A program made the position numbers and the translations under genes. Shown one piece after another: positions 1 to 64,000 of a DNA stretch of 64,000 nt (positions are counted from its first letter, which is position 1; each line of letters begins with the position of its first letter). The notes beneath the pieces were generated by a model. That model saw only the letters and a program-made list of their open reading frames with translations. It had not been told where the DNA came from and did no database searches. Source of the stretch: Dehalococcoidia bacterium (lineage in GTDB: Bacteria; Chloroflexota; Dehalococcoidia; Bin125); NCBI GenBank assembly GCA_965247775.1, contig OZ252031.1:148294-212293 (forward strand). The letters are read 5' to 3'.

Positions 1-471
1 ACGATCGGCGATACGTACGGGGTCTACGGGTTCAGCGGCTACGGCCGGGACAACGTGGAGTTCTACGTAATCAAGGACATGGAGGAAACCCTGAGCGAGA
101 CCGTCAAGGAGCGTATCGACACGATCGCGCCGGTCCGCTCCACGCGCATGGGTCCCGCCATCCGGCACTGCATTTCCAAGCTCAACCAGACCGGGGCGAA
201 GGTGAAGATCCTGGTTCTGCTTTCGGACGGGCGGCCGCAGGACCATGGCTACGGGCGCGACCGTACCGAGAAGGAATACGCGATCCACGACACGCGCATG
301 GCGCTGATCGAGGCGCGGCGGGAGGGGATGACGCCCTTCTGTCTGACGGTGGACCGGGCGGGGCATGACTACCTCAAGCAGATGTGCCAGGACATGGGCT
401 ACGAGGTGGTGGGGGATATCGAGTCGTTGCCGCGGCGGCTGCCGACGCTCTACCGGCGGCTGACGCAGTAG
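1..471 (+). CDS. NorD/CbbO-like von Willebrand factor A domain protein, C-terminal part (5' truncated by window edge)
   Basis: Frame open from base 1 (TIGDTYGVYGFSG...). Motifs STRMGPAIRH, LLSDGRPQD and PFCLTVD are typical of NorD/CbbO VWA partners of MoxR AAA+ ATPases. Confidence 0.8.
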   Translation, partial: TIGDTYGVYGFSGYGRDNVEFYVIKDMEETLSETVKERIDTIAPVRSTRMGPAIRHCISKLNQTGAKVKILVLLSDGRPQDHGYGRDRTEKEYAIHDTRMALIEARREGMTPFCLTVDRAGHDYLKQMCQDMGYEVVGDIESLPRRLPTLYRRLTQ

Positions 472-1475
472 GCGGCGTTGCCTGCGCCCTCCTCCTCCAC
501 GATGTCGCCGCGCTCGGCGAGGGCGTCGATGTGGCCGACGACTTCGGCCATGGCCTGCCAGAGGCGGCCGTCGGGCAGGTGGGGGAAGAACTTGCACAGC
601 AGCTCGTAGGGGGTGAGGGGGCCGTCGCGGAGGAAGCGGAGGACGCGCCCCTGGCGCTTGGCGTGATGGTCCAGGGTGCGGGCGATGGCGGCGGGCGCGT
701 CCTCGTTGGGGCCGCCGTGGCCGGGGTAGAGATGGCGGGGGCGGTGCGCAGCGATGCGCTGCAGGGATCGGGTGTAGGCGGGGAGGCTGCGGAAGCGGCT
801 GCGGTCGGCGAGGAAGTGGATGCCGGGGTTGGGGGTGATGCGGGGCAGCAACTGGTCGCCGCTGAACAGGCAGCCCGAAGCCTCTTCCAGATAGACGGCG
901 TTGCCCGGGGTGTGCCCCGGGGCGGAGAGGAAGGTCAGCGCCCGCTCTCCCAACCGGACGACATCGCCGTCGTGGAGCCGGCGGTCGGGGGAGAAGGGGG
1001 CGCCGCGGAGGAAGCCGGGCCAGCGCTCTCGCGTGGGGGTTTGTCCCTTGGTGAGCCGCTCCTCCCGCGCCGCCTGGGCGCGCAAGAAGCGCTCCAGCCG
1101 TTGCGCCGGCACGCCCGCTTCCAGGAAGAAGCGGAAGACCAAGTCGCTCTGGAAGCGGACGACGCGGTCGCCGAGGAGGAAGCGGTCGACCTCGTCGGCC
1201 GAGGCGGCGACCTCGGCGCCTGTCTGCTGCCAGCGGCGAGCGAGGCCGCAGTGGTCGATGTGGGCGTGGGTGATGAGGACGGTGCGTACGTCGGATACGT
1301 CCAGGCCGGCGGCGTGGAGTTGGGCGGCGAGTACGTCCCAAGCGCCCTCGTAGTCGGGGCCGGCGTCGATGAGGAGGACGCCTTGGGAGGAGGGGAGGGC
1401 GTAGATCCAGTTGGCTCCCAGGGCAATGGAGAGGACGTTGTGCTCGTCGAGCATGCCGGCGTCGGACTCGGTCAC
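450..1475 (-). CDS. MBL-fold metallo-hydrolase with C-terminal winged-helix domain
   Basis: THAHIDHCG (HxHxDH), PGHT, FSGD and PGHG motifs. Confidence 0.9.
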   Translation of the reverse strand: MTESDAGMLDEHNVLSIALGANWIYALPSSQGVLLIDAGPDYEGAWDVLAAQLHAAGLDVSDVRTVLITHAHIDHCGLARRWQQTGAEVAASADEVDRFLLGDRVVRFQSDLVFRFFLEAGVPAQRLERFLRAQAAREERLTKGQTPTRERWPGFLRGAPFSPDRRLHDGDVVRLGERALTFLSAPGHTPGNAVYLEEASGCLFSGDQLLPRITPNPGIHFLADRSRFRSLPAYTRSLQRIAAHRPRHLYPGHGGPNEDAPAAIARTLDHHAKRQGRVLRFLRDGPLTPYELLCKFFPHLPDGRLWQAMAEVVGHIDALAERGDIVEEEGAGNAAYCVSRR

Positions 1476-1805
1476 CGGCGGAGTGTGACCGCGGCGGGGC
1501 CGGCGAGCAAGGTGGGCCGAGTCGTTCGGTGGGTGCGCCGCCGATCACGCCGAAGTCATCGCCCTCCCCCAGGCAATCGGCCGCATCGACCGCGAGGGCG
1601 GCGAAGCCCTGGACCGCGCGGCCTCTTCGTCTGGGGTCAGACCTTCAGCGACATCGACCCCTTCACCATCGAGGCCGTCACCCAAACGACCGAGCCCCGC
1701 CCTCCACGCCGTCGCCGACCGCTCCACCATCCCCGACCGCGAAGGCGCCTGCGGCTGATCCCCCGCTCATCACACCACGGGCTACCCAACCCGGGAGGAA
1801 TCCGC

Positions 1806-1825
1806 TATACTCGGTTACGTAACCG
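1806..1825 (+). promoter_or_regulatory. Possible -10 box (TATACT) followed directly by perfect 14-bp palindrome CGGTTACGTAACCG
   Basis: TATACT at 1806-1811 and palindrome at 1812-1825, in an AT-richer intergenic patch. Confidence 0.4.
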
Positions 1826-1940
1826 CTATCAGCGTTCTCCCCGATCACTGAAACGCGGAATTCCCCCCGGATTCGCGCACCCGGCACGACCGGGACCACG
1901 AAAACCCCGGGAAAGACGGGGGATTCCTGCCCTTTCTCCC

Positions 1941-2020
1941 CTGCACAAACGTGCACAAACGCGCACAACCCTGCACCACCGTGACCCCAGATGACCCTCG
2001 CTGACCCCAGATGACACCCT
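1941..2020. repeat. 10-bp-period tandem repeats (4 x ~NTGCACAAAC, then 4 x ~NTGACCCCAG)
   Basis: ctgcacaaac gtgcacaaac gcgcacaacc ctgcaccacc | gtgaccccag atgaccctcg ctgaccccag atgacaccct. Confidence 0.8.
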
Positions 2021-2106
2021 CTGCGGACCCCTACCCCCCGGCCCCCGACCCCCCAGTGCCTCGACGCCAGCCCCCCCAACGATGTCTCCCCGGGCCTGGC
2101 TCGCCC

Positions 2107-2146
2107 TTGACGAATCCCTGGATCGTTCCAATACTTGGAATGGTCC
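2107..2146 (+). promoter_or_regulatory. Sigma70-like promoter with inverted-repeat operator over the -10 box (probable PadR autorepression site)
   Basis: TTGACG at 2107-2112, 17-nt spacer, AATACT at 2130-2135. Inverted repeat TTCCAA-TAC-TTGGAA at 2126-2140, extendable to 2120-2146. Confidence 0.6.
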
Positions 2147-2207
2147 GGCCAGCGGGCCGCCCCAAGCGCCGATCGTGGTGCCGGCGCCCCGCCCAAGGGA
2201 GGCAACC

Positions 2208-2516
2208 ATGGCCCTCGCCCGCAACCAGTTCCTCGTCCTCGACTACCTCGTCGCCCAGCCCGGCGAACTCGCCGGCATCGACGTCGCCGACGCCATCGCC
2301 GTCCTCGGCCGCAGCTCCGTCTACGCCGCCCTCGCCGCCCTCCAGCGCGACGGCCTCATCGAGGCCCGCTGGGACCACAGCGCCTCCCATCCCCGCCGCC
2401 TCGTCCGCGTCAACGGCGCCGGCCGCGAGGCCCTCGCCGCCGAGCGCGGCCTGCGCGGCGGGCCTGCCGGGCCAGCTCCCACGACGCCGGCCGCGACCAC
2501 GGAGGTAACGGCATGA
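2208..2516 (+). CDS. PadR-family transcriptional regulator
   Basis: GGAGG RBS before the ATG at 2208. SSVYAALAALQRDGLIEARW...PRRLVRVNGAGREAL fits the PadR wHTH signature. Confidence 0.8.
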   Translation: MALARNQFLVLDYLVAQPGELAGIDVADAIAVLGRSSVYAALAALQRDGLIEARWDHSASHPRRLVRVNGAGREALAAERGLRGGPAGPAPTTPAATTEVTA

Positions 2517-3358
2517 GCCTCGCCCCCTACCGCACCCTCCCCCCTCCCCCTCCGCCGGCATCGGACCCGCGCACCGCGACCGCCTCCGCCGGACCCCTCG
2601 CGCGCGCCCTCGACGCCCTCCTGCTCGGGATCGTCGGCCGCGCCTGGCTCGGCCTCTGGCTGCGCCTCTACCCCCAGGCCCGTCCCGTCCTGGCCTGGAC
2701 GTACCACGAGGAGATGGCCGCCGCGCCCCCCGCACGACGCTGGCGGCGCGGCCTCAGCTTCTTCGCCGGCCTCCCTCGCACCGCCGCCGCGCAGGCCCAG
2801 GCCGAAAGCAACGACGCCACCCACACCGGCGGCGACCCGCCCGAGCCACCGCCGTGGCCCAACGCCGGCTCCAGCGAACTCCCCCGCCTGCTGAGTCTCG
2901 CCGCGAGCTTGGTGGCCGGGGTCTTCTTCGCCTTCTTCGCCGTCGTCACCTGGTTCGCCGTGGCGGGCGAGATGGGCAACATCCTCGGCCGCACTCGCCC
3001 CACCAGCGGCGACGAGATCGCCGCCCTGGGCCTGATGGCGCTCGTCGCCTCCGCCCCCGTCCTGGCCATCCTCTACCGACGCCGCTTCGTCTGGCGTCGG
3101 CCCGCCGACACCGGCGAGTCCACGCCCCAACTCATCGGCTGGGCCGCCGCCCTGGTGGCCTTCGGCGCCCTCGCCTTCATCATCTGGCTCGGCGTCGTCG
3201 TGGAGAACATCGACCGCCTCGGCGGTCGCTCCGTTCACGCCTTCGACAACACCCTAGGCCTGGCCATCATGCCCATCGTTGCGGCGCTGCCCCTGGCCGC
3301 CCTGGTCCGCCGCCGCCACTGGCTCGAACGGCGCCCCAGCGAAGACCGCGCCGTTTAG
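2513..3358 (+). CDS. Hypothetical membrane protein (N-terminal W/R-rich domain plus duplicated 2-TM hairpin)
   Basis: ATGA overlap with the padR stop and a GGAGG RBS. About 4 hydrophobic segments form two similar units, each ending RRR..W..RP. Confidence 0.75.
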   Translation: MSLAPYRTLPPPPPPASDPRTATASAGPLARALDALLLGIVGRAWLGLWLRLYPQARPVLAWTYHEEMAAAPPARRWRRGLSFFAGLPRTAAAQAQAESNDATHTGGDPPEPPPWPNAGSSELPRLLSLAASLVAGVFFAFFAVVTWFAVAGEMGNILGRTRPTSGDEIAALGLMALVASAPVLAILYRRRFVWRRPADTGESTPQLIGWAAALVAFGALAFIIWLGVVVENIDRLGGRSVHAFDNTLGLAIMPIVAALPLAALVRRRHWLERRPSEDRAV

Positions 3359-3373
3359 CGCCCCCGCCACGCC

Positions 3374-3889
3374 ATGCCAGGCCTCCGTCCCCAGCAGCCG
3401 CCCCGCCTCCACTCGCTGCTCGCGTCCGCCGCGTACGGCTGGTGGCGCCTCTGGCGCTGGTGCTATCCGGCCGCCGGCCCCGTCCTGGACGAGGTCGTCC
3501 GGCACGAGACCGCCCCCCGCCATCGCGCGAGGGCCCGCCTGGCCTTCCTCGCCCGCTTGCCCCTGCTGGCGCGCGCGCAAGCCGCGGCCGAGCGATCCCC
3601 CACGACGCGGACGCGCGACAGCGACGCCCCTCCGCCGCAGCCCCCCGGCGCCGCCATGCGCGAAGCCGCGATCGCCCTCCTGGGCCTGGGCTGGACCATC
3701 TCCGCCATCGCCATCGCCGTCTCCATGGCGGCCACCGGCAACTTCCTCTTCGAGTACGCCCCCCAACCGGGCCAGGAGGAAGTGGGCTCGCCCTACTTCC
3801 ATATCGCCGCCCCCGCTTTCCTCCTCCCCCTGCCGTTCGCGGCGTCCGTCTTCGCTTGGGGCTGGCTGCGAACGCGTCTGGGCAGATAG
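3374..3889 (+). CDS. Hypothetical membrane protein, paralogous to the N-terminus of 2513-3358
   Basis: WWRLWRWCYPAAGPVL...RLAFLARLP...AQAAAE aligns with WLGLWLRLYPQARPVL...GLSFFAGLP...AQAQAE. Two TM segments. Confidence 0.7.
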   Translation: MPGLRPQQPPRLHSLLASAAYGWWRLWRWCYPAAGPVLDEVVRHETAPRHRARARLAFLARLPLLARAQAAAERSPTTRTRDSDAPPPQPPGAAMREAAIALLGLGWTISAIAIAVSMAATGNFLFEYAPQPGQEEVGSPYFHIAAPAFLLPLPFAASVFAWGWLRTRLGR

Positions 3890-4168
3890 CGCCGCCACCC
3901 CTCCCCGTCTTGGACTCGTCCCATCGATAGGGCGTCGAGGATGGGGGCGTCGGCGTCATCGCGGCTAGAGGCGGCGGCGAGGAGCAGCGGGCCCGCGGAT
4001 CCGATCCGCTTGCGGATTGGTCCATCTTGCGGTCGCCCACGTTGTGCCGGGCTGTGCCCGGACGTGGACTCGTGCCGGCCGGTCGTGGGAACGGCATCGA
4101 TACGTGCGGCAGGTAGCGGGCGATTCGGCGGGCGGCGAGGCGGGCGGGCGGGGTGATGGTGTGCGGGC

Positions 4169-5443
4169 TCAGGGGCGGCCGGGGCGGCGGCCGAAGGCTT
4201 GCTCCTGGGGGCGGAGTTCGCCGAGGGCGGCGCGGCGGAGGAGGAGGAGGGCGGTGGTGACGGCGCGGCGCTTGATGGCGTCGCGGGTCTGGGCAAAGAC
4301 GTAGGTGGCGTGGGATTTCTCGGTGGGGGTCTCGATGCCGATGTGGATGGCGCCGACGGGCTTGCTGCCGTGGGCGTCGGGGCCGGCGACGCCGGTGATG
4401 CCGAGGCCGATGTCGGCCTCGAGTTCCTGGCGGACGGCGGCGGCCATGGCGCGGGCGGTCTCCTCACTGACGACGCCGTGCTGGAGGATGGTCTCGCCGG
4501 GGACGCCGTAGCGCTGCTTGGCCTCCTCGGTGTAGGTGACGAGGCCGCCGCGGACGTAGTCACTCGAGCCGGGCACGTCGGTGAGGGTGCTGGCGAGGAG
4601 GCCGCCGGTGGCGGATTCCATGACGGCGACGCTGAGGCCGTGCTGCTTGAGGAGGTCGCCGACGGCGCCGGCGAGGGTGTCGTCGTCGGTGCCCCAGACG
4701 GCGGTGCCGAAGAGGTCGCGGATCTCCTGCTCGACGGGGTAGATGAGGCTGTAGGCCTCGGCCTCGGTGGGGGCCTTGGCGGTGAGGCGCAGGTGGACGC
4801 CGTCAGTCTTGGCGTAGACGCCGATGCTGGGGTTGGGGTTCTTGAGGAGGGGGCTGGCCATCTCGTCGACGTGTCCCTCGCCGAGGCCGATGGTCTTGAT
4901 GGTGCGGCTGATGAGGACGGCGCCGTCGCTGCGTTCGGCCAGGCGGGGGGCGACCCGCTGCTCCCACATGCCGGTCATCTCGGCGGGGGGGCCGGGCATC
5001 GCGACGATGATGCCCTGGGGCGTCTCAACCCACCAGCCGGGGGCGGTGCCGCGCGGGTTGGGGAGGATCTCGCCGGAGGGGATGATGGTGGCCTGCTTGA
5101 GGTTGCGCTCGGGCATGGTGATGTTGCGGCTGGTGAAGAACTGGCGCAGATGGGCCTCGGCGGCGGCGTCGATGGTGGCTGTCTCGCCGACGGCGGCGGC
5201 GATGGCGTCGCGGGTGACGTCGTCCTCGGTGGGCCCGAGGCCGCCGGTGAGGAGGACGACGTCGGAGCGCTGCAGGGCGGTGGCGATGAGGTCGGTAAGG
5301 CGGGCGCGGTTGTCGCCGATCTGGTGCATGTAGTAGAGGTCGACGCCGAGGGCGGGGAGGCGCTGGGCGATGTGGCTGGCGTTGGTGTCCTGGATATCGC
5401 CAAGCAGGATCTCGGTGCCGATGGAGATGATTTCCGCGCGCAT
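4169..5443 (-). CDS. cinA: Competence/damage-inducible protein CinA (NMN deamidase with MoCF domain)
   Basis: MRAEIISIGTEILLG, TGGLGPTEDDVT, ESATGG and ITGVAGP motifs. GGAGG RBS upstream of 5443. Confidence 0.95.
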   Translation of the reverse strand: MRAEIISIGTEILLGDIQDTNASHIAQRLPALGVDLYYMHQIGDNRARLTDLIATALQRSDVVLLTGGLGPTEDDVTRDAIAAAVGETATIDAAAEAHLRQFFTSRNITMPERNLKQATIIPSGEILPNPRGTAPGWWVETPQGIIVAMPGPPAEMTGMWEQRVAPRLAERSDGAVLISRTIKTIGLGEGHVDEMASPLLKNPNPSIGVYAKTDGVHLRLTAKAPTEAEAYSLIYPVEQEIRDLFGTAVWGTDDDTLAGAVGDLLKQHGLSVAVMESATGGLLASTLTDVPGSSDYVRGGLVTYTEEAKQRYGVPGETILQHGVVSEETARAMAAAVRQELEADIGLGITGVAGPDAHGSKPVGAIHIGIETPTEKSHATYVFAQTRDAIKRRAVTTALLLLRRAALGELRPQEQAFGRRPGRP

Positions 5444-5501
5444 TTCGCCTCCCTCTGGCCGCCTCCGCCCGGCTCCGGGGCCTCTTGCCGGCGGGGACAG
5501 C

Positions 5502-6287
5502 CTAGCGGTGGACGACGACGCGGCCGTGTTCGTCGATGCGGGCGGTGGGGACGAGGTCCTCGGCGTCGAGGATGGCGGCGAAGGTGAGGTCGTCGCGGAA
5601 GCCGAGGGCGCGCAGGTGGGCGGCGTGGGGGGACTCGGCAAAGGCGGCGGCGGGGTCGCCGTTGTAGGCGCGGAAGAGGTGCTGGGCAAGGAGAGCGCCG
5701 GCTTCGAGCTGGGCTGGGGGATCGGCCGGGGCCTGGAGCGCGGCGGCCACGATGGCGCCGGCCGTGAAAGCATCCTCGATCGAGGGGGCCGTGGCGAGAC
5801 GCTCGCCGGCGCAGACGATGGCGAGGCTTCGCCGTGTGGCCAGCGCGGCCGTGGCGACGGCGGCGCGGTTGCGCACGCAGCCGACGAGGGTGCTGGGGGC
5901 GTGGTGGGCGAGGCGCAGGGCGCGGGTGCCGTTGCTGGTGGACTGGACCAGGGTGCGGCCGCGCAGGTCGAGGCGGGCGAACTCGCTGGGGGAGTTGCCG
6001 AAGTCGAAGCCGTCCAGGCGCAGTCCGTCGCGCTCGCCGCAGAGCTGGGCGGCGGGGAGGGCGGCGGCGAGCGAGCGGGCTTCGGCGTCGGTGGCGCAGG
6101 TGTAGACGGCCTCAGCGCCGGCGGTGAGGAGGGAGAGGAGGGCGGTGGTAGCGCGGAGGGTGTCGACGACGACGAGGGTGCGGGCCGCGACGCGCTCGGG
6201 GGGCGGAGGGGTGAAGAAGACGTTGATCGCGGTGACGCCGAGGTGGGGCGCGGGCGTGGGCAGGCGGGGGTCGGTCTGCGAGCGCAT
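5502..6287 (-). CDS. comB: 2-phosphosulfolactate phosphatase family protein
   Basis: VVVDTLRATT, GERDG..DFGNSP, TSNGT and EDAFTAG motifs. Confidence 0.9.
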   Translation of the reverse strand: MRSQTDPRLPTPAPHLGVTAINVFFTPPPPERVAARTLVVVDTLRATTALLSLLTAGAEAVYTCATDAEARSLAAALPAAQLCGERDGLRLDGFDFGNSPSEFARLDLRGRTLVQSTSNGTRALRLAHHAPSTLVGCVRNRAAVATAALATRRSLAIVCAGERLATAPSIEDAFTAGAIVAAALQAPADPPAQLEAGALLAQHLFRAYNGDPAAAFAESPHAAHLRALGFRDDLTFAAILDAEDLVPTARIDEHGRVVVHR

Positions 6288-6305
6288 GGTGGGTAGTATG
6301 GGCCT

Positions 6306-7124
6306 ATGGCCTCCCGCCACGAGTTGCCGTTCCGCGACAAGCTGGCCGCCGCCGCTCGGCGCAACGGATCGCTGCTATGCGTGGGGCTGGATCCGCAGCC
6401 GGATCGGTTGCCGGTGTCGGACGTGCTGGCCTTCACGCGAGCGATCATCGAGGCGACGTCGGACCTGGTCTGCGCGTTCAAGCCGCAATCCGCCTTCTTC
6501 GAGGCGCTGGGGGCGGACGGTTGGGGGATCCTGCGCCAAACGATTGCGGCGGCGCCGGACGACATTCCCGTGATTCTGGACGTCAAGCGGGGGGATATCG
6601 CGCATACGGCGGAGGCCTACGCGGAGGCCTGCTTCGAGCGGCTGGACGCCGACGCCGTGACGCTGAATCCCTACCTGGGGGCGGACGCTGTCGCGCCCTT
6701 CCTGACGCGACCCGAGCGGGGGGCGTTCGTGCTGTGCCGGACGTCGAACCCGGGCGGGGCGGACCTGCAAGAGCTGCAGGTAGAGGGGGAGCCGCTGTTC
6801 CTGCGGGTGGCGGAGCTGGCTCGCGACTGGGGGGCCGCGCAGGACAACGTGGGCTTGGTCGTGGGGGCGACCTACCCGCGCGAACTGGCGGCGGTGCGGT
6901 CGCGCTGTCCCGACTTGCCGATCCTGATGCCGGGTATTGGGGCGCAGGGCGGCGATCTGGAAGCGGCCGTGCAGGCGGGGCGAGACGGGCAGGGGGGGAA
7001 CCTGGTCGTGAACGCGTCACGGGGGGTGATCTACGCGTCGGGCGGGAGCGACTTCGCGGAGGCGGCGCGGGCCGAGGCACGGCGCTTGCGCGACGCGATC
7101 AACGCCGTGCCGGCGCCGTCCTGA
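6306..7124 (+). CDS. pyrF: Orotidine-5'-phosphate decarboxylase
   Basis: [28 protein letters not shown] and PGIGAQGG motifs. Confidence 0.97.
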
Positions 7125-7128
7125 GCCG

Positions 7129-7359
7129 GTGGCAATCGTTGAATTCCGGCTGGGCGACGGGGTGGAGCTGCGCAAGCCGCACCCCTGCGGGGGGCGGGCG
7201 TGGACGGTGGTGCGGCTGGGGGCGGACATTGGGCTGAGCTGCGACACGTGCGGACAGCGGCTGCTGCTGTCGCGGTCGCGGCTGGAGCGGCGGCTGCGGC
7301 GGGTGGTGCGCGGAAGCGCCGAGGCAGCCGGGGCGCCGCCGGATGCGAGCGATGGCTGA
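7129..7359 (+). CDS. DUF951 domain-containing protein
   Basis: KPHPCGG...W...[14 protein letters not shown] signature. Confidence 0.9.
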
Positions 7360-7573
7360 GGGCGGGCCGGAGGAGCGGGTGGCGCAGGAGGCGCCGGTTC
7401 ACCTGAACCGCGATTTCCGCGTTCTCTGGCTCTCGCGGGCGCTGGGACAGACCGGGCATCAGACGGCGAGTTTCGGCTCGCTGATCGTGCTGGCCGTGGC
7501 CGGGCCGTTTATCGGGCCGGCGGCGTCGGCGCTGGCGCCCACCCTGGTGGCGCGGGACAGGAGGGGTGCATGA
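7352..7573 (+). pseudogene. Collapsed MFS transporter remnant
   Basis: [17 protein letters not shown] is an MFS N-terminal motif joined to PAASALAPTLV, a later MFS segment. Only 73 aa long. Confidence 0.55.
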
Positions 7574-9015
7574 GCGCCCCCGATCCGCCGCCTCCTCCAG
7601 GGGAGGCCGGGGCGGAGGGCGAGGGGCCTGTGGAGGAGGGACTGGAGACGGTGGCGCCGCCCTCGCTGCTGCGGAACCCCGACTTCCTGGCGCTGTGGTT
7701 CGCGCAGGGGTTCTCGCTGGTGGTGAACACGGCGCTGCAGTTCGTGCTGCTGATCCTGGTCGTGGAGCAGACGGGGAGCAGCATCGCGGGGTCGGGGCTG
7801 ATCATCTTCCTGGCGGCGCCGCCGGTGCTCTTCGGGCCGATTTCGGGGATCGTGGTGGACCGGATCGACAAGCGCCGGGTGCTGATGGTGACGAACGTGG
7901 TGCGGGGGGCGGCGACGCTGCTGTTGCTGGTGGGGGATGTGTCGGTGGCGTCGATCTACGCGGTGGCGTTCGTGACCGCGACGATGGGGCAGTTCAACCT
8001 GCCGGCGGCGCAGGCGTCGGTGCCGGCGTTCGTGCCGCGGGCGCAGTTCCTGAGCGCCAATTCGGTGTTTCAACTGACGACGGCGGTGGGACAGTTGCTG
8101 GGCATGGTGCTGGTGGCGCCGCTGATGCTGAAGGCGCTGGGCTTCGACGCGTCGTACATCGTGGGGGGGGTGCTGATCCTGGTGACGGTGCCAGTGCTGG
8201 CGCGGCTGCCGGCGCTGCCCCCGAGTACGGATCAGGATGCGGATACGTGGCGGGCGCGGCTGCGTGCGGTGCCGCGCGACTTGCACGACACCTGGGTGGT
8301 GGTGCGGCGGGACCGGCTGACGCAGCTGGCGATGCTGCAGCTCTCGGTGGGGGGGATGCTGCTGTTCATGTTCGCGCTGCTGGTGCCGCGCTTCGTGGAG
8401 GACGTGCTGCAGCGCCCGCCGGATGACTCGGTGTTCGTGTTCTGGCCGGTGGGGTTGGGGGCGCTGCTGGCGCTGCGGGCGCTGCCGGCGTTAGGGCGGC
8501 GCTACCCGCCGACGGGGATCGTGACGGTGGGGCTGCTGGGGCTGACGGTTTCGATCGGGGCGTTCGGGGCGATCAATTTCCTGGTGGAGGCGCTGGAGAG
8601 CACGCCGGTGGGGCTGGACAACGTGGAGGGGGACGTGCTGTTCATCGCGGTCACGCTGGTGCTGGCGTTCCCGATGGGGATCACGTACGCGATGGTGAAC
8701 GCGCCGGCGCAGACGGTGCTGCACGAACGGGCGCCGGCGGCGCTGCGCGGGCGGATCTTCGCCTCGCAGCTCATGGTGACGAATGGGGCGTCGATGGTGG
8801 CGCTGCTGCTGGTGGGGGCGATCGCCGATGCGTCGAGCGTGGAGGCGGCGCTGTTCGCGGTCGCGGGGCTGACGCTGCTGACGGCGCTGACGAGCGTGCA
8901 GATGCGCCGGGTGATCGGGCGGGCGGGGACGGAGGCGGAGGTCGCGGGGCCGGGCGAGGGGGGCGCGGGGCCAGATCCGGCGGGGGCCGATGAGGAGGGG
9001 GGGGAAGAGCGATAA
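7570..9015 (+). CDS. MFS transporter (DHA3/MefA-like)
   Basis: NPDFLALWFAQ, motif A GIVVDRIDKRR, and about 12 TM segments. Confidence 0.9.
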   Translation: MSAPDPPPPPGEAGAEGEGPVEEGLETVAPPSLLRNPDFLALWFAQGFSLVVNTALQFVLLILVVEQTGSSIAGSGLIIFLAAPPVLFGPISGIVVDRIDKRRVLMVTNVVRGAATLLLLVGDVSVASIYAVAFVTATMGQFNLPAAQASVPAFVPRAQFLSANSVFQLTTAVGQLLGMVLVAPLMLKALGFDASYIVGGVLILVTVPVLARLPALPPSTDQDADTWRARLRAVPRDLHDTWVVVRRDRLTQLAMLQLSVGGMLLFMFALLVPRFVEDVLQRPPDDSVFVFWPVGLGALLALRALPALGRRYPPTGIVTVGLLGLTVSIGAFGAINFLVEALESTPVGLDNVEGDVLFIAVTLVLAFPMGITYAMVNAPAQTVLHERAPAALRGRIFASQLMVTNGASMVALLLVGAIADASSVEAALFAVAGLTLLTALTSVQMRRVIGRAGTEAEVAGPGEGGAGPDPAGADEEGGEER

Positions 9016-9052
9016 GCGGATGGATCCGAGGAGGGGATCCGGGGCGGGTTCC

Positions 9053-9082
9053 TTGACAGCGATTTTCGGCCGTTCTTAGGCT
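9053..9082 (+). promoter_or_regulatory. Sigma70-type promoter
   Basis: TTGACA at 9053-9058, 18-nt spacer, TAGGCT at 9077-9082, upstream of the DUF151 gene. Confidence 0.55.
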
Positions 9083-9164
9083 GGATCGGGGAGCGGCTGC
9101 GCTGGCGGGGGGGATTTGGCCCGGGAGCGAAGCGGCGGATGGCCGCGCAGGGATGGGAGGCGTC

Positions 9165-9704
9165 ATGGCCGAGACCGAGATGACGATCGAGGCCATTCGC
9201 GTCTCACTGATGAACTACAACCGGGTGGTGGTGCTGCGGGACGCGGGGAGCGACCGCTACCTGCCGATCTGGATCGGCGCGCCGGAGGCGGATGCGATCG
9301 CGGTGCGGCTGCAGGGGGTGGAGGTGCCGCGGCCGATGACGCACGATCTCCTGACGAAGGTGCTGCAGGAGCTGGGCGGGGCGGTGGAGCGGGTGGTCGT
9401 GAGCAGCCTCTCGAACGACACGTTCTACGCGCGAGTGCACGTGCGGGTGGAGGAGCGAGCGCTCGAGATCGACGCGCGGCCGAGCGACGCGATCGCGCTG
9501 GCGGTGCGGAGCGAGGCGCCGATCTTCGTGGCGGATGCGGTGCTGGAGCAGGCGGGGGTGACGCTGGCCGAGCAGGAGTCGGCGGCCGTGGAGGGGGAGG
9601 GACGGCCGCCGCAGCCGCCGGTGAAGCCGGAAGAGTTGGAGAAGATGTCGGCGTTCAAGGACTTCATTGAGGGGCTGGACCTGGACGACTTCGACCAGCG
9701 TTGA
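9165..9704 (+). CDS. Bifunctional nuclease (DUF151/BFN) family protein
   Basis: LPIWIG..EA, RPMTHDL and DARPSDAIALA motifs. Confidence 0.93.
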   Translation: MAETEMTIEAIRVSLMNYNRVVVLRDAGSDRYLPIWIGAPEADAIAVRLQGVEVPRPMTHDLLTKVLQELGGAVERVVVSSLSNDTFYARVHVRVEERALEIDARPSDAIALAVRSEAPIFVADAVLEQAGVTLAEQESAAVEGEGRPPQPPVKPEELEKMSAFKDFIEGLDLDDFDQR

Positions 9705-9724
9705 GGGTGGTCCACCGAGATCGC

Positions 9725-9742
9725 TTGTGATAGGGTTCACCA
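9725..9742 (+). promoter_or_regulatory. Rex operator upstream of the atp operon
   Basis: TTGTGATAGGGTTCACCA matches the Rex consensus TTGTGAA-N4-TTCACAA at 12 of 14 positions, 24 nt before the first atp gene. Confidence 0.7.
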
Positions 9743-9766
9743 GGTTTTGCAGGGGCGCGGTCCGCG

Positions 9767-9985
9767 ATGGGTAAGCTGCCGCCGGCACTGGGGCTGATCG
9801 GCATTGGTTGGTACATCGCGACGTGCATCGTTATGGGGACCCTGGCGGGGCTCTGGCTCGACGGGCAGACGGACACGCGACCGGTCTTCACGCTGCTGGG
9901 CATCGCTCTGGGGCTCATCACCGCCGGCTACGGCGGGTATCGCCTGTTGATGGACGTGCTGCGCCCGCGGCGGCCGCGCCGCTAG
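9767..9985 (+). CDS. AtpZ/AtpI-family ATP synthase protein
   Basis: Small 2-TM protein with GLWLD...P.FTLLGI.LG, first gene of the atp operon. Confidence 0.85.
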   Translation: MGKLPPALGLIGIGWYIATCIVMGTLAGLWLDGQTDTRPVFTLLGIALGLITAGYGGYRLLMDVLRPRRPRR

Positions 9986-10007
9986 GGGCGAGTGAGGGAA
10001 CGAGGGC

Positions 10008-11928
<1,921 letters not shown>

Positions 11929-12040
11929 CGGGACGGTCTTGCGTGGGGCGGTCGCGCGCGATCGCCCCTCCTTCCGCCCCGCTGGGCGCCGTCTCCCCCG
12001 GGGGGCGCCGGTGCGAGGCAGGCAGAAAGGTGCGGCAGCC

Positions 12041-12541
12041 GTGGATGGTCTCGGCATCAACCTCCCGACGCTGATCACGCAGTTCGTGAACTTCGGGCTG
12101 CTGCTGGCGCTGCTGTGGATTTTCCTGCACAAGCCGTTGCGGCGGGTGCTGGACGAGCGCCGCCGGCGGATTGAAGCGGGGCTGAAGGCGTCGGAGACGG
12201 CGCAGGTGGCGGCGGACGAAGCGAAGGTGGAGGCGGACGCGGCGATCCAGACGGGTCGCGAAGAGGGACAGCGCCTGGTGGCGCAGGCGCAGGAGATCGC
12301 GGAGCGGGTCCAGCGGGAGGGGCAGGAGGGTGCGCAGCGCGACGCGGAGCAGCTTCTGGAGCGGGCACGGCAGGAGATCCAGCAGGAGCGGGACGTGGCG
12401 ATCGCGTCGCTGCGGGCGGAGTTCGCGGATCTGACGATCAGCGCGGCGGAGCGGGTGATTGGGCAGTCGTTGAGTGCGGGCGACCATGAGCGGCTGATCG
12501 ATGAGGTGCTGGCGGGCTCATCGTTCGGCGGGCAGAACTAG
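12041..12541 (+). CDS. atpF: F0F1 ATP synthase subunit b
   Basis: N-terminal TM (QFVNFGLLL), KPL..LDER and a coiled coil. Expected operon position. Confidence 0.95.
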   Translation: MDGLGINLPTLITQFVNFGLLLALLWIFLHKPLRRVLDERRRRIEAGLKASETAQVAADEAKVEADAAIQTGREEGQRLVAQAQEIAERVQREGQEGAQRDAEQLLERARQEIQQERDVAIASLRAEFADLTISAAERVIGQSLSAGDHERLIDEVLAGSSFGGQN

Positions 12542-12556
12542 GGGCGGGGGCGGTTT

Positions 12557-13102
12557 ATGGCGGGCTCTGAGGTCGCTGCCGGCCGCTACGCTCAGGCCGC
12601 GTTCGCGATCGCGCAGGCGGAGGGGACGCAGGACCGCTGGCAGGAGGCGCTGCAGGCGTTGCGGGCGCTGATGGCGGAGCCGGTGGTGGCGGAGTACATG
12701 CGGACGACGCGGGTGGCGGAGGCGGCGAAGACGGCGATGCTGGAGGAGGCGCTGGGGGGGCAGGAGCCGAAGGCGCTGAACCTGGCGAAGCTGCTGCTGC
12801 GGAAGCGCCGGATCGGTGTGGCGGATCAGGTGGCGGAGCGATTCGAGGCGCTGCTGAACGCGGAGCGGGGGGTGGCGCTGGCCTCGGTGACGACGGCGAC
12901 GCCGCTGCGCGCGGCGGGACGGGAGTCGATCATCCGGGCGGTCCGGGCGGGCAGCGCCGCCCGCGAGGTGCGCCTGGAAGAGCACGTCGACCGCGCGATC
13001 CTGGGCGGGGCCATCGTGCGGATCGGGGATCATCTGGTGGACGGCAGCGTCCGCACGCGGCTGCGGGGCTTGCGCCGCAGCATCGCGGGCGGCATGGCGT
13101 AG
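12557..13102 (+). CDS. atpH: F1 ATP synthase subunit delta
   Basis: AGRYAQA and [19 protein letters not shown] motifs. Confidence 0.95.
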
Positions 13103-13116
13103 AGAGGAGCCGCATC

Positions 13117-14646
13117 ATGGCGGTTCGCCCGGAAGAGATCGCATCCATCATCCGGCAGCAGATCGAGGGCTTTGAAGCGGGCGCGGTGGCAGCCGACGTG
13201 GGGACGGTGGTGCAGGCGGGGGACGGGATCGCCCGGATCTTCGGGCTTTCGGGGGCCCTGGCGGGGGAGTTGCTGGAGTTCTCGCGGACGGACGCGGCGG
13301 GGCGCCCGATCCAGGGGATGTCGCTGAACCTGGAGGAGGACATTGTTGGGGCGGTGATCCTGGGCGACTACCGTCCGATCGAGGAGGGGGACGAGGTGCG
13401 CTCAACGGGGCGGGTGGCGGAGGTCCCGGTGGGGGAGGCGATGATCGGGCGGGTGGTGAACGCGCTGGGGGAGCCGATCGACGGGAAGGGGCCGATCAGC
13501 GCGGAGCGGCGGCTGCCGATCGAGCGGATCGCGCCGAACGTGGTGACGCGGGCGGGCGTGGACACGCCGGTGCAGACGGGGATCCTGGCGGTGGACTCGC
13601 AGATCCCGATCGGGCGGGGGCAGCGGGAGTTGATCATCGGGGACCGACAGACGGGCAAGACGGCGATCGCGATCGACACGATCATCAACCAGAAGGGGCA
13701 GGGGCTGATCTGCGTCTACGTGGCGATCGGGCAGAAGCAGGCGAAGGTGGTGCAGGTGGTGGCGACGCTGGAAGAGCACGAGGCGATGGGGCACACGGTG
13801 GTGGTGAACGCCTCGGCGGCGGACTCGGCGGCGCAGCAGTACATGGCGCCTTACGCGGGGGTGGCGATCGCGGAGCACTTCATGAGCGAGGGGCGCGACG
13901 CGCTGATCGTCTACGACGACTTGAGCAAGCACGCTTGGGCCTACCGGCAGGTGTCGTTGCTGCTGCGGCGGCCGCCGGGGCGGGAGGCCTACCCGGGCGA
14001 CGTCTTCTACCTGCACTCGCGCTTGCTGGAGCGGGCGGCGAAGCTGAACGAGGCCAACGGGGGCGGATCGATCACGGCGCTGCCGATCATCGAGACGCAG
14101 GCGGGGGACGTCTCGGCGTACATCCCGACGAACGTCATTTCGATCACGGACGGGCAGATCTTCCTGGAGTCGGACCTCTTCAACGCCGGGCAGCGGCCGG
14201 CGGTGAACTCCGGGATCTCGGTGAGCCGGGTGGGTGGGGCGGCCCAGCGGCGGGCGATGCGGGCGGTGGCGGGGCAGCTGCGGCTGGACATGGCGCAGTT
14301 CCGCGAACTGCAGGCGTTCGCCCAGTTCGGCACATCGGACCTGGACGCGGTGACGCGGCGCCAGCTGGAGCGCGGGCAGCGGCTGAGCCGGCTGCTGATC
14401 CAGCCGGAGAGCCAGCCGCAGCCGCTGGCGCAGCAGGTAGCGCTGCTGTTCGCGGCGAACGAAGGACTGATGGACGACGTGGCGGTGAACAAGATCGAGG
14501 ACTTCGGGCGGGCGTTGCGGGACTACCTGCAGAGCAGCGCGCCGGCCATCCTGGAGGCCATCCGCAGCAGCGGTGAGCTGTCGGACGAGAGCCGGGCGGC
14601 GCTGACGGGGGCGATCGAGACGTTCAAGCAAACGGTGCCGTTCTAG
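13117..14646 (+). CDS. atpA: F1 ATP synthase subunit alpha
   Basis: Walker A GDRQTGKT and [21 protein letters not shown]. Confidence 0.99.
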
Positions 14647-14679
14647 CGGCGATTCACTCGGGAAGAGGGACGCCCGTCG

Positions 14680-17074
<2,395 letters not shown>

Positions 17075-17098
17075 GGGCGGCGGGCGAAGGGAGCGGCC

Positions 17099-17545
17099 AT
17101 GGGCAAGCTGACGCTGGCGATCATCACGGGCGAGCAGCTGCTGCTGCGGGAAGAGGAGATCGACGAGGTGATCGCGCCGGGGAGCGTGGGGGAGCTGGGG
17201 ATCCTGCCGAACCACGCGCCGCTGGTGACGGGGCTTCTGCCGGGCGAACTGCGGGTGAAGCGCGAGTGGGGGGAGGAGCAGTTTTTCATCAGCGGCGGCT
17301 TCCTGGAGGTCCGGGCGGATGAGGTGCGGGTGCTGGCGGACGCGGCCGAGCGTGGTGGGGAGATCGACTTGGAGCGGGCGGAGGCGGCGCGGGCGCGGGC
17401 GGAGGCGCGGCTGCAGGGCGAAGCGGAAGTGGACCGGGCGCGGGCGGAGGGAGCGCTGGGGCGGTCGTTGGTGCGGTTGCGGGTGGGACGGCGGCGGCGG
17501 CGAGGCCGGGCGGACCTGCCGTCGGGGGCGGGGGGCGCGGAGTAG
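17099..17545 (+). CDS. atpC: F1 ATP synthase subunit epsilon
   Basis: GELGILPNHAP, SGGFLEV and IDLERAE motifs. Confidence 0.97.
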   Translation: MGKLTLAIITGEQLLLREEEIDEVIAPGSVGELGILPNHAPLVTGLLPGELRVKREWGEEQFFISGGFLEVRADEVRVLADAAERGGEIDLERAEAARARAEARLQGEAEVDRARAEGALGRSLVRLRVGRRRRRGRADLPSGAGGAE

Positions 17546-17624
17546 GCGGGGGCGCTTGGTCGGGTGGTGGGGTACTGCTAGCCTGCACGACATAGGGTGA
17601 TTTCCGCTTCGGGAAGGCAGGGGC

Positions 17625-18935
17625 GTGAGCGGTCCCTCGTACCGCATCCAGGGCGGTGGCCGGCTGTGTGGCGAGGCGCGCGTCAGCGGGGCCAAGAACG
17701 CGGCGATGCCCTGCCTGGCGGCGGCGCTGCTGACCGAGCAACCGTGCGTGGTGCGCAACCTGCCCGCGATCGCGGACGTGCGGCTGTTCCTGGATATTCT
17801 GGAGAGCCTTGGGGTGGAGGTGGATTTCGACGCGAAGGCGCACGTGGCGACCGTGCGGGCGCGGGGGGGGCTGGGGGAGGCGCCGCCGGACGACCTGGTC
17901 GCGAATCAGCGGGCGTCGTTCCTGGTGATGGGGCCGCTGCTGGCACGGGAGGGGCGGGGGGCGTGCGCGGCGCCGGGGGGCGACATCATTGGGCAGCGGC
18001 CGCTGGACGTGCACCTGCGGGGTTTCGCGGCGCTGGGGGCGGAGGTGCGGACCGAAGGGGGCCGGTTCGTGGCGACGGCGCCGGCGGGGCCGGCCGGGAC
18101 GGCCTCGCGGCTGCGGGGTGGACGGGTGGTGCTGGACTACCCGAGCGTGCTGGGCACGGAGAACTTGCTGCTGGCGGCGGTGCGGGCCGAGGGGGAGACG
18201 GTGATCGTGAATGCGGCGGCGGAGCCGGAGGTGGTGGCGCTGGCGCAGATGCTCTCGGCGATGGGGGCGCGGATCCGGGGGGCGGGGTCGCACACGATCA
18301 CGGTGTCCGGGGTGGAGCGGCTGCAGGGCACGGACCAGGCGCTGATCCCGGACCGGATTGAGTCGGGGACGTTCGCGGTGGCGGCGGCGATTTCGGGCGG
18401 GGAGGTGATGATCGAGAACGCGCGGCCGCGTCATATGGACGCGCTGCTGTGCAAGCTGGCCGAGGTGGGGGTGACGGTGGAGGAGGGGCCGGACAGCCTG
18501 CGCGTGCGCCGGAGTGGGCCGATGCGTGCGACGACGGTGCAGGCGGTGCCGTATCCGGGGCTGGCGACGGACCTGCAGGCGCTGGTGACGACGCTGCTGA
18601 CGCAGGCCGAGGGGGTCAGTGTGGTGAACGAGCGGGTGTTCGAGAACCGGCTGGCGTACGTGGGGGAGCTGCGCAAGATGGGGGCGCGGATCGTGACGGC
18701 GGGGAGCACGGCGATCGTGCAGGGGCCGTCGCCGCTGCGGGGGGCGGTGGTGCAGGGGCTCGATGTGCGGGCATCGGCGGCGCTGATCGTGGCGGCGCTG
18801 GCGGCGGAGGGGGAGAGCGACGTGCTGGACGTCTCGCACCTGGAGCGGGGCTATGAGTGCTTCGACGAGAAGCTCCGGGCCTTAGGGGCGCGGGTGGAGC
18901 GGCACGATTCGGTGGCCCGATCGGCTCGTCGCTGA
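17625..18935 (+). CDS. murA: UDP-N-acetylglucosamine 1-carboxyvinyltransferase (Asp in place of the catalytic Cys)
   Basis: GAKNAA, PGGDIIGQRP, PDRIE, YPGLATDLQ and HLERGYE motifs. Confidence 0.96.
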   Translation: MSGPSYRIQGGGRLCGEARVSGAKNAAMPCLAAALLTEQPCVVRNLPAIADVRLFLDILESLGVEVDFDAKAHVATVRARGGLGEAPPDDLVANQRASFLVMGPLLAREGRGACAAPGGDIIGQRPLDVHLRGFAALGAEVRTEGGRFVATAPAGPAGTASRLRGGRVVLDYPSVLGTENLLLAAVRAEGETVIVNAAAEPEVVALAQMLSAMGARIRGAGSHTITVSGVERLQGTDQALIPDRIESGTFAVAAAISGGEVMIENARPRHMDALLCKLAEVGVTVEEGPDSLRVRRSGPMRATTVQAVPYPGLATDLQALVTTLLTQAEGVSVVNERVFENRLAYVGELRKMGARIVTAGSTAIVQGPSPLRGAVVQGLDVRASAALIVAALAAEGESDVLDVSHLERGYECFDEKLRALGARVERHDSVARSARR

Positions 18936-19034
18936 GCAGTCCCGGGCGCGGCCTGCGCCCAGTCCGGGCCGCGGGTATGCTGGCTCGGGCGCGCGCGGCC
19001 GGCGATGGCGGGCGGGTGGCGCCGGAGGGCCGGC

Positions 19035-20075
19035 ATGGTGCTGAACAAGAAGATCGGGATCGATCTGGGCACGGCGAACATTCTGGTGGCGATCCGGGGC
19101 CGGGGGGTGGTGCTGCGGGAGCCGGCAGTGGTGGCGCTGTCGCAGCGGGACAACGATGTGGTGGCGGTGGGGGCGGACGCGCGGGCGATGATGGGTCGCA
19201 GCCCGGACGGGATCAGCATCGTGCGGCCGATGCGGGACGGGGTGATCGCGGATTACGTGGTGGTGGAGGCGATGCTGCGGTACTTCATTGGGCGGGTCAC
19301 GGGGCGGCTGAATCTGGTGCGGCCGGAGATCATGGTGAGCGTGCCGGCGGGGGTCAACACGGTGGAGCAGCGGGCCGTGCGGGACGCGGCGGAGCAGGCG
19401 GGGGCGCGGCGTCCGGCGCACCTGTTGCCGGAGCCGCTGGCGGCGGCGATCGGAGCGGGTCTGCCGGTGGCGACGCCGCGGGGCAACCTGGTGGTGGACA
19501 TCGGTGGGGGCCGCAGCGAGGCAGCGGTGATCTCGATGTACGGGATGGTCGTGTGGGATTCGGAGCGGATCGCGGGGAACCGCTTCGACGAGGCGATCGC
19601 GGCGTACATCAAGCGGCACCATAACCTGATCATCGGGGAGCGGACAGCGGAAGATCTGAAGATCGCGATCGGATCGGCGCTGCCGGTGGAGGACACGCTG
19701 CGGACGCAGGTGCGGGGCCGCGACCAGGTGAGCGGGATGCCGCGGACGATCACGGTGACGTCGAACGAGATCGCGACGGCGTTGCAGGAGCCGCTGGCGG
19801 GGGTGGTGCGGACGATCAAGTCGGTGCTGGAGAAGATGCCGCCGGAGCTGTCGGCGGACGTGATCGACCGGGGGGCGGTGCTGACGGGTGGCGGGGCACT
19901 GCTGCGCAACGTGGACCGCTTGCTGACGGAGGAGATCGGGATCCCCTGCCATGTGGCCGATCGGCCGCTGGACTGCGTGGCGGAGGGGGCGACGGTGGCG
20001 CTGGAGTACATCGATATCATCCGGCGGTCGCTGCCGAGCGATGAGGGGATTCTGGCCGGGGCGCCCAAGGTCTAG
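19035..20075 (+). CDS. mreB: Rod shape-determining protein MreB/Mbl
   Basis: [23 protein letters not shown] and LTGGGALL motifs. Confidence 0.96.
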
Positions 20076-20812
20076 GGGGGTGGCGGCCGGGTGTCCGGGG
20101 CCGGCCGGGGGGGCAGGCCGGCGGCTGCTCCGGCGCGGCGCGCGTGGGTGGTGGGGACGGGCGGCGCGGCCCGGGGGGGCGCTGGGGCTTTGAGGAAGTA
20201 GGTCATGCTCTGGAGGGCGAGGACGGGGTCGATCTGGCGGAGCTGTACGCCGCGGGGGACGCGCACGGCGACGGGGGCGTAGTTGAGGACGGCGCGAACG
20301 CCGCTGGCGACGAGGACGTCGATGACCTGCTGGGCGGAGTCGGCGGGGACGGCGACGATGCCGATGTCGACGGGGGTGGCGCGGAGGGAGGCCTCGAGGT
20401 GGGCGACGTCCTCGACGAGGATGCCGCCGGCGGTCTGCCCGATCAGCTCGGGGGCGGCATCGTAGGCCTTGATGACGTGGAAGCCCTGCGGCCCGAAGCC
20501 GCCATAGCTCAGGATCGCTTGACCGAGGCGACCGGCGCCGATCAGGGCCATGCGCCAGGTGCGATCGAGGCCGAGGATGGTCCGCACCGTCGCGAGGAGG
20601 TAGGGCACGTTGTAGCCGCGGCCCTGCTTGCCGAAGCGGCCGAAGTAGGAGAGGTCCTTGCGGATCTGGGCGGGGGTGACGCCGAGTTCCTGGCCCAGCT
20701 CCTGCGAGCTGACGACTGTATGGGCCTCCAGTTCCAGGAGGGCGAGGGCTCGGGCGTAGACGGGGAGCCGGTTGATCACGACTTCCGGGATTTCCGGTGC
20801 GGCCACGCGCAT
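20072..20812 (-). CDS. rex: Redox-sensing transcriptional repressor Rex
   Basis: [30 protein letters not shown] and LNYAP motifs. Confidence 0.96.
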
Positions 20813-21472
20813 CCTGCCCTCCGCCCGTCCGCGACGGGGAGCGGGCCCAGGGCCCGGCTCTGCCGCCACCGCGGGGGCGTGCCCTGATCGTACCGCGTCC
20901 GGGAATTGTCACCAATGCGTACAAACGAGGATGTGCGATGAAGATGGCGTCCTGTCCACAGGGGAGGGAGCAGGCGTGGGCTGTTCCCGTGTGAGTGGGG
21001 TTTATTGGGGGCCAGGCGGCCTGGTCGTTGGGTTGTGTGGGGTCTTCGTCGGCGGGGAGATCCGGGCCTTCAGCCGGGACGAGGTCGGCGCGGGTGATGT
21101 CGCCGGAGACGGCGTCCCCGCTGAGGCGTACGCAGGGAAGGCCTGCGGGCAGCCCGGCCGAGCGGGCGCGGCCGATGATGCGCTCCAGGTGCTCCTTGTC
21201 GGCGGGGGGGTGGGGTCGGCGTCGTCGCCGAGGGCCGCGCGAAGCTCCCCGCCAGCGTGCGTAGCGTTCCTGCGCGCGTTCCAGCCGACAAGCAGCGGCG
21301 CACAGATTCACGGGCGTTCCTTCGTCCCTCACAGGCATCATCGGCAAGGGAGGCGATCTCCATTGCCGGGCCGACCCCACCGCGACGGCGGGGGGTCCCG
21401 GAGGGTCCCGGAGGGGGGGAGGAGTCGCTAGCCTGGGGTTCGGCGCGTGCTGGTGATCGTGGGAGAGAGAGC

Positions 21473-22378
21473 ATGGCGTCGTGGGATTCCTTGCCGAGCA
21501 TGGCGCAGGCCCGCGCGGGCGGCGCGGGTCCGGCGGCGGCGGCGGACTGGCCGTCGTTGGGGGATGAGCCCTGCCGGTATCCGGACGGGCGTGCGCCCGC
21601 CGATCGCGTCCCGTACGGGTTTTCCCGGGGGCAGGTGTATCCGCTGGTGCGGGGGGGCGGTGCAGCGCCGTGGGTGCTGCGTGAGGCCGGGGCGACGTCG
21701 TTGGCGGACTGGCTCAGGGCGGTGGGGGGCGCGGCGCTGGAGGAGCGGGTGGCGGTCCTGGCGGTGGGATCGAACGTGTATCCGCGGCAGCTGCTGGACA
21801 AGTTCCGTCGTTCCCGGGTGGAGGACGACAGCGTGATCACGCTGGGGTGTCGAGTGAACGGGGCGGCGCTGGCCTACGCCGCGCAGTTGTCCCGGGCGGG
21901 CTACGTGCCCGTCAGCTTGCAGACCGCGCCCGGGCGAGAGACGCGGAGCTGGATCCAGTACGTGACGCCGGCGCAGTTGGAGGCGATCGCGGAGGGCGAG
22001 GGCGCGGCCTACGCCCTGGTGGAGTGCAGCGCAGGCGGGAGGGCCGTCGTGGTGGAGGGGCTGCCGCGGCCGCGGCGTGCGTACGGCTGGATGCACCGGG
22101 CGCTGCTGGGGCGGGGCGCCGAACTGGGGCTCGAGCTGGGGCTCGGGCCGGGGGGCGGCGTCGTGGGGGTGGTGGGCGTGGAGCAGGCGGTGCTGCTGGC
22201 GGCGCTGGTGCGGCGGGTGGATGTGGGGGCCGTCTGGGACGGCTGCCGGCTACCGCAGGGGCTGCGCGCGGGGGTCCGCGCGGCGGTGCGGACGGCGGCG
22301 GTGGGGAACCCGATCCCGGCGGCCTGGCCGGTGGTGGATCGCGCGGCAGCGGGGTTCGCGTCGGGTCTGGTGGGATAG
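21473..22378 (+). CDS. Hypothetical protein, possibly gamma-glutamylcyclotransferase-like fold
   Basis: Good ORF with VLAVGSN..P.QL..KF, GYVP and QL..I..GEG..Y. The fold assignment is inference. Confidence 0.6.
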   Translation: MASWDSLPSMAQARAGGAGPAAAADWPSLGDEPCRYPDGRAPADRVPYGFSRGQVYPLVRGGGAAPWVLREAGATSLADWLRAVGGAALEERVAVLAVGSNVYPRQLLDKFRRSRVEDDSVITLGCRVNGAALAYAAQLSRAGYVPVSLQTAPGRETRSWIQYVTPAQLEAIAEGEGAAYALVECSAGGRAVVVEGLPRPRRAYGWMHRALLGRGAELGLELGLGPGGGVVGVVGVEQAVLLAALVRRVDVGAVWDGCRLPQGLRAGVRAAVRTAAVGNPIPAAWPVVDRAAAGFASGLVG

Positions 22379-22487
22379 GCGCGATCGCGAGTGTTCACGG
22401 GGGCTTTCGCGCCGGGCGGCCCTGTTTCGAGGGCGCGCGGATTGGTAGAATTGATGCACGGATTTGCCCCGGGAGAGGACCCCCAGC

Positions 22488-25412
22488 ATGGTCAGTGGCG
22501 AGGACGCGATCCGTCCGTCGCAGGTGCGCGAGATCGAGACGGAGATGCGGACCTCGTATCTGGACTACGCGATGAGCGTGATCGTCTCGCGGGCGCTGCC
22601 GGACGTGCGGGACGGGCTGAAGCCGGTGCAGCGGCGCATCCTGTTCGCGATGGACGACTTGGGGCTGCGGCCGACGACGCCGTTCAAGAAGAGCGCGCGG
22701 ATTGTGGGGGAGGTGCTGGGCAAGTATCACCCGCACTCGGACAGCCCGGTGTACGAGGCGATGGTGCGGATGGCGCAGAGCTTCACGCTGCGCTACCCGC
22801 TGGTGACGGGGCAGGGGAACTTCGGGTCGATCGACGCCGACCCGCCGGCCGCGATGCGCTACACGGAGGCGCGGCTGTCGGCCCTGGCGGACGAGATGCT
22901 GACGGACATCGACAAGCAGACGGTGGATTTCAGCCCGAATTTCGACGACTCGCTGAACGAGCCGACGGTCCTGCCGGGGCGGCTGCCGAACCTGCTGATC
23001 AACGGCGCGGCCGGGATCGCGGTGGGGATGGCGACGAACATTCCGCCGCATCATCTGGGCGAGATCGCGGCGGCGACGAAGCTGCTGCTGGCCAACCCCG
23101 AGGCGGACGTGGAGGAGTTGCTGGCGCTGGTGTCGGGCCCGGACTTCCCATCGGGCGGGATCGTCTTCGCGGGCGAGGGCTCCGCGGCCGTGCGGCAGAT
23201 CTACGCGACGGGGCACGGGCGGGTGACGATGCGGGCGGTGCATCACGTGGAGGACACGGCGCGGGGCGGGCGCATGCAGATCGTGTTCACGGAGCTGCCG
23301 TACCAGGTCAACAAGGCCGGCCTGGTGGAGCAGATCGCGGATCTGGTGCGGGACAAGCGGATCGACGGGATTCAGGATCTGCGCGACGAGTCCGACCGCG
23401 AGGGGTTGCGGGTGGTGGTGGAGCTGAAGCGGGACGGGAACCTGCAGATGACGCTGGCGCGGCTGCACAAGCTGACCCCGCTGCAGGCGACGTACGCGGC
23501 GAACATGGTGGCGCTGGTGGGAGGGCGGCCGCGGACGATCGGGCTGAAGACGGCGCTGGAGGCGTTCATTGCGCACCGGCGGGAGATCGTCCGGCGGCGG
23601 TCGGAGTTCGACCTGGCGAAGGCGCGGGACCGGCACCACGTGGTGGAGGGGCTGCTGGTGGCGATCGGCCAGATCGACGCGATCATCGCGGCGATCCGGG
23701 CGGCAGCGTCGGCGGACGCGGCCAAGGGGGCGCTGCAGGAGGCGCCGTTCGGGCTCTCGGAGCGGCAGGCGCAAGCGGTGCTCGACATGCAGCTGCGGCG
23801 GCTGGCGGCGCTGGAACGCACGAAGCTGGAGGAGGAGTACCGCGAGCTGACGGAGACGATCGCGTACCTGGAGGGGCTGCTGGCGGACCCGAAGCAGATC
23901 GATGGGGTGATCGCGGACGACACCGACGAGGTGACGGAGCTGTACGCGGGCGAGCGGCAGTCGCAGATCGTGGCGAAGGACGCGGAGAACTTCAGCGAGG
24001 AAGAGCTGGTGGCGCACGAGGCGGTGGTGATCTCGCAGTCGCGCGCGGGCTACATCAAGCGGATGCCGCTGGCCACGTATCGGACGCAGCATCGGGGGGG
24101 CAAGGGCATCAAGGCGATGCAGACGCGCAGCGAGGACGCGGTGCGGGACCTGGTGGTGGCGGACACGCACGACCCATTGCTGTTTTTCACGGACCGCGGG
24201 CGGGTGTTCAGCCTGAAGGCGCACGAGATCGAGGCGCGGACACGGGAGTGGCGGGGGCTGCCGATCCGCAACCTGGTGCAGCTGGAGGGGGAGGAGAACG
24301 TCACGGCGATCGTGGTGGCGAAGGATCTGAGCAAGGACTACCTGCTGCTGGCGACGCGCGGGGGGCAGATCAAGAAGACATCGCTGGCGGAGTTCGCGAG
24401 CGTGCGCCGGGCGGGGTTGATCGCATTCAACCTGCAGGCCGAGGACGAACTGGCGCTGGCGACGACGGCGCGGGCGGGGGACGACGTGCTGGTGACGTCG
24501 GATGCGGGGCTGGCGGTGCGGTTTCCCGTGGACACGTTGCGGGAGGCGTCGCGCAGCAGCGGCGGTGTGCGGGCGATCCAGATCGCGGCGGCGGGGCGTC
24601 TGGTGGGCCTGGTGGCGATCAAAGCGGGGCAGGAGTTGCTGACGATCTCGGCCAACGGCTTTGGCAAACGGACGCCGGAGCAGCAGTTCCCGCGCAAAGG
24701 CCGGGGGGGCAAGGGCATGATCGCGCACAAGGTGAGCGGCCGGACGGGGCGGTTAGTGTCGTTGCGTCAGGTGAGCGGTGAGGAGGAGATCGTGCTGATC
24801 TCCGCGGAGGGGAAGTTCATCCGAACGGCGGTGTCCTCGATTGCGCAGCTGGGGCGGTCGACGCAGGGTGTGACGGTGATGAAGACGGACGGGTTGGACG
24901 TGGCGGCGGTGGCCGTGGTGGACACGAGCGGCGAGGTGGAGGCGAGCGAGGCCGGGCCGGGCGGGGGCAGGGCCCCTGGTGGCGGAGGCGGGAAGTCGAA
25001 CGGCGGCATGGCGGCGCCGCGCCAGGCGCGGGCGAGCACGCGCGTGCCGCGGGCTGTGGCCAGGAGCACGGGCGCGCCCGGGAAGGGCGACGGCACGAGG
25101 GGCGCCAAGACGGCCGGCAAGGGCGCCGGCACGAAGGGCGCCAGCAGGCGCGGGGCGAAGGCTGTCGCTACGAAGACGGGCGCTACGAAGACGGGCGCTG
25201 CGAAGACGGGGGCGGCCAAGCGGACGGCCGGGAAGAAGGCGGGCGCGAAGAAGGGCGCGAAGCTCGCGGGGGGCCGGACGGCGACGCGCAGGCAAGGGCC
25301 CGCGAAGCCGGCAGCGAAGAAGAGCAGCGCCAAGAAAGCGGCGAAGAAGGCTCCGGCAGGCAAAGCCGCGCCGAGCAAGAGCCGCACGAAGCGCGGAGGC
25401 CGGCGGCGCTAG
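22488..25412 (+). CDS. gyrA: DNA gyrase subunit A with long Lys/Ala-rich C-terminal tail
   Basis: [16 protein letters not shown] (catalytic Tyr), GyrA-box QHRGGKG and beta-pinwheel repeats. Confidence 0.98.
25167..25211 (+). repeat. 15-bp tandem repeat x3 in the gyrA tail ([15 protein letters not shown])
   Basis: gctacgaagacgggc x2 followed by gctgcgaagacgggg. Confidence 0.85.
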
Positions 25413-25461
25413 GGTGCGCGCTTCAGTCCTGGGGGTCCCGCCGGGACCCGTCGCCGGATAC

Positions 25462-25623
25462 TCAACAGCCCGGCTGGCCGGGATGGCCGCAGCAGCCGGA
25501 GTGGGTGTGGAGCTTGGTCCAGGTGTTGCCCAGGGCGAGGCGCAGCTTGTGCAGGAAGGGTGCCTCATAGCCGCGCCAGTTGGCGATGAGCGCGCGCAGG
25601 GTGGCGCGTGGGCGTTGGGCCAC
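25462..25623 (-). CDS. Small Cys-rich protein (53 aa, ends CCGHPGQPGC); possible Sec readthrough to 25423
   Basis: Hand-translated as MAQRPRATLRALIANWRGYEAPFLHKLRLALGNTWTKLHTHSGCCGHPGQPGC-UGA. GTG start 2 nt after the upstream gene stop. Not in the ORF track. Confidence 0.75.
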   Translation of the reverse strand: MAQRPRATLRALIANWRGYEAPFLHKLRLALGNTWTKLHTHSGCCGHPGQPGC

Positions 25624-25625
25624 GG

Positions 25626-26675
25626 CTAATAGCCGCGCTCGGCGTCGACGAGGTTGTGGAGGGGCCGGCCGTCGAGGTAGCGGCGCAGGTTGTCGATGAA
25701 GATCACCGTGGCGCCAGCGACGTAGTCGGGCAGGTTGCCGGCCACGTGCGGGGTAATGAAGAGGTTGGGCTGGGCCCAGGCGGGGTCATCGGCGGGGAGG
25801 GGCTCCGGCACGGTGACGTCAGTGTAGCAAGCGGCGATCGTCGCGGCGCTGAGGGCCTGGAAGAGCGCGGGCCACTGCACGAGTTCGCCGCGGGCGACGT
25901 TGATGAGCACGGCTGTGGGCCTCATGGCGGCGAATTCGGCGGCGCCGATGAGCCCTTGGGTCTGCGATGTGAGAGGGGCGGCGAGGACGACGTAGTCGGC
26001 GGCGGCGAGGAGGTCGGGCAGACGATGGAGGGGGTAGAGGCGGTCGCAGTGAGGGGCGGTCTCCCCCTCGTGGGCGGAGCGCTTGGTGGCGAGGACGTGC
26101 ATGCCCAGGGCGGCGCAGAGGCGCGCGGTCTCGCGGCCGATGGCGCCGAGGCCGACAAGGCCGACCGTCTGGCCTCGCAGGACGTCGGGCCGCCAGCCCT
26201 TCCAGCGTGCCGCTCCCTGCTGTTCGAGCGCGCGCGGGAGTCGCTTGACGTGGGCCAGCATGTAGGCGAGGACCCACTCGGCGATGGTGACGCTGTGCAA
26301 TCCGGCGGCCGTTGTGATGGCGACGCCAGAGGGCACGCCGTTTGGGAGCACGCGCTCGACGCCGGCGCTCCAGAACTGGGCCCAGCGCAGCGGGCCGTTG
26401 GCGGGCAGCTGCAGGGCGCGAAAGGCGGGGCTGAACCAGATCTCCGCGTGGGCGACGGCGGCCTGGAAGTCCCGGCGGGCGGCGGCCGCTTGGGGGGTGT
26501 CCTGGGCGGGGTCGTCGTGCCAGGAGGAGCGCTGGCGCAGCCAGGTGAAGGTGGCGTGATCGACGGTGTGGAGGCGCAGGCGGGGGTCGACGGTGCGGAT
26601 GCGATCGGCGAGGGCGTCGTCGAGGTGCATGAGGGCGGCGATGTGCAGGGGTTCCGAGTGGGGCCACGCGGGCAT
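25626..26675 (-). CDS. D-2-hydroxyacid dehydrogenase
   Basis: GLGAIG Rossmann motif, INVARG, DV..PEPL and ITPHVAG. Confidence 0.93.
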   Translation of the reverse strand: MPAWPHSEPLHIAALMHLDDALADRIRTVDPRLRLHTVDHATFTWLRQRSSWHDDPAQDTPQAAAARRDFQAAVAHAEIWFSPAFRALQLPANGPLRWAQFWSAGVERVLPNGVPSGVAITTAAGLHSVTIAEWVLAYMLAHVKRLPRALEQQGAARWKGWRPDVLRGQTVGLVGLGAIGRETARLCAALGMHVLATKRSAHEGETAPHCDRLYPLHRLPDLLAAADYVVLAAPLTSQTQGLIGAAEFAAMRPTAVLINVARGELVQWPALFQALSAATIAACYTDVTVPEPLPADDPAWAQPNLFITPHVAGNLPDYVAGATVIFIDNLRRYLDGRPLHNLVDAERGY

Positions 26676-26732
26676 GAGGGGGATGATAGCCGGGGCGTGC
26701 CCCGGGGGGCAGGCGGCTCATATACTCGGGCC

Positions 26733-27245
26733 ATGCCGGACAGAACCGAATCCGCGCCCGCCGAATGGCGGATGGAGAGTCACAGCGCCGAGGAGACCCG
26801 GGCCCTGGCGGCGGTGCTGGGCGGCCTGGCGGAGGCGGGGACGGTGCTGCTGCTGAGTGGTGATCTGGGGGCGGGGAAGACGGTCGTGGCGCAGGGTGTG
26901 GGGCGCGGGCTGGGGGTGCCGGGCGTGGTCAACAGCCCCACTTTCGTGCTGGTGAACGAACATCTGGGAGGGCGCTTGCCACTGCTGCACGCCGATCTCT
27001 ACCGGCTGAGCGATGCGGGGGAGATCGCCGAGCTGGCGCTGGAGGAGGTGGGGCAGGAGGGGGTGCTGGTGGTGGAGTGGCCGGAACGGAGCGCGGATGT
27101 GATTGCGCCCGAGGCACTGCATCTGCGGCTGGGCCCCGGCCGGGGCGAGGAAGACCGCAGATTGCGCTGGAGGGCACAGGGGCCGCGGGCCCGGGCGCTG
27201 CTGGCGGCGCTGCGGGCCGCCGCACCCGTGCCCGCCTCCGTTTGA
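26733..27245 (+). CDS. tsaE: tRNA t6A biosynthesis ATPase TsaE
   Basis: GDLGAGKT, VNSPTF, HADLYRL and VEWPE motifs. Confidence 0.96.
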   Translation: MPDRTESAPAEWRMESHSAEETRALAAVLGGLAEAGTVLLLSGDLGAGKTVVAQGVGRGLGVPGVVNSPTFVLVNEHLGGRLPLLHADLYRLSDAGEIAELALEEVGQEGVLVVEWPERSADVIAPEALHLRLGPGRGEEDRRLRWRAQGPRARALLAALRAAAPVPASV

Positions 27246-27246
27246 G

Positions 27247-27996
27247 GTGGAACTTTCGCTGGACACGGTCGGGCCGCAGTCGAGCGTGGCGGTGAGTGAG
27301 GCGGGACGACCGATCGTGGAGATCACGTGGATGACGGGTCGACGGCACACGCCGAGCTTGGTGCCGACGATCGACGAGGCGGTGCGGCGGGCGGGGATCG
27401 AACGGGGGGACCTGCGGGCGGTCTTCGTGGATACGGGGCCGGGGGCGTATGGGGGGATCCGGGCGGGGATGGCGGCGGCGGCGGGCGTGGCGCTGGCGCT
27501 GGGGTTGCCGGCGCTGGGGGTGGGGCGCCTGGAGATCGAGGCCTACGCGCAGGCCGCGGCGGGGCGGGTGGCGGCGCTGCACAGCGCGGGGCGGGAGGAG
27601 TGGGCGCTGGCGCGGTATGCGGGCCCGGCGGCGGAGTGGCGAGAGACGGCGGGGCCGCGATTATGTGCGCTGGAGGAGGCGTTGGCGGCGCTGCGAGCGG
27701 AGCCGGGGGAGGTGGTCTGCGGGGACCTGGCGGCGCTGCCGTCGGAGGCGATGCCGGATCTGCAAGCGGCGGGCTGGACCCCGGCCGCCGCCGCCGCCAG
27801 CATGCGGCGGGCGGGCCTGCTGGCCGAACTGGGCTGGCGAGCGCTGCTGCGCGCTCGTGAGGCGGGCGAGGAGCCGCAGCCGGCGGGGCTGGAGCCGATC
27901 TACCTGCGGGCGCCCGCGATCGGCCCGCCGGCGCCGGCGGCGGGGCCGGTCCCGGCCGGGGGCGAGACGGTTGAGAGCGAAGGAGCGAGGCGATGA
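27247..27996 (+). CDS. tsaB: tRNA t6A biosynthesis protein TsaB
   Basis: LSLDT, H...LVP.I, GPGAYGGIR and EPIYLR motifs. Confidence 0.92.
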   Translation: MELSLDTVGPQSSVAVSEAGRPIVEITWMTGRRHTPSLVPTIDEAVRRAGIERGDLRAVFVDTGPGAYGGIRAGMAAAAGVALALGLPALGVGRLEIEAYAQAAAGRVAALHSAGREEWALARYAGPAAEWRETAGPRLCALEEALAALRAEPGEVVCGDLAALPSEAMPDLQAAGWTPAAAAASMRRAGLLAELGWRALLRAREAGEEPQPAGLEPIYLRAPAIGPPAPAAGPVPAGGETVESEGARR

Positions 27997-28448
27997 GCAA
28001 CGAGCGGACGTTGGTGCTGGTGAAACCGGACGGCGTGCAGCGCGGGCTCGTGGGGGAGGTGCTGGGACGGCTGGAGCGGCGGGGGCTGCAGTTGGTGGCC
28101 TGCAAGCTGATGCAGATGGACGAGGCGCTGGCGGGGCGGCACTACGAGGCGCACGTCGAGAAGCCGTTCTTCCCCGGGCTGCGCGACTTCATGACGAGCA
28201 GCCCCCTGCTGGCGGCCGTCTTCGAGGGGCCGAATGCGGTGGCGGCGGCGCGCGCCGCGATGGGGGCGACGAACCCGGTGGAGTCGGGGGCGGGGACGAT
28301 CCGGGGGGACCTGGGGCTGGACATTGGGCGGAATGTGGTGCACGGATCGGACTCGGCGGAAGCGGGGGAGCGGGAGGTGGCGCTCTTCTTCCGGCCCGAG
28401 GAGATCCTGAGCTGGGCGCGGGATCTGGACCGTTGGATCCTGGAGTAG
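27993..28448 (+). CDS. ndk: Nucleoside-diphosphate kinase
   Basis: ERTLVLVKPDGVQR, GTIRGD and NVVHGSDS motifs. Confidence 0.98.
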   Translation: MSNERTLVLVKPDGVQRGLVGEVLGRLERRGLQLVACKLMQMDEALAGRHYEAHVEKPFFPGLRDFMTSSPLLAAVFEGPNAVAAARAAMGATNPVESGAGTIRGDLGLDIGRNVVHGSDSAEAGEREVALFFRPEEILSWARDLDRWILE

Positions 28449-28564
28449 CGCGGGGCTGGCGGGGCGGCCGTGCTCGCCACCCGGTCGGGGCGGCGTAGAA
28501 TGGAAACGAGGCAGCGGGGCGCCTCGCTTGGCGCGGACGCCCGGGGCCGGAGCGGGGCGAGCGG

Positions 28565-28900
28565 CTACTCGATGCGGAGAAGCTGGCGGCCCTTGGCCCA
28601 GAGAGCCTCGAGATCGTAGAAGGCGCGCTCCTCGCGGCCGAAGAGATGGACGACCAGATCGCCGTAGTCGAAGAGCATCCAGCCGGCATCGGGGCCGCCC
28701 TCGCGGCCGGGGGGGTGGCCGGCGGCGTTCTCGACGGCCTGGGCGAGGGCCTGGAACTGGCGCGACGAGGTAGCGGTGGCGATGACGAAGTAGTCGGTGA
28801 AGCCGGCGAGCGCGGCGATATCGAGCAGGACGATTTCTTCGGCCTGGCGCTCGGCCAATTCGCCGGCGATGCGGCGTGCGAGGGTCGCGGCTTCTTCCAG
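28565..28900 (-). CDS. rsfS: Ribosome silencing factor RsfS (probable CTG start)
   Basis: [19 protein letters not shown] and R.FYDLE.LW motifs. AAGGAG RBS 6 nt before an in-frame CTG at 28900. Confidence 0.92.
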
Positions 28901-28977
28901 TCGGAACTCCTTGGCTTCCTCCCGTTGGGCCGGGACGGGCGGCAGTATATCAGCGGGGTAGGAAGCGGGTGGGGGCG

Positions 28978-30138
28978 ATGAGCCGGGTGGTGGTGGCGAT
29001 GAGCGGCGGGGTGGACTCCTCGGTGGCGGCGGCGTTGCTGCGGGAGGCGGGGCACGAGGTGATCGGGATCACGATGCGGCTGTGGAGCGAGGCCCGGCCG
29101 GAGGCGTACCGGGGGCGCACGCAGTGTTGCGCGGTGGAAGACGTGCAGGATGCGCGGCGGGTGGCGCAGCGGCTGGAGATCCCGCACTACACGCTGAACC
29201 TGGAGCGTCCCTTCCGGCGCTTCGTGGTGGAGCCGTTCGTGGCGGAGTACGCGCGGGGGAGGACCCCGAACCCCTGCCTGAACTGCAACACGTACATCAA
29301 GTTCGACGCGTTTCTGCAGCGGGCGCGGGCGCTGGAGGCGGACTCTATCGCGACAGGGCACTACGCGCGGCGAGTGGAGGTGGGGGGCGAGGTGCAGCTG
29401 CACCGGGCGCGGGATGCGGCGAAGGACCAGTCGTACGTGCTGTACACGCTGAGCCCGGAGGCGCTGCGGCTGAGTCTGTTCCCGCTGGGGGGGCTGGCGA
29501 AGTCGGAGGTGCGGGCGATCGCGGCGCGGCAGGGGCTGGCGGTGGCGGAGAAGCCGGACAGCGCCGACATCTGCTTCGTGCCGGGGGGCGATTACCGGGC
29601 CTTCGTGCGGGAACGGGTCGCGGACCGTCGGGGTCCGTTCCTGGACGCGGCGGGCCGTGTGCTGGGGGAGCATGCGGGGGTGCAGCACTTCACGGTGGGC
29701 CAGCGGCGCGGGCTGGGGCTGGCGTTGGGGGAGCCGGCCTACGTGACAGGCATCGACGCGGAGCGCAACGCGGTGCGACTGGGCCGGCTGGAGGACTTGG
29801 CCGTTGTGGGGCTGGAGCTGGAGGGGATGCGCTGGCTGACGGCGTCGCCGGGGCCGGGCGAGGCGATCAGTGTGCAGGTGCGGGCGCACGGGGCGGCGCT
29901 GCCAGCGCGATTCGAGCCGCGGGCGGAGGGCCGGGCCTGGGTGCGCCTGGCGACCTCGCCGCCGGGCGTGGCCCCGGGTCAAGCGGCGGTGCTCTACGAC
30001 GGCGAGCGGGTGCTGGGCGGCGGGACGATCGGATCCACCGTGGGGCCGGCGGGGGAGGGGTGGGCGGCTGGCGCCGCACCTCCTCGCGCCCATATACTCG
30101 CCGCCGCGACGCGCCAGCGACGGGACGGCGATGGCTGA
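28978..30138 (+). CDS. mnmA: tRNA 2-thiouridine(34) synthase MnmA
   Basis: [27 protein letters not shown] and GQRRG motifs. Confidence 0.97.
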
Positions 30139-30466
30139 ACTCTCGACGATCAGCGACATCCGCGACATCGTGATCATCGTCGTGGGGATCCTGGGCGTCC
30201 TGGCGCTGCTGGTGCTGACGGTCTTTGGGGTGCTGATCGGGCTGGCAGTGCTGGGGCTGATCCGCGCCGGCCGGGGCACGATCCGCGAGGGCATCGCGCC
30301 GATCCTGGAGAACGCGCGCGACACGTCGCGGGAGGTGCGAGGGTCGACGGGATTCGTGGCGGACTCGGTGGTGCGGCCGATCATCCGGGTGTACGGGGCG
30401 GTGGCGGGCGTGCGGAAGGCCCTGGGGGTGCTGGGCAGCGCCCGTGGGGGCAAGGGGAAGTCCTGA
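30131..30466 (+). CDS. Hypothetical membrane protein (DUF948-like)
   Basis: Long N-terminal hydrophobic helix followed by an amphipathic segment. Overlaps the mnmA end. Confidence 0.7.
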
Positions 30467-30469
30467 TCG

Positions 30470-30688
30470 ATGGGATTCCGCCGAGGGCTCTTGCTGGGGA
30501 CGTTGCTGGGCTTGGCGGGCGGGCTGATCAGCGGGCCGCCGTCGGAGCAGCGCGGCGCGGGGCCGCCGTCGCTGCTGGACCAGATGCGGGCGGCGGCGCG
30601 TGATGAGCGTGAGTCTACGGAGACGCGTCTGGAGGAGCGGTTCCGCGTGGCGAGGGAGACGGGGATCCTGCCCAGCGACGAGGGCTGA
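30470..30688 (+). CDS. Small hypothetical protein (YtxH-like)
   Basis: GLLLGTLLGLAGGLI N-terminal helix with a charged tail. Confidence 0.65.
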   Translation: MGFRRGLLLGTLLGLAGGLISGPPSEQRGAGPPSLLDQMRAAARDERESTETRLEERFRVARETGILPSDEG

Positions 30689-30772
30689 GGCGGGAGGCGG
30701 GGACGGGAATCCTGTGTGGGGTGGGGGAATCGTCGAGGGGGCCGTCGGGGACGCCTTGCTACCATGAACGGT

Positions 30773-30863
30773 GGAGAGGTGTCCGAGCGGTTTAAGGTGC
30801 CGATCTCGAAAATCGGTAGGTCTCAAAAGGGCCTCGTGGGTTCGAATCCCACCCTCTCCGCCA
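30773..30863 (+). tRNA. tRNA-Ser (CGA)
   Basis: GGAGAGG/CCTCTCC acceptor stem, CCGAT-CT-CGA-AA-ATCGG anticodon arm, long variable arm, GGTTCGAATCC, encoded CCA. Confidence 0.97.
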
Positions 30864-31173
30864 TCGGCGCCGTCGTCGTTTCCGTCGTGTGGCGCGCCAC
30901 CCGGCCTCGGGGGTCGGATTCTGCGCTGGGTGGGGGGGAATGTCGCTCCGAGGCGGGCCCTGTGGTGCGGAGGTAGCGGCCGAGCGGCGGGGGCTTGCTA
31001 GCGCGGGTTCTGACTGGTTCTGTGAAGCCGAAGCGAAGGCGACGGCGGGCTTGTCCCCCGTGCTCCACGACGACCCGGATGGGCTGGCCCGGCAGCGGGC
31101 GGGCGGTGAAGGGGACGAAGCGGTAGGCGTCGGCGTTGCCGGCGGCGGTGCTCGGGGCGGCGATGCGGGTCAT
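30823..31173 (-). CDS. Possible small hypothetical protein between the tRNA-Ser genes
   Basis: Strong AGGAGG RBS before the ATG at 31173 (MTRIAAPST...). The 3' end runs antisense into the tRNA, so the true end is uncertain. Confidence 0.35.
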   Translation of the reverse strand: MTRIAAPSTAAGNADAYRFVPFTARPLPGQPIRVVVEHGGQARRRLRFGFTEPVRTRASKPPPLGRYLRTTGPASERHSPPPSAESDPRGRVARHTTETTTAPMAERVGFEPTRPF

Positions 31174-31396
31174 GGTTGGTCCTCCTGTCGATGGGGGCAT
31201 CGTGGATCGCGGGGGAACGGGCGGTCCGTGAGAAATGCCGCGCTCGGCGGCGATCGACGAGTGCGGAGTCGCGCGCCGCGAGGAAGGCCTCATACAGACG
31301 ACGTGGCGACGCCGGCGGCGTGGCGGGCCGGGGTGGCGGGCCGGGGCGGGAGGCGTCACGATGATCGACAGCGGCAAGGCGGGGGCGGGCGAGCAG

Positions 31397-31486
31397 GGAG
31401 AGGTGACCGAGCGGCTTAAGGTGCACGCCTGGAAAGCGTGTGGGGGCGCAAGCCCCTCGTGGGTTCGAATCCCACCCTCTCCGCCA
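31397..31486 (+). tRNA. tRNA-Ser (GGA)
   Basis: GGAGAGG acceptor stem, CACGC-CT-GGA-AA-GCGTG anticodon arm, long variable arm, T-loop, CCA. Confidence 0.97.
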
Positions 31487-31634
31487 CAGCCCTGCTCCCG
31501 TCCGTACCGCATCCGCGGCACGCGGGGTAGCGTGTGAAGCGCGGCCGGCCCCAAGGCGGGAGCCTATCTGGCCGCCGCCGCGACGGGAACCATATTCGCG
31601 CAGGCAGCGTCTGAGGGGCATGCGAGGTGCTGCG

Positions 31635-32936
31635 ATGCGTCGACTGCTTCCGCTGTTTCCGGTTGCTCTGATGGTGGCGGTTGCGCTGGCGGCCTGCGGG
31701 GCGGATGACGGCGGCGACTTCAACGAGGTGACGCGAAGCTCCAGCGAGTCGGCTGGGTTCGACATGGCCGACTCGCCGGCCTTCGATGAGGCTGCCCTGG
31801 AGGAGGAGGCGCTGCTGCTGGAGTCCGCCAACGACGCCTTCGACTTCGCGGAGGAGCAAGTCGCGGCGGCGGCGGTCGCGCCGGAGCCCGAGCCGTCGTC
31901 GGCACCGTCGCCCAGGGACGGCGGGGGCGGAGACGCGGCGCTGCAGATCAGCGAGCGGCGCGTGATCTCCACGGGCTTCGTGAGCATGGAGGTGGAGGCG
32001 ATCCAGAGCGCCGTGGATCAGATTCAGCTGACGGCGGAGTCGCTGGGGGGGTTCGTGGAGAATCTCTCGATCGACGGGGACGACGCGGAGGGCTTCGCGG
32101 AGATGACGATCCGCGTACCGCAGGACGAATTCTTCACGGCGCTGGAGCGGATCCGGCGTCTGGGCGACGTGGAGAGCGAGAATCTGGACGCGCAGGACGT
32201 GACGGAGCAGTTCATTGACCTGGAGGCGCGGCTGACCAGCGCGGTGTGGGAGGAGGACAGCCTGCTGGCCCTGCTGAAGGAGGCGCGGAGCGTCTCGGAT
32301 GTGCTGATGATCGAACGGGAGCTGACGCGGATCCGGTCGGAGATCGAACGCCTGCAGGGGCAATTGAACTTCCTGGAGCGGCGCGTCTCGCTGGCGACGC
32401 TCTCGCTGTCATTGTTCACGCCGTCGGCGATCCGCACGGAGCCGCCCTCGGCATCGTACGGGGTGGACGTGGGGGACGTGAGCGAGGCAATCAGCCGGGT
32501 GGAGGAGGTCGCGGCGTCGTTCGACGGGCTCGTCGACAGCTCCGTGATCTCGATCGACGAGGGCGAGGCGACGGGGTTCGTGGCGGTTCGGGTGCCGCGC
32601 GACGATTTCGACCGGGCGATCCTGGCGGTGGAGGATCTGGGCGACGTGCGCAGCAAGCAGGTACGAAGGGGCGAACTGTCGGACGACCCGGCGGCGGCCT
32701 TGGGCGAGGAGCCGGACGCGTGGATCGAGGTGCGGCTGCGCGAAGACGACGATGGTACCGACGCGGGGATCATCGCGGCGATCGTCGTGCCGTCGGTGTT
32801 CGTGGGGCTGCTGGTGATCGTGGGGGCGTTTTGGATCGGGCGGCGCGGGCGCGGCGGGCCGGCTCGGCCGGCAGAAACGCGCGTGGCTGCGCCTGAAGAC
32901 GGCAATGCGGAGGCGGGCGAGGACGAGAACGCCTAG
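31635..32936 (+). CDS. DUF4349 domain lipoprotein with C-terminal TM anchor
   Basis: Lipobox ALAAC. GGFV, T.RVP, DVT..F.DL.ARL and IE.L.GQL..L motifs. A second similar RVP unit and a C-terminal TM. Confidence 0.85.
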   Translation: MRRLLPLFPVALMVAVALAACGADDGGDFNEVTRSSSESAGFDMADSPAFDEAALEEEALLLESANDAFDFAEEQVAAAAVAPEPEPSSAPSPRDGGGGDAALQISERRVISTGFVSMEVEAIQSAVDQIQLTAESLGGFVENLSIDGDDAEGFAEMTIRVPQDEFFTALERIRRLGDVESENLDAQDVTEQFIDLEARLTSAVWEEDSLLALLKEARSVSDVLMIERELTRIRSEIERLQGQLNFLERRVSLATLSLSLFTPSAIRTEPPSASYGVDVGDVSEAISRVEEVAASFDGLVDSSVISIDEGEATGFVAVRVPRDDFDRAILAVEDLGDVRSKQVRRGELSDDPAAALGEEPDAWIEVRLREDDDGTDAGIIAAIVVPSVFVGLLVIVGAFWIGRRGRGGPARPAETRVAAPEDGNAEAGEDENA

Positions 32937-33036
32937 CCGCGCGGGGGAAGGGGCGGCGTTGGGGCGTCGCCCGTCCGCCCCCGGCTAGGCGATTCCCCGA
33001 TTGGCTGTGATAGGGGGTTGCCCTACCGTCGGGGGC

Positions 33037-33765
33037 ATGTCCAGTTTGCTTTCAACAGTGCTGCGGCTGCCGACGCTGGTCACGTTCTTCGTGATCCTGG
33101 CCCTGAGCTTGGTACTGATCGTAGAGGGGCCAGCGGGCGCGCAGGAGGAGCCGGGCGGGCAGGAGGAGCCGGGTGGGGAGGGGGAGCAGGAGCCCGAGGC
33201 GGGGGTGGAGGACGGCGATGCGGGCGCGGGCTTGGCGGAGAGCGTGATCCAGCCGATCGCGGGGGGCTGGTCGTTGCTGGCGAACACGGGGCCGGCGGCG
33301 TCACCGTCGGCGCTGCTGGCGCCGATCAGCGATCTGGTGACGGCCGCGTTCACCTTCGACGCGGAGCGGAAGCGGTTCCGGTCGTTCCGCGCGGGGCAGC
33401 CGGCGCTGAGCGACCTGCGCGTGATCGAGGAGGGTGAGGCGTTCTTGGTCTTCGTGCCGCCGGAGCGGCTGGGGGGCGACCTCTCGTTCCTGGAAGTGCC
33501 GGCGGGGGTGCGGGGCTTGGCGGCGGAGTTGCAGCCCGGCTTCACGCTGGCGGGCTGGACGGGCAGCGACGGTGTGCGGATCAGTGCGGCGCTGGACGGG
33601 CTGCCGATGCCCCGGGCGTTCCTCTGGCAAACGGCGACACAGACGTTCGTGATCTGGGACCCACAGCTGCCGGTGACACTGCGGGAGGACTTCGCGCTGG
33701 AGTACGGGGCTGGGCTGTGGGTCGACCTGGGGGGCAGCCAGCCGGTGGTGTGGGAGCAGCCCTAG
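33037..33765 (+). CDS. Hypothetical exported protein
   Basis: Signal peptide, acidic linker and two repeated GW/GF.L units. Confidence 0.7.
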   Translation: MSSLLSTVLRLPTLVTFFVILALSLVLIVEGPAGAQEEPGGQEEPGGEGEQEPEAGVEDGDAGAGLAESVIQPIAGGWSLLANTGPAASPSALLAPISDLVTAAFTFDAERKRFRSFRAGQPALSDLRVIEEGEAFLVFVPPERLGGDLSFLEVPAGVRGLAAELQPGFTLAGWTGSDGVRISAALDGLPMPRAFLWQTATQTFVIWDPQLPVTLREDFALEYGAGLWVDLGGSQPVVWEQP

Positions 33766-33775
33766 GACCCGGCCT

Positions 33776-34699
33776 CTAGTCCTCGCCCTCTGTGGTCCCC
33801 GCGACGAACGTCGTGGAGGTGGGGAGGCGCCGCCGCATGACGTCGATGGCCTCCGGATTGTCGTCGATGAGGAGGAAACGGCGGCCGAGTCGCGCGGCGA
33901 CGGCGCCGACGGTGCCGCTGCCGGCGAAGGGGTCGAGGACGAGATCGCCGGGGTTGCTGGAGGCACGGAGGATGCGCTCGGCCAAGGCCGCGGGTTTCTG
34001 GGTGGGGTAGCCGGTGCGCTCGGCGCCGCTCGTGGGGACGACGGTGTGCCACCAGGTGTCGGTGGGGAGCTTGCCCCTGGCGGCCTTCTCCGGGCCGACG
34101 AGGCCGGGGGCCATGTAGGGGATGCGGTCGATGTCGTCGGTGTTGAAGGTGTAGCGGGCGGGGTCCTTGACGTAGAGGAGGATGGTGTCGTGCTTGGCGG
34201 GCCAGCGGCGCCTGGGGCGGCCTCCGAAGTCGTAGGCCCAGATGATCTCGTTGAGGAAGCAATCGCGGCCGAAGATCGTGTCGCAGAGCACTTTGATGTA
34301 GTGCACCTCGCGGGCGTCAAGGTGGAGGTAGAGCGAGCCGGCGGGGGTGAGGAGGCGGTGCACCTCGCGCAGGCGGGGTTCGAGGAAGGCGGGGAAGTCG
34401 TCGAAGGCGTCGGGGTAGGCGTGGACGGACAGCGTCTGGGTGCGGTAGCGGCGGCCACCGAAGCCCGCTCGGGCACCCTGGGGGTTGGCGGTGGTGCGGA
34501 GGCGCTCGTGGCGGCGGCGGGCGCCGGTGTTGAAGGGGGGGTCGGCGTAGACGAGGTGGACGGAGGCGTCAGGGAGGGCGCGGAGGAGGGGGAGGTTGTC
34601 CCCTAGGACGACCCGATCGGCGGAACACCGTCCCCCTTTGACAGGATCAGGGTGGACGGCGTCGTGCTGAGGAGATTCAGCGGTTGACTCCGCAGACAC
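33776..34699 (-). CDS. Site-specific DNA methyltransferase (beta class, N6A/N4C); start uncertain
   Basis: Motif IV YADPPF N-terminal, then YPTQKP, then motif I DPFAGSGT C-terminal. Confidence 0.9.
   Translation of the reverse strand: MSAESTAESPQHDAVHPDPVKGGRCSADRVVLGDNLPLLRALPDASVHLVYADPPFNTGARRRHERLRTTANPQGARAGFGGRRYRTQTLSVHAYPDAFDDFPAFLEPRLREVHRLLTPAGSLYLHLDAREVHYIKVLCDTIFGRDCFLNEIIWAYDFGGRPRRRWPAKHDTILLYVKDPARYTFNTDDIDRIPYMAPGLVGPEKAARGKLPTDTWWHTVVPTSGAERTGYPTQKPAALAERILRASSNPGDLVLDPFAGSGTVGAVAARLGRRFLLIDDNPEAIDVMRRRLPTSTTFVAGTTEGED
34628..34659. repeat. Degenerate palindromic REP-like element in the methyltransferase 5' region
   Basis: ccgtcc-ccctttgacaggatcagggt-ggacgg resembles the units at 46813-46920. 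Translates as VHPDPVKG. Confidence 0.5.
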
Positions 34700-34700
34700 G

Positions 34701-35438
34701 CTACTGCTCCGGCCTCGGGCGCGGGCGGGAGGCGGTCTGGGGCTCGGCGTCGCCACGGCGGTCCTGCTCGTAGCGAGCTTCCTCCGCCTCCTCGCGTTTC
34801 TGCGCCCGCTCTGCCTCGACCTCCTCCAACTCGCGTCCCAAGCCTTCTTCGGCCATCTGCTCGGGGGAGCGCTGCTCGACCTCGGCGTCGAAGGGGACGC
34901 CGAGGAGGGAGTAGGTGCGCCCGCCGAGGTACTGGAGGGGCTTGTACTCGTCGTCGGCGAGGCTCCAGCGGCCGGCGTCGAAGTCCCAGGCGTCGGAGTC
35001 GGCCTGGGCGGCGACGACGCGGCCGACGAAGAGGGTGTGGTCGCCGGTGGTGTAGTGGTCGTGGAGGGTGCACTCGACCCAGCCGACGCAGCCTTCGAGC
35101 AAGGGGGCGCCGATGACCTTGGCCTTGAAGTAGGGCAGGCGGGAGCCCTCCAGCTTGTCGCCCTGCACGCCGCTGACCATACCGAGCCACTGGGTGTGGT
35201 TGACGACGACCTTGCTGGGGAAGTTGAGAGCGAACTCTTCGCCGAAGGTGATCATGTCGTGGCTGTGGCGGGAGGGGTGGACGGCGATGGCGACGAGGGG
35301 CGGGCTGACGCTGGTGGGCATGGCCCAGGCGACGGGGAAGGCGTTGGCGACGGCGCGCCAGCGGGTGGTGACGATCGTGACGGGGGCGCCGCCGAGCAGG
35401 CGGCGGGCGTCGGCATCCTCGAGCTTGCGGCGGGGCAT
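34701..35438 (-). CDS. Flavin reductase family protein
   Basis: P.S..PPLV, EFALNFP and GDHTLFVG motifs. Confidence 0.88.
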   Translation of the reverse strand: MPRRKLEDADARRLLGGAPVTIVTTRWRAVANAFPVAWAMPTSVSPPLVAIAVHPSRHSHDMITFGEEFALNFPSKVVVNHTQWLGMVSGVQGDKLEGSRLPYFKAKVIGAPLLEGCVGWVECTLHDHYTTGDHTLFVGRVVAAQADSDAWDFDAGRWSLADDEYKPLQYLGGRTYSLLGVPFDAEVEQRSPEQMAEEGLGRELEEVEAERAQKREEAEEARYEQDRRGDAEPQTASRPRPRPEQ

Positions 35439-35545
35439 GGGTACTCCTTGCGGGGCGATCGTACCGAGCCGCGCGGCCCCACGCACCGTGCGCCGGTTGC
35501 GTTGGCACCGCCGCTAGGATGCGCGGGCGAGGAGAGGCGTCGCCG

Positions 35546-36737
35546 ATGGTGGATTTCGCCGATACGCCGGAGCAGGCCGCGTTCCGGCGCGAGGTGCGAA
35601 CGCTGATCGGGGAGCGCTACGAGCCGCTGCGGCGGGCGATCCGGGAGGAGGCGCGGGAGGCGCCGCCGTTCACGGAGACGCCGTCGAAGCGTGCGTGGCT
35701 GACGGCGCTGGCGGGGTGGGGCTGGATCGCGCCGGCCTGGCCGGAGGCGTACGGGGGGGGCGGGGATGGGGGTGCTGGAGCAGTTCATCTTCAATGAGGA
35801 GATGGCGGAGGCGCGGGCAGAGGGTCCGAACATCCTGACGACCGGCTTCATTGGGCCGACGATCATCGCGCTGGGGACGGCGGAGCAGAAGCGGGAGCAC
35901 CTGCCGCCGATCTTGCGCGGAGAGACGGTCTGGTGCCAGGGCTACTCGGAGCCGGGGTCGGGATCGGATCTGGCGTCGTTGCAGACGCGGGCGGTGCGCG
36001 AGGGCGACGACTGGGTGCTGAACGGGCAGAAGATCTGGACCAGCGGCGCGCACGTCGCCGACTTCATGATCCTGCTGGCGCGGACAAACCCGGACGCCCC
36101 GAAGCACAAGGGGATCACGTACTTCGTGCTGGACATGCGGTCGCCGGGGGTAGAGGTACGGCCGCTGCTGAATCTGGCCGGTAGGCACGAGTTCAACGAG
36201 GTGTATTTCGAGGATGTGCGCGTCCCGCAGCAGAACGTGATCGGCGAAGTGGGCCGGGGCTGGTACGGGGCGGTGACGACGCTGGACTTCGAGCGGAGCC
36301 GGATCGGCTCGGCGGTGGGGATCGGGCAGGCGGTGGAGTCGTTGGTGCGCTGGGCGAAGCAGGAGGCGGAGGGGCGTTCGCGGCTCGGGCGTAGGCCGCG
36401 GCTGCGGCTGGCGCTGGCGGATCGGGTCATCGAGGCACAGATCGCACGGATGATCTCGTACCGGATCGTGACGATGCAGGCGGCGGGCGAGATCCCGAAC
36501 CATGAGGCGTCGATGGGGAAGCTGTACGCGATGGAGTTGAATCAGCGTATCGCGGCGACGGCGGTGGAGGTGTTCGGACTCCACGCGCTGCTGACGGCGG
36601 CGGAGACGCGGCCCCCGCGGTACGGGATGTACGCGTACGGCTACCTGCGGGCGGTGGCGAACACGATCGAGGGGGGCACGAGCGAGATCCAGCGGAATAT
36701 CATCGCGACGCGCGGGCTGGGGCTGCCGCGGTGGTGA
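35546..36737 (+). pseudogene. Acyl-CoA dehydrogenase with +1 frameshift in a G8 run (35753-35760)
   Basis: N-part MVDFADTPEQ...WPEAYGG and C-part CQGYSEPGSGSDLA, NGQKIWTSGA, GGTSEIQRNII. Removing one G restores YGGAGMG. May be a sequencing error. Confidence 0.85.
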
Positions 36738-36740
36738 GGG

Positions 36741-38033
36741 TTACTTCGGCGCGCTCGCGACCTGGGGGATGGCCTGGAAGCCATGGGGGAGAGCGAGGAC
36801 GGAGGCGCGCTCCTCGTGGCGCTGGCGGTGGTCCGCGGCGAGGCGGGCGACGGTTTCCTCGACATCGGCGATGGGCTGGAGGTGGGCGGCGCGGACGGCG
36901 TCGTCGTCCAGGGCGGAGCGGACGTGGACGGTCGCCTTCTGCTGGACGGCGACCTGCATCTGCACCTGCCACTGATCGATCAGGTGGACGTCGGGCTGGA
37001 GGAGGCGCTGCATGAGCGCGTCGGGGCTGTCCTCGGCGGCGAGGAGGTCGACGTATTCGGCGCCGCCGACGCCCTCGCGGCACTCCGCCGCTAGGACGAT
37101 GTCGCCGCCGGGGCGGACGCCGAGAGCGGCGGAGACCATGCCCTTGACGCTCTGGTAGAGGTTGAGGTCGGCGGGGTAACCGCCGTTGCAGCCGACGACG
37201 ATGTCGTACGGGGCGTCGATGGGGCGCAGGGCCTGGCGGTCGACCTGGGCGATGGCAGCGTCGTGGGCGGCGAGGAGGTCGCCGCAAAACACGCCGGTGA
37301 CGCGCTTGTCCGGGTCCAGGGTGACGTTGCAGAGGAAGCCGAGGTCGGAGGCGAGGGCGATGCGGCGGCAGTCCTCGAAGACGGGATTGCCCTCGGCGAC
37401 GCAGTAGGTGGCGCCGGCGCTGGCGAGGTTGGCGACGCCGTGGTTGCGCATGATGTTGTGGGCCGAGGCGACGCCTGGGAAGACACCCTTCCCGCCGCCG
37501 CTGTAGCCGGCGAAGAGGTGGGGTTCGACGAAGCCCGTGACGAGGCGGACCGTGGCCTGCATATAGGCCGCGTTGAGGTAGACGCCGCCGCGCGGCTCGT
37601 CCGGGTAGCGCTCCAGGAAGATCTGCTGGTCTGGGTCCCGAGCGTCGTGCATGACGGTGCGGTAGGAGGCCGCGACGTCGTCGCCGAGCAGGGTGGCGAC
37701 CTCGGCGGGGGTCATGGGGCGGTGCAGGCCGCCGCCGACGATGAGCGTGATCTGGTGGTGGGGGACGCCGGCGGCGGCCAGGGCCTCGAGCAGGGCGGGG
37801 GCGATGAGGGTGTTGGGGACGGGGCGGGTCATGTCGCTGAAGACGATGGCGACGTGGTCGTCGGGGGTGACGAGGTCGGTGAGGGGCGGGGAGCCGATGG
37901 GCTCGGCGATGGCGGCGCGGAGCGCGGCGGGGACGTCGGGGAGGGGCGGGACGAGGACGGGTTCGAGGACGTCCGTCCAGTCTGGGAGGTCGACGGGGAG
38001 GCCGTCGTCGCCGTAGGCGAGGTGGAGCCGCAT
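36741..38033 (-). CDS. larA: Nickel-dependent lactate racemase family (LarA)
   Basis: SDMTRPVP, GLHR, HDA, EPHLFAGYSGGGK and NLYQSVKG motifs. Confidence 0.9.
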   Translation of the reverse strand: MRLHLAYGDDGLPVDLPDWTDVLEPVLVPPLPDVPAALRAAIAEPIGSPPLTDLVTPDDHVAIVFSDMTRPVPNTLIAPALLEALAAAGVPHHQITLIVGGGLHRPMTPAEVATLLGDDVAASYRTVMHDARDPDQQIFLERYPDEPRGGVYLNAAYMQATVRLVTGFVEPHLFAGYSGGGKGVFPGVASAHNIMRNHGVANLASAGATYCVAEGNPVFEDCRRIALASDLGFLCNVTLDPDKRVTGVFCGDLLAAHDAAIAQVDRQALRPIDAPYDIVVGCNGGYPADLNLYQSVKGMVSAALGVRPGGDIVLAAECREGVGGAEYVDLLAAEDSPDALMQRLLQPDVHLIDQWQVQMQVAVQQKATVHVRSALDDDAVRAAHLQPIADVEETVARLAADHRQRHEERASVLALPHGFQAIPQVASAPK

Positions 38034-38068
38034 GGGGCGAGGCTAGCGCGGCGCGCTAGGCTCGATCC

Positions 38069-38272
38069 ATGCGCGAGGGCGAAGGCGCGACGCGGGGCGA
38101 GCGGCGAGAGCAGAAGCAGCGCAAGCGGCGCCGCGCGATGCGGTTGCATGGGGCGTCGTTGCGGCGGGTCTATGCAGCGGCCGTGCGCAAGCGGGTAGGA
38201 CGCCTGCGTCGCGGGAGAGACAGACGATCCTCGCGGGAGGAAGGCGAGGAGGGCCCAGCCGGAGCGGCCTAG
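38069..38272 (+). CDS. Small basic hypothetical protein
   Basis: 67-aa ORF (QKQRKRRRAMRLHGASLRRVY) filling the gap divergent from larA. Confidence 0.5.
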   Translation: MREGEGATRGERREQKQRKRRRAMRLHGASLRRVYAAAVRKRVGRLRRGRDRRSSREEGEEGPAGAA

Positions 38273-38739
38273 ACCTCGGTGAAGGTGGCGGAGTGGGTGA
38301 CGGTGATGGCGTCCTTGACGCTTTCGTGGGCAGGGCAGCCGGCGGGGTAGACGCGGAGGGCGCGCTCGGCGGTTTCGCGCGTGCCGAAGGGGATCTCGAC
38401 GCTGAAGTCGATATGGATCTTGGTGATGCGGATGGTCTGATTATCCGGGCCCTCGATGGCGCCGTCCACGGTGGCGCCGTAGGTGTCCCGGTTGAACTTG
38501 ACTTTGCGAGCCGCCAGAGCCCCGGCGAAGGTGCCGAACAGTCAACCGCCGACGGCGGCGACGATGTGGTCGAGCGTGGCGGGGCGGGAGGGGACGGTGT
38601 CGGGGACGTTGTAGTGCTCCCGGAGCTTGCCTTGCTGGCCGTAGAGGACGGGCTCCGCGGTGTCGCCGAGGTAGGCATGGCGCACGCCGTCCCTGAAGAC
38701 GAGCGTGTTGATGGAGTGGTACTCGAAGTGATCGGCCAT
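38269..38739 (-). CDS. OsmC-like selenoprotein (Sec at UGA 38542-38544)
   Basis: Two ORF-track pieces are in one frame, separated only by TGA in AAVGG-U-LFGT, the OsmC first-Cys position. Second Cys in GCPAHES. SECIS-like hairpin at 38512-38527. Confidence 0.85.
38512..38527 (-). promoter_or_regulatory. Candidate bacterial SECIS element
   Basis: CGCCGG-GGCU-CUGGCG stem-loop starting 14 nt after the UGA. The loop starts with G. Confidence 0.7.
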
Positions 38740-38978
38740 GTCGTGCCTCGTTCCGCGTGCCTGTGGTGGGGTCGATCCTACGCCACCGGGCGGGTCCGGC
38801 GGCACGTCGCGGCACAGAGGCGGGGGCCGGCCGGGGCAGGCGGGGCCGGGATTTCACGCTCCCCTCACACAGGCGGGGAACCTCTGGGGCGGTACGGGCG
38901 TTGGGTTGGCGGGACGCGGCGGTGGCAATGGCGCCGCCAGCAGGAGTCGAGACGGAGAGCTGAAAGGGAGCGCAGCCC

Positions 38979-39164
38979 GTGAGTCTTCCCCGCTTCGCCC
39001 GCCCGCTTGATCCGCCCGTTGCGAGCGCCGGCGCCGCACCCCCGCGGCGCGCGCGGTCCGACGCGCGACCATCGGACGTGGGCTTGCCGGCCCCGCTGGC
39101 CGCCGCCTATCTGGACGCCTTGCGGCGGGCGTCCGAGATCCATCGAGGCGGGGCGCCGCACTGA
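38979..39164 (+). CDS. Possible small hypothetical protein
   Basis: AAGGGAG RBS before a GTG. 61 aa with an amphipathic C-terminal helix (LAAAYLDALRRASE). Confidence 0.35.
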   Translation: MSLPRFARPLDPPVASAGAAPPRRARSDARPSDVGLPAPLAAAYLDALRRASEIHRGGAPH

Positions 39165-39224
39165 GCGGGGAGCGGCCCGGCGGCTTCGGCGGCAGGCCGG
39201 TGAGGCCCGCCGCGGGGGGGGGCG

Positions 39225-39842
39225 CTAGGCCCGGCGGGCGCGGCTCAGGATGTAGGCGTCGTGGGCGCGATGGAGGTTGCGGCCGTACTCGAGGTAGCGG
39301 TCGTTGAGGAGCTGGCCGAAGTCCTTGCGGGTAACGGTGCGGCGGGCCCAGCCGCTGCCATCGGGGAGGTCGTCCAGGCGGGTAGCGGTGGCGCAGAGGA
39401 AGAGTTGGTAGCGTTCGGTCCCGGCCGGGTAGTCGTGGTTGTCGGAGGTGGCGCGCATTTCCAGGCGGCTGTGCTGGAACCAGTCGCCGATGCGGATGCC
39501 CCACTCGCCCTTGGCGATGGGGCCGAGCCAGCGTTCGAGGGCGGCGGCGGGACTCCTGCGCCTGCCGGCCGAGTCGACGGCGGCCGCATCGACGTCGAGG
39601 GTTGGGACGACGAGGAGATCGGAGCCCTCGGCGCGCACGACGACGGGGCGGTCCTTGTGCCAGGTGAGGAGGTAGACGCGCTCGACCTGGTCCAGGGGGG
39701 GTACCTGGTCGGTCTCAACGAGTTCGCCCAGCCACTGGTCGCCGAGCTGTTTCTCCCGCTTCCAGTTGCGGAGTTTGCGGGCGCGGGCGGCGGCGACTTC
39801 CGCGCCCTTCTGCTCCAACTGGGCCTGCGTCCTGGGATCCAT
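39225..39842 (-). CDS. Hypothetical protein
   Basis: GGAGG RBS, typical codon usage, no recognised motif. Confidence 0.75.
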   Translation of the reverse strand: MDPRTQAQLEQKGAEVAAARARKLRNWKREKQLGDQWLGELVETDQVPPLDQVERVYLLTWHKDRPVVVRAEGSDLLVVPTLDVDAAAVDSAGRRRSPAAALERWLGPIAKGEWGIRIGDWFQHSRLEMRATSDNHDYPAGTERYQLFLCATATRLDDLPDGSGWARRTVTRKDFGQLLNDRYLEYGRNLHRAHDAYILSRARRA

Positions 39843-39868
39843 CTGGGTACATCCTCCGTGCGAGGGAC

Positions 39869-40783
39869 CTAGCGGTTGGGCGCGCCCGCCGGCTTGCCGA
39901 GCGGCGCGGCGTCGCCGGCGGGCGCCAGCGGCGGCTCGGCGACGAACGTGCGCTTGCCCTCGTGCGAGCGCATGCGGCCGACCCCGGGGAAGGGCAGATG
40001 CACGGCAACGATGAGGTGGTCGCCCTCGACCGCCTCGCGGACAAGGCGCTTCTTGGTTTCCAGGCTGACGAGGGGGAGGACGTCGAAGGCGCTGATCCAG
40101 GCGGCGCGTTCGAGCTGGACGCGATGCTGGACGAGATCACCGATGTAAACGGCCGTCTCGCCGCCATCGCGGATGAGGACGGCGGCGTGGTCGGCGGTAT
40201 GGCCGGGGGTTTCGATGACGGTGATGGCGGAGGTGATCGGGGTTTCGCCGTCGATCAACTCCAGCTGGCCGGCCTCGGCGACGGGGGTGAGGTTGTCGGC
40301 CAGGTAGGCGGCGCGGGTGCGCTCGTTGGGGTGGCTGGCGGCGTCCCACTCGCCGCGCTGAGCGTAGTAGCGGGCGCGGGGGAAGGTGGGGCGCAGGGTG
40401 CCCTGGACGTGGCGGGTGTTCCAGCCGCAGTGGTCGTTGTGGAGGTGGGTGTTGATGACGATGTCGACATCGTTGGGCTGGACGCCGAGGCGGGCCAGGC
40501 CCTGCAAGAGGAGCCCGTGGTCGACGGACTCGCCGCGCTGGCGGAGAAGGGCGAAGTCCTTGTCGCCCTGGCCGGTCTCGATGAGGACGGTCTTGCCGTC
40601 GGACTTGAGGAGGAGGCAGTTGAGGGCGAGGGGCACCTGGTTGAGCGGGTTGAGGTCGTCGGTGAGGCGCTGCCACATGACCTTGGGGACGAGGCCGTGG
40701 ACGGCGCCGGCGTCGCGCCAGGCGCGGCCGTCGGAGACGATGGCGATGGGCAGCGATCCCACCTGATAGCGGGCAGCGGACAC
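39869..40783 (-). CDS. MBL-fold metallo-hydrolase (YtnP-like)
   Basis: DAGAVHGLVPK..W, THLHNDHCG, PGHT and FDVLP motifs. Confidence 0.9.
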   Translation of the reverse strand: MSAARYQVGSLPIAIVSDGRAWRDAGAVHGLVPKVMWQRLTDDLNPLNQVPLALNCLLLKSDGKTVLIETGQGDKDFALLRQRGESVDHGLLLQGLARLGVQPNDVDIVINTHLHNDHCGWNTRHVQGTLRPTFPRARYYAQRGEWDAASHPNERTRAAYLADNLTPVAEAGQLELIDGETPITSAITVIETPGHTADHAAVLIRDGGETAVYIGDLVQHRVQLERAAWISAFDVLPLVSLETKKRLVREAVEGDHLIVAVHLPFPGVGRMRSHEGKRTFVAEPPLAPAGDAAPLGKPAGAPNR

Positions 40784-40959
40784 CCGGTCCTCCCATTCCA
40801 ATGCCCGAGCGTAGCATCGGCGGGAGGCAGAGAGGCCCCGGCGGGGGCCGGGGCCTCTCTGGCGTCGCATTGGGGCCGTGGGGGTGGTCAGGCCCACCTT
40901 GGCCTGCCGTCCGCGCGAACGGCGGACGCGGCGGGCCCGGCCTCGCTGCGGCGTCGCAT

Positions 40960-41250
40960 CATCTCCCAGGCGCCGCCGACCACGGGCCCGACACCGATGG
41001 CAAGGGCGCCGAGGCCGAAGATGACCATGCCCATCGTGAGGAACCGCCGCCGGCCGTAGCGGTCGCCTATGGTGCCGCCGAGGACCAGGGTGTAGCCGTC
41101 GATGAACCCACTGCAGGGTGGCAGTGGAGGCGTTGAGGTCGCGGGAGATGGAGGGGAGTGCGGTGTTCACGACGGTGTTGTCGAGGAAGACCATGAAAGT
41201 GGTGAGCGACATGACCGCGAGGATCCACCAACGGCAGGAGACTTTGGACT
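40960..41250 (-). pseudogene. DHA2-type MFS transporter remnant (frameshift plus internal deletions)
   Basis: RWWILAV...DNTVVNTALPSI..DL..S...LQWV / DGYTLVLGG..GDRYGRRR / IGVGPVVGG compressed into about 100 codons. Confidence 0.75.
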
Positions 41251-41470
41251 GCGGCGGCGGCTCAGACGATGTCGCGGGAGGAGGCGGAGGCGATGGCCGG
41301 CGGGATCTTCCGGGTGATGGCGCAGGGGCTGGAGCCGCGTGGGGAGATGCGCCCCCGGAGCTGAGGGCGCGCCGGGGTGGGGCGACCGCGGCGGCAAGGG
41401 CGGGCCCATCTATACTGTCGGTCCGGCACTGGCGGTCTGGTCCCGTCGGTCTGGGGAGGGAGTGACGCCC

Positions 41471-42412
41471 ATGGTGGGGACCCCGTACGCGTTCTTCCGG
41501 GGCGAGTTGATGCCCCTGGCCGAGGCCAAGATCGGCCTGATGACGCATGCCTTCAACTACGGCACGGCCGTCTTTGAGGGGATCCGGGCGAACTGGAACG
41601 CGGAGCAGGAGACGTTGTATCTGTTCCGGACGCGGGAGCACTACGAGCGGCTGCGGCAGTCGGCGCACGTGCTGATGATGGAGCTGCTCTACAGCGACGA
41701 CGATCTGGTGCGGATCACGCAGGAGTTAGTCACGAAGAGCGGCTTCCGGGAGGATCTCTACATCCGGCCGATGGTCTACAAGGCGGAGGAGGTGCTGGGG
41801 GTGCGGCTGCACGATGTGGCGGACGACTTCCTGATGTACTGTGCGCCGTTCGGCGCCTACCTGGACCTGGACGCGGGGATTCGCTGCGGCACGTCGTCGT
41901 GGCGGCGAGCGGACGATACCTCGATCCCGGTGCGGGCGAAGGTGAGCGGGGTCTACATCAACTCGGCGCTGGCGAAGACGGAGGCGCACTACCACGGCTA
42001 TGACGAGGCGATCCTGCTCAACGCGGACGGGCACGTGTCGGAGGGGAGCGGGGAGAACATCTTCATGGTGCAGGACGGGGTGCTGTACACGCCGCCGAGC
42101 GCGGACAACATCCTGGTGGGGATCACCCGGGCGACGGTGATGGAACTGGCGCAGCAAGAGCTTGGGCTGGTGACGGTGGAGCGCAGCATCGACCGGAGCG
42201 AGTTGTACCTGGCGGACGAAGTGTTCATGACGGGGACGGCCGCGCACGTCACGCCGATCCTGGAGATCGACGATCGCGAGGTGGGTGGGGGCGACTTGGG
42301 GGAGATCTCGGGGCGGCTGCAGAAGCTGTTCTTCGATGCGATCCTGGGCCGTTTGCCGGCCTACGAGCGCTGGCTGACGGGGATTCCCGCCGCCGACCTC
42401 GTGGGCGCCTAG
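41471..42412 (+). CDS. ilvE: Branched-chain amino acid aminotransferase
   Basis: HAFNYGTAVFEG, AKVSGVY, EGSGENIF, GITR and TGTAA motifs. Confidence 0.95.
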   Translation: MVGTPYAFFRGELMPLAEAKIGLMTHAFNYGTAVFEGIRANWNAEQETLYLFRTREHYERLRQSAHVLMMELLYSDDDLVRITQELVTKSGFREDLYIRPMVYKAEEVLGVRLHDVADDFLMYCAPFGAYLDLDAGIRCGTSSWRRADDTSIPVRAKVSGVYINSALAKTEAHYHGYDEAILLNADGHVSEGSGENIFMVQDGVLYTPPSADNILVGITRATVMELAQQELGLVTVERSIDRSELYLADEVFMTGTAAHVTPILEIDDREVGGGDLGEISGRLQKLFFDAILGRLPAYERWLTGIPAADLVGA

Positions 42413-42436
42413 CCGGTCCGGCCGGCACGGGCCGCC

Positions 42437-43078
42437 ATGAGCGAGTTCATCGCGATCATCCTGGCGTACAGCATCGGCTCGGTGCCGATCAGCTGGCTGA
42501 TCTATCGCCTGCGGACGGGCGGGGATCTGCGTGACGTTGGTGACGGCAACGTGGGTTCGGGGAACGCGATCCGTGAGGGGGCGGGCTGGTTTTGGGGGCA
42601 CGTGGCCCTGCTGGGCGACGTTGGGAAGGGCCTGCTGGCGGTCTCGATCGCGCGGTGGCTGGAACTCCCAGTCGGCTGGTGGCTGGCGTCGGGCTACGTG
42701 GTGATCGCGGCGCACATGTTCCCGCTCTGGCTGGGGTTTCGCGGTGGCCGTGGCGCGGCGCCGGCGATGGGGGCGGTGGGCGCCTTCATTCCATGGCAGT
42801 TCGGCATCACCTTCGGGATCGGCACGGGGGTCTTCCTGCTGCTCCGGCTGGCGGCGCTGGGCATCGCTGTTGTGGTGGCGCCGCTCCCCTTTCTGGCGAT
42901 CGGTTTCGGTCAGCCCTGGGAGGTGATCGTCTTCGCGTTCACGGCGCCGCTCCTGCCAGGGGTCAAGGCGGTGCTCGATCGCTGGCTGCGCGCGCGCCGT
43001 TCCCTGGGCGGTGCGGACCGATCCGACTCCAGCTTGAGTGGCTCGGCGGGGCGCGCGATGGTGGGGCGCAGCGGGTGA
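42437..43078 (+). CDS. plsY: Glycerol-3-phosphate acyltransferase PlsY
   Basis: GDGNVG..N, D..KG and H.FP..L.FRGGRG motifs. Confidence 0.9.
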   Translation: MSEFIAIILAYSIGSVPISWLIYRLRTGGDLRDVGDGNVGSGNAIREGAGWFWGHVALLGDVGKGLLAVSIARWLELPVGWWLASGYVVIAAHMFPLWLGFRGGRGAAPAMGAVGAFIPWQFGITFGIGTGVFLLLRLAALGIAVVVAPLPFLAIGFGQPWEVIVFAFTAPLLPGVKAVLDRWLRARRSLGGADRSDSSLSGSAGRAMVGRSG

Positions 43079-44247
43079 GGGCGGAGGTCGATTGCGTGGT
43101 GGTGGGGGCGGGGCCGGGGGGATCGCTGGCCGCGCACGACGTGGCGCGAACGGGCGCGCGGACGCTGCTGGTCGATCGGGCGGGGTTTCCGCGCGACAAG
43201 CCGTGCGGCGGCGGGGTGCTGGTGGGGGCGACGGCGCAGCTGCCGTTCTCGCTGGACCCGGTGGCGGAGCGGGTGATCCGCCGCTTCCGGGTGCGGTATC
43301 GGCGTCGCTCGGTGTTTGCGCACACGTTTCGGCGTCCACTGGCGTACATGACGCAGCGCGCGCGGCTGGACGCCTATCTCGTGGAGCGGGCGGTGGAGGC
43401 GGGGGCGGTCTTCGAGGATGGGCGGCGGCTGGTGCGCTTGCGACCGTTGGCGGAGGGCGTGCGCCTCAGCTTCGATGATGGGGGGGAGCTGACGGCGTCG
43501 GCGGTGGTGGCGGCGGACGGCGCCAACGGGGTGTGCCGCCGGTCGCTGGGGCTGCCACGGCTGCGTCACGCGGTGGCGCTGGAGGCGAACAGCGCCGGCG
43601 TGCCGTCGCTCTGGGCGGACAGCGTGGGCCTGGAGCTGGGCAGCATGCCCGGCGGCTACGGCTGGATCTTTCCCAAGGGGGACCACTGCAACCTGGGCGT
43701 GGGGGGCTGGCCGGTGGCGGGGCCGGGGCTGCGGCGTGAACTGGCCGCGTACAGCAGGAGTGAGGGTTTCGCGCCTGCCCGGCTGGAGGCGCAGCGGGGA
43801 TATCAGTTGCCGCTGCGCGACCCGGGCAGCCCGGCCGTGCGGGGGCGGGTGGCGTTCGTGGGGGACGCGGCGGGGCTGGTCGATCCGCTGTCCGGGGAGG
43901 GGATCGGCAACGCCTTCCGCTCGGCGCGGCTGGCCGCGACGGAGGTCGATCGATTGCTCCGGGGTGCGGCGCCCGACCTGACGCACTACCAGCGGGCCGT
44001 GGAGGGCGCGATTGAGCCAGAGCTGGCGGTGGCGCGCCAGTTCCAAGCGCTTTTCCATCAGGCGCCGTGGCCGTATGTGCAGGCGCTGCGGCGTTCGGAG
44101 TACCTCTGGCGCGCCTTCTGCCGCATCCTGCGGGGGGAGGTGAGCTACGTGGGCTTCAAGCAGCGGCTGGGACCGCTGCGCCCGCTCTTTGACCTGGCGG
44201 CGTGGCAGGCGCAGCGATCGCTTCAGGCGCGCAGCGGCTGGGGCTGA
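43075..44247 (+). CDS. Geranylgeranyl reductase family FAD oxidoreductase
   Basis: GAGPGG, FPRDKPCGG, GYGWIFP and GDAAG..DPLSGEGI motifs. Confidence 0.9.
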   Translation: MRAEVDCVVVGAGPGGSLAAHDVARTGARTLLVDRAGFPRDKPCGGGVLVGATAQLPFSLDPVAERVIRRFRVRYRRRSVFAHTFRRPLAYMTQRARLDAYLVERAVEAGAVFEDGRRLVRLRPLAEGVRLSFDDGGELTASAVVAADGANGVCRRSLGLPRLRHAVALEANSAGVPSLWADSVGLELGSMPGGYGWIFPKGDHCNLGVGGWPVAGPGLRRELAAYSRSEGFAPARLEAQRGYQLPLRDPGSPAVRGRVAFVGDAAGLVDPLSGEGIGNAFRSARLAATEVDRLLRGAAPDLTHYQRAVEGAIEPELAVARQFQALFHQAPWPYVQALRRSEYLWRAFCRILRGEVSYVGFKQRLGPLRPLFDLAAWQAQRSLQARSGWG

Positions 44248-44318
44248 GGCGCGCGAGGCTCGCACTGGACAGGGCTTTGCGCTAGGGTGAAGCGTAGCGG
44301 AGAAGGCGGAGCCCGCCC

Positions 44319-44396
44319 ATGACCCGAGAGTGCCACAGTGCCAGGGGCCTCGTTGTCGGTGTAGGGGTGCGTTTCGCGCGAGGCCCCGTCCGCTAA
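44319..44396 (+). CDS. ilvB attenuator leader peptide (MTRECHSARGLVVGVGVRFARGPVR)
   Basis: 25-aa ORF with clustered Leu/Val codons directly upstream of a terminator and ilvB. Confidence 0.75.
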   Translation: MTRECHSARGLVVGVGVRFARGPVR

Positions 44397-44420
44397 TCGT
44401 ACGAGGCAGCCGCGGAACGT

Positions 44421-44447
44421 AACGCCGGTCCTGAGACCGGCGTTTTT
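44421..44447 (+). terminator. Intrinsic terminator of the ilvB attenuator
   Basis: AACGCCGGTC-CTGA-GACCGGCGTT followed by TTT. Confidence 0.85.
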
Positions 44448-44527
44448 GTCGTCCGCCACTGAATCGGATGCCGGCCGGGGCCGATGCGAGCCGCCCCGCG
44501 CGGGGCCCAAAGAGAGAGACGACGGCG

Positions 44528-46201
44528 ATGCAGCTCACCGGCGCGCAGATCCTGCTCGAATGCCTGAAGGCGGAAGGGGTGGAGATCATCTTCGGCTACC
44601 CCGGTGGGGTGGTGCTGCCGCTCTACGACACGTTCGTGCAGTACCCGGAGATCAAGCACGTCCTGGTGCGGCACGAGCAGACCGCGGCGCACGCCGCCGA
44701 CGCCTACGCGCGGGTGAGCGGGCGCACCGGGGTCTGCCTGGCGACGTCAGGGCCGGGCGCGACGAACCTGGTGACGGGCATCGCGACGGCGTATATGGAC
44801 TCGGTGCCGATGGTAGCGCTGACGGGGAATGTGGCGCGGGACCTGCTGGGCCGGGACGGGTTCCAGGAGGCGGACATCACGGGCATCACGCTACCGATCA
44901 CGAAGCACAACACACTCGTGATGCGGGCGAGCGAGGTGGCGCAGGCGATCAAGGAGGCCTTCCACATCGCTTCGACGGGGCGCAAGGGGCCGGTGCTGGT
45001 AGACATCCCGAAGGACGTCTTCATTGAGCAGGCGGAGTATGCGGGCTACCCGGAAGCCGTGCATCTGCGCGGCTACCCCCTGGTGGAGCGGCCACGGGCG
45101 CTGGAGGTGGAGCGGGCGGCGGAGCTGATCAACGGGGCCGAGCGGCCGGTGATCCTGGCCGGGCAGGGCGTGATCATGTCGGGCGCGAGCGAGGAGCTGG
45201 GGGCGATGGCGGAGCGGGCGGACATCCCCGTGATCACGACGCTGCTGGGCGTGGCCGGCTTCCCCGCGGATCACCCGCTGGCCTACGGTTTCCTGGGCAT
45301 GCACGGGCACTACTACTGCAACATGGCGGCGGACGAGGCGGACGTGGTGATCGGGATCGGGATGCGCTTCGACGACCGGGCGATGGGGCGGTTCAAGGAT
45401 TTCAATCCGACGGCGCAGATCGTGCACATCGACATCGATCCGGCCGAGATCGGGAAGAACTTTCACACGCACGCACCGGTGCAGGGGGACGTGCGGGAGA
45501 CGCTGCGCCTGCTCGACCCCATGCTGGCGGACGCGGATCACCCAGAGTGGCGGGCGTGGATCGAGAAGGTGAAGGCGGAGCACCCGACGGACTACTTCGG
45601 TGAGGAGACGGAGCTGACGGGGACCTGGCTGGTGAAGGCGCTGGCCGAGGAGACGCAGGGCGAGGCGACGATCGTGACGGGGGTGGGGCAGCACCAGATG
45701 TGGGCGGCGCAGTATTACCCGTTCAAGCGCCCCCGGCAGTGGGTGACGAGCGGGGGGCTGGGGACCATGGGCTACGAGGTACCGGGGGCGATCGGGGCGC
45801 AGTTCGCGCAGGACGCTCCGGTCTGGACGATCTGCGGGGACGGCGGCTTCCAGATGACGCTGCAGGAGCTGCAGACGGTGAAGGACCACAACCTGCCGAT
45901 TCGCTACGCGATCTTCAACAACGGTTTCCTGGGCATGGTGCGGCAGTGGCAGGAGCTGTTTTATGCCGACAATCAGCATTCTGTGGACCTGGGACAGCCG
46001 GACTTCGTGAAGCTGGCCGAGGCCTACGGGATCAAGGGGCTGCGGGCGAGGAACCGCCAGGAAGCGCTGCACGTGATCCGCGAGGCCGCTGCCCACGAGG
46101 GCCCGGTCCTGATGGACTTTCGCACAGCGGGCGTGGAGAACGTGTGGCCCATGGTGCCGGCGGGGGCGGCCTTGTCCGAGACGATCGAGGAGCCAGCCTG
46201 A
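44528..46201 (+). CDS. ilvB: Acetolactate synthase large subunit
   Basis: FGYPGG, RHEQ, TSGPGATN and GDGGFQM motifs. Confidence 0.97.
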   Translation: MQLTGAQILLECLKAEGVEIIFGYPGGVVLPLYDTFVQYPEIKHVLVRHEQTAAHAADAYARVSGRTGVCLATSGPGATNLVTGIATAYMDSVPMVALTGNVARDLLGRDGFQEADITGITLPITKHNTLVMRASEVAQAIKEAFHIASTGRKGPVLVDIPKDVFIEQAEYAGYPEAVHLRGYPLVERPRALEVERAAELINGAERPVILAGQGVIMSGASEELGAMAERADIPVITTLLGVAGFPADHPLAYGFLGMHGHYYCNMAADEADVVIGIGMRFDDRAMGRFKDFNPTAQIVHIDIDPAEIGKNFHTHAPVQGDVRETLRLLDPMLADADHPEWRAWIEKVKAEHPTDYFGEETELTGTWLVKALAEETQGEATIVTGVGQHQMWAAQYYPFKRPRQWVTSGGLGTMGYEVPGAIGAQFAQDAPVWTICGDGGFQMTLQELQTVKDHNLPIRYAIFNNGFLGMVRQWQELFYADNQHSVDLGQPDFVKLAEAYGIKGLRARNRQEALHVIREAAAHEGPVLMDFRTAGVENVWPMVPAGAALSETIEEPA

Positions 46202-46803
46202 TGCCCTACGAGTCGAATGATGCCCTGAGTGTGATCGTGGCACACGTGGAGGACCGGCCCGGCGTGCTGGCGCGGGTGGCGTCGCTGTTCCGGCGGCGGG
46301 GGTTCAACATTGAGAGTTTGACGGTGGGGCGGGCGGATGAGCCGGGGCTGAGCCGGATGACGATCGTGGTGGAGGGGGGGCAGGCGAACGTGCAGCAGGT
46401 GGAGCGGCAGCTGTTCAAGCTGATCGACGTGGTGTCGGTGGTGGACATCACGGGGCAGCCGATGGTGGACCGGGAGCTGGCGCTGATCAAGGTGGCCTGC
46501 GACGTGAGCCGGCGGCTGGAGGTGGGGGAGCTGGTGCGGGCGTTCCGGGCGGACGTGGTGGACGTGGGGGAGGAGTCGTTGATCGTGCAGGTGCTGGGGG
46601 ACGCGGGCAAGGTGGAGGCGCTGGCGGGCTTGCTGCGGCCGTATGGGGTGCTGGAGATGGTGCGCACGGGGCGGGTGGCGATGGTGCGGGGGGCGAGCAC
46701 GAGCAAGCCGGCGCCGATCAGCGAGTACGAGCACGAGGCGGAGGCGGCACGGGCGCAGCTGGGGCGTCGGCCGGAGGGGGCGCTGCCGTTTGCGAGCGAC
46801 TGA
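46201..46803 (+). CDS. ilvN: Acetolactate synthase small subunit
   Basis: PGVLARVASLFRRRGFNIESL (ACT domain) and RTG motifs. Confidence 0.96.
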   Translation: MPYESNDALSVIVAHVEDRPGVLARVASLFRRRGFNIESLTVGRADEPGLSRMTIVVEGGQANVQQVERQLFKLIDVVSVVDITGQPMVDRELALIKVACDVSRRLEVGELVRAFRADVVDVGEESLIVQVLGDAGKVEALAGLLRPYGVLEMVRTGRVAMVRGASTSKPAPISEYEHEAEAARAQLGRRPEGALPFASD

Positions 46804-46812
46804 GGGGATGCG

Positions 46813-46920
46813 CCCGTTCGTTTCCCCTTCGACGAGATCAGGACAGGCTTCGACAGGCCGCTCGACCCTTCGACTGCGCTCGGGACAGGCTTCGCTCGGG
46901 AGAACCGCAGGACGAACGGG
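46813..46920. repeat. REP-like palindromic element with internal CCCTTCGAC...(C)AGGACAGG units
   Basis: Terminal inverted repeat cccgttcgt...acgaacggg. Two cccttcgac-N-ggacaggcttcg units. Confidence 0.7.
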
Positions 46921-47055
46921 CTGGGGGGTAGGGGGGAGCGGGTCGGGCGCGACGAGGGGCGTGGCGTGCGGCTGGCCGGGAGGCCGACGCGCCGATAGCA
47001 TCCACCCTGCCGCTGCGTAACCGCCCGCTCGTGGGCGCGGAAGAGGAGCTGCCGC

Positions 47056-48060
47056 ATGGCCGCGAAGATGTACTACGACCAGGACGCCGACATGCAGTAC
47101 CTGGAGGGGAAGACGATCGGGGTGATCGGCTTCGGCAGCCAGGGGCACGCGCACGCGCTGAACTTGAAGGACAGCGGGCAGAAGGTGATCGTGGGGCTGT
47201 ACTCGGGGTCGAAGTCGTGGCAGAAAGCGGAGGACCTGGGGCTGCAGGTGGGAACGGTGGACGACGTGGCGGAGGCGGCGGACATCGTGATGGTGCTGAC
47301 GCCGGACCACATCCAGAAGGAGCTGTACGACAACCACATCGCGCACGGGATGCGCGAGGGCAAGACGCTGATGTTCGCGCACGGCTTCAACATCCACTAC
47401 GCGCAGATCACGGCGCCGGAGGAGGTGGACGTGTCGATGATCGCGCCGAAAGGGCCGGGGCATCTGGTGCGGCGGGTGTTCGAGGAGGGCGGGGGGGTGC
47501 CGGCGCTGCTGGCGATCCACCAGGACGCGTCGGAGACGGCGCGGCAGACAGCACTGGCCTACGCGCGGGGGATTGGGGGGACGAAGGGGGGCGTGCTGGA
47601 GACGACGTTCCTGGAGGAGACGGAGACGGACCTGTTCGGGGAGCAGACGGTGCTGTGCGGGGGGGTGTCGGCGCTGATGCAGGCGGCGTTCGAGACGCTG
47701 GTGGAGGCGGGGTACCAGCCGGAGTCGGCGTATTTCGAGACGGTGCACGAGCTGAAGCTCATCGTGGACCTGATCTACGAGGGCGGCTTCGGCAACATGC
47801 GCTACTCGGTGTCGGACACGGCGGAGTACGGGGACTACACGCGCGGGCCGCGGGTGCTGGGCCCGGAGGTGAAGGAGCGGATGCGGGCGATCCTGGACGA
47901 GATTCAGGGGGGCGAGTTCGCGCGGGAGTGGATCCTGGAGAACCGGGCGGGGCGGCCGGCGTTTTCGGTGATGCGGAAGCGGGCGCGGGAGCATCCGTCG
48001 GAGGTGGTGGGGGCGGAGCTGCGGGGGATGATGACGTGGCTGCGGGAGAAGGCGGACTGA
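47056..48060 (+). CDS. ilvC: Ketol-acid reductoisomerase
   Basis: [19 protein letters not shown] and ETDLFGEQ motifs. Confidence 0.98.
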
Positions 48061-48264
48061 CCGAAGCGGAGATGCACGTCACCTAACCACTCCGAAGCGG
48101 CGCTATCTACGTGCGGCTGCGCACGGCAAGCCCACGGCGCGCGGGCTTGGGGCGCACAGCGTCATTCACTACCAGAGCGGCGCCGCCGTCATTGGTGTGG
48201 AGCTCCTGGTAGTCAGTGAGGGCATCGACTGGGTGGCGGTTTGCGCGCTCGGCGGCGAAGGCGT

Positions 48265-48504
48265 TCAGAAGCTCTCGTGCGCGTTGACGTCGGGGAGGAG
48301 GGGATCGGGCTCACGGAGCATCAACTCCAGGCGCTCGCGCAGGCCGAGGCGGTTGATGATGCGCAGGTGGGCGATGACGTCGCGGGCGCTCCAGCCCTCG
48401 GTGTCGGGGGTGGTCAGGGTGGCGTCGGGGAGCCCGATGAGCAGGGTTTCCAGGACGGCTGGGGTCCGGGCCAGGGTGTCGATGGTTCCCGGTGTGAGCG
48501 GCAT
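48265..48504 (-). pseudogene. Truncated DinB-family protein
   Basis: LARTP..L, WSARDVIAHL and P.LP motifs. Stops after about 80 aa; an out-of-frame AFAAER fragment follows. Confidence 0.65.
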
Positions 48505-48643
48505 GCGGCTGCCTCCCCCCCCTCGTGCGGCACCTGGCAGGGGCATCGTAGGGGAGGAAGGCGATCGGGGAATGCAACGCGGGGGAAAACTCCGGGTGAC
48601 CCGCTAGGCAAGGCGCTGCCGGGCCTGGCATACTGGGGGCGTT

Positions 48644-48782
48644 ATGCGTACACGATTCCTGGGAGGGACACCCCGGCGGGCTACTCAAGCCCGTCGCGTC
48701 CTCGGGCGGGGCCACTGAACTGTCGCCGCCGCCCGGCGGCGCGTGCCCTCCCGCACGAGCCGCACAATCCCAGGAGTTCCCC
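48644..48782 (+). promoter_or_regulatory. leuA 5' leader with alternative SD-sequestering structures and a short uORF
   Basis: ATTCCTGGGA (48655-64) pairs with TCCCAGGAGT (48768-77, the SD). Overlapping GGGAGGGACAC (48661-71) can instead pair with GTGCCCTCCC (48743-52). uORF at 48644-48718. Confidence 0.5.
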
Positions 48783-50336
48783 ATGGTTGACCGAGTCAAG
48801 ATCTTCGACACCACCCTGCGCGACGGTGAACAGGCCGCCGGCGTTTCCTTTTCGGCGGACGAAAAGCTCCAGATCGCGAGGCTGCTGGAGCGGATGCAGG
48901 TGGACTGCATTGAGGCGGGATTCGCGGCTGCCTCCCCGGCCGATTTCGACGCGGTGGCGCAGATCGCGAAGAAGGTGCGGGGGACGTCGATCGCGTCGCT
49001 CTGCCGCGCCGTGCCGAGCGACGTGGATCAGGGCTGGGCCGCCATTCAGGACGCGGAGGACCCGCGCCTGCACGTGTTCCTCTCGAGTTCGGACATCCAC
49101 ATCGCGCACCAGCTGCGTAAGGACCGCGAGCAGGTGCTGGAGCAGGCGCGGGAGATGGTGGCGCGGGCCAAGGGCTACGTGGAGAACGTGGAGTTCAGCC
49201 CCATGGACGCGACCCGCTCGGACCGGGACTTCTTGATCCGTATGCTGCGGGAGTGCGTGGAGGCGGGGGCGACGACGATCAACATCGCGGACACCGTGGG
49301 CTACGCGATCCCGGAGGAGTTCGAGGCCCTCATCCGCGAGATCCTGGAGAACGTGCCGGGTATGGACCACATCACGCTCTCGGTGCACTGCCACAACGAC
49401 CTAGGGCTGAGCAGCGCCAACAGCCTGGCGGCCGTGCAGGCCGGCGCGCGTCAGGTGGAGTGCACGATCAACGGCCTGGGCGAGCGGGCAGGCAACGCCT
49501 CCTTGGAGGAGGTGGTCATGGCGATGCGTACGCGCGAGGACTTCCTTGGCGCGGAGACGCAGGTGGACCCGCAGTACCTGGTGCCGGCTTCGCGGATGGT
49601 GCAGGACTTCGCCGGGATGCACGTGCAGCCGAACAAGGCGATCGTGGGGCTGAACGCCTTCCGGCACCAGTCCGGGATTCACCAGGACGGGGTGTCCAAG
49701 CTGCGGGAGACCTACGAGATCATGGACCCCAAGACTGTGGGTTGGAAAGCGGGCGGCCAGTTCGTGTTGAGCAAGCTGTCGGGGCGGGCGGGGCTGCGGT
49801 CGCGGCTGGACGACCTGGGTTACCAGCTGGAGGACGAGGAGTTCAGGAGCGTGTTCCAGCGTTTCCAGGAGCTGGCGGACCGCAAGAACACCGTGGACGA
49901 CCGCGACCTGGAGGCGATCGTTTCGGACAACATCGGGCAGGGCGAGGAGGCGTGGCACCTGGAGTCGATGGACGTGACGACGGGCACGGCGGCGACGCCG
50001 ACGGCGAGTATCACGCTGCGCGGTCCGGACGGGGAGTTCCACACAGCGGCCGAGACCGGCACGGGACCGGTGGACGCGGTGTACCGGACGATCCGGTCGA
50101 TCATCGGCACCGAGGACACGCTGACGGAGTACGCCGTGAGCGCGATCACGGAGGGCATCGACGCGCAAGGCGAGGTGACGATCCGGATCGAGGTGGACGG
50201 GATCACGCACACGGGGCGGGCAGCGGACCAGGACATCCTGGTCGCCAGCGCCCGGGCCTACGTCAACGCCGTCAACCGCTACCTGACGGGCAAGACGGGC
50301 GCCAAGGCGGCGAGCACGCAGCAGCGGACGCCGTAG
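48783..50336 (+). CDS. leuA: 2-isopropylmalate synthase
   Basis: [27 protein letters not shown] and the C-terminal regulatory domain. Confidence 0.96.
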
Positions 50337-50469
50337 GGGCGAACGCGCGACCTGGGTGGCTCATCCGGTCGCCCATCCGGGCCGGCTCAGGGCGAGCGGG
50401 ACGTACACGAGCGCACTGTGCCGGGTACACTGGCACCGCGTTGTCACGCTGCAACGAAAGGAGCGGGCG

Positions 50470-51876
50470 GTGGCCGAACCGCGCACGCTGGCCCAGAAGA
50501 TCTGGGATGCTCACCTGGTCCGTCGCGCCCAGGGCGAGCCAGACCTGCTCTACGTGGACCTGCACCTGGTGCATGAGGTGACATCGCCGCAGGCGTTCGA
50601 GGGTCTGCGCCTGAACGGCCGCAGCGTGCGGCGGCCGGATCTGACGCTGGCGGTGCCCGACCACAACGTGCCGACGGACAGCCGGGTGGAGCCGTACGCG
50701 GACCCGCTCTCGCAGCAGCAGGTGGAGTCATTGCGTGCGAACTGCCGGGAGTTCGGCGTGCCGCTGTACGACACGCTGGACCCGCGCCAGGGGATCGTGC
50801 ACATCATCGGACCGGAGCAGGGGGTGACGCAGCCGGGGATGACCATTGTCTGCGGCGACAGCCACACGTCGACACACGGGGCGTTCGGGGCGCTGGCGTT
50901 CGGCATCGGGACGTCCGAGGTGGAGCACGTGCTGGCGACGCAGGCGCTGCCGCAGCAGCCGCTGAAGCAGATGGCGGTGGAGGTGAGCGGCGGCTTGCCC
51001 GCGGGCTGCACGGCCAAGGATGTGATCCTGACGATCATCAACCGGATCGGTGTCGACGGTGGGGTGGGGCATGTGATCGAGTATCGCGGCGACGTGATCC
51101 GCAACCTCTCGATGGAGGGGCGGATGACGGTCTGCAACATGTCGATCGAAGGGGGCGCGCGGGCCGGCTTGGTGGCGCCGGACGAGACGACGTTCGCCTA
51201 CCTGCAGGGGCGGCCGCATGCGCCGCTGGGCGAATCCTGGGAGGTGGCACTGGAGGCCTGGCGGGCGCTGCCGAGCGACAAGGGGGCGGGCTTCGACCGC
51301 GAGGTGCTGATCGCGGGTGGGGAGATCGTGCCGCACGTGACCTGGGGGGTGACGCCGGCGCAGAGCGTGCCCGTGACCGAGGTGATCCCGGACCCGGAGG
51401 ATGCGGCCGACCGGGCAACGCGCGAAACGGCCGAGCGGGCGCTGCAATACATGGACCTGCGGCCGGCGACGCGGGTGGTGGACATCAACCTGGACCGGGT
51501 ATTCATTGGGTCGTGCACGAACGGGCGGATCGAGGACCTGCGGGCGGCGGCGGCGGTGGTGGAGGGGAAGCAGGTGGCCGCGACGGTGAGCGCGATGGTG
51601 GTCCCGGGGTCGGGGCTGGTGAAGGCCCAGGCGGAGGAGGAGGGGCTGGCGGACGTCTTCCGCGATGCCGGCTTCGAATGGCGGGAGGCGGGCTGTTCGA
51701 TGTGCCTGGGGATGAACCCGGACATCCTGGCCCCCGGAGAGCGCTGCGCGTCGACGAGCAACCGCAACTTTGAGGGGCGGCAGGGGCCGGGGGGGCGGAC
51801 GCACCTGGTGAGTCCGCCGATGGCGGCGGCGGCGGCGATCGCGGGGCACTTTGTGGATGTGCGGGAGTGGAGCTAG
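50470..51876 (+). CDS. leuC: 3-isopropylmalate dehydratase large subunit
   Basis: [25 protein letters not shown] and NRNFEGRQG motifs. Confidence 0.98.
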
Positions 51877-51878
51877 CG

Positions 51879-52472
51879 ATGGAGCCCGTCACGCGCGTCA
51901 GCGGCCGCGCGATCCCCCTGGACCGGGCGGACGTGGACACCGACCAGATCATCCCGGCCAAGCACCTGAAGCGGATTGAGCGTACGGGCTACGGGCCCTT
52001 CGCCTTCGAACGCTGGCGGGCGGATGCGGAGTTCGTGCTGAACCGGCCGGAGTACGCGGGGGCGCCGATCCTGCTGGCGGGGGCGAACTTCGGCGGCGGA
52101 TCGTCCCGCGAGCATGCGGTCTGGGCGCTGCAGCAGATGGGGCTGGGGGTGGTCATCGCGCCGTCCTTCGCGGACATCTTCCGCAACAACAGCGCCAAGA
52201 TGGGGCTGCTGACGGTGACGCTGCTGCAGGCGGACGTGGAGCGGCTGATGGCGCGTGCGCAAGAGACGCCGGCGGCGGCGATCACGGTGGACCTCGAGAC
52301 GCAGATGGTCTCAACGCCGGATGGGTGGTCGCGGCGGTTCGAGATCGACGGGTTCGTGAAGCGGACGCTGCTCGAGGGGCTGGACGCGATCGACCTGACG
52401 CTGGAGCAGGCCGAGGAGATCAGCGCGTTCGAGCGGACTCGGGCGGGGTACCAGCCGGTGACGAGCGGCTAA
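51879..52472 (+). CDS. leuD: 3-isopropylmalate dehydratase small subunit
   Basis: VDTDQIIP, NFGGGSSREHA and FADIFRNN motifs. Confidence 0.97.
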   Translation: MEPVTRVSGRAIPLDRADVDTDQIIPAKHLKRIERTGYGPFAFERWRADAEFVLNRPEYAGAPILLAGANFGGGSSREHAVWALQQMGLGVVIAPSFADIFRNNSAKMGLLTVTLLQADVERLMARAQETPAAAITVDLETQMVSTPDGWSRRFEIDGFVKRTLLEGLDAIDLTLEQAEEISAFERTRAGYQPVTSG

Positions 52473-52643
52473 GCGGCGGCCGCGGCGAGGCTGCGGATGA
52501 TGGGGGGCTGAGGGCGGCGGCGGGATCGCCCGGGGCGCGGAGCGCGGTATCGAGCGGCGGCGCGATCGGGTGCTTGAGTGTTGGCTTGCCGTTCGCGAGT
52601 ATCGGGGCCGCTGCCGGGCAGCGAGGGCGGAGCGGAGAGTCGT

Positions 52644-53735
52644 ATGGCCAGCTTGAATATTGCGTTGCTGCCAGGGGACGGGATCGGGCCGGAGGTGATG
52701 GCGGAGGGGGTGAAGGTGCTGGACGCGGTGGGCGGACGCTTTGGGCACGAGTTCGCGTACCGGGAGGACACCGTCGGCGGGGCGGCGATCGACGCGTTCG
52801 GCGTGGCGTTGCAGGAGGAGACGCTGGAGATGTGCCGGGGGCAGGACGCGGTCTTCTTTGGGGCGGTGGGCGGCCCCAAGTGGGATGACCCCAGCGCTGC
52901 CGTGCGGCCAGAGCAGGCGATCCTGGGGCTGCGCAAGTCGCTGGGCCTGTTCGCGAACATCCGGCCCGTGAAGATGTACGACTTCTTGGTGGACAGCACC
53001 ACGCTGAAGCCGGAGGTGGTCCGCGGGGTGGACCTGATCGTGCTGCGTGAGCTGACGGGGGGGGTGTACTTCGGGCAGCCGCAGCGGCAGTGGGTGGAGG
53101 GCGGCGAGCGTCACGTGGTGGACACGCTGGCCTACAGCGAGCATGAGATCGAGCGGATCCTGCGGGTGGGGTTCGAGCTGGCGCGGGGGCGTCGCAAGAA
53201 GCTGACCTCGGTGGACAAGGCGAACGTGATGGAGAGTTCGCGGCTGTGGCGGACGATCGCGATGGAGCTGGCCGGCGAGTACCCGGAGGTGGAGCTGGAG
53301 CACGTCCTGATGGACGCCTGCGCGATGCACCTGATCGCGCGGCCGGCGGACTTCGACGTGATCGTGGCGGAGAATCTCTTCGGCGACGTGCTGAGCGATG
53401 AGGCGTCGATGCTGGCGGGGTCGATGGGGATGCTGCCGAGCGCGAGTCTGGGGGAACGTCGCGCGGACGGGACGGGGCTGGGGATGTACGAGCCGATCCA
53501 CGGGACGGCGCCGGATATCGCGGGGCAGGGGATCGCGAACCCGCTGGCGCAGATCCTGAGCGGGGCGATGCTGCTGCGGCTCTCTCTGGGGCTGGAGGCG
53601 GAGGCCGCGGCGGTGGAGGCGGCCGTGTCGTGGGTGCTGGCCGACGGGCATCGGTCCGCGGACATCGCCGGCGAGGACGAGCGACCGGCGAGCACGAGTG
53701 AGATGGGCGATCTGGTGGTGGCGGCGCTGGGCTGA
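52644..53735 (+). CDS. leuB: 3-isopropylmalate dehydrogenase
   Basis: [30 protein letters not shown] and [10 protein letters not shown] motifs. Confidence 0.98.
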
Positions 53736-53798
53736 GCCCGGGCAGGATGCGGTGACTACCCGAGGGCAGGCGCGGCCCGGCCTGCGACCCTGCCCCGC

Positions 53799-54385
53799 AT
53801 GCTGATCGACGACTTCTTGCCGGAGTACGACGTCACGCAGTTCCGCCACACGGTGGTCGAGGCGCCGCCGGAGCGTGTCTACCCAATCCTGCGCCGCTTC
53901 GACGTGAGCGGTGACCGGCTGGCCGATCTCTTGAACAAGGCGAGGGTCCTGCCGGAGAGCGCCGTGCGCCTGGTCCGGCGCCGCCTGCCGCCCGCGGTCG
54001 CAGCATCGAGGAGTTGCTGGAGGAGTTCGGCTGGGTGGTGCTGGCCGAGGAGCCGCCGCGCGAATTCGCTATGGGCCTGGTGGGGCAGTTCTGGAAGCCG
54101 GTCATCCCCGCAGTGCGCGTTAGCCCGGACGAGTTCGCCGGCTTTGACCGGCCGGGCTACGGGAAGGTCGTAGTGGGCTTCTCCCTGCGCGAGTACGGGC
54201 CCGGCCGAACGCTCGTCACGTACGAGTGTCGCACCGCCACGACCGCCGCCCGCGCGCGGCGGCTTTTTGGGCTCTACTGGCGTCTGGTCGGGCTCTTCGC
54301 CGGATTGCTGATGGGACGGGGCCCGGCAACGCTCAAGCGGCAGGCGGAGCGGGCGGCGGCGGCTCCGTCATCGAGCGCGCCCTAG
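53799..54385 (+). pseudogene. Frameshifted DUF2867/SRPBCC-like hypothetical protein
   Basis: N-part MLIDDFLPEYD..H and C-part G.FW....F..PG..K, E.RT, F..YW lie in different frames. Junction near 53990-54010. Confidence 0.65.
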
Positions 54386-55176
54386 AGGGAGCGGAGGAAG
54401 CGCTGCAGCATGGCGTTGACCTGCTGGGGGGATTCCAACTGCGCGAAATGGCCGCTGCCCACGGTTTCGCCGAACCAAACGCCGCGGGGGGTGAGGGCCT
54501 CGCGGATGCGGGTGGTGGGCAGGCCGGTGGTGCCCGCGGCGATATAGAGGGCGGGGAGGGAAAGGGCCTCGAGGGCGCCGGCGTTGTCGTGCGCCTGGAG
54601 GTGCTGCATGGCGGAGGCGATGACGTGGGGCGGGGTGTGGGCGGAGCGGGCGGCTTCGCGGTCGGCGAGGGCCTGGTCGAAGTCGGGGCGGAAGAAGGCA
54701 CGGATGTAGCGGCGGGCGAAGTCGGCGTCGAGGGCGGCGGCGCGGGAGAGGCCGGCGCGGCGGCGGAAGCTGCGCCAGCGCTGGGCGGGGGGGTCGGGGT
54801 GGACGGGGGCATCCAGCATGACAAGGGCGCGGAGGGCACGGGGGTAGTCGGCGGCGAGGCGGAGGGCGATGACGCCGCCCATGGAGTGCCCGACGACGAC
54901 GGGGCGGGGCAGCCGGAGCCGACGGATGAGCCAGGCCAGGTCGTCGGCGAGGGACTCCATCGTGTAGTCGCCGGGGGGCGCGTCGGAGCGGCCGTGGCCG
55001 CGCAGGTCGACGGCGACGACGCGATGGCGGCGTCGGAGGGCGCGGGCCAGCGGGGACCACTGGCCCAGGTGGCAGGTCCAGCCGTGGACGAGGAGGAAGG
55101 GGGGATCCTGGCGGCGACGGTGGGTGCCAGCGTCGGTGTAGTGCAGGCGGACCCCGTGCCGGGTGAGGTAGGGCAT
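54382..55176 (-). CDS. Alpha/beta fold hydrolase
   Basis: HGW, DLRGHG, GHSMGG and GHF motifs. AAGGAG RBS. Confidence 0.92.
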   Translation of the reverse strand: MPYLTRHGVRLHYTDAGTHRRRQDPPFLLVHGWTCHLGQWSPLARALRRRHRVVAVDLRGHGRSDAPPGDYTMESLADDLAWLIRRLRLPRPVVVGHSMGGVIALRLAADYPRALRALVMLDAPVHPDPPAQRWRSFRRRAGLSRAAALDADFARRYIRAFFRPDFDQALADREAARSAHTPPHVIASAMQHLQAHDNAGALEALSLPALYIAAGTTGLPTTRIREALTPRGVWFGETVGSGHFAQLESPQQVNAMLQRFLRSL

Positions 55177-55453
55177 GGCCGTCTCCTTGGGGGGGCCGAT
55201 GCTAGGGGACGGCTTGCCGCCTCCGAGCGCGGCGGGTAGCGTGGATAGCGACAGAACGACGAGACCGAGGCGCCTGCTCATGCCCGCTCCGCGAGCAGCG
55301 AAGGGACCAGCATCCGCCGCGACCCCCGCGGCGGTGGCAATTGCGCGCTGACGAGCGCGTTCGCCCGGCCCCCGCCGGGTCCCGCGAACCGTTCCCCCTC
55401 CTTCCCCGGCCGTCCCCACTCGACGGGTCTCGGCGCATTCGCAGGGAACCGCC

Positions 55454-57070
55454 ATGACTGATCCTCCATCCGTTTTGCTCTACGACACGCTGCTGCGCGA
55501 CGGTTCGCAAATGGAGGGCATCGCGTTTTCCTTGGACGACAAGGTGGTCATCGCGCACCGGCTGGATGCGCTGGGGGTGCACTACGTGGAGGGGGGGTTC
55601 CCGGGGAGCAACCAGAAGGACAAGGCGTTTTTCGAGCGCATGCGCGGGCGCCCGCTGGGCCGGGCCAAGTTGGTGGCTTTTGGGGGCACGCGCAAGCCGG
55701 ACTCGGAGACCGCGGACGACTTCAACATGCAGGCGCTGTTGGGGGCAGAGACGGGCGTCGTGACGTTGGTTGGCAAGGCGAGCGCGTACCAGGTGCGGGT
55801 GGCGCTGGGGACATCGCAGGAGGAGAACCTGTCGATGGTGCGCGAGTCGGTGGCGTTCATGAAGGAGCAGGGCAAGGAGGTCCACTTCGACGCGGAGCAT
55901 TTCTTCGACGGGTTCCGGCAAGACCCGGACTACGCTCTGCAGTCGTTGCGGAGCGCGGCGCGGGCGGGGGCGGATTCTTTGGTGCTCTGCGACACAAACG
56001 GCGGAGCGATGACGGCCGACGTGCTGCGGGCCATCGCGGCGGTGCGCGCGGCGGCGCCGGAGGCGACGCTGGGCATCCACTGTCACAACGACTGCGAGCT
56101 GGCGGTGGCGAACAGCCTCGCGGCGGTGGAGGCGGGCGTGACACACGTGCAGGGTTGTGTGAACGGGTACGGGGAGCGCTGCGGTAACGCGAACCTGAGC
56201 AGCGTGATCGCGAACCTGCAGCTGAAGATGGGGCGGCCGGTGGTGACGGCGGCGCAGCTGAGCGATCTGACGAGCAGCAGCCTCTTCGTCGCGGAAGTGG
56301 CGAATCTGCCGCTGGACGGGCAGGCGGCCTACGTGGGGCGGAGCGCGTTCGCGCACAAGGCGGGGTACCACGTGGCGGCGGTGGTGAAGGACGCGGACAC
56401 GTACCAGCACATCGACCCGGACGTGGTGGGGAACGGGCGGCGTGTCCTGGTGAGTGAGCTGTCGGGCCAGCGCAACGTGGCCTACAAGCTGGAGGAGCGC
56501 GGGCTGGATCTGCCGCTGAGCCGGGAGGAGAACCGGACGCTGCTGGAGCGCGTGAAGGAGATGGAGGGGCGGGGGTTCCAGTACGAGGGAGCGGAAGCGT
56601 CGTTCGAGTTGCTGGCGCGGCGGCTGCGTCCCGGTTACCGGCCGCCGTTCAGCCTGGAGGACTTCCTGATCGTGAACCGGCGGCGGCATCGGGACGACGG
56701 CGACCCGACGACGCACTCGGAGATGCAGGCGGAGGCGATGACCAAGATCGGGGTGGGGGAGGAGGTCTACCAGACGGCCGGGGAGGGCAATGGGCCGGTG
56801 AGCGCGATGGACCAGTCGATCCGGCGGGGGTTGCGACAGGCCTATGCGGAGATCGACCAGGTGCACTTGCTGGACTACAAAGTGCGCATCCTCGATGCGG
56901 CGAGCGGCACGGACGCCTCGGTGCGGGTGCTGATTGAGTCGTCAGACGGCGCGCACGTCTGGCACACGGTGGGGTCCTCCACGGATGTGATCGAGGCGTC
57001 CTGGATCGCGCTGTCCGACGCTTACGAGTACTTCCTGCTCAAACAGCCGGAGTGGGGCGCGCCGGGCTGA
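55454..57070 (+). CDS. cimA: Citramalate synthase
   Basis: YDTLLRDGSQ.EG, PGSN, DAEHFFDG, NGYGERCGNA, FAHK and LDYKVRI motifs. Confidence 0.92.
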   Translation: MTDPPSVLLYDTLLRDGSQMEGIAFSLDDKVVIAHRLDALGVHYVEGGFPGSNQKDKAFFERMRGRPLGRAKLVAFGGTRKPDSETADDFNMQALLGAETGVVTLVGKASAYQVRVALGTSQEENLSMVRESVAFMKEQGKEVHFDAEHFFDGFRQDPDYALQSLRSAARAGADSLVLCDTNGGAMTADVLRAIAAVRAAAPEATLGIHCHNDCELAVANSLAAVEAGVTHVQGCVNGYGERCGNANLSSVIANLQLKMGRPVVTAAQLSDLTSSSLFVAEVANLPLDGQAAYVGRSAFAHKAGYHVAAVVKDADTYQHIDPDVVGNGRRVLVSELSGQRNVAYKLEERGLDLPLSREENRTLLERVKEMEGRGFQYEGAEASFELLARRLRPGYRPPFSLEDFLIVNRRRHRDDGDPTTHSEMQAEAMTKIGVGEEVYQTAGEGNGPVSAMDQSIRRGLRQAYAEIDQVHLLDYKVRILDAASGTDASVRVLIESSDGAHVWHTVGSSTDVIEASWIALSDAYEYFLLKQPEWGAPG

Positions 57071-57097
57071 CGGGCGGTCTTGCTTCGCCGCGCGGGC

Positions 57098-57958
57098 CTA
57101 GTCCTGCGCGGCGGACGCCGGGGGCGGCGAGGGCAGGAGGTGGGGGGTGGCCGCGATCAGGCGCGCTTCGCCGTTCAGAGCGACGACGAGGACGCGATCC
57201 CCTGGGGTGGGTTCGCCCCGCACCGTCGTTTCCCCGTCGAGCGTGAACGTGCGCTCGGCGTCGTTCGCGGCCACGGTGACGGCATCGTCGCTGAGGCTCA
57301 GGAGCGTGCCACCGGCGGCTTCGACGTGGAGCGCGCCCTCGGCGCCCTCGAAGCGACCGTCGAACTCGAAGCTGCCGTTGGGGAGGCCGGGGAATCGCGG
57401 GAAGGGGAAGGGCGCGAAGCCGCCCTCGTGGCACGGCGGGAAGCCGGGCTCGCCGTGGCCGAAGGGGAAGCCGCCGGGGCCCAGGGCCACGTCCAGCGTC
57501 AGTTCGGCCCCATCGCGCTCGATGCGGAGGCTGACGGTATCGCCCGGCGATAGGTCCGCGAGCGCGTCGCGGACGGCCTCCGGGCTCTGGACGGGGACGC
57601 CGTTGAGGGAGCGGATCACGTCGTTGGGCTGGAGTCCGACCTCGGCGGCGCCGCTGCCGGGCAGGACGGCATGGACGGTGAGCCCGGCGTCGGTGTCGCG
57701 GACGGCAAGGCCGAGCAGCAGGCCGCCCCGGGTTGGTTGCGCCGCTTCCTGGACGCCGCGTGCGCCGGCGCCGGGGATGGGGACGGCTTCGGTGTGACTG
57801 GGGGCGGGGGCGGCGCGGTCAGGGGCGGGCAGGGCGGCGAGGAGGCTGGGGCTGGCGGTGTCGTCGTCGAGGGCGAGGATGAGGGCGGTCAGCCCGAGGC
57901 CGACACCGAGGATGGCCACGCCGACCAGGGCGACCCACGGCCAGGAGGCTGGTTTCAT
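57098..57958 (-). CDS. Membrane-anchored PDZ domain protein
   Basis: N-terminal TM, then LLGL..., V.PGS.A...GL..ND.I..LNG (PDZ), then a C-terminal small beta domain. Confidence 0.8.
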   Translation of the reverse strand: MKPASWPWVALVGVAILGVGLGLTALILALDDDTASPSLLAALPAPDRAAPAPSHTEAVPIPGAGARGVQEAAQPTRGGLLLGLAVRDTDAGLTVHAVLPGSGAAEVGLQPNDVIRSLNGVPVQSPEAVRDALADLSPGDTVSLRIERDGAELTLDVALGPGGFPFGHGEPGFPPCHEGGFAPFPFPRFPGLPNGSFEFDGRFEGAEGALHVEAAGGTLLSLSDDAVTVAANDAERTFTLDGETTVRGEPTPGDRVLVVALNGEARLIAATPHLLPSPPPASAAQD

Positions 57959-58018
57959 CCGCGGGTCCTCCCGCTGGTGCGCGTGGGGCACAGCCTGCGG
58001 CCCGGAGAATAGGCGGGC

Positions 58019-58075
58019 GTAACCCCGGTGTAAGAAGCGTGTAAACGGCATCGCCGGGCGGGGGCGGGTTACAAT
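58019..58075 (+). promoter_or_regulatory. Three GTAA direct repeats at 11-bp spacing upstream of a TACAAT -10 box
   Basis: GTAA at 58019, 58030 and 58041. TACAAT at 58070-58075. Lies between the divergent PDZ and Zn-ribbon genes. Confidence 0.5.
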
Positions 58076-58156
58076 GGGGGGCGGCCGCCGACGGTCGGCG
58101 GGAGCGACGGGAACCGGGGCGCCCGCCCCGGGCGTCGTGTGGGAAAGGGAGTGACG

Positions 58157-58372
58157 GTGGAAGGCGATGGGTTCTTTTCGTTCCCGCCCTGCCAGCGGTG
58201 TGACGAGGGCCAGCTCGTGCCCCTGTCAGACTTCGGCAGTCAGGGGGCGTCCATCCTCTACAAGGCCTGGGTGTGCACCAACCCGCATTGCGGGTACAAC
58301 GTGAAGATCCGGAACGGCGATGTCTACATCGACGAGCCCATCATGGACGCCACCCGCGAAGGCCGCCGCTGA
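58157..58372 (+). CDS. Small Zn-ribbon-like protein
   Basis: CQRC...LVPLSDFG...YKAWVCTNPHCG. AAGGGAG RBS. Start uncertain (58139-58157). Confidence 0.75.
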   Translation: MEGDGFFSFPPCQRCDEGQLVPLSDFGSQGASILYKAWVCTNPHCGYNVKIRNGDVYIDEPIMDATREGRR

Positions 58373-58895
58373 GTTTCGGGGCCCAGGGCGTCGACGGGAT
58401 GAGAGCGTCTGGTCAGGGCCGCTGCTGGGGGTGCTGGCGGCGGTGGCGGTGGGGCTGCCGGTGCTGGTGGCCGTACTCCTGATCACGGAGTTCGGCATCC
58501 TGGCGGAGACGGATTCCGCCCCGGGGAGCGCGGCGGCGGCGGAGGCGGCGCCGCGAGGGAGCCTCGAGCCCCTGTTGTCGGCGGCGCCGCGCGACGTGCT
58601 GGCGCTTGGGCCGACGGCGCCGGTGGCGGCGACGGCGGCGGACCTGCCGCCGCCGGCGGCCCGGGTGTACGTGGTGGTGCCGGGTGACGTGCTGCACGTG
58701 ATCGCACGGCGTTTCGGGGTCACGACTGAGGCGCTGGCGGCCTATAACGCGCTGTCGAATCCAGATGCGCTGCGCGTTGGGCAGGAGTTGCGCGTGCCCC
58801 CGGCGGGCTACGTCCTGCCGAGCGAGGCCAGCCCGGCCGAGCAGGCGGCGGGCCCGCCGTCGTTCCCCTTTGGACCGCTGGCGCCCCGCGGCTGA
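58320..58895 (+). CDS. LysM domain membrane protein (start uncertain)
   Basis: TM segment, then YVVVPGD.L..IA.RFGV....L...N.L.NP..L.VGQ.L..P. Confidence 0.82.
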
Positions 58896-58964
58896 CGGCC
58901 CGGGAGCGCCTGCGGCGGGGGCGCTTGTCGCTCTGGGGCGCGGGCCCGTACCCTGAGGTCGCGT

Positions 58965-59042
<78 letters not shown>

Positions 59043-59294
59043 CCCTTCTGCTCGCCGCGGCCTGAGGCCGCGGGCGTGCGGGCGCTGTGGAGGGGGCGGG
59101 CTGGGCGGCGCCCAACGGGGGCCGGGGCGGTCAGGAGACTTCGCGCGACTCGTCGACGCTGCGGCGCGGCGGCTGGAAATCGCCGGCGGTGTGCTCCGGG
59201 GACGGCGCCAGGCCGGCGCGGACGGCGATCTGCGTGCGATTGGCGCGGCGCCCTAAGGGCCGGGGGGGGGCAGAGCGGGTGCGCGGCGCCGCAT

Positions 59295-59490
59295 GCGGCG
59301 CCGCTGATCGAGACGCAGAGCGAGCATGGGGTGGGGACGCCGCGGCTCAACCGGCCCGAGAAGCGCAATGCGATCACCAGGGAGCTGGCGGAGGCGATTT
59401 GCTCGGCGATGGACCGGCTGAAGGCTGATCCGGGCTCGTCGTGGAGGCGAACGAGGCGCTGGCGATGGGCCTGGCGAATCGGGTGACACC
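59295..59490 (+). pseudogene. Enoyl-CoA hydratase remnant (internal deletion)
   Basis: [11 protein letters not shown]...DP is followed immediately by [15 protein letters not shown] in another frame. Confidence 0.75.
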
Positions 59491-59528
59491 GGCGGTGGGG
59501 CGCAGGGCTGAGGCTCGCGGGGTCCGGG

Positions 59529-59894
59529 CTACTGGGCGGGATAGACGAGACGGCGCAAGGCGATACGGCGGTTGCTGGCGTGGGGTCGGACCTGGCCGGG
59601 CCAGCGGCCGACATCGACGGCTTGGGCCCAGGCGTCGCTGCTGAGGACGTCCGGGCTTTCGAGTTCGTAGAGGGCGGTGTAGCGAGGCTCGTCGGCGGGG
59701 TCGGGGAGGGTGAAGGGTCGGCCGCCGATGACGACAGTGGCGGGCTCGATGCGGAAGCGAGCGACGGCGAGGACGCCGGGGACGTCGCGGACGGCGGGAA
59801 GGTGCTCGGTGTCGTAGACCTCCTCGAAGAGCGCCTCATGTTCGGCGTCGATGTCCATAGAGGCGGTGTAGATGTAGCGGCTGGTGACGGGCAT
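59529..59894 (-). CDS. EthD/DUF4286-like dimeric alpha-beta barrel protein
   Basis: F...Y..EHLP....VPG...A.RF and Y.ALYE motifs. AAAGGA RBS. Confidence 0.8.
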
Positions 59895-60059
59895 GCTGGC
59901 GGTTCCTTTCCGGCCCCGGCGACAGTGTGGGGCGGGTCGGGCCCGGCCGCACGCTGGCTAGACTAGCCAGGGCGGGTCCTGTGTGGCGGCGCTGGAAGGG
60001 AGGGTGACCATGGCCGCGGCGTGTGGGACGGGCGGATGTGTGCCAGCGGCGGCTGGCTC

Positions 60060-60972
60060 GTGACGGCCTCCAGCGGGGGATCAGCTGAGAGGCGCGTGCC
60101 GCCGGAGCGGCTGCAGCATTTCGTGGCGGCGGTGGCGCGGGCGGAGGGCGTGCCAGGCGACCAGGCGGAGACGTTCGCGGCGCGCATGATCGAGGCGGAC
60201 CTGCGGGGTATGCACGGGCACGGGGTGGTGCGGCTGGCACCCTACGTGCGGCGCATGCGCGAGGGCGGGTACACCCTGCGGCCGAAGATTCGGGCGCTGC
60301 GCGAGACGCCGGTGAGCGCTCTGGTGGAAGGCGACAACGGGCTGGGGCAGGTGGTGATGACGTTCGCGGTGGAGACGGCGATCGCGAAGGCGCGGGCGTC
60401 GGGGCTGGCCTGGGTGGGGGTGCGGGGAGGCAACCAGGCCGGGGCCGGGGGCGTCTATGCGGCGCTGGCCTTGCCGCACGACCTTGCCGGCCGGGTGGAT
60501 GGTGGGGCCGGACGGGCGTGCGTTGACGGATTCGCGGCGGGCGGGGGAGGGGCTGTTGCTGCCGGTGGGGGGGCACAAGGGGTCGGGCCTGAGCATGATG
60601 GTGGGGATGCTGGCGGGGGTGATGAACGGAGCGGCGTTCGGCAGCGCCGTGATCGACTTCAACGCCGGCTACACGTCGGCGACGAATACGGGCAGGCCTA
60701 CCTGGCGCTGCGCCCCGATCTGTTCCGCGACCTGCCGGAGTTCAAGGCGGAGATGGACCTGCGCTTGCGGGAGCTGCGCGCATCGCGGCCGGCGCCGGGC
60801 GAGGGCGCGGTGCGGGTTCCGGGGGAGATGGCCGCCGCCCGGGAGGCGGAGATGCGCGCGCAGGGCATCCCCGTGGCGGCAGGGGGGCACCTCCGTGACG
60901 CGCACGATCGTGGAGACGGGCGAGACGATCGAGCATCTTTCGGCCGCGGACCTGACGGGGACGACGGGCTAG
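60060..60972 (+). pseudogene. Malate/L-lactate (Ldh_2, ComC-like) dehydrogenase pseudogene
   Basis: ADLRG..GHG, DNGLG, GG.KG.GL and RVPGE motifs split over two frames, with a deletion near 60487 and a frameshift near 60690. Confidence 0.8.
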
Positions 60973-60984
60973 CGGGAGGCCGAT

Positions 60985-62004
60985 CTACTGGGGCGTGTCG
61001 CCGGGTTCGGGCAGGCCGAAGTCATCGGCGGCGAAGGCGTCGAGACGGGCGAGGTGGTCGTCGCTGATGGGGGGCAGGGCGGCGCCTTGGACGGCGCCCC
61101 GCAGCTCGGCGCGGTTCTTGGCGCCGGGGATGACGGTGGCGACCTGCGGGTTCCCGATGACGAAGCGGGCGGCCAACTGCGCCAGAGGCGTGCGGTCGGC
61201 GGTGAGGAAGTCGAGGCACTGCGCGCGCCGGGCGTCGCGGCCGTGCAGGGAGTCGGGGTCGACGGAGCGGTCGAAGCCGCCGGTGAGGGCGCCGGCGGCG
61301 AGGTTGCGGATGCCGATCACGCCCAGGCCGAGTTCGGCGGCGAGGGGGATGATCTGGCCGTGGTCGTGGAGGGTGGAGCCGGGGGGGAGCGGTTGGGCGG
61401 CGGAGCGGTTGAGGAGGTGGTAGTAGGCCTGAACGGTGTCGAAGGCGCCACTGCGCATGACCTCGCGGATAGCGGCGGCCTCGCCGACGCCGGTAAAGCC
61501 GACGAAGCGGACCGCCTCCGTGGCCTTGAGGCGGCGGAAGGCCTCGGCGACGCCGTGGGCGCCGAGGACGTGGTCGAGACCGAGGGAGCGGCGCGGCTCA
61601 CCGGTGACCGTGACCTGGGTGACGGAGCCGGGCTCGCGGGAGACCATGTTGTGTAGTTGGAAAACATCGATGCGGTCGGTGCGGAGGCGCTCCAGGCTCT
61701 CGCTGACGCTGCGCTCGACGGCGGCGGGAATGTCGGTGAGATCGGCGGGCTGGAGGAGGATCTTGGTGGCGATGACGGCGTCGTGGCGGCGGCCGTCGAG
61801 GGCGCGGCCGAGGTTCTCCTCGGCCCTGCCGCCGCCGTAGGCGGGGGCGACGTCGAAGTAGTTGATGCCGGCATCGAGGGCGGCGTGGACGGTGGCCTGG
61901 GCTTCGGCGTCGGTGGTGTGGCCGAAGATGTGGCCGAGGCCGCCGCCGCCCAGGCCGAGCGCGGACACGCGCAGGCCGGTGCGACCGAGGATCCGATGCT
62001 GCAT
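60985..62004 (-). CDS. Aldo/keto reductase
   Basis: LGRTGL.VS, GINYFDVA..YG.G.AE, SLERLRTD.ID..QLH and IPGAK motifs. Confidence 0.94.
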   Translation of the reverse strand: MQHRILGRTGLRVSALGLGGGGLGHIFGHTTDAEAQATVHAALDAGINYFDVAPAYGGGRAEENLGRALDGRRHDAVIATKILLQPADLTDIPAAVERSVSESLERLRTDRIDVFQLHNMVSREPGSVTQVTVTGEPRRSLGLDHVLGAHGVAEAFRRLKATEAVRFVGFTGVGEAAAIREVMRSGAFDTVQAYYHLLNRSAAQPLPPGSTLHDHGQIIPLAAELGLGVIGIRNLAAGALTGGFDRSVDPDSLHGRDARRAQCLDFLTADRTPLAQLAARFVIGNPQVATVIPGAKNRAELRGAVQGAALPPISDDHLARLDAFAADDFGLPEPGDTPQ

Positions 62005-62120
62005 GCGGCACCTCCGGGCGTCGCAATGCTACCGCCAGCCTGGCCGCTCGTCGCCGCGTCTGTGCCCAGCGAGCGGGCGGCTGGACTCGCAGGTGGTGCG
62101 GAAGCGGGATGGAGGTCGCG

Positions 62121-62695
62121 ATGGCTCGGGTGTCGTTCGTTGCCGAGGAAGACGCGTCGCCGGAGGTCCGCGGCGTGTATGCGCGCCAGCGCGCGCATCT
62201 GGGGCAGGTGCTGACGACTACGCGGGTGCGGGCGCACTGCCCCGAGCTGCTGCTGGGCATCGAGGCGTTGCTGGCGGGGCAGGAGCGTAGCGAGGCAGCG
62301 CCTGCGGCGACGAAGACGCTGGTGACGCTGCTGGTGTCGCGGCTGAACGGCTGCCCCATTGAGTGGACCGGCACTCGGCGCGGAGTCTCCGCGCCGGCCA
62401 TGAAGCAGAGAAGCTGGCGCACATCTTGGACTACGCCACAGACCGGGCGTTCAGCGAGGCCGAGCGGGCCGCGCTGGCCTACGCCGAGGCGCTGACTCGG
62501 ACGCCGGTGGCCGTGACCGATGCCATCTTCGAGGCGCTGCGTACGCACTTCGATACCGCGGCGATCGTGGAGTTGACCGGCGTGGCGGCGATCCAGAATT
62601 TCAACGCCAAGTTCAACGGGGGTTTGCGGGTGGATGCGAACGGGGTCTGCCCGATTCCCTTGCCGGGCACGCGCTGGCCGGAGGCGGGCGGGTAG
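62121..62695 (+). CDS. Carboxymuconolactone decarboxylase/AhpD-family probable selenoprotein (CxxU) with 1-nt frameshift near 62352-62360
   Basis: N-part ...VSRLNGCP and C-part VDRHSA..FSEAERAAL.YAE..VELT...N..A.FN. The TGA at 62360-62 is in frame with the C-part at the second Cys of CxxC. SECIS-like hairpin follows. Confidence 0.78.
62376..62396 (+). promoter_or_regulatory. Candidate bacterial SECIS element
   Basis: Perfect 9-bp stem CGGCGCGGA-GUC-UCCGCGCCG beginning 13 nt after the UGA. Confidence 0.7.
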
Positions 62696-62744
62696 CGGCG
62701 ACGGCCGGAGCGATCGGCAGGGCGGACGGATTGGGCCCGAGGGC

Positions 62745-64000
62745 TCAGGCCGCGGGCGTGCGGACGATCGCGCCGCTGGAGAGGACGACGCCATCCTCGC
62801 AGCGGCTCTCGATGAGGCCGCCCTGGAACTGATGCTCGTACAGCTCGGCGTAGAGGCCGCCGGCGGCGAGGAGATCGGCGTGCGTGCCGGTCTCAGCCAG
62901 ACGCCCCTCCTGGAGGACGAAGATGACGTCGGCGGCGATGATGGTGGAGAGGCGGTGGGCGATGGCGATGGTGGTGCGGTCGCGCATGAGCGGTTCAAGG
63001 GCCTGCTGGACGAGGCGCTCACTGCGGGTGTCGAGGGCGGAGGTGGCCTCATCGAGGATGAGGATGGCGGGGTCCTTGAGCAGCACGCGGGCGATGGCGA
63101 GGCGTTGCTTCTCGCCGCCGCTGAGGCGGTAGCCGCGTTCGCCGACGAGGGTGTCGTAGCCTTCCTCCAACTGAAGGACGCGATCGTGGATGAAGGCGGC
63201 GCGGGCGGCGGCTTCGATCTCGTCTTGGCCGGCGCCCGGGCGGGCGTAGAGGAGGTTCTCGCGGACGCTGCCGTGGAAGAGGTAGCTCTCCTGGGTGACG
63301 AGGCCGATGGCTTCGGCCAGCGATTGGAGCTGGATGTCGCGGACGTCGCGGGCATCGATCTCGACGTGGCCGCTGGAGGCCTCATAGAGGCGGGGGATGA
63401 GATAGCTGACGGTGGACTTGCCGGCGCCACTGGGGCCGACGAGCGCGGCCAGCTGCCCGGGCTCGACCCGCAGGGAGACATCGCGGAGGGCGGGGCGGAG
63501 GGGTGGCGGCGCCGCCCCGGCGCTGGTGTCGGGGCCGGCGGCGGCGAAGCGGAAGGGGGCGGGGTAGGTGAAGGTGACGTCGCGCAGGGCGACGGCGCCC
63601 CGCAGCGAGGCCCGGGGGAGTGCGACGGCCTGGGGACCGTCGACGATGTCCGACTCGATGTCGAAGTATTCAAAGATGCGCTCGAACTTGGCGAGCGAGG
63701 ATTGCAACTCCACGGACTCGCGCAGCATGCCCATGATGGGGAAGAAGATGCGGGCCTGCACGGCGGTGAAGGCGACGATGGTGCCGGCGCTGAGCTGGGG
63801 CCCGAAGTTCTGGTCGATGGCGACGCCGGCGATGAGATAGGCGAAGGCGGGGGCCATGCTGAAGAAGATCTGGATGAAGGCGAAGGCGACCTCGCCGGTC
63901 ATCTGCTGGCGCACCTGGAGGTCGGCGAGTTCGCGGCTGGCGCGGCTGTAGCGGTCGACTTCGTCGTCGCGGCGGGCAAAGACCTTGGTGAGGAGGATGC
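62745..64000 (-). CDS. ABC transporter ATP-binding/permease protein (5' end beyond the window)
   Basis: GPSGAGKS, LSGGEKQR, LDEATSALD and IAHRLST motifs, with an N-terminal TM domain. Confidence 0.95.
   Translation of the reverse strand, partial: ILLTKVFARRDDEVDRYSRASRELADLQVRQQMTGEVAFAFIQIFFSMAPAFAYLIAGVAIDQNFGPQLSAGTIVAFTAVQARIFFPIMGMLRESVELQSSLAKFERIFEYFDIESDIVDGPQAVALPRASLRGAVALRDVTFTYPAPFRFAAAGPDTSAGAAPPPLRPALRDVSLRVEPGQLAALVGPSGAGKSTVSYLIPRLYEASSGHVEIDARDVRDIQLQSLAEAIGLVTQESYLFHGSVRENLLYARPGAGQDEIEAAARAAFIHDRVLQLEEGYDTLVGERGYRLSGGEKQRLAIARVLLKDPAILILDEATSALDTRSERLVQQALEPLMRDRTTIAIAHRLSTIIAADVIFVLQEGRLAETGTHADLLAAGGLYAELYEHQFQGGLIESRCEDGVVLSSGAIVRTPAA

Follow-up and report, generated by a model that had tools for sequence, protein, structure and literature searches.

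Bacterial SECIS elements of the fdhF type are hairpins just after the UGA codon that are bound there by SelB, and their G-initiated apical loop lies about 16-37 nt after the UGA. Animal thioredoxin reductase has a C-terminal Gly-Cys-Sec-Gly redox centre containing selenocysteine (Sec). Hpn, the N-terminus of HypB and the tails of SlyD and UreE are His-rich, have Cys pairs and handle nickel or zinc. Annotation routinely truncates or overlooks selenoprotein genes, and each new family widens the known roles of selenium in bacteria.

The CU-motif selenoproteins named in the accessible part of the work of Haft and Gwadz (10.1101/2022.07.06.499078) are SaoC (NF040734), SaoL, SaoB, HgcA and KCU-star/DUF466 (NF033934). 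The SECIS of SaoC is described there as a triloop hairpin with G in the loop and a perfect stem of 7 bp, and the Cys forms of the CU-motif selenoproteins as "packed" with extra Cys. MbdU (NF045648) is found in Table 1 of a catalogue in which most prokaryotic selenoproteins are redox proteins (PMC13188914).

The window, the whole stretch of 64,000 nucleotides of a Dehalococcoidia genome that was analysed, contains on its minus strand a small gene (25623..25426) that very probably encodes, as a single unit, a selenoprotein of 66 residues. Sequence comparison gives good support to a widespread family of such small putative selenoproteins, about 55-120 residues long, annotated as "hypothetical" or left uncalled, and absent from the databases and catalogues that we checked. 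Like the CU-motif selenoproteins, so far as the accessible part of their description extends, the members have a vicinal Cys-Sec at or near the C-terminus, database entries that are cut at the UGA and Cys forms packed with extra Cys; the hairpin of the window also shares the 7-bp stem of the SaoC SECIS, here with the loop GGC. They differ from the CU-motif selenoproteins in that the putative Sec is not the last residue and is followed by a tail of 1-83 residues, in having their own CC-x7-CU loop together with a basic N-terminal part predicted as two helices, and in a distribution that, among the matches listed, is mainly in the Chloroflexota/Dehalococcoidia and the Actinomycetota/Acidimicrobiia. 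None of 29 members matched the NCBIfam models for SaoC, SaoL, SaoB, HgcA, KCU-star or MbdU at E<=1, and unlike the SAO locus or the CstA-linked DUF466 genes, the small gene has no ABC or other transporter beside it.

The likeness to animal thioredoxin reductase lies in a Gly-Cys-Sec on a flexible C-terminal segment, which could form a selenenylsulfide; in contrast, the small protein stands alone with its approximately 66 residues, has no flavoprotein domain, and carries a second vicinal Cys pair 7 residues upstream as well as a His/Asp/Glu tail. It shares with Hpn, HypB, SlyD and UreE a small size or flexible tail, vicinal Cys pairs, and His runs interspersed with Asp and Glu, but no sequence relationship to them was detected, Sec would be a candidate ligand, and hydrogenase or urease maturation genes are not found nearby. 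Like a bacterial SECIS, the stem-loop directly follows the UGA and has G (mostly GU) in its apical loop; where a hairpin was detected (100 loci), the distance from the UGA to the start of the loop is 16-23 nt in 93. Unlike known bacterial SECIS elements, it has no Rfam match (over 25300-25700 nothing fell below E=2.8), and where tails are very short it is located past the true stop.

Results

A small gene with an in-frame UGA

The features of the locus are collected in Table 1.

Table 1. Features of the small gene and its surroundings in the window.
Feature	Position	Strand	Basis
Small ORF, 53 codons, GTG start	25623..25465	-	ORF list (25462..25623 including the stop) and translation; ends in the family's invariant CC-G-x-x-G-x-P-G-C motif
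UGA, residue 54, putative Sec	25464..25462	-	TGA at 106 of 110 homologous loci, Cys codon at the other 4; Sec machinery present
C-terminal extension, 12 codons, acidic tail	25461..25426	-	Read-through frame
Second TGA, predicted true stop of the 66-residue product	25425..25423	-	Sequence
SECIS upper stem-loop (candidate), perfect 7 bp with GGC loop	25449..25433	-	RNAfold; aligns with the covarying helix of 101 homologs
Whole predicted element including lower stem, 5 pairs and one bulged A	25427..25458	-	RNAfold only
D-isomer 2-hydroxyacid dehydrogenase-family gene, upstream	25626..26675	-	Pfam 2-Hacid_dh_C, 171.7 bits
gyrA-like gene, convergent	22464..25412	+	Equivalent ORF in L051 matches DNA_topoisoIV and DNA_gyraseA_C

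The 53-codon ORF ends in Cys-Cys-Gly-His-Pro-Gly-Gln-Pro-Gly-Cys and is followed immediately by the TGA. A spacer of 12 nt separates the UGA from the stem, the loop begins 19 nt past the UGA, and a lower stem is predicted in which UCCGG (25458..25454) pairs with 25432..25427. Read-through gives a product of 66 residues, and the tail of this particular member is acidic and has no His. The GTG start lies 2 nt past the TAG of the upstream gene, for which all NCBIfam equivalog models scored under their cut-offs, and 10 nt separate the end of the gyrA-like gene from the second stop of the small gene. No T-tract terminator was called at the hairpin (25433..25449) on either strand, and the sequence there contains no T run. 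The initial annotation had proposed an unannotated 53-residue ORF ending CC-GHPGQPG-C before a UGA, its coupling to a D-2-hydroxyacid dehydrogenase gene, a perfect stem 12 nt after the UGA with a G-first loop at 19 nt and a lower stem, the lack of a U-tract, and a read-through product of 66 residues, all of which are borne out by the sequence. Gene callers yield the 53-residue form.

For this locus alone, the hairpin does not exceed chance expectation and is only a lead. The G+C content of the genome is 70.3%, and the folding energy of the 53-nt hairpin stretch has a z score of +0.59, with 144 of 200 shuffled sequences at least as stable. Across the genome, 1372 of 54,596 TGA triplets (2.5%) precede a comparable hairpin, counted if its stem had 7 bp or more with 5 or more G-C pairs, its loop was 3-7 nt long with a G at the first or second base, and that loop began 16-26 nt downstream of the TGA. 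The significance of the hairpin derives solely from the comparison of homologs. In the same genome the in-frame UGA of selD has the same layout as that of the small gene, a 12-nt spacer and then a stem, in this case of 5 bp with the G-first triloop GGA.

The codon at the site is TGA or Cys

When 61 related genomes were searched in six frames, the small protein turned up in 48 at E<=0.1, every one of the 36 genomes in the window's own family among them. Of the 30 top-scoring loci (L021-L050, where L021 is the window itself), 29 have TGA after the motif, and the remaining locus, L042, reads Cys-Asp-TAA. A pattern scan of one genome per species produced at least 602 stretches, of which at least 523 were confirmed by tblastn. 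The best 80 of the confirmed stretches (L051-L130) have TGA at 77 loci, TGT at two (L086 and L104) and TGC at one (L069); three of the 77 (L054, L079 and L092) lie in genomes marked unpublished, and no claim is made on those three alone. Record labels among the best 80 include Chloroflexota/Dehalococcoidia, Acidimicrobiia and other Actinomycetota, Thermoleophilia, Dormibacteria, Armatimonadetes, Desulfobaccales and others; L078 is from a Tepidiformaceae record, and isolates of Tepidiforma are available (PMC10284905).

Pooling the two sets gives 110 loci, 106 with TGA and four with a Cys codon; as the loci are related and at least L051 shares its genome with L022, these counts do not represent independent events. 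Homologs ending freely in TAA or TAG, which the initial annotation had regarded as decisive against Sec, were not encountered: neither codon directly follows the PGC motif in any of the 110 related loci. Pfam-supported neighbour genes at the same loci stop with TGA in 68 cases, TAG in 46 and TAA in seven (n=121).

An even sample of 201 genomes of the window's class contained the gene in 59 genomes at E<=1e-5, and in 47 of 146 high-quality genomes. The 67 match rows from this class sample comprise 63 with in-frame TGA, three with TAA (a single genus, all of the Cys-Asp-TAA form) and one partial match. In a 151-genome class sample around an Acidimicrobiia carrier, the gene was present in eight genomes, seven times with TGA and once in the Cys form. 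Tandem copies, two or three in number and all TGA forms, occur in some genomes.

At the protein level, a HMMER scan of 1.84 billion representative proteins returned 460 clusters (50% identity clusters) at E<=1e-3, 132 of them at E<=1e-10. Most of these clusters stop at precisely the last profile position ahead of the UGA and so are cut there. Every named member is annotated as "hypothetical protein", and the ESM Atlas contributed only unnamed "hypothetical protein" clusters. A homolog search with the single protein returned the query alone, as the word index misses so short a family. In four clusters the site is occupied by Trp, probably where a gene caller read the TGA as Trp.

The hairpin is conserved and covaries

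In 95 of 104 TGA loci the UGA is followed by a perfect stem 6 bp or longer (G-U pairs allowed, loop of 3-9 nt). Adding two further requirements, a G at loop position 1 or 2 and a distance of 16-37 nt from the UGA to the start of the loop, leaves 88 of the 104 loci passing and 16 failing. The same full rule is passed by 210 of 2160 mononucleotide shuffles, by 12 of 68 natural TGA stops and by none of the four Cys-codon loci. The loops are mostly GUG, GUU, GUC, GGUC or CGUGA.

Covariation was assessed on 101 distinct sequences aligned by MAFFT with no structure fitting, in which a helix was then found by RNAalifold. The 7-bp helix is paired in 77.6% of cases versus 59.8 +/- 1.2% in shuffled alignments, and its covariation score is 0.440 versus 0.185; neither value was reached in any of 500 shuffles. 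Changes on both sides of a pair are found in 126 cells of the helix alignment. Six slid registers all fell below the true register, the best of them giving 59.9% and 0.312. The hairpin thus both persists and covaries across the homologs, and it is retained at loci with only one or two codons after the UGA (L067, L080 and L118), which argues that it is not a by-product of coding.

The tail after the UGA behaves as coding sequence

The tails encoded after the UGA (n=104) have a median length of 18 residues and range from 1 to 83. The read-through frame has 13.2% His among its 2146 tail residues; the two alternative frames have 1.0% and 1.6%, and neighbour proteins 2.7%. The sum of His, Asp and Glu is 34.5% in the read-through frame, versus 2.5% and 5.1% in the other frames and 15.5% in neighbour proteins, and 52 of the 104 tails have at least two His residues. 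Close relatives show gain and loss of His codons in frame, and third-codon positions change most, 130 times versus 73 and 83 (29 pairs, which are close and non-independent). Tails align within subfamilies. The first 8-10 tail codons overlap the hairpin, and similarity in that part may reflect the RNA rather than the protein.

Where an Iso_dh (leuB-like) gene lies downstream on the same strand, the second stop is 3-6 nt before its start codon in 11 of 19 loci, and in these 11 the last codons of the tail supply the Iso_dh ribosome-binding site.

Nine protein clusters (P0004, P0005, P0009, P0011, P0013, P0018, P0034, P0102 and P0119) have Cys at the site followed by a His-rich tail, for example with His-x-His; at the DNA level the Cys forms are L069, L086, L104 and L042. 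An extra Cys is present 5-6 residues further on in five of 13 Cys-form tails (counted by eye), and Cys is present in none of the 104 Sec-form tails. Cys forms occur in Sec users too, as selA was found in three Cys-codon genomes (G061-G063).

Selenocysteine machinery of the carriers

The window's genome (2.78 Mb in one contig) encodes selB (328.3 bits, cut-off 242), selA (538.8 bits, cut-off 268), selD (350.9 bits, itself with one in-frame TGA) and tRNA-Sec (69.7 bits, gathering score 47). A genome devoid of selA, selB, selC or selD had been put forward in the initial annotation as grounds for dismissing read-through, and here selA, selB, selD and the tRNA are all in place. Every one of the 36 genomes of the same family scores over the selA cut-off, as do the TGA-form genomes G042, G046, G050 and G056. 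One TGA-form genome that is 85% complete (G053) gave no selA match and has selB at 369 bits and tRNA-Sec at 66.4 bits. The genome G047, of the Cys-Asp-TAA form and 90% complete, has no selA, a best selB score of 197 bits, which is under the cut-off, and a tRNA-Sec score of 44.8 bits, which is under the gathering score. Fifty further TGA-form genomes, which are metagenome-assembled genomes whose completeness is not established, comprise 43 with selA over the cut-off, three with fragments and four with none.

Protein anatomy and gene neighbours

In 96 aligned members the two Cys residues, the Gly-Cys and the Sec/Cys position are invariant, and two Asn residues and the Gly-x-x-Gly-x-Pro are nearly so; C53 and position 54, the vicinal Cys-Sec pair, do not vary in any of the 96. 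Conservation of the N-terminal 40 residues is as strong as that of the core. Residues ahead of the loop are basic on balance (median net charge +5), those of the tail acidic (median -3); 14 of 108 members start with Met-Cys, and a His-rich N-terminus is present in six of the 108. An AlphaFold2 model of a natural Cys form places helices at residues 6-15 and 20-37 in a block with pLDDT 76-83; confidence is lower in the Cys loop, and from residue 60 the tail is predicted to be disordered, with pLDDT below 50 (mean pLDDT 66.9, pTM 0.46). A beta-hairpin for the N-terminal part, suggested by hydrophobic periodicity, was dropped in favour of the two helices of this model.

Neighbours that recur in 109 loci do so each in its own lineage: Iso_dh at 30, LeuD at 16, UppS at 11, class I fumarase at 10, malate/lactate dehydrogenase at 10 and GyrA at nine. 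The neighbours at 25 further loci are diverse, and across the 109 and the 25 loci no conserved partner gene was found, the neighbours being housekeeping genes that differ between lineages. The 2-hydroxyacid dehydrogenase neighbour of the window is not kept in other lineages. A search for longer proteins revealed no recurrent domain fusion. It returned 13 longer proteins, in clusters of one or two members and four of them with four different Pfam domains, which we read as over-extended or run-on gene calls.

Searches against Pfam gave no family for the 53-residue form and, for 29 full-length members at E<=1, none save three single matches at chance level; NCBIfam release 20 (June 2026) gave no family for the 53-residue form, nor at E<=1 for any of the 29. 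No match to PF02754, which we take to be the HdrB-type CCG domain, was obtained for the 29 members at E<=1. PHROGs contained no match, and a sequence profile search of the PDB yielded chance-level matches only (E>=0.33).

Discussion

Recoding of the UGA is well supported by the comparison of homologs. In the proposed mechanism, the stem-loop 12 nt after the UGA would recruit SelB and Sec-tRNA(Sec), Sec would be inserted, 12 more codons would be translated, and synthesis would end at the second TGA. The alternative is that the UGA is an ordinary stop: the gene would encode a peptide of 53 residues with Cys at its end, and the hairpin would serve as a factor-independent terminator, an attenuator or a stabiliser of the mRNA. 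The hairpin does lie between convergent genes, a place that would also suit a terminator or a stabilising hairpin, its folding energy is ordinary for the G+C content, one in 40 of the genome's TGA triplets carries such a hairpin, and the 53-residue form is what gene callers produce. Against this, the stop is TGA at all 106 loci that have a stop there, versus TAG or TAA in 53 of the 121 neighbour genes; Cys codons occupy the exact site and are followed by in-frame His-rich tails, and the hairpin is missing from those Cys-codon loci that were scored. A terminator also fits poorly with the absence of a T-tract, and in the leuD-X-leuB arrangement it would fall inside the operon. The enrichment of His is specific to the read-through frame. 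We therefore consider an ordinary stop very improbable. Still less probable is a precursor peptide, whose Cys/Sec loop would be modified or excised by enzymes to give a cofactor or natural product in the manner of ribosomally made peptides. The small size, the conserved Cys-rich core with its variable tail and the tandem paralogs of some genomes would suit a precursor, but no recurrent neighbour of the maturase type (radical SAM enzyme, cyclodehydratase, protease or exporter) was seen in 109 loci, the conservation of the N-terminal 40 residues equals that of the core, and the gene is present in every genome of one family (36 of 36) in housekeeping contexts.

What a selenoprotein of this kind would do is a matter of more evenly balanced alternatives. 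The three Cys residues and the Sec may form a site for a soft metal ion, with the His/Asp/Glu tail aiding its capture, and the protein may be a small cytoplasmic metal carrier or buffer; we give this function a probability a little short of even, because the four soft ligands sit on a Gly/Pro-rich loop beside the His/Asp/Glu tail. A less probable alternative is that the Cys-Cys...Cys-Sec arrangement is a thiol/selenol redox centre, in which a Cys-Sec selenenylsulfide is exchanged with the Cys-Cys pair and the protein acts as a small reductant or as a relay for peroxides or disulfides. Its appeal comes from the invariant Gly-Cys-Sec and from the predominance of redox proteins among catalogued prokaryotic selenoproteins (PMC13188914). 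A thioredoxin-like protein, ferritin and rubrerythrin are among the neighbours in two loci labelled Desulfobacterota (L113 and L118), and in some lineages the gene adjoins the oxidant-sensitive Fe-S dehydratases LeuCD or class I fumarase. The His-rich tails and the occasional His-rich N-termini are features that typify metal capture rather than redox relays, the neighbouring genes include no conserved reductase partner, and Cys forms tend to gain extra Cys, as in the metal-linked CU-motif selenoproteins covered by the accessible part of Haft and Gwadz (10.1101/2022.07.06.499078).

Taking the metal-binding function together with the gene contexts, we tentatively propose a previously undescribed family of "seleno-metallothionein-like" metal carriers or buffers, encoded in housekeeping contexts (e.g. 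between leuD and leuB) in Chloroflexota, Actinomycetota and other phyla. If this is true, it would be the first CU-motif selenoprotein of core cell physiology, outside specialised metal or organometal loci. Adding the family would correct hundreds of annotations and bring a family with the rare Cys-Sec motif into the catalogue, and its very small, tractable protein could be used to study the replacement of sulfur by selenium at a metal or redox site.

None of the 119 prokaryotic selenoprotein families in Table 1 of PMC13188914 has the motif of the small-protein family, and the NCBIfam models of its CU-motif entries all gave no match. The family is also absent from the CU-motif selenoprotein list in the accessible part of Haft and Gwadz (10.1101/2022.07.06.499078). 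The accessible parts of the deep-Sep and BSepDB papers do not mention it, and their supplements and the BSepDB family list could still hold it. Full-text literature searches returned nothing on it. An unnamed selenoprotein family of 78 residues is reported as the commonest in Actinomarina, with no sequence displayed in the accessible part of that report (10.64898/2026.04.03.716425); the small-protein family was not matched in three 1.1-Mb genomes listed in our Acidimicrobiia sample.

Two other Sec candidates in the window had been mentioned in the initial annotation. At least one of them stands, an OsmC-like gene with an in-frame TGA at 38544. Elsewhere in the genome, a glycine-reductase-B-like gene with U-x-x-C-x-x-C and a thioredoxin-like gene with U-x-x-C are further Sec candidates.

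Homologs, copies and downstream genes

The small gene, whose UGA is proposed to be read as Sec before a second stop, is present as tandem paralogs in some genomes, such as the pair L048 and L049, which lie ~300 nt apart, and the three copies of the related genome G021. TGA is retained in all of the tandem copies, and the tails encoded between the TGA and the second stop are alike. A leuB-like gene follows the small gene at 19 loci, and at 11 of these the second stop is located 3-6 nt upstream of the leuB-like ATG. The final tail codons, which are GGAGG-like, also serve as the ribosome-binding site of the leuB-like gene. At L061, a DUF4440 domain and a His-rich linker precede the small-gene sequence, which reflects either a genuine fusion or a gene call that has run on.

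The only terminator-like site within 25300-25800 (shuffle expectation 0.3 sites) is found ~70 nt past the true stop of the small gene, within the 3' end of the opposite-strand gyrA-like gene, and might end the small-gene transcript. The last ~150 codons of the gyrA-like gene form a long basic tail, rich in Lys, Ala and Gly, that falls outside the usual GyrA C-terminal domain.

Other in-frame TGA codons in the same genome

The OsmC-like gene of the window belongs to a selenoprotein family already catalogued. Its TGA context is U-x-x-T, a 7-bp hairpin is positioned 20 nt 3' of the TGA, and the read-through product matches Pfam OsmC with 41.6 bits. Two further genes with in-frame TGA codons and strong hairpins, one glycine-reductase-B-like and one thioredoxin-like, lie elsewhere in this genome. 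Its selD is itself a Sec form, and the hairpin of selD shares with that of the small gene a 12-nt spacer and a G-first triloop.

Features of the window, its genome (G000, contig C1) and homologous loci
Feature	Position	Strand	Remarks
Terminator-like site	25342-25355	-	5-bp stem, T-rich tail
gyrA-like gene	22464-25412	+	
OsmC-like gene	38272-38853; TGA 38544..38542	-	Pfam match on read-through
Glycine-reductase-B-like gene	G000:C1:2238221, outside window	-	In-frame TGA, U-x-x-C-x-x-C; strong hairpin, 11-bp stem
Thioredoxin-like gene	G000:C1:1701760, outside window	+	In-frame TGA, U-x-x-C; strong hairpin
selD, Sec form	L011 (G000:C1:2509678)	+	Own in-frame TGA and hairpin
Small gene followed by leuB-like gene	L026, L033-L035, L040, L041, L045, L046 and others		
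Small-gene member with in-frame upstream DUF4440 domain and His-rich linker	L061:2566-3123		186 residues up to UGA
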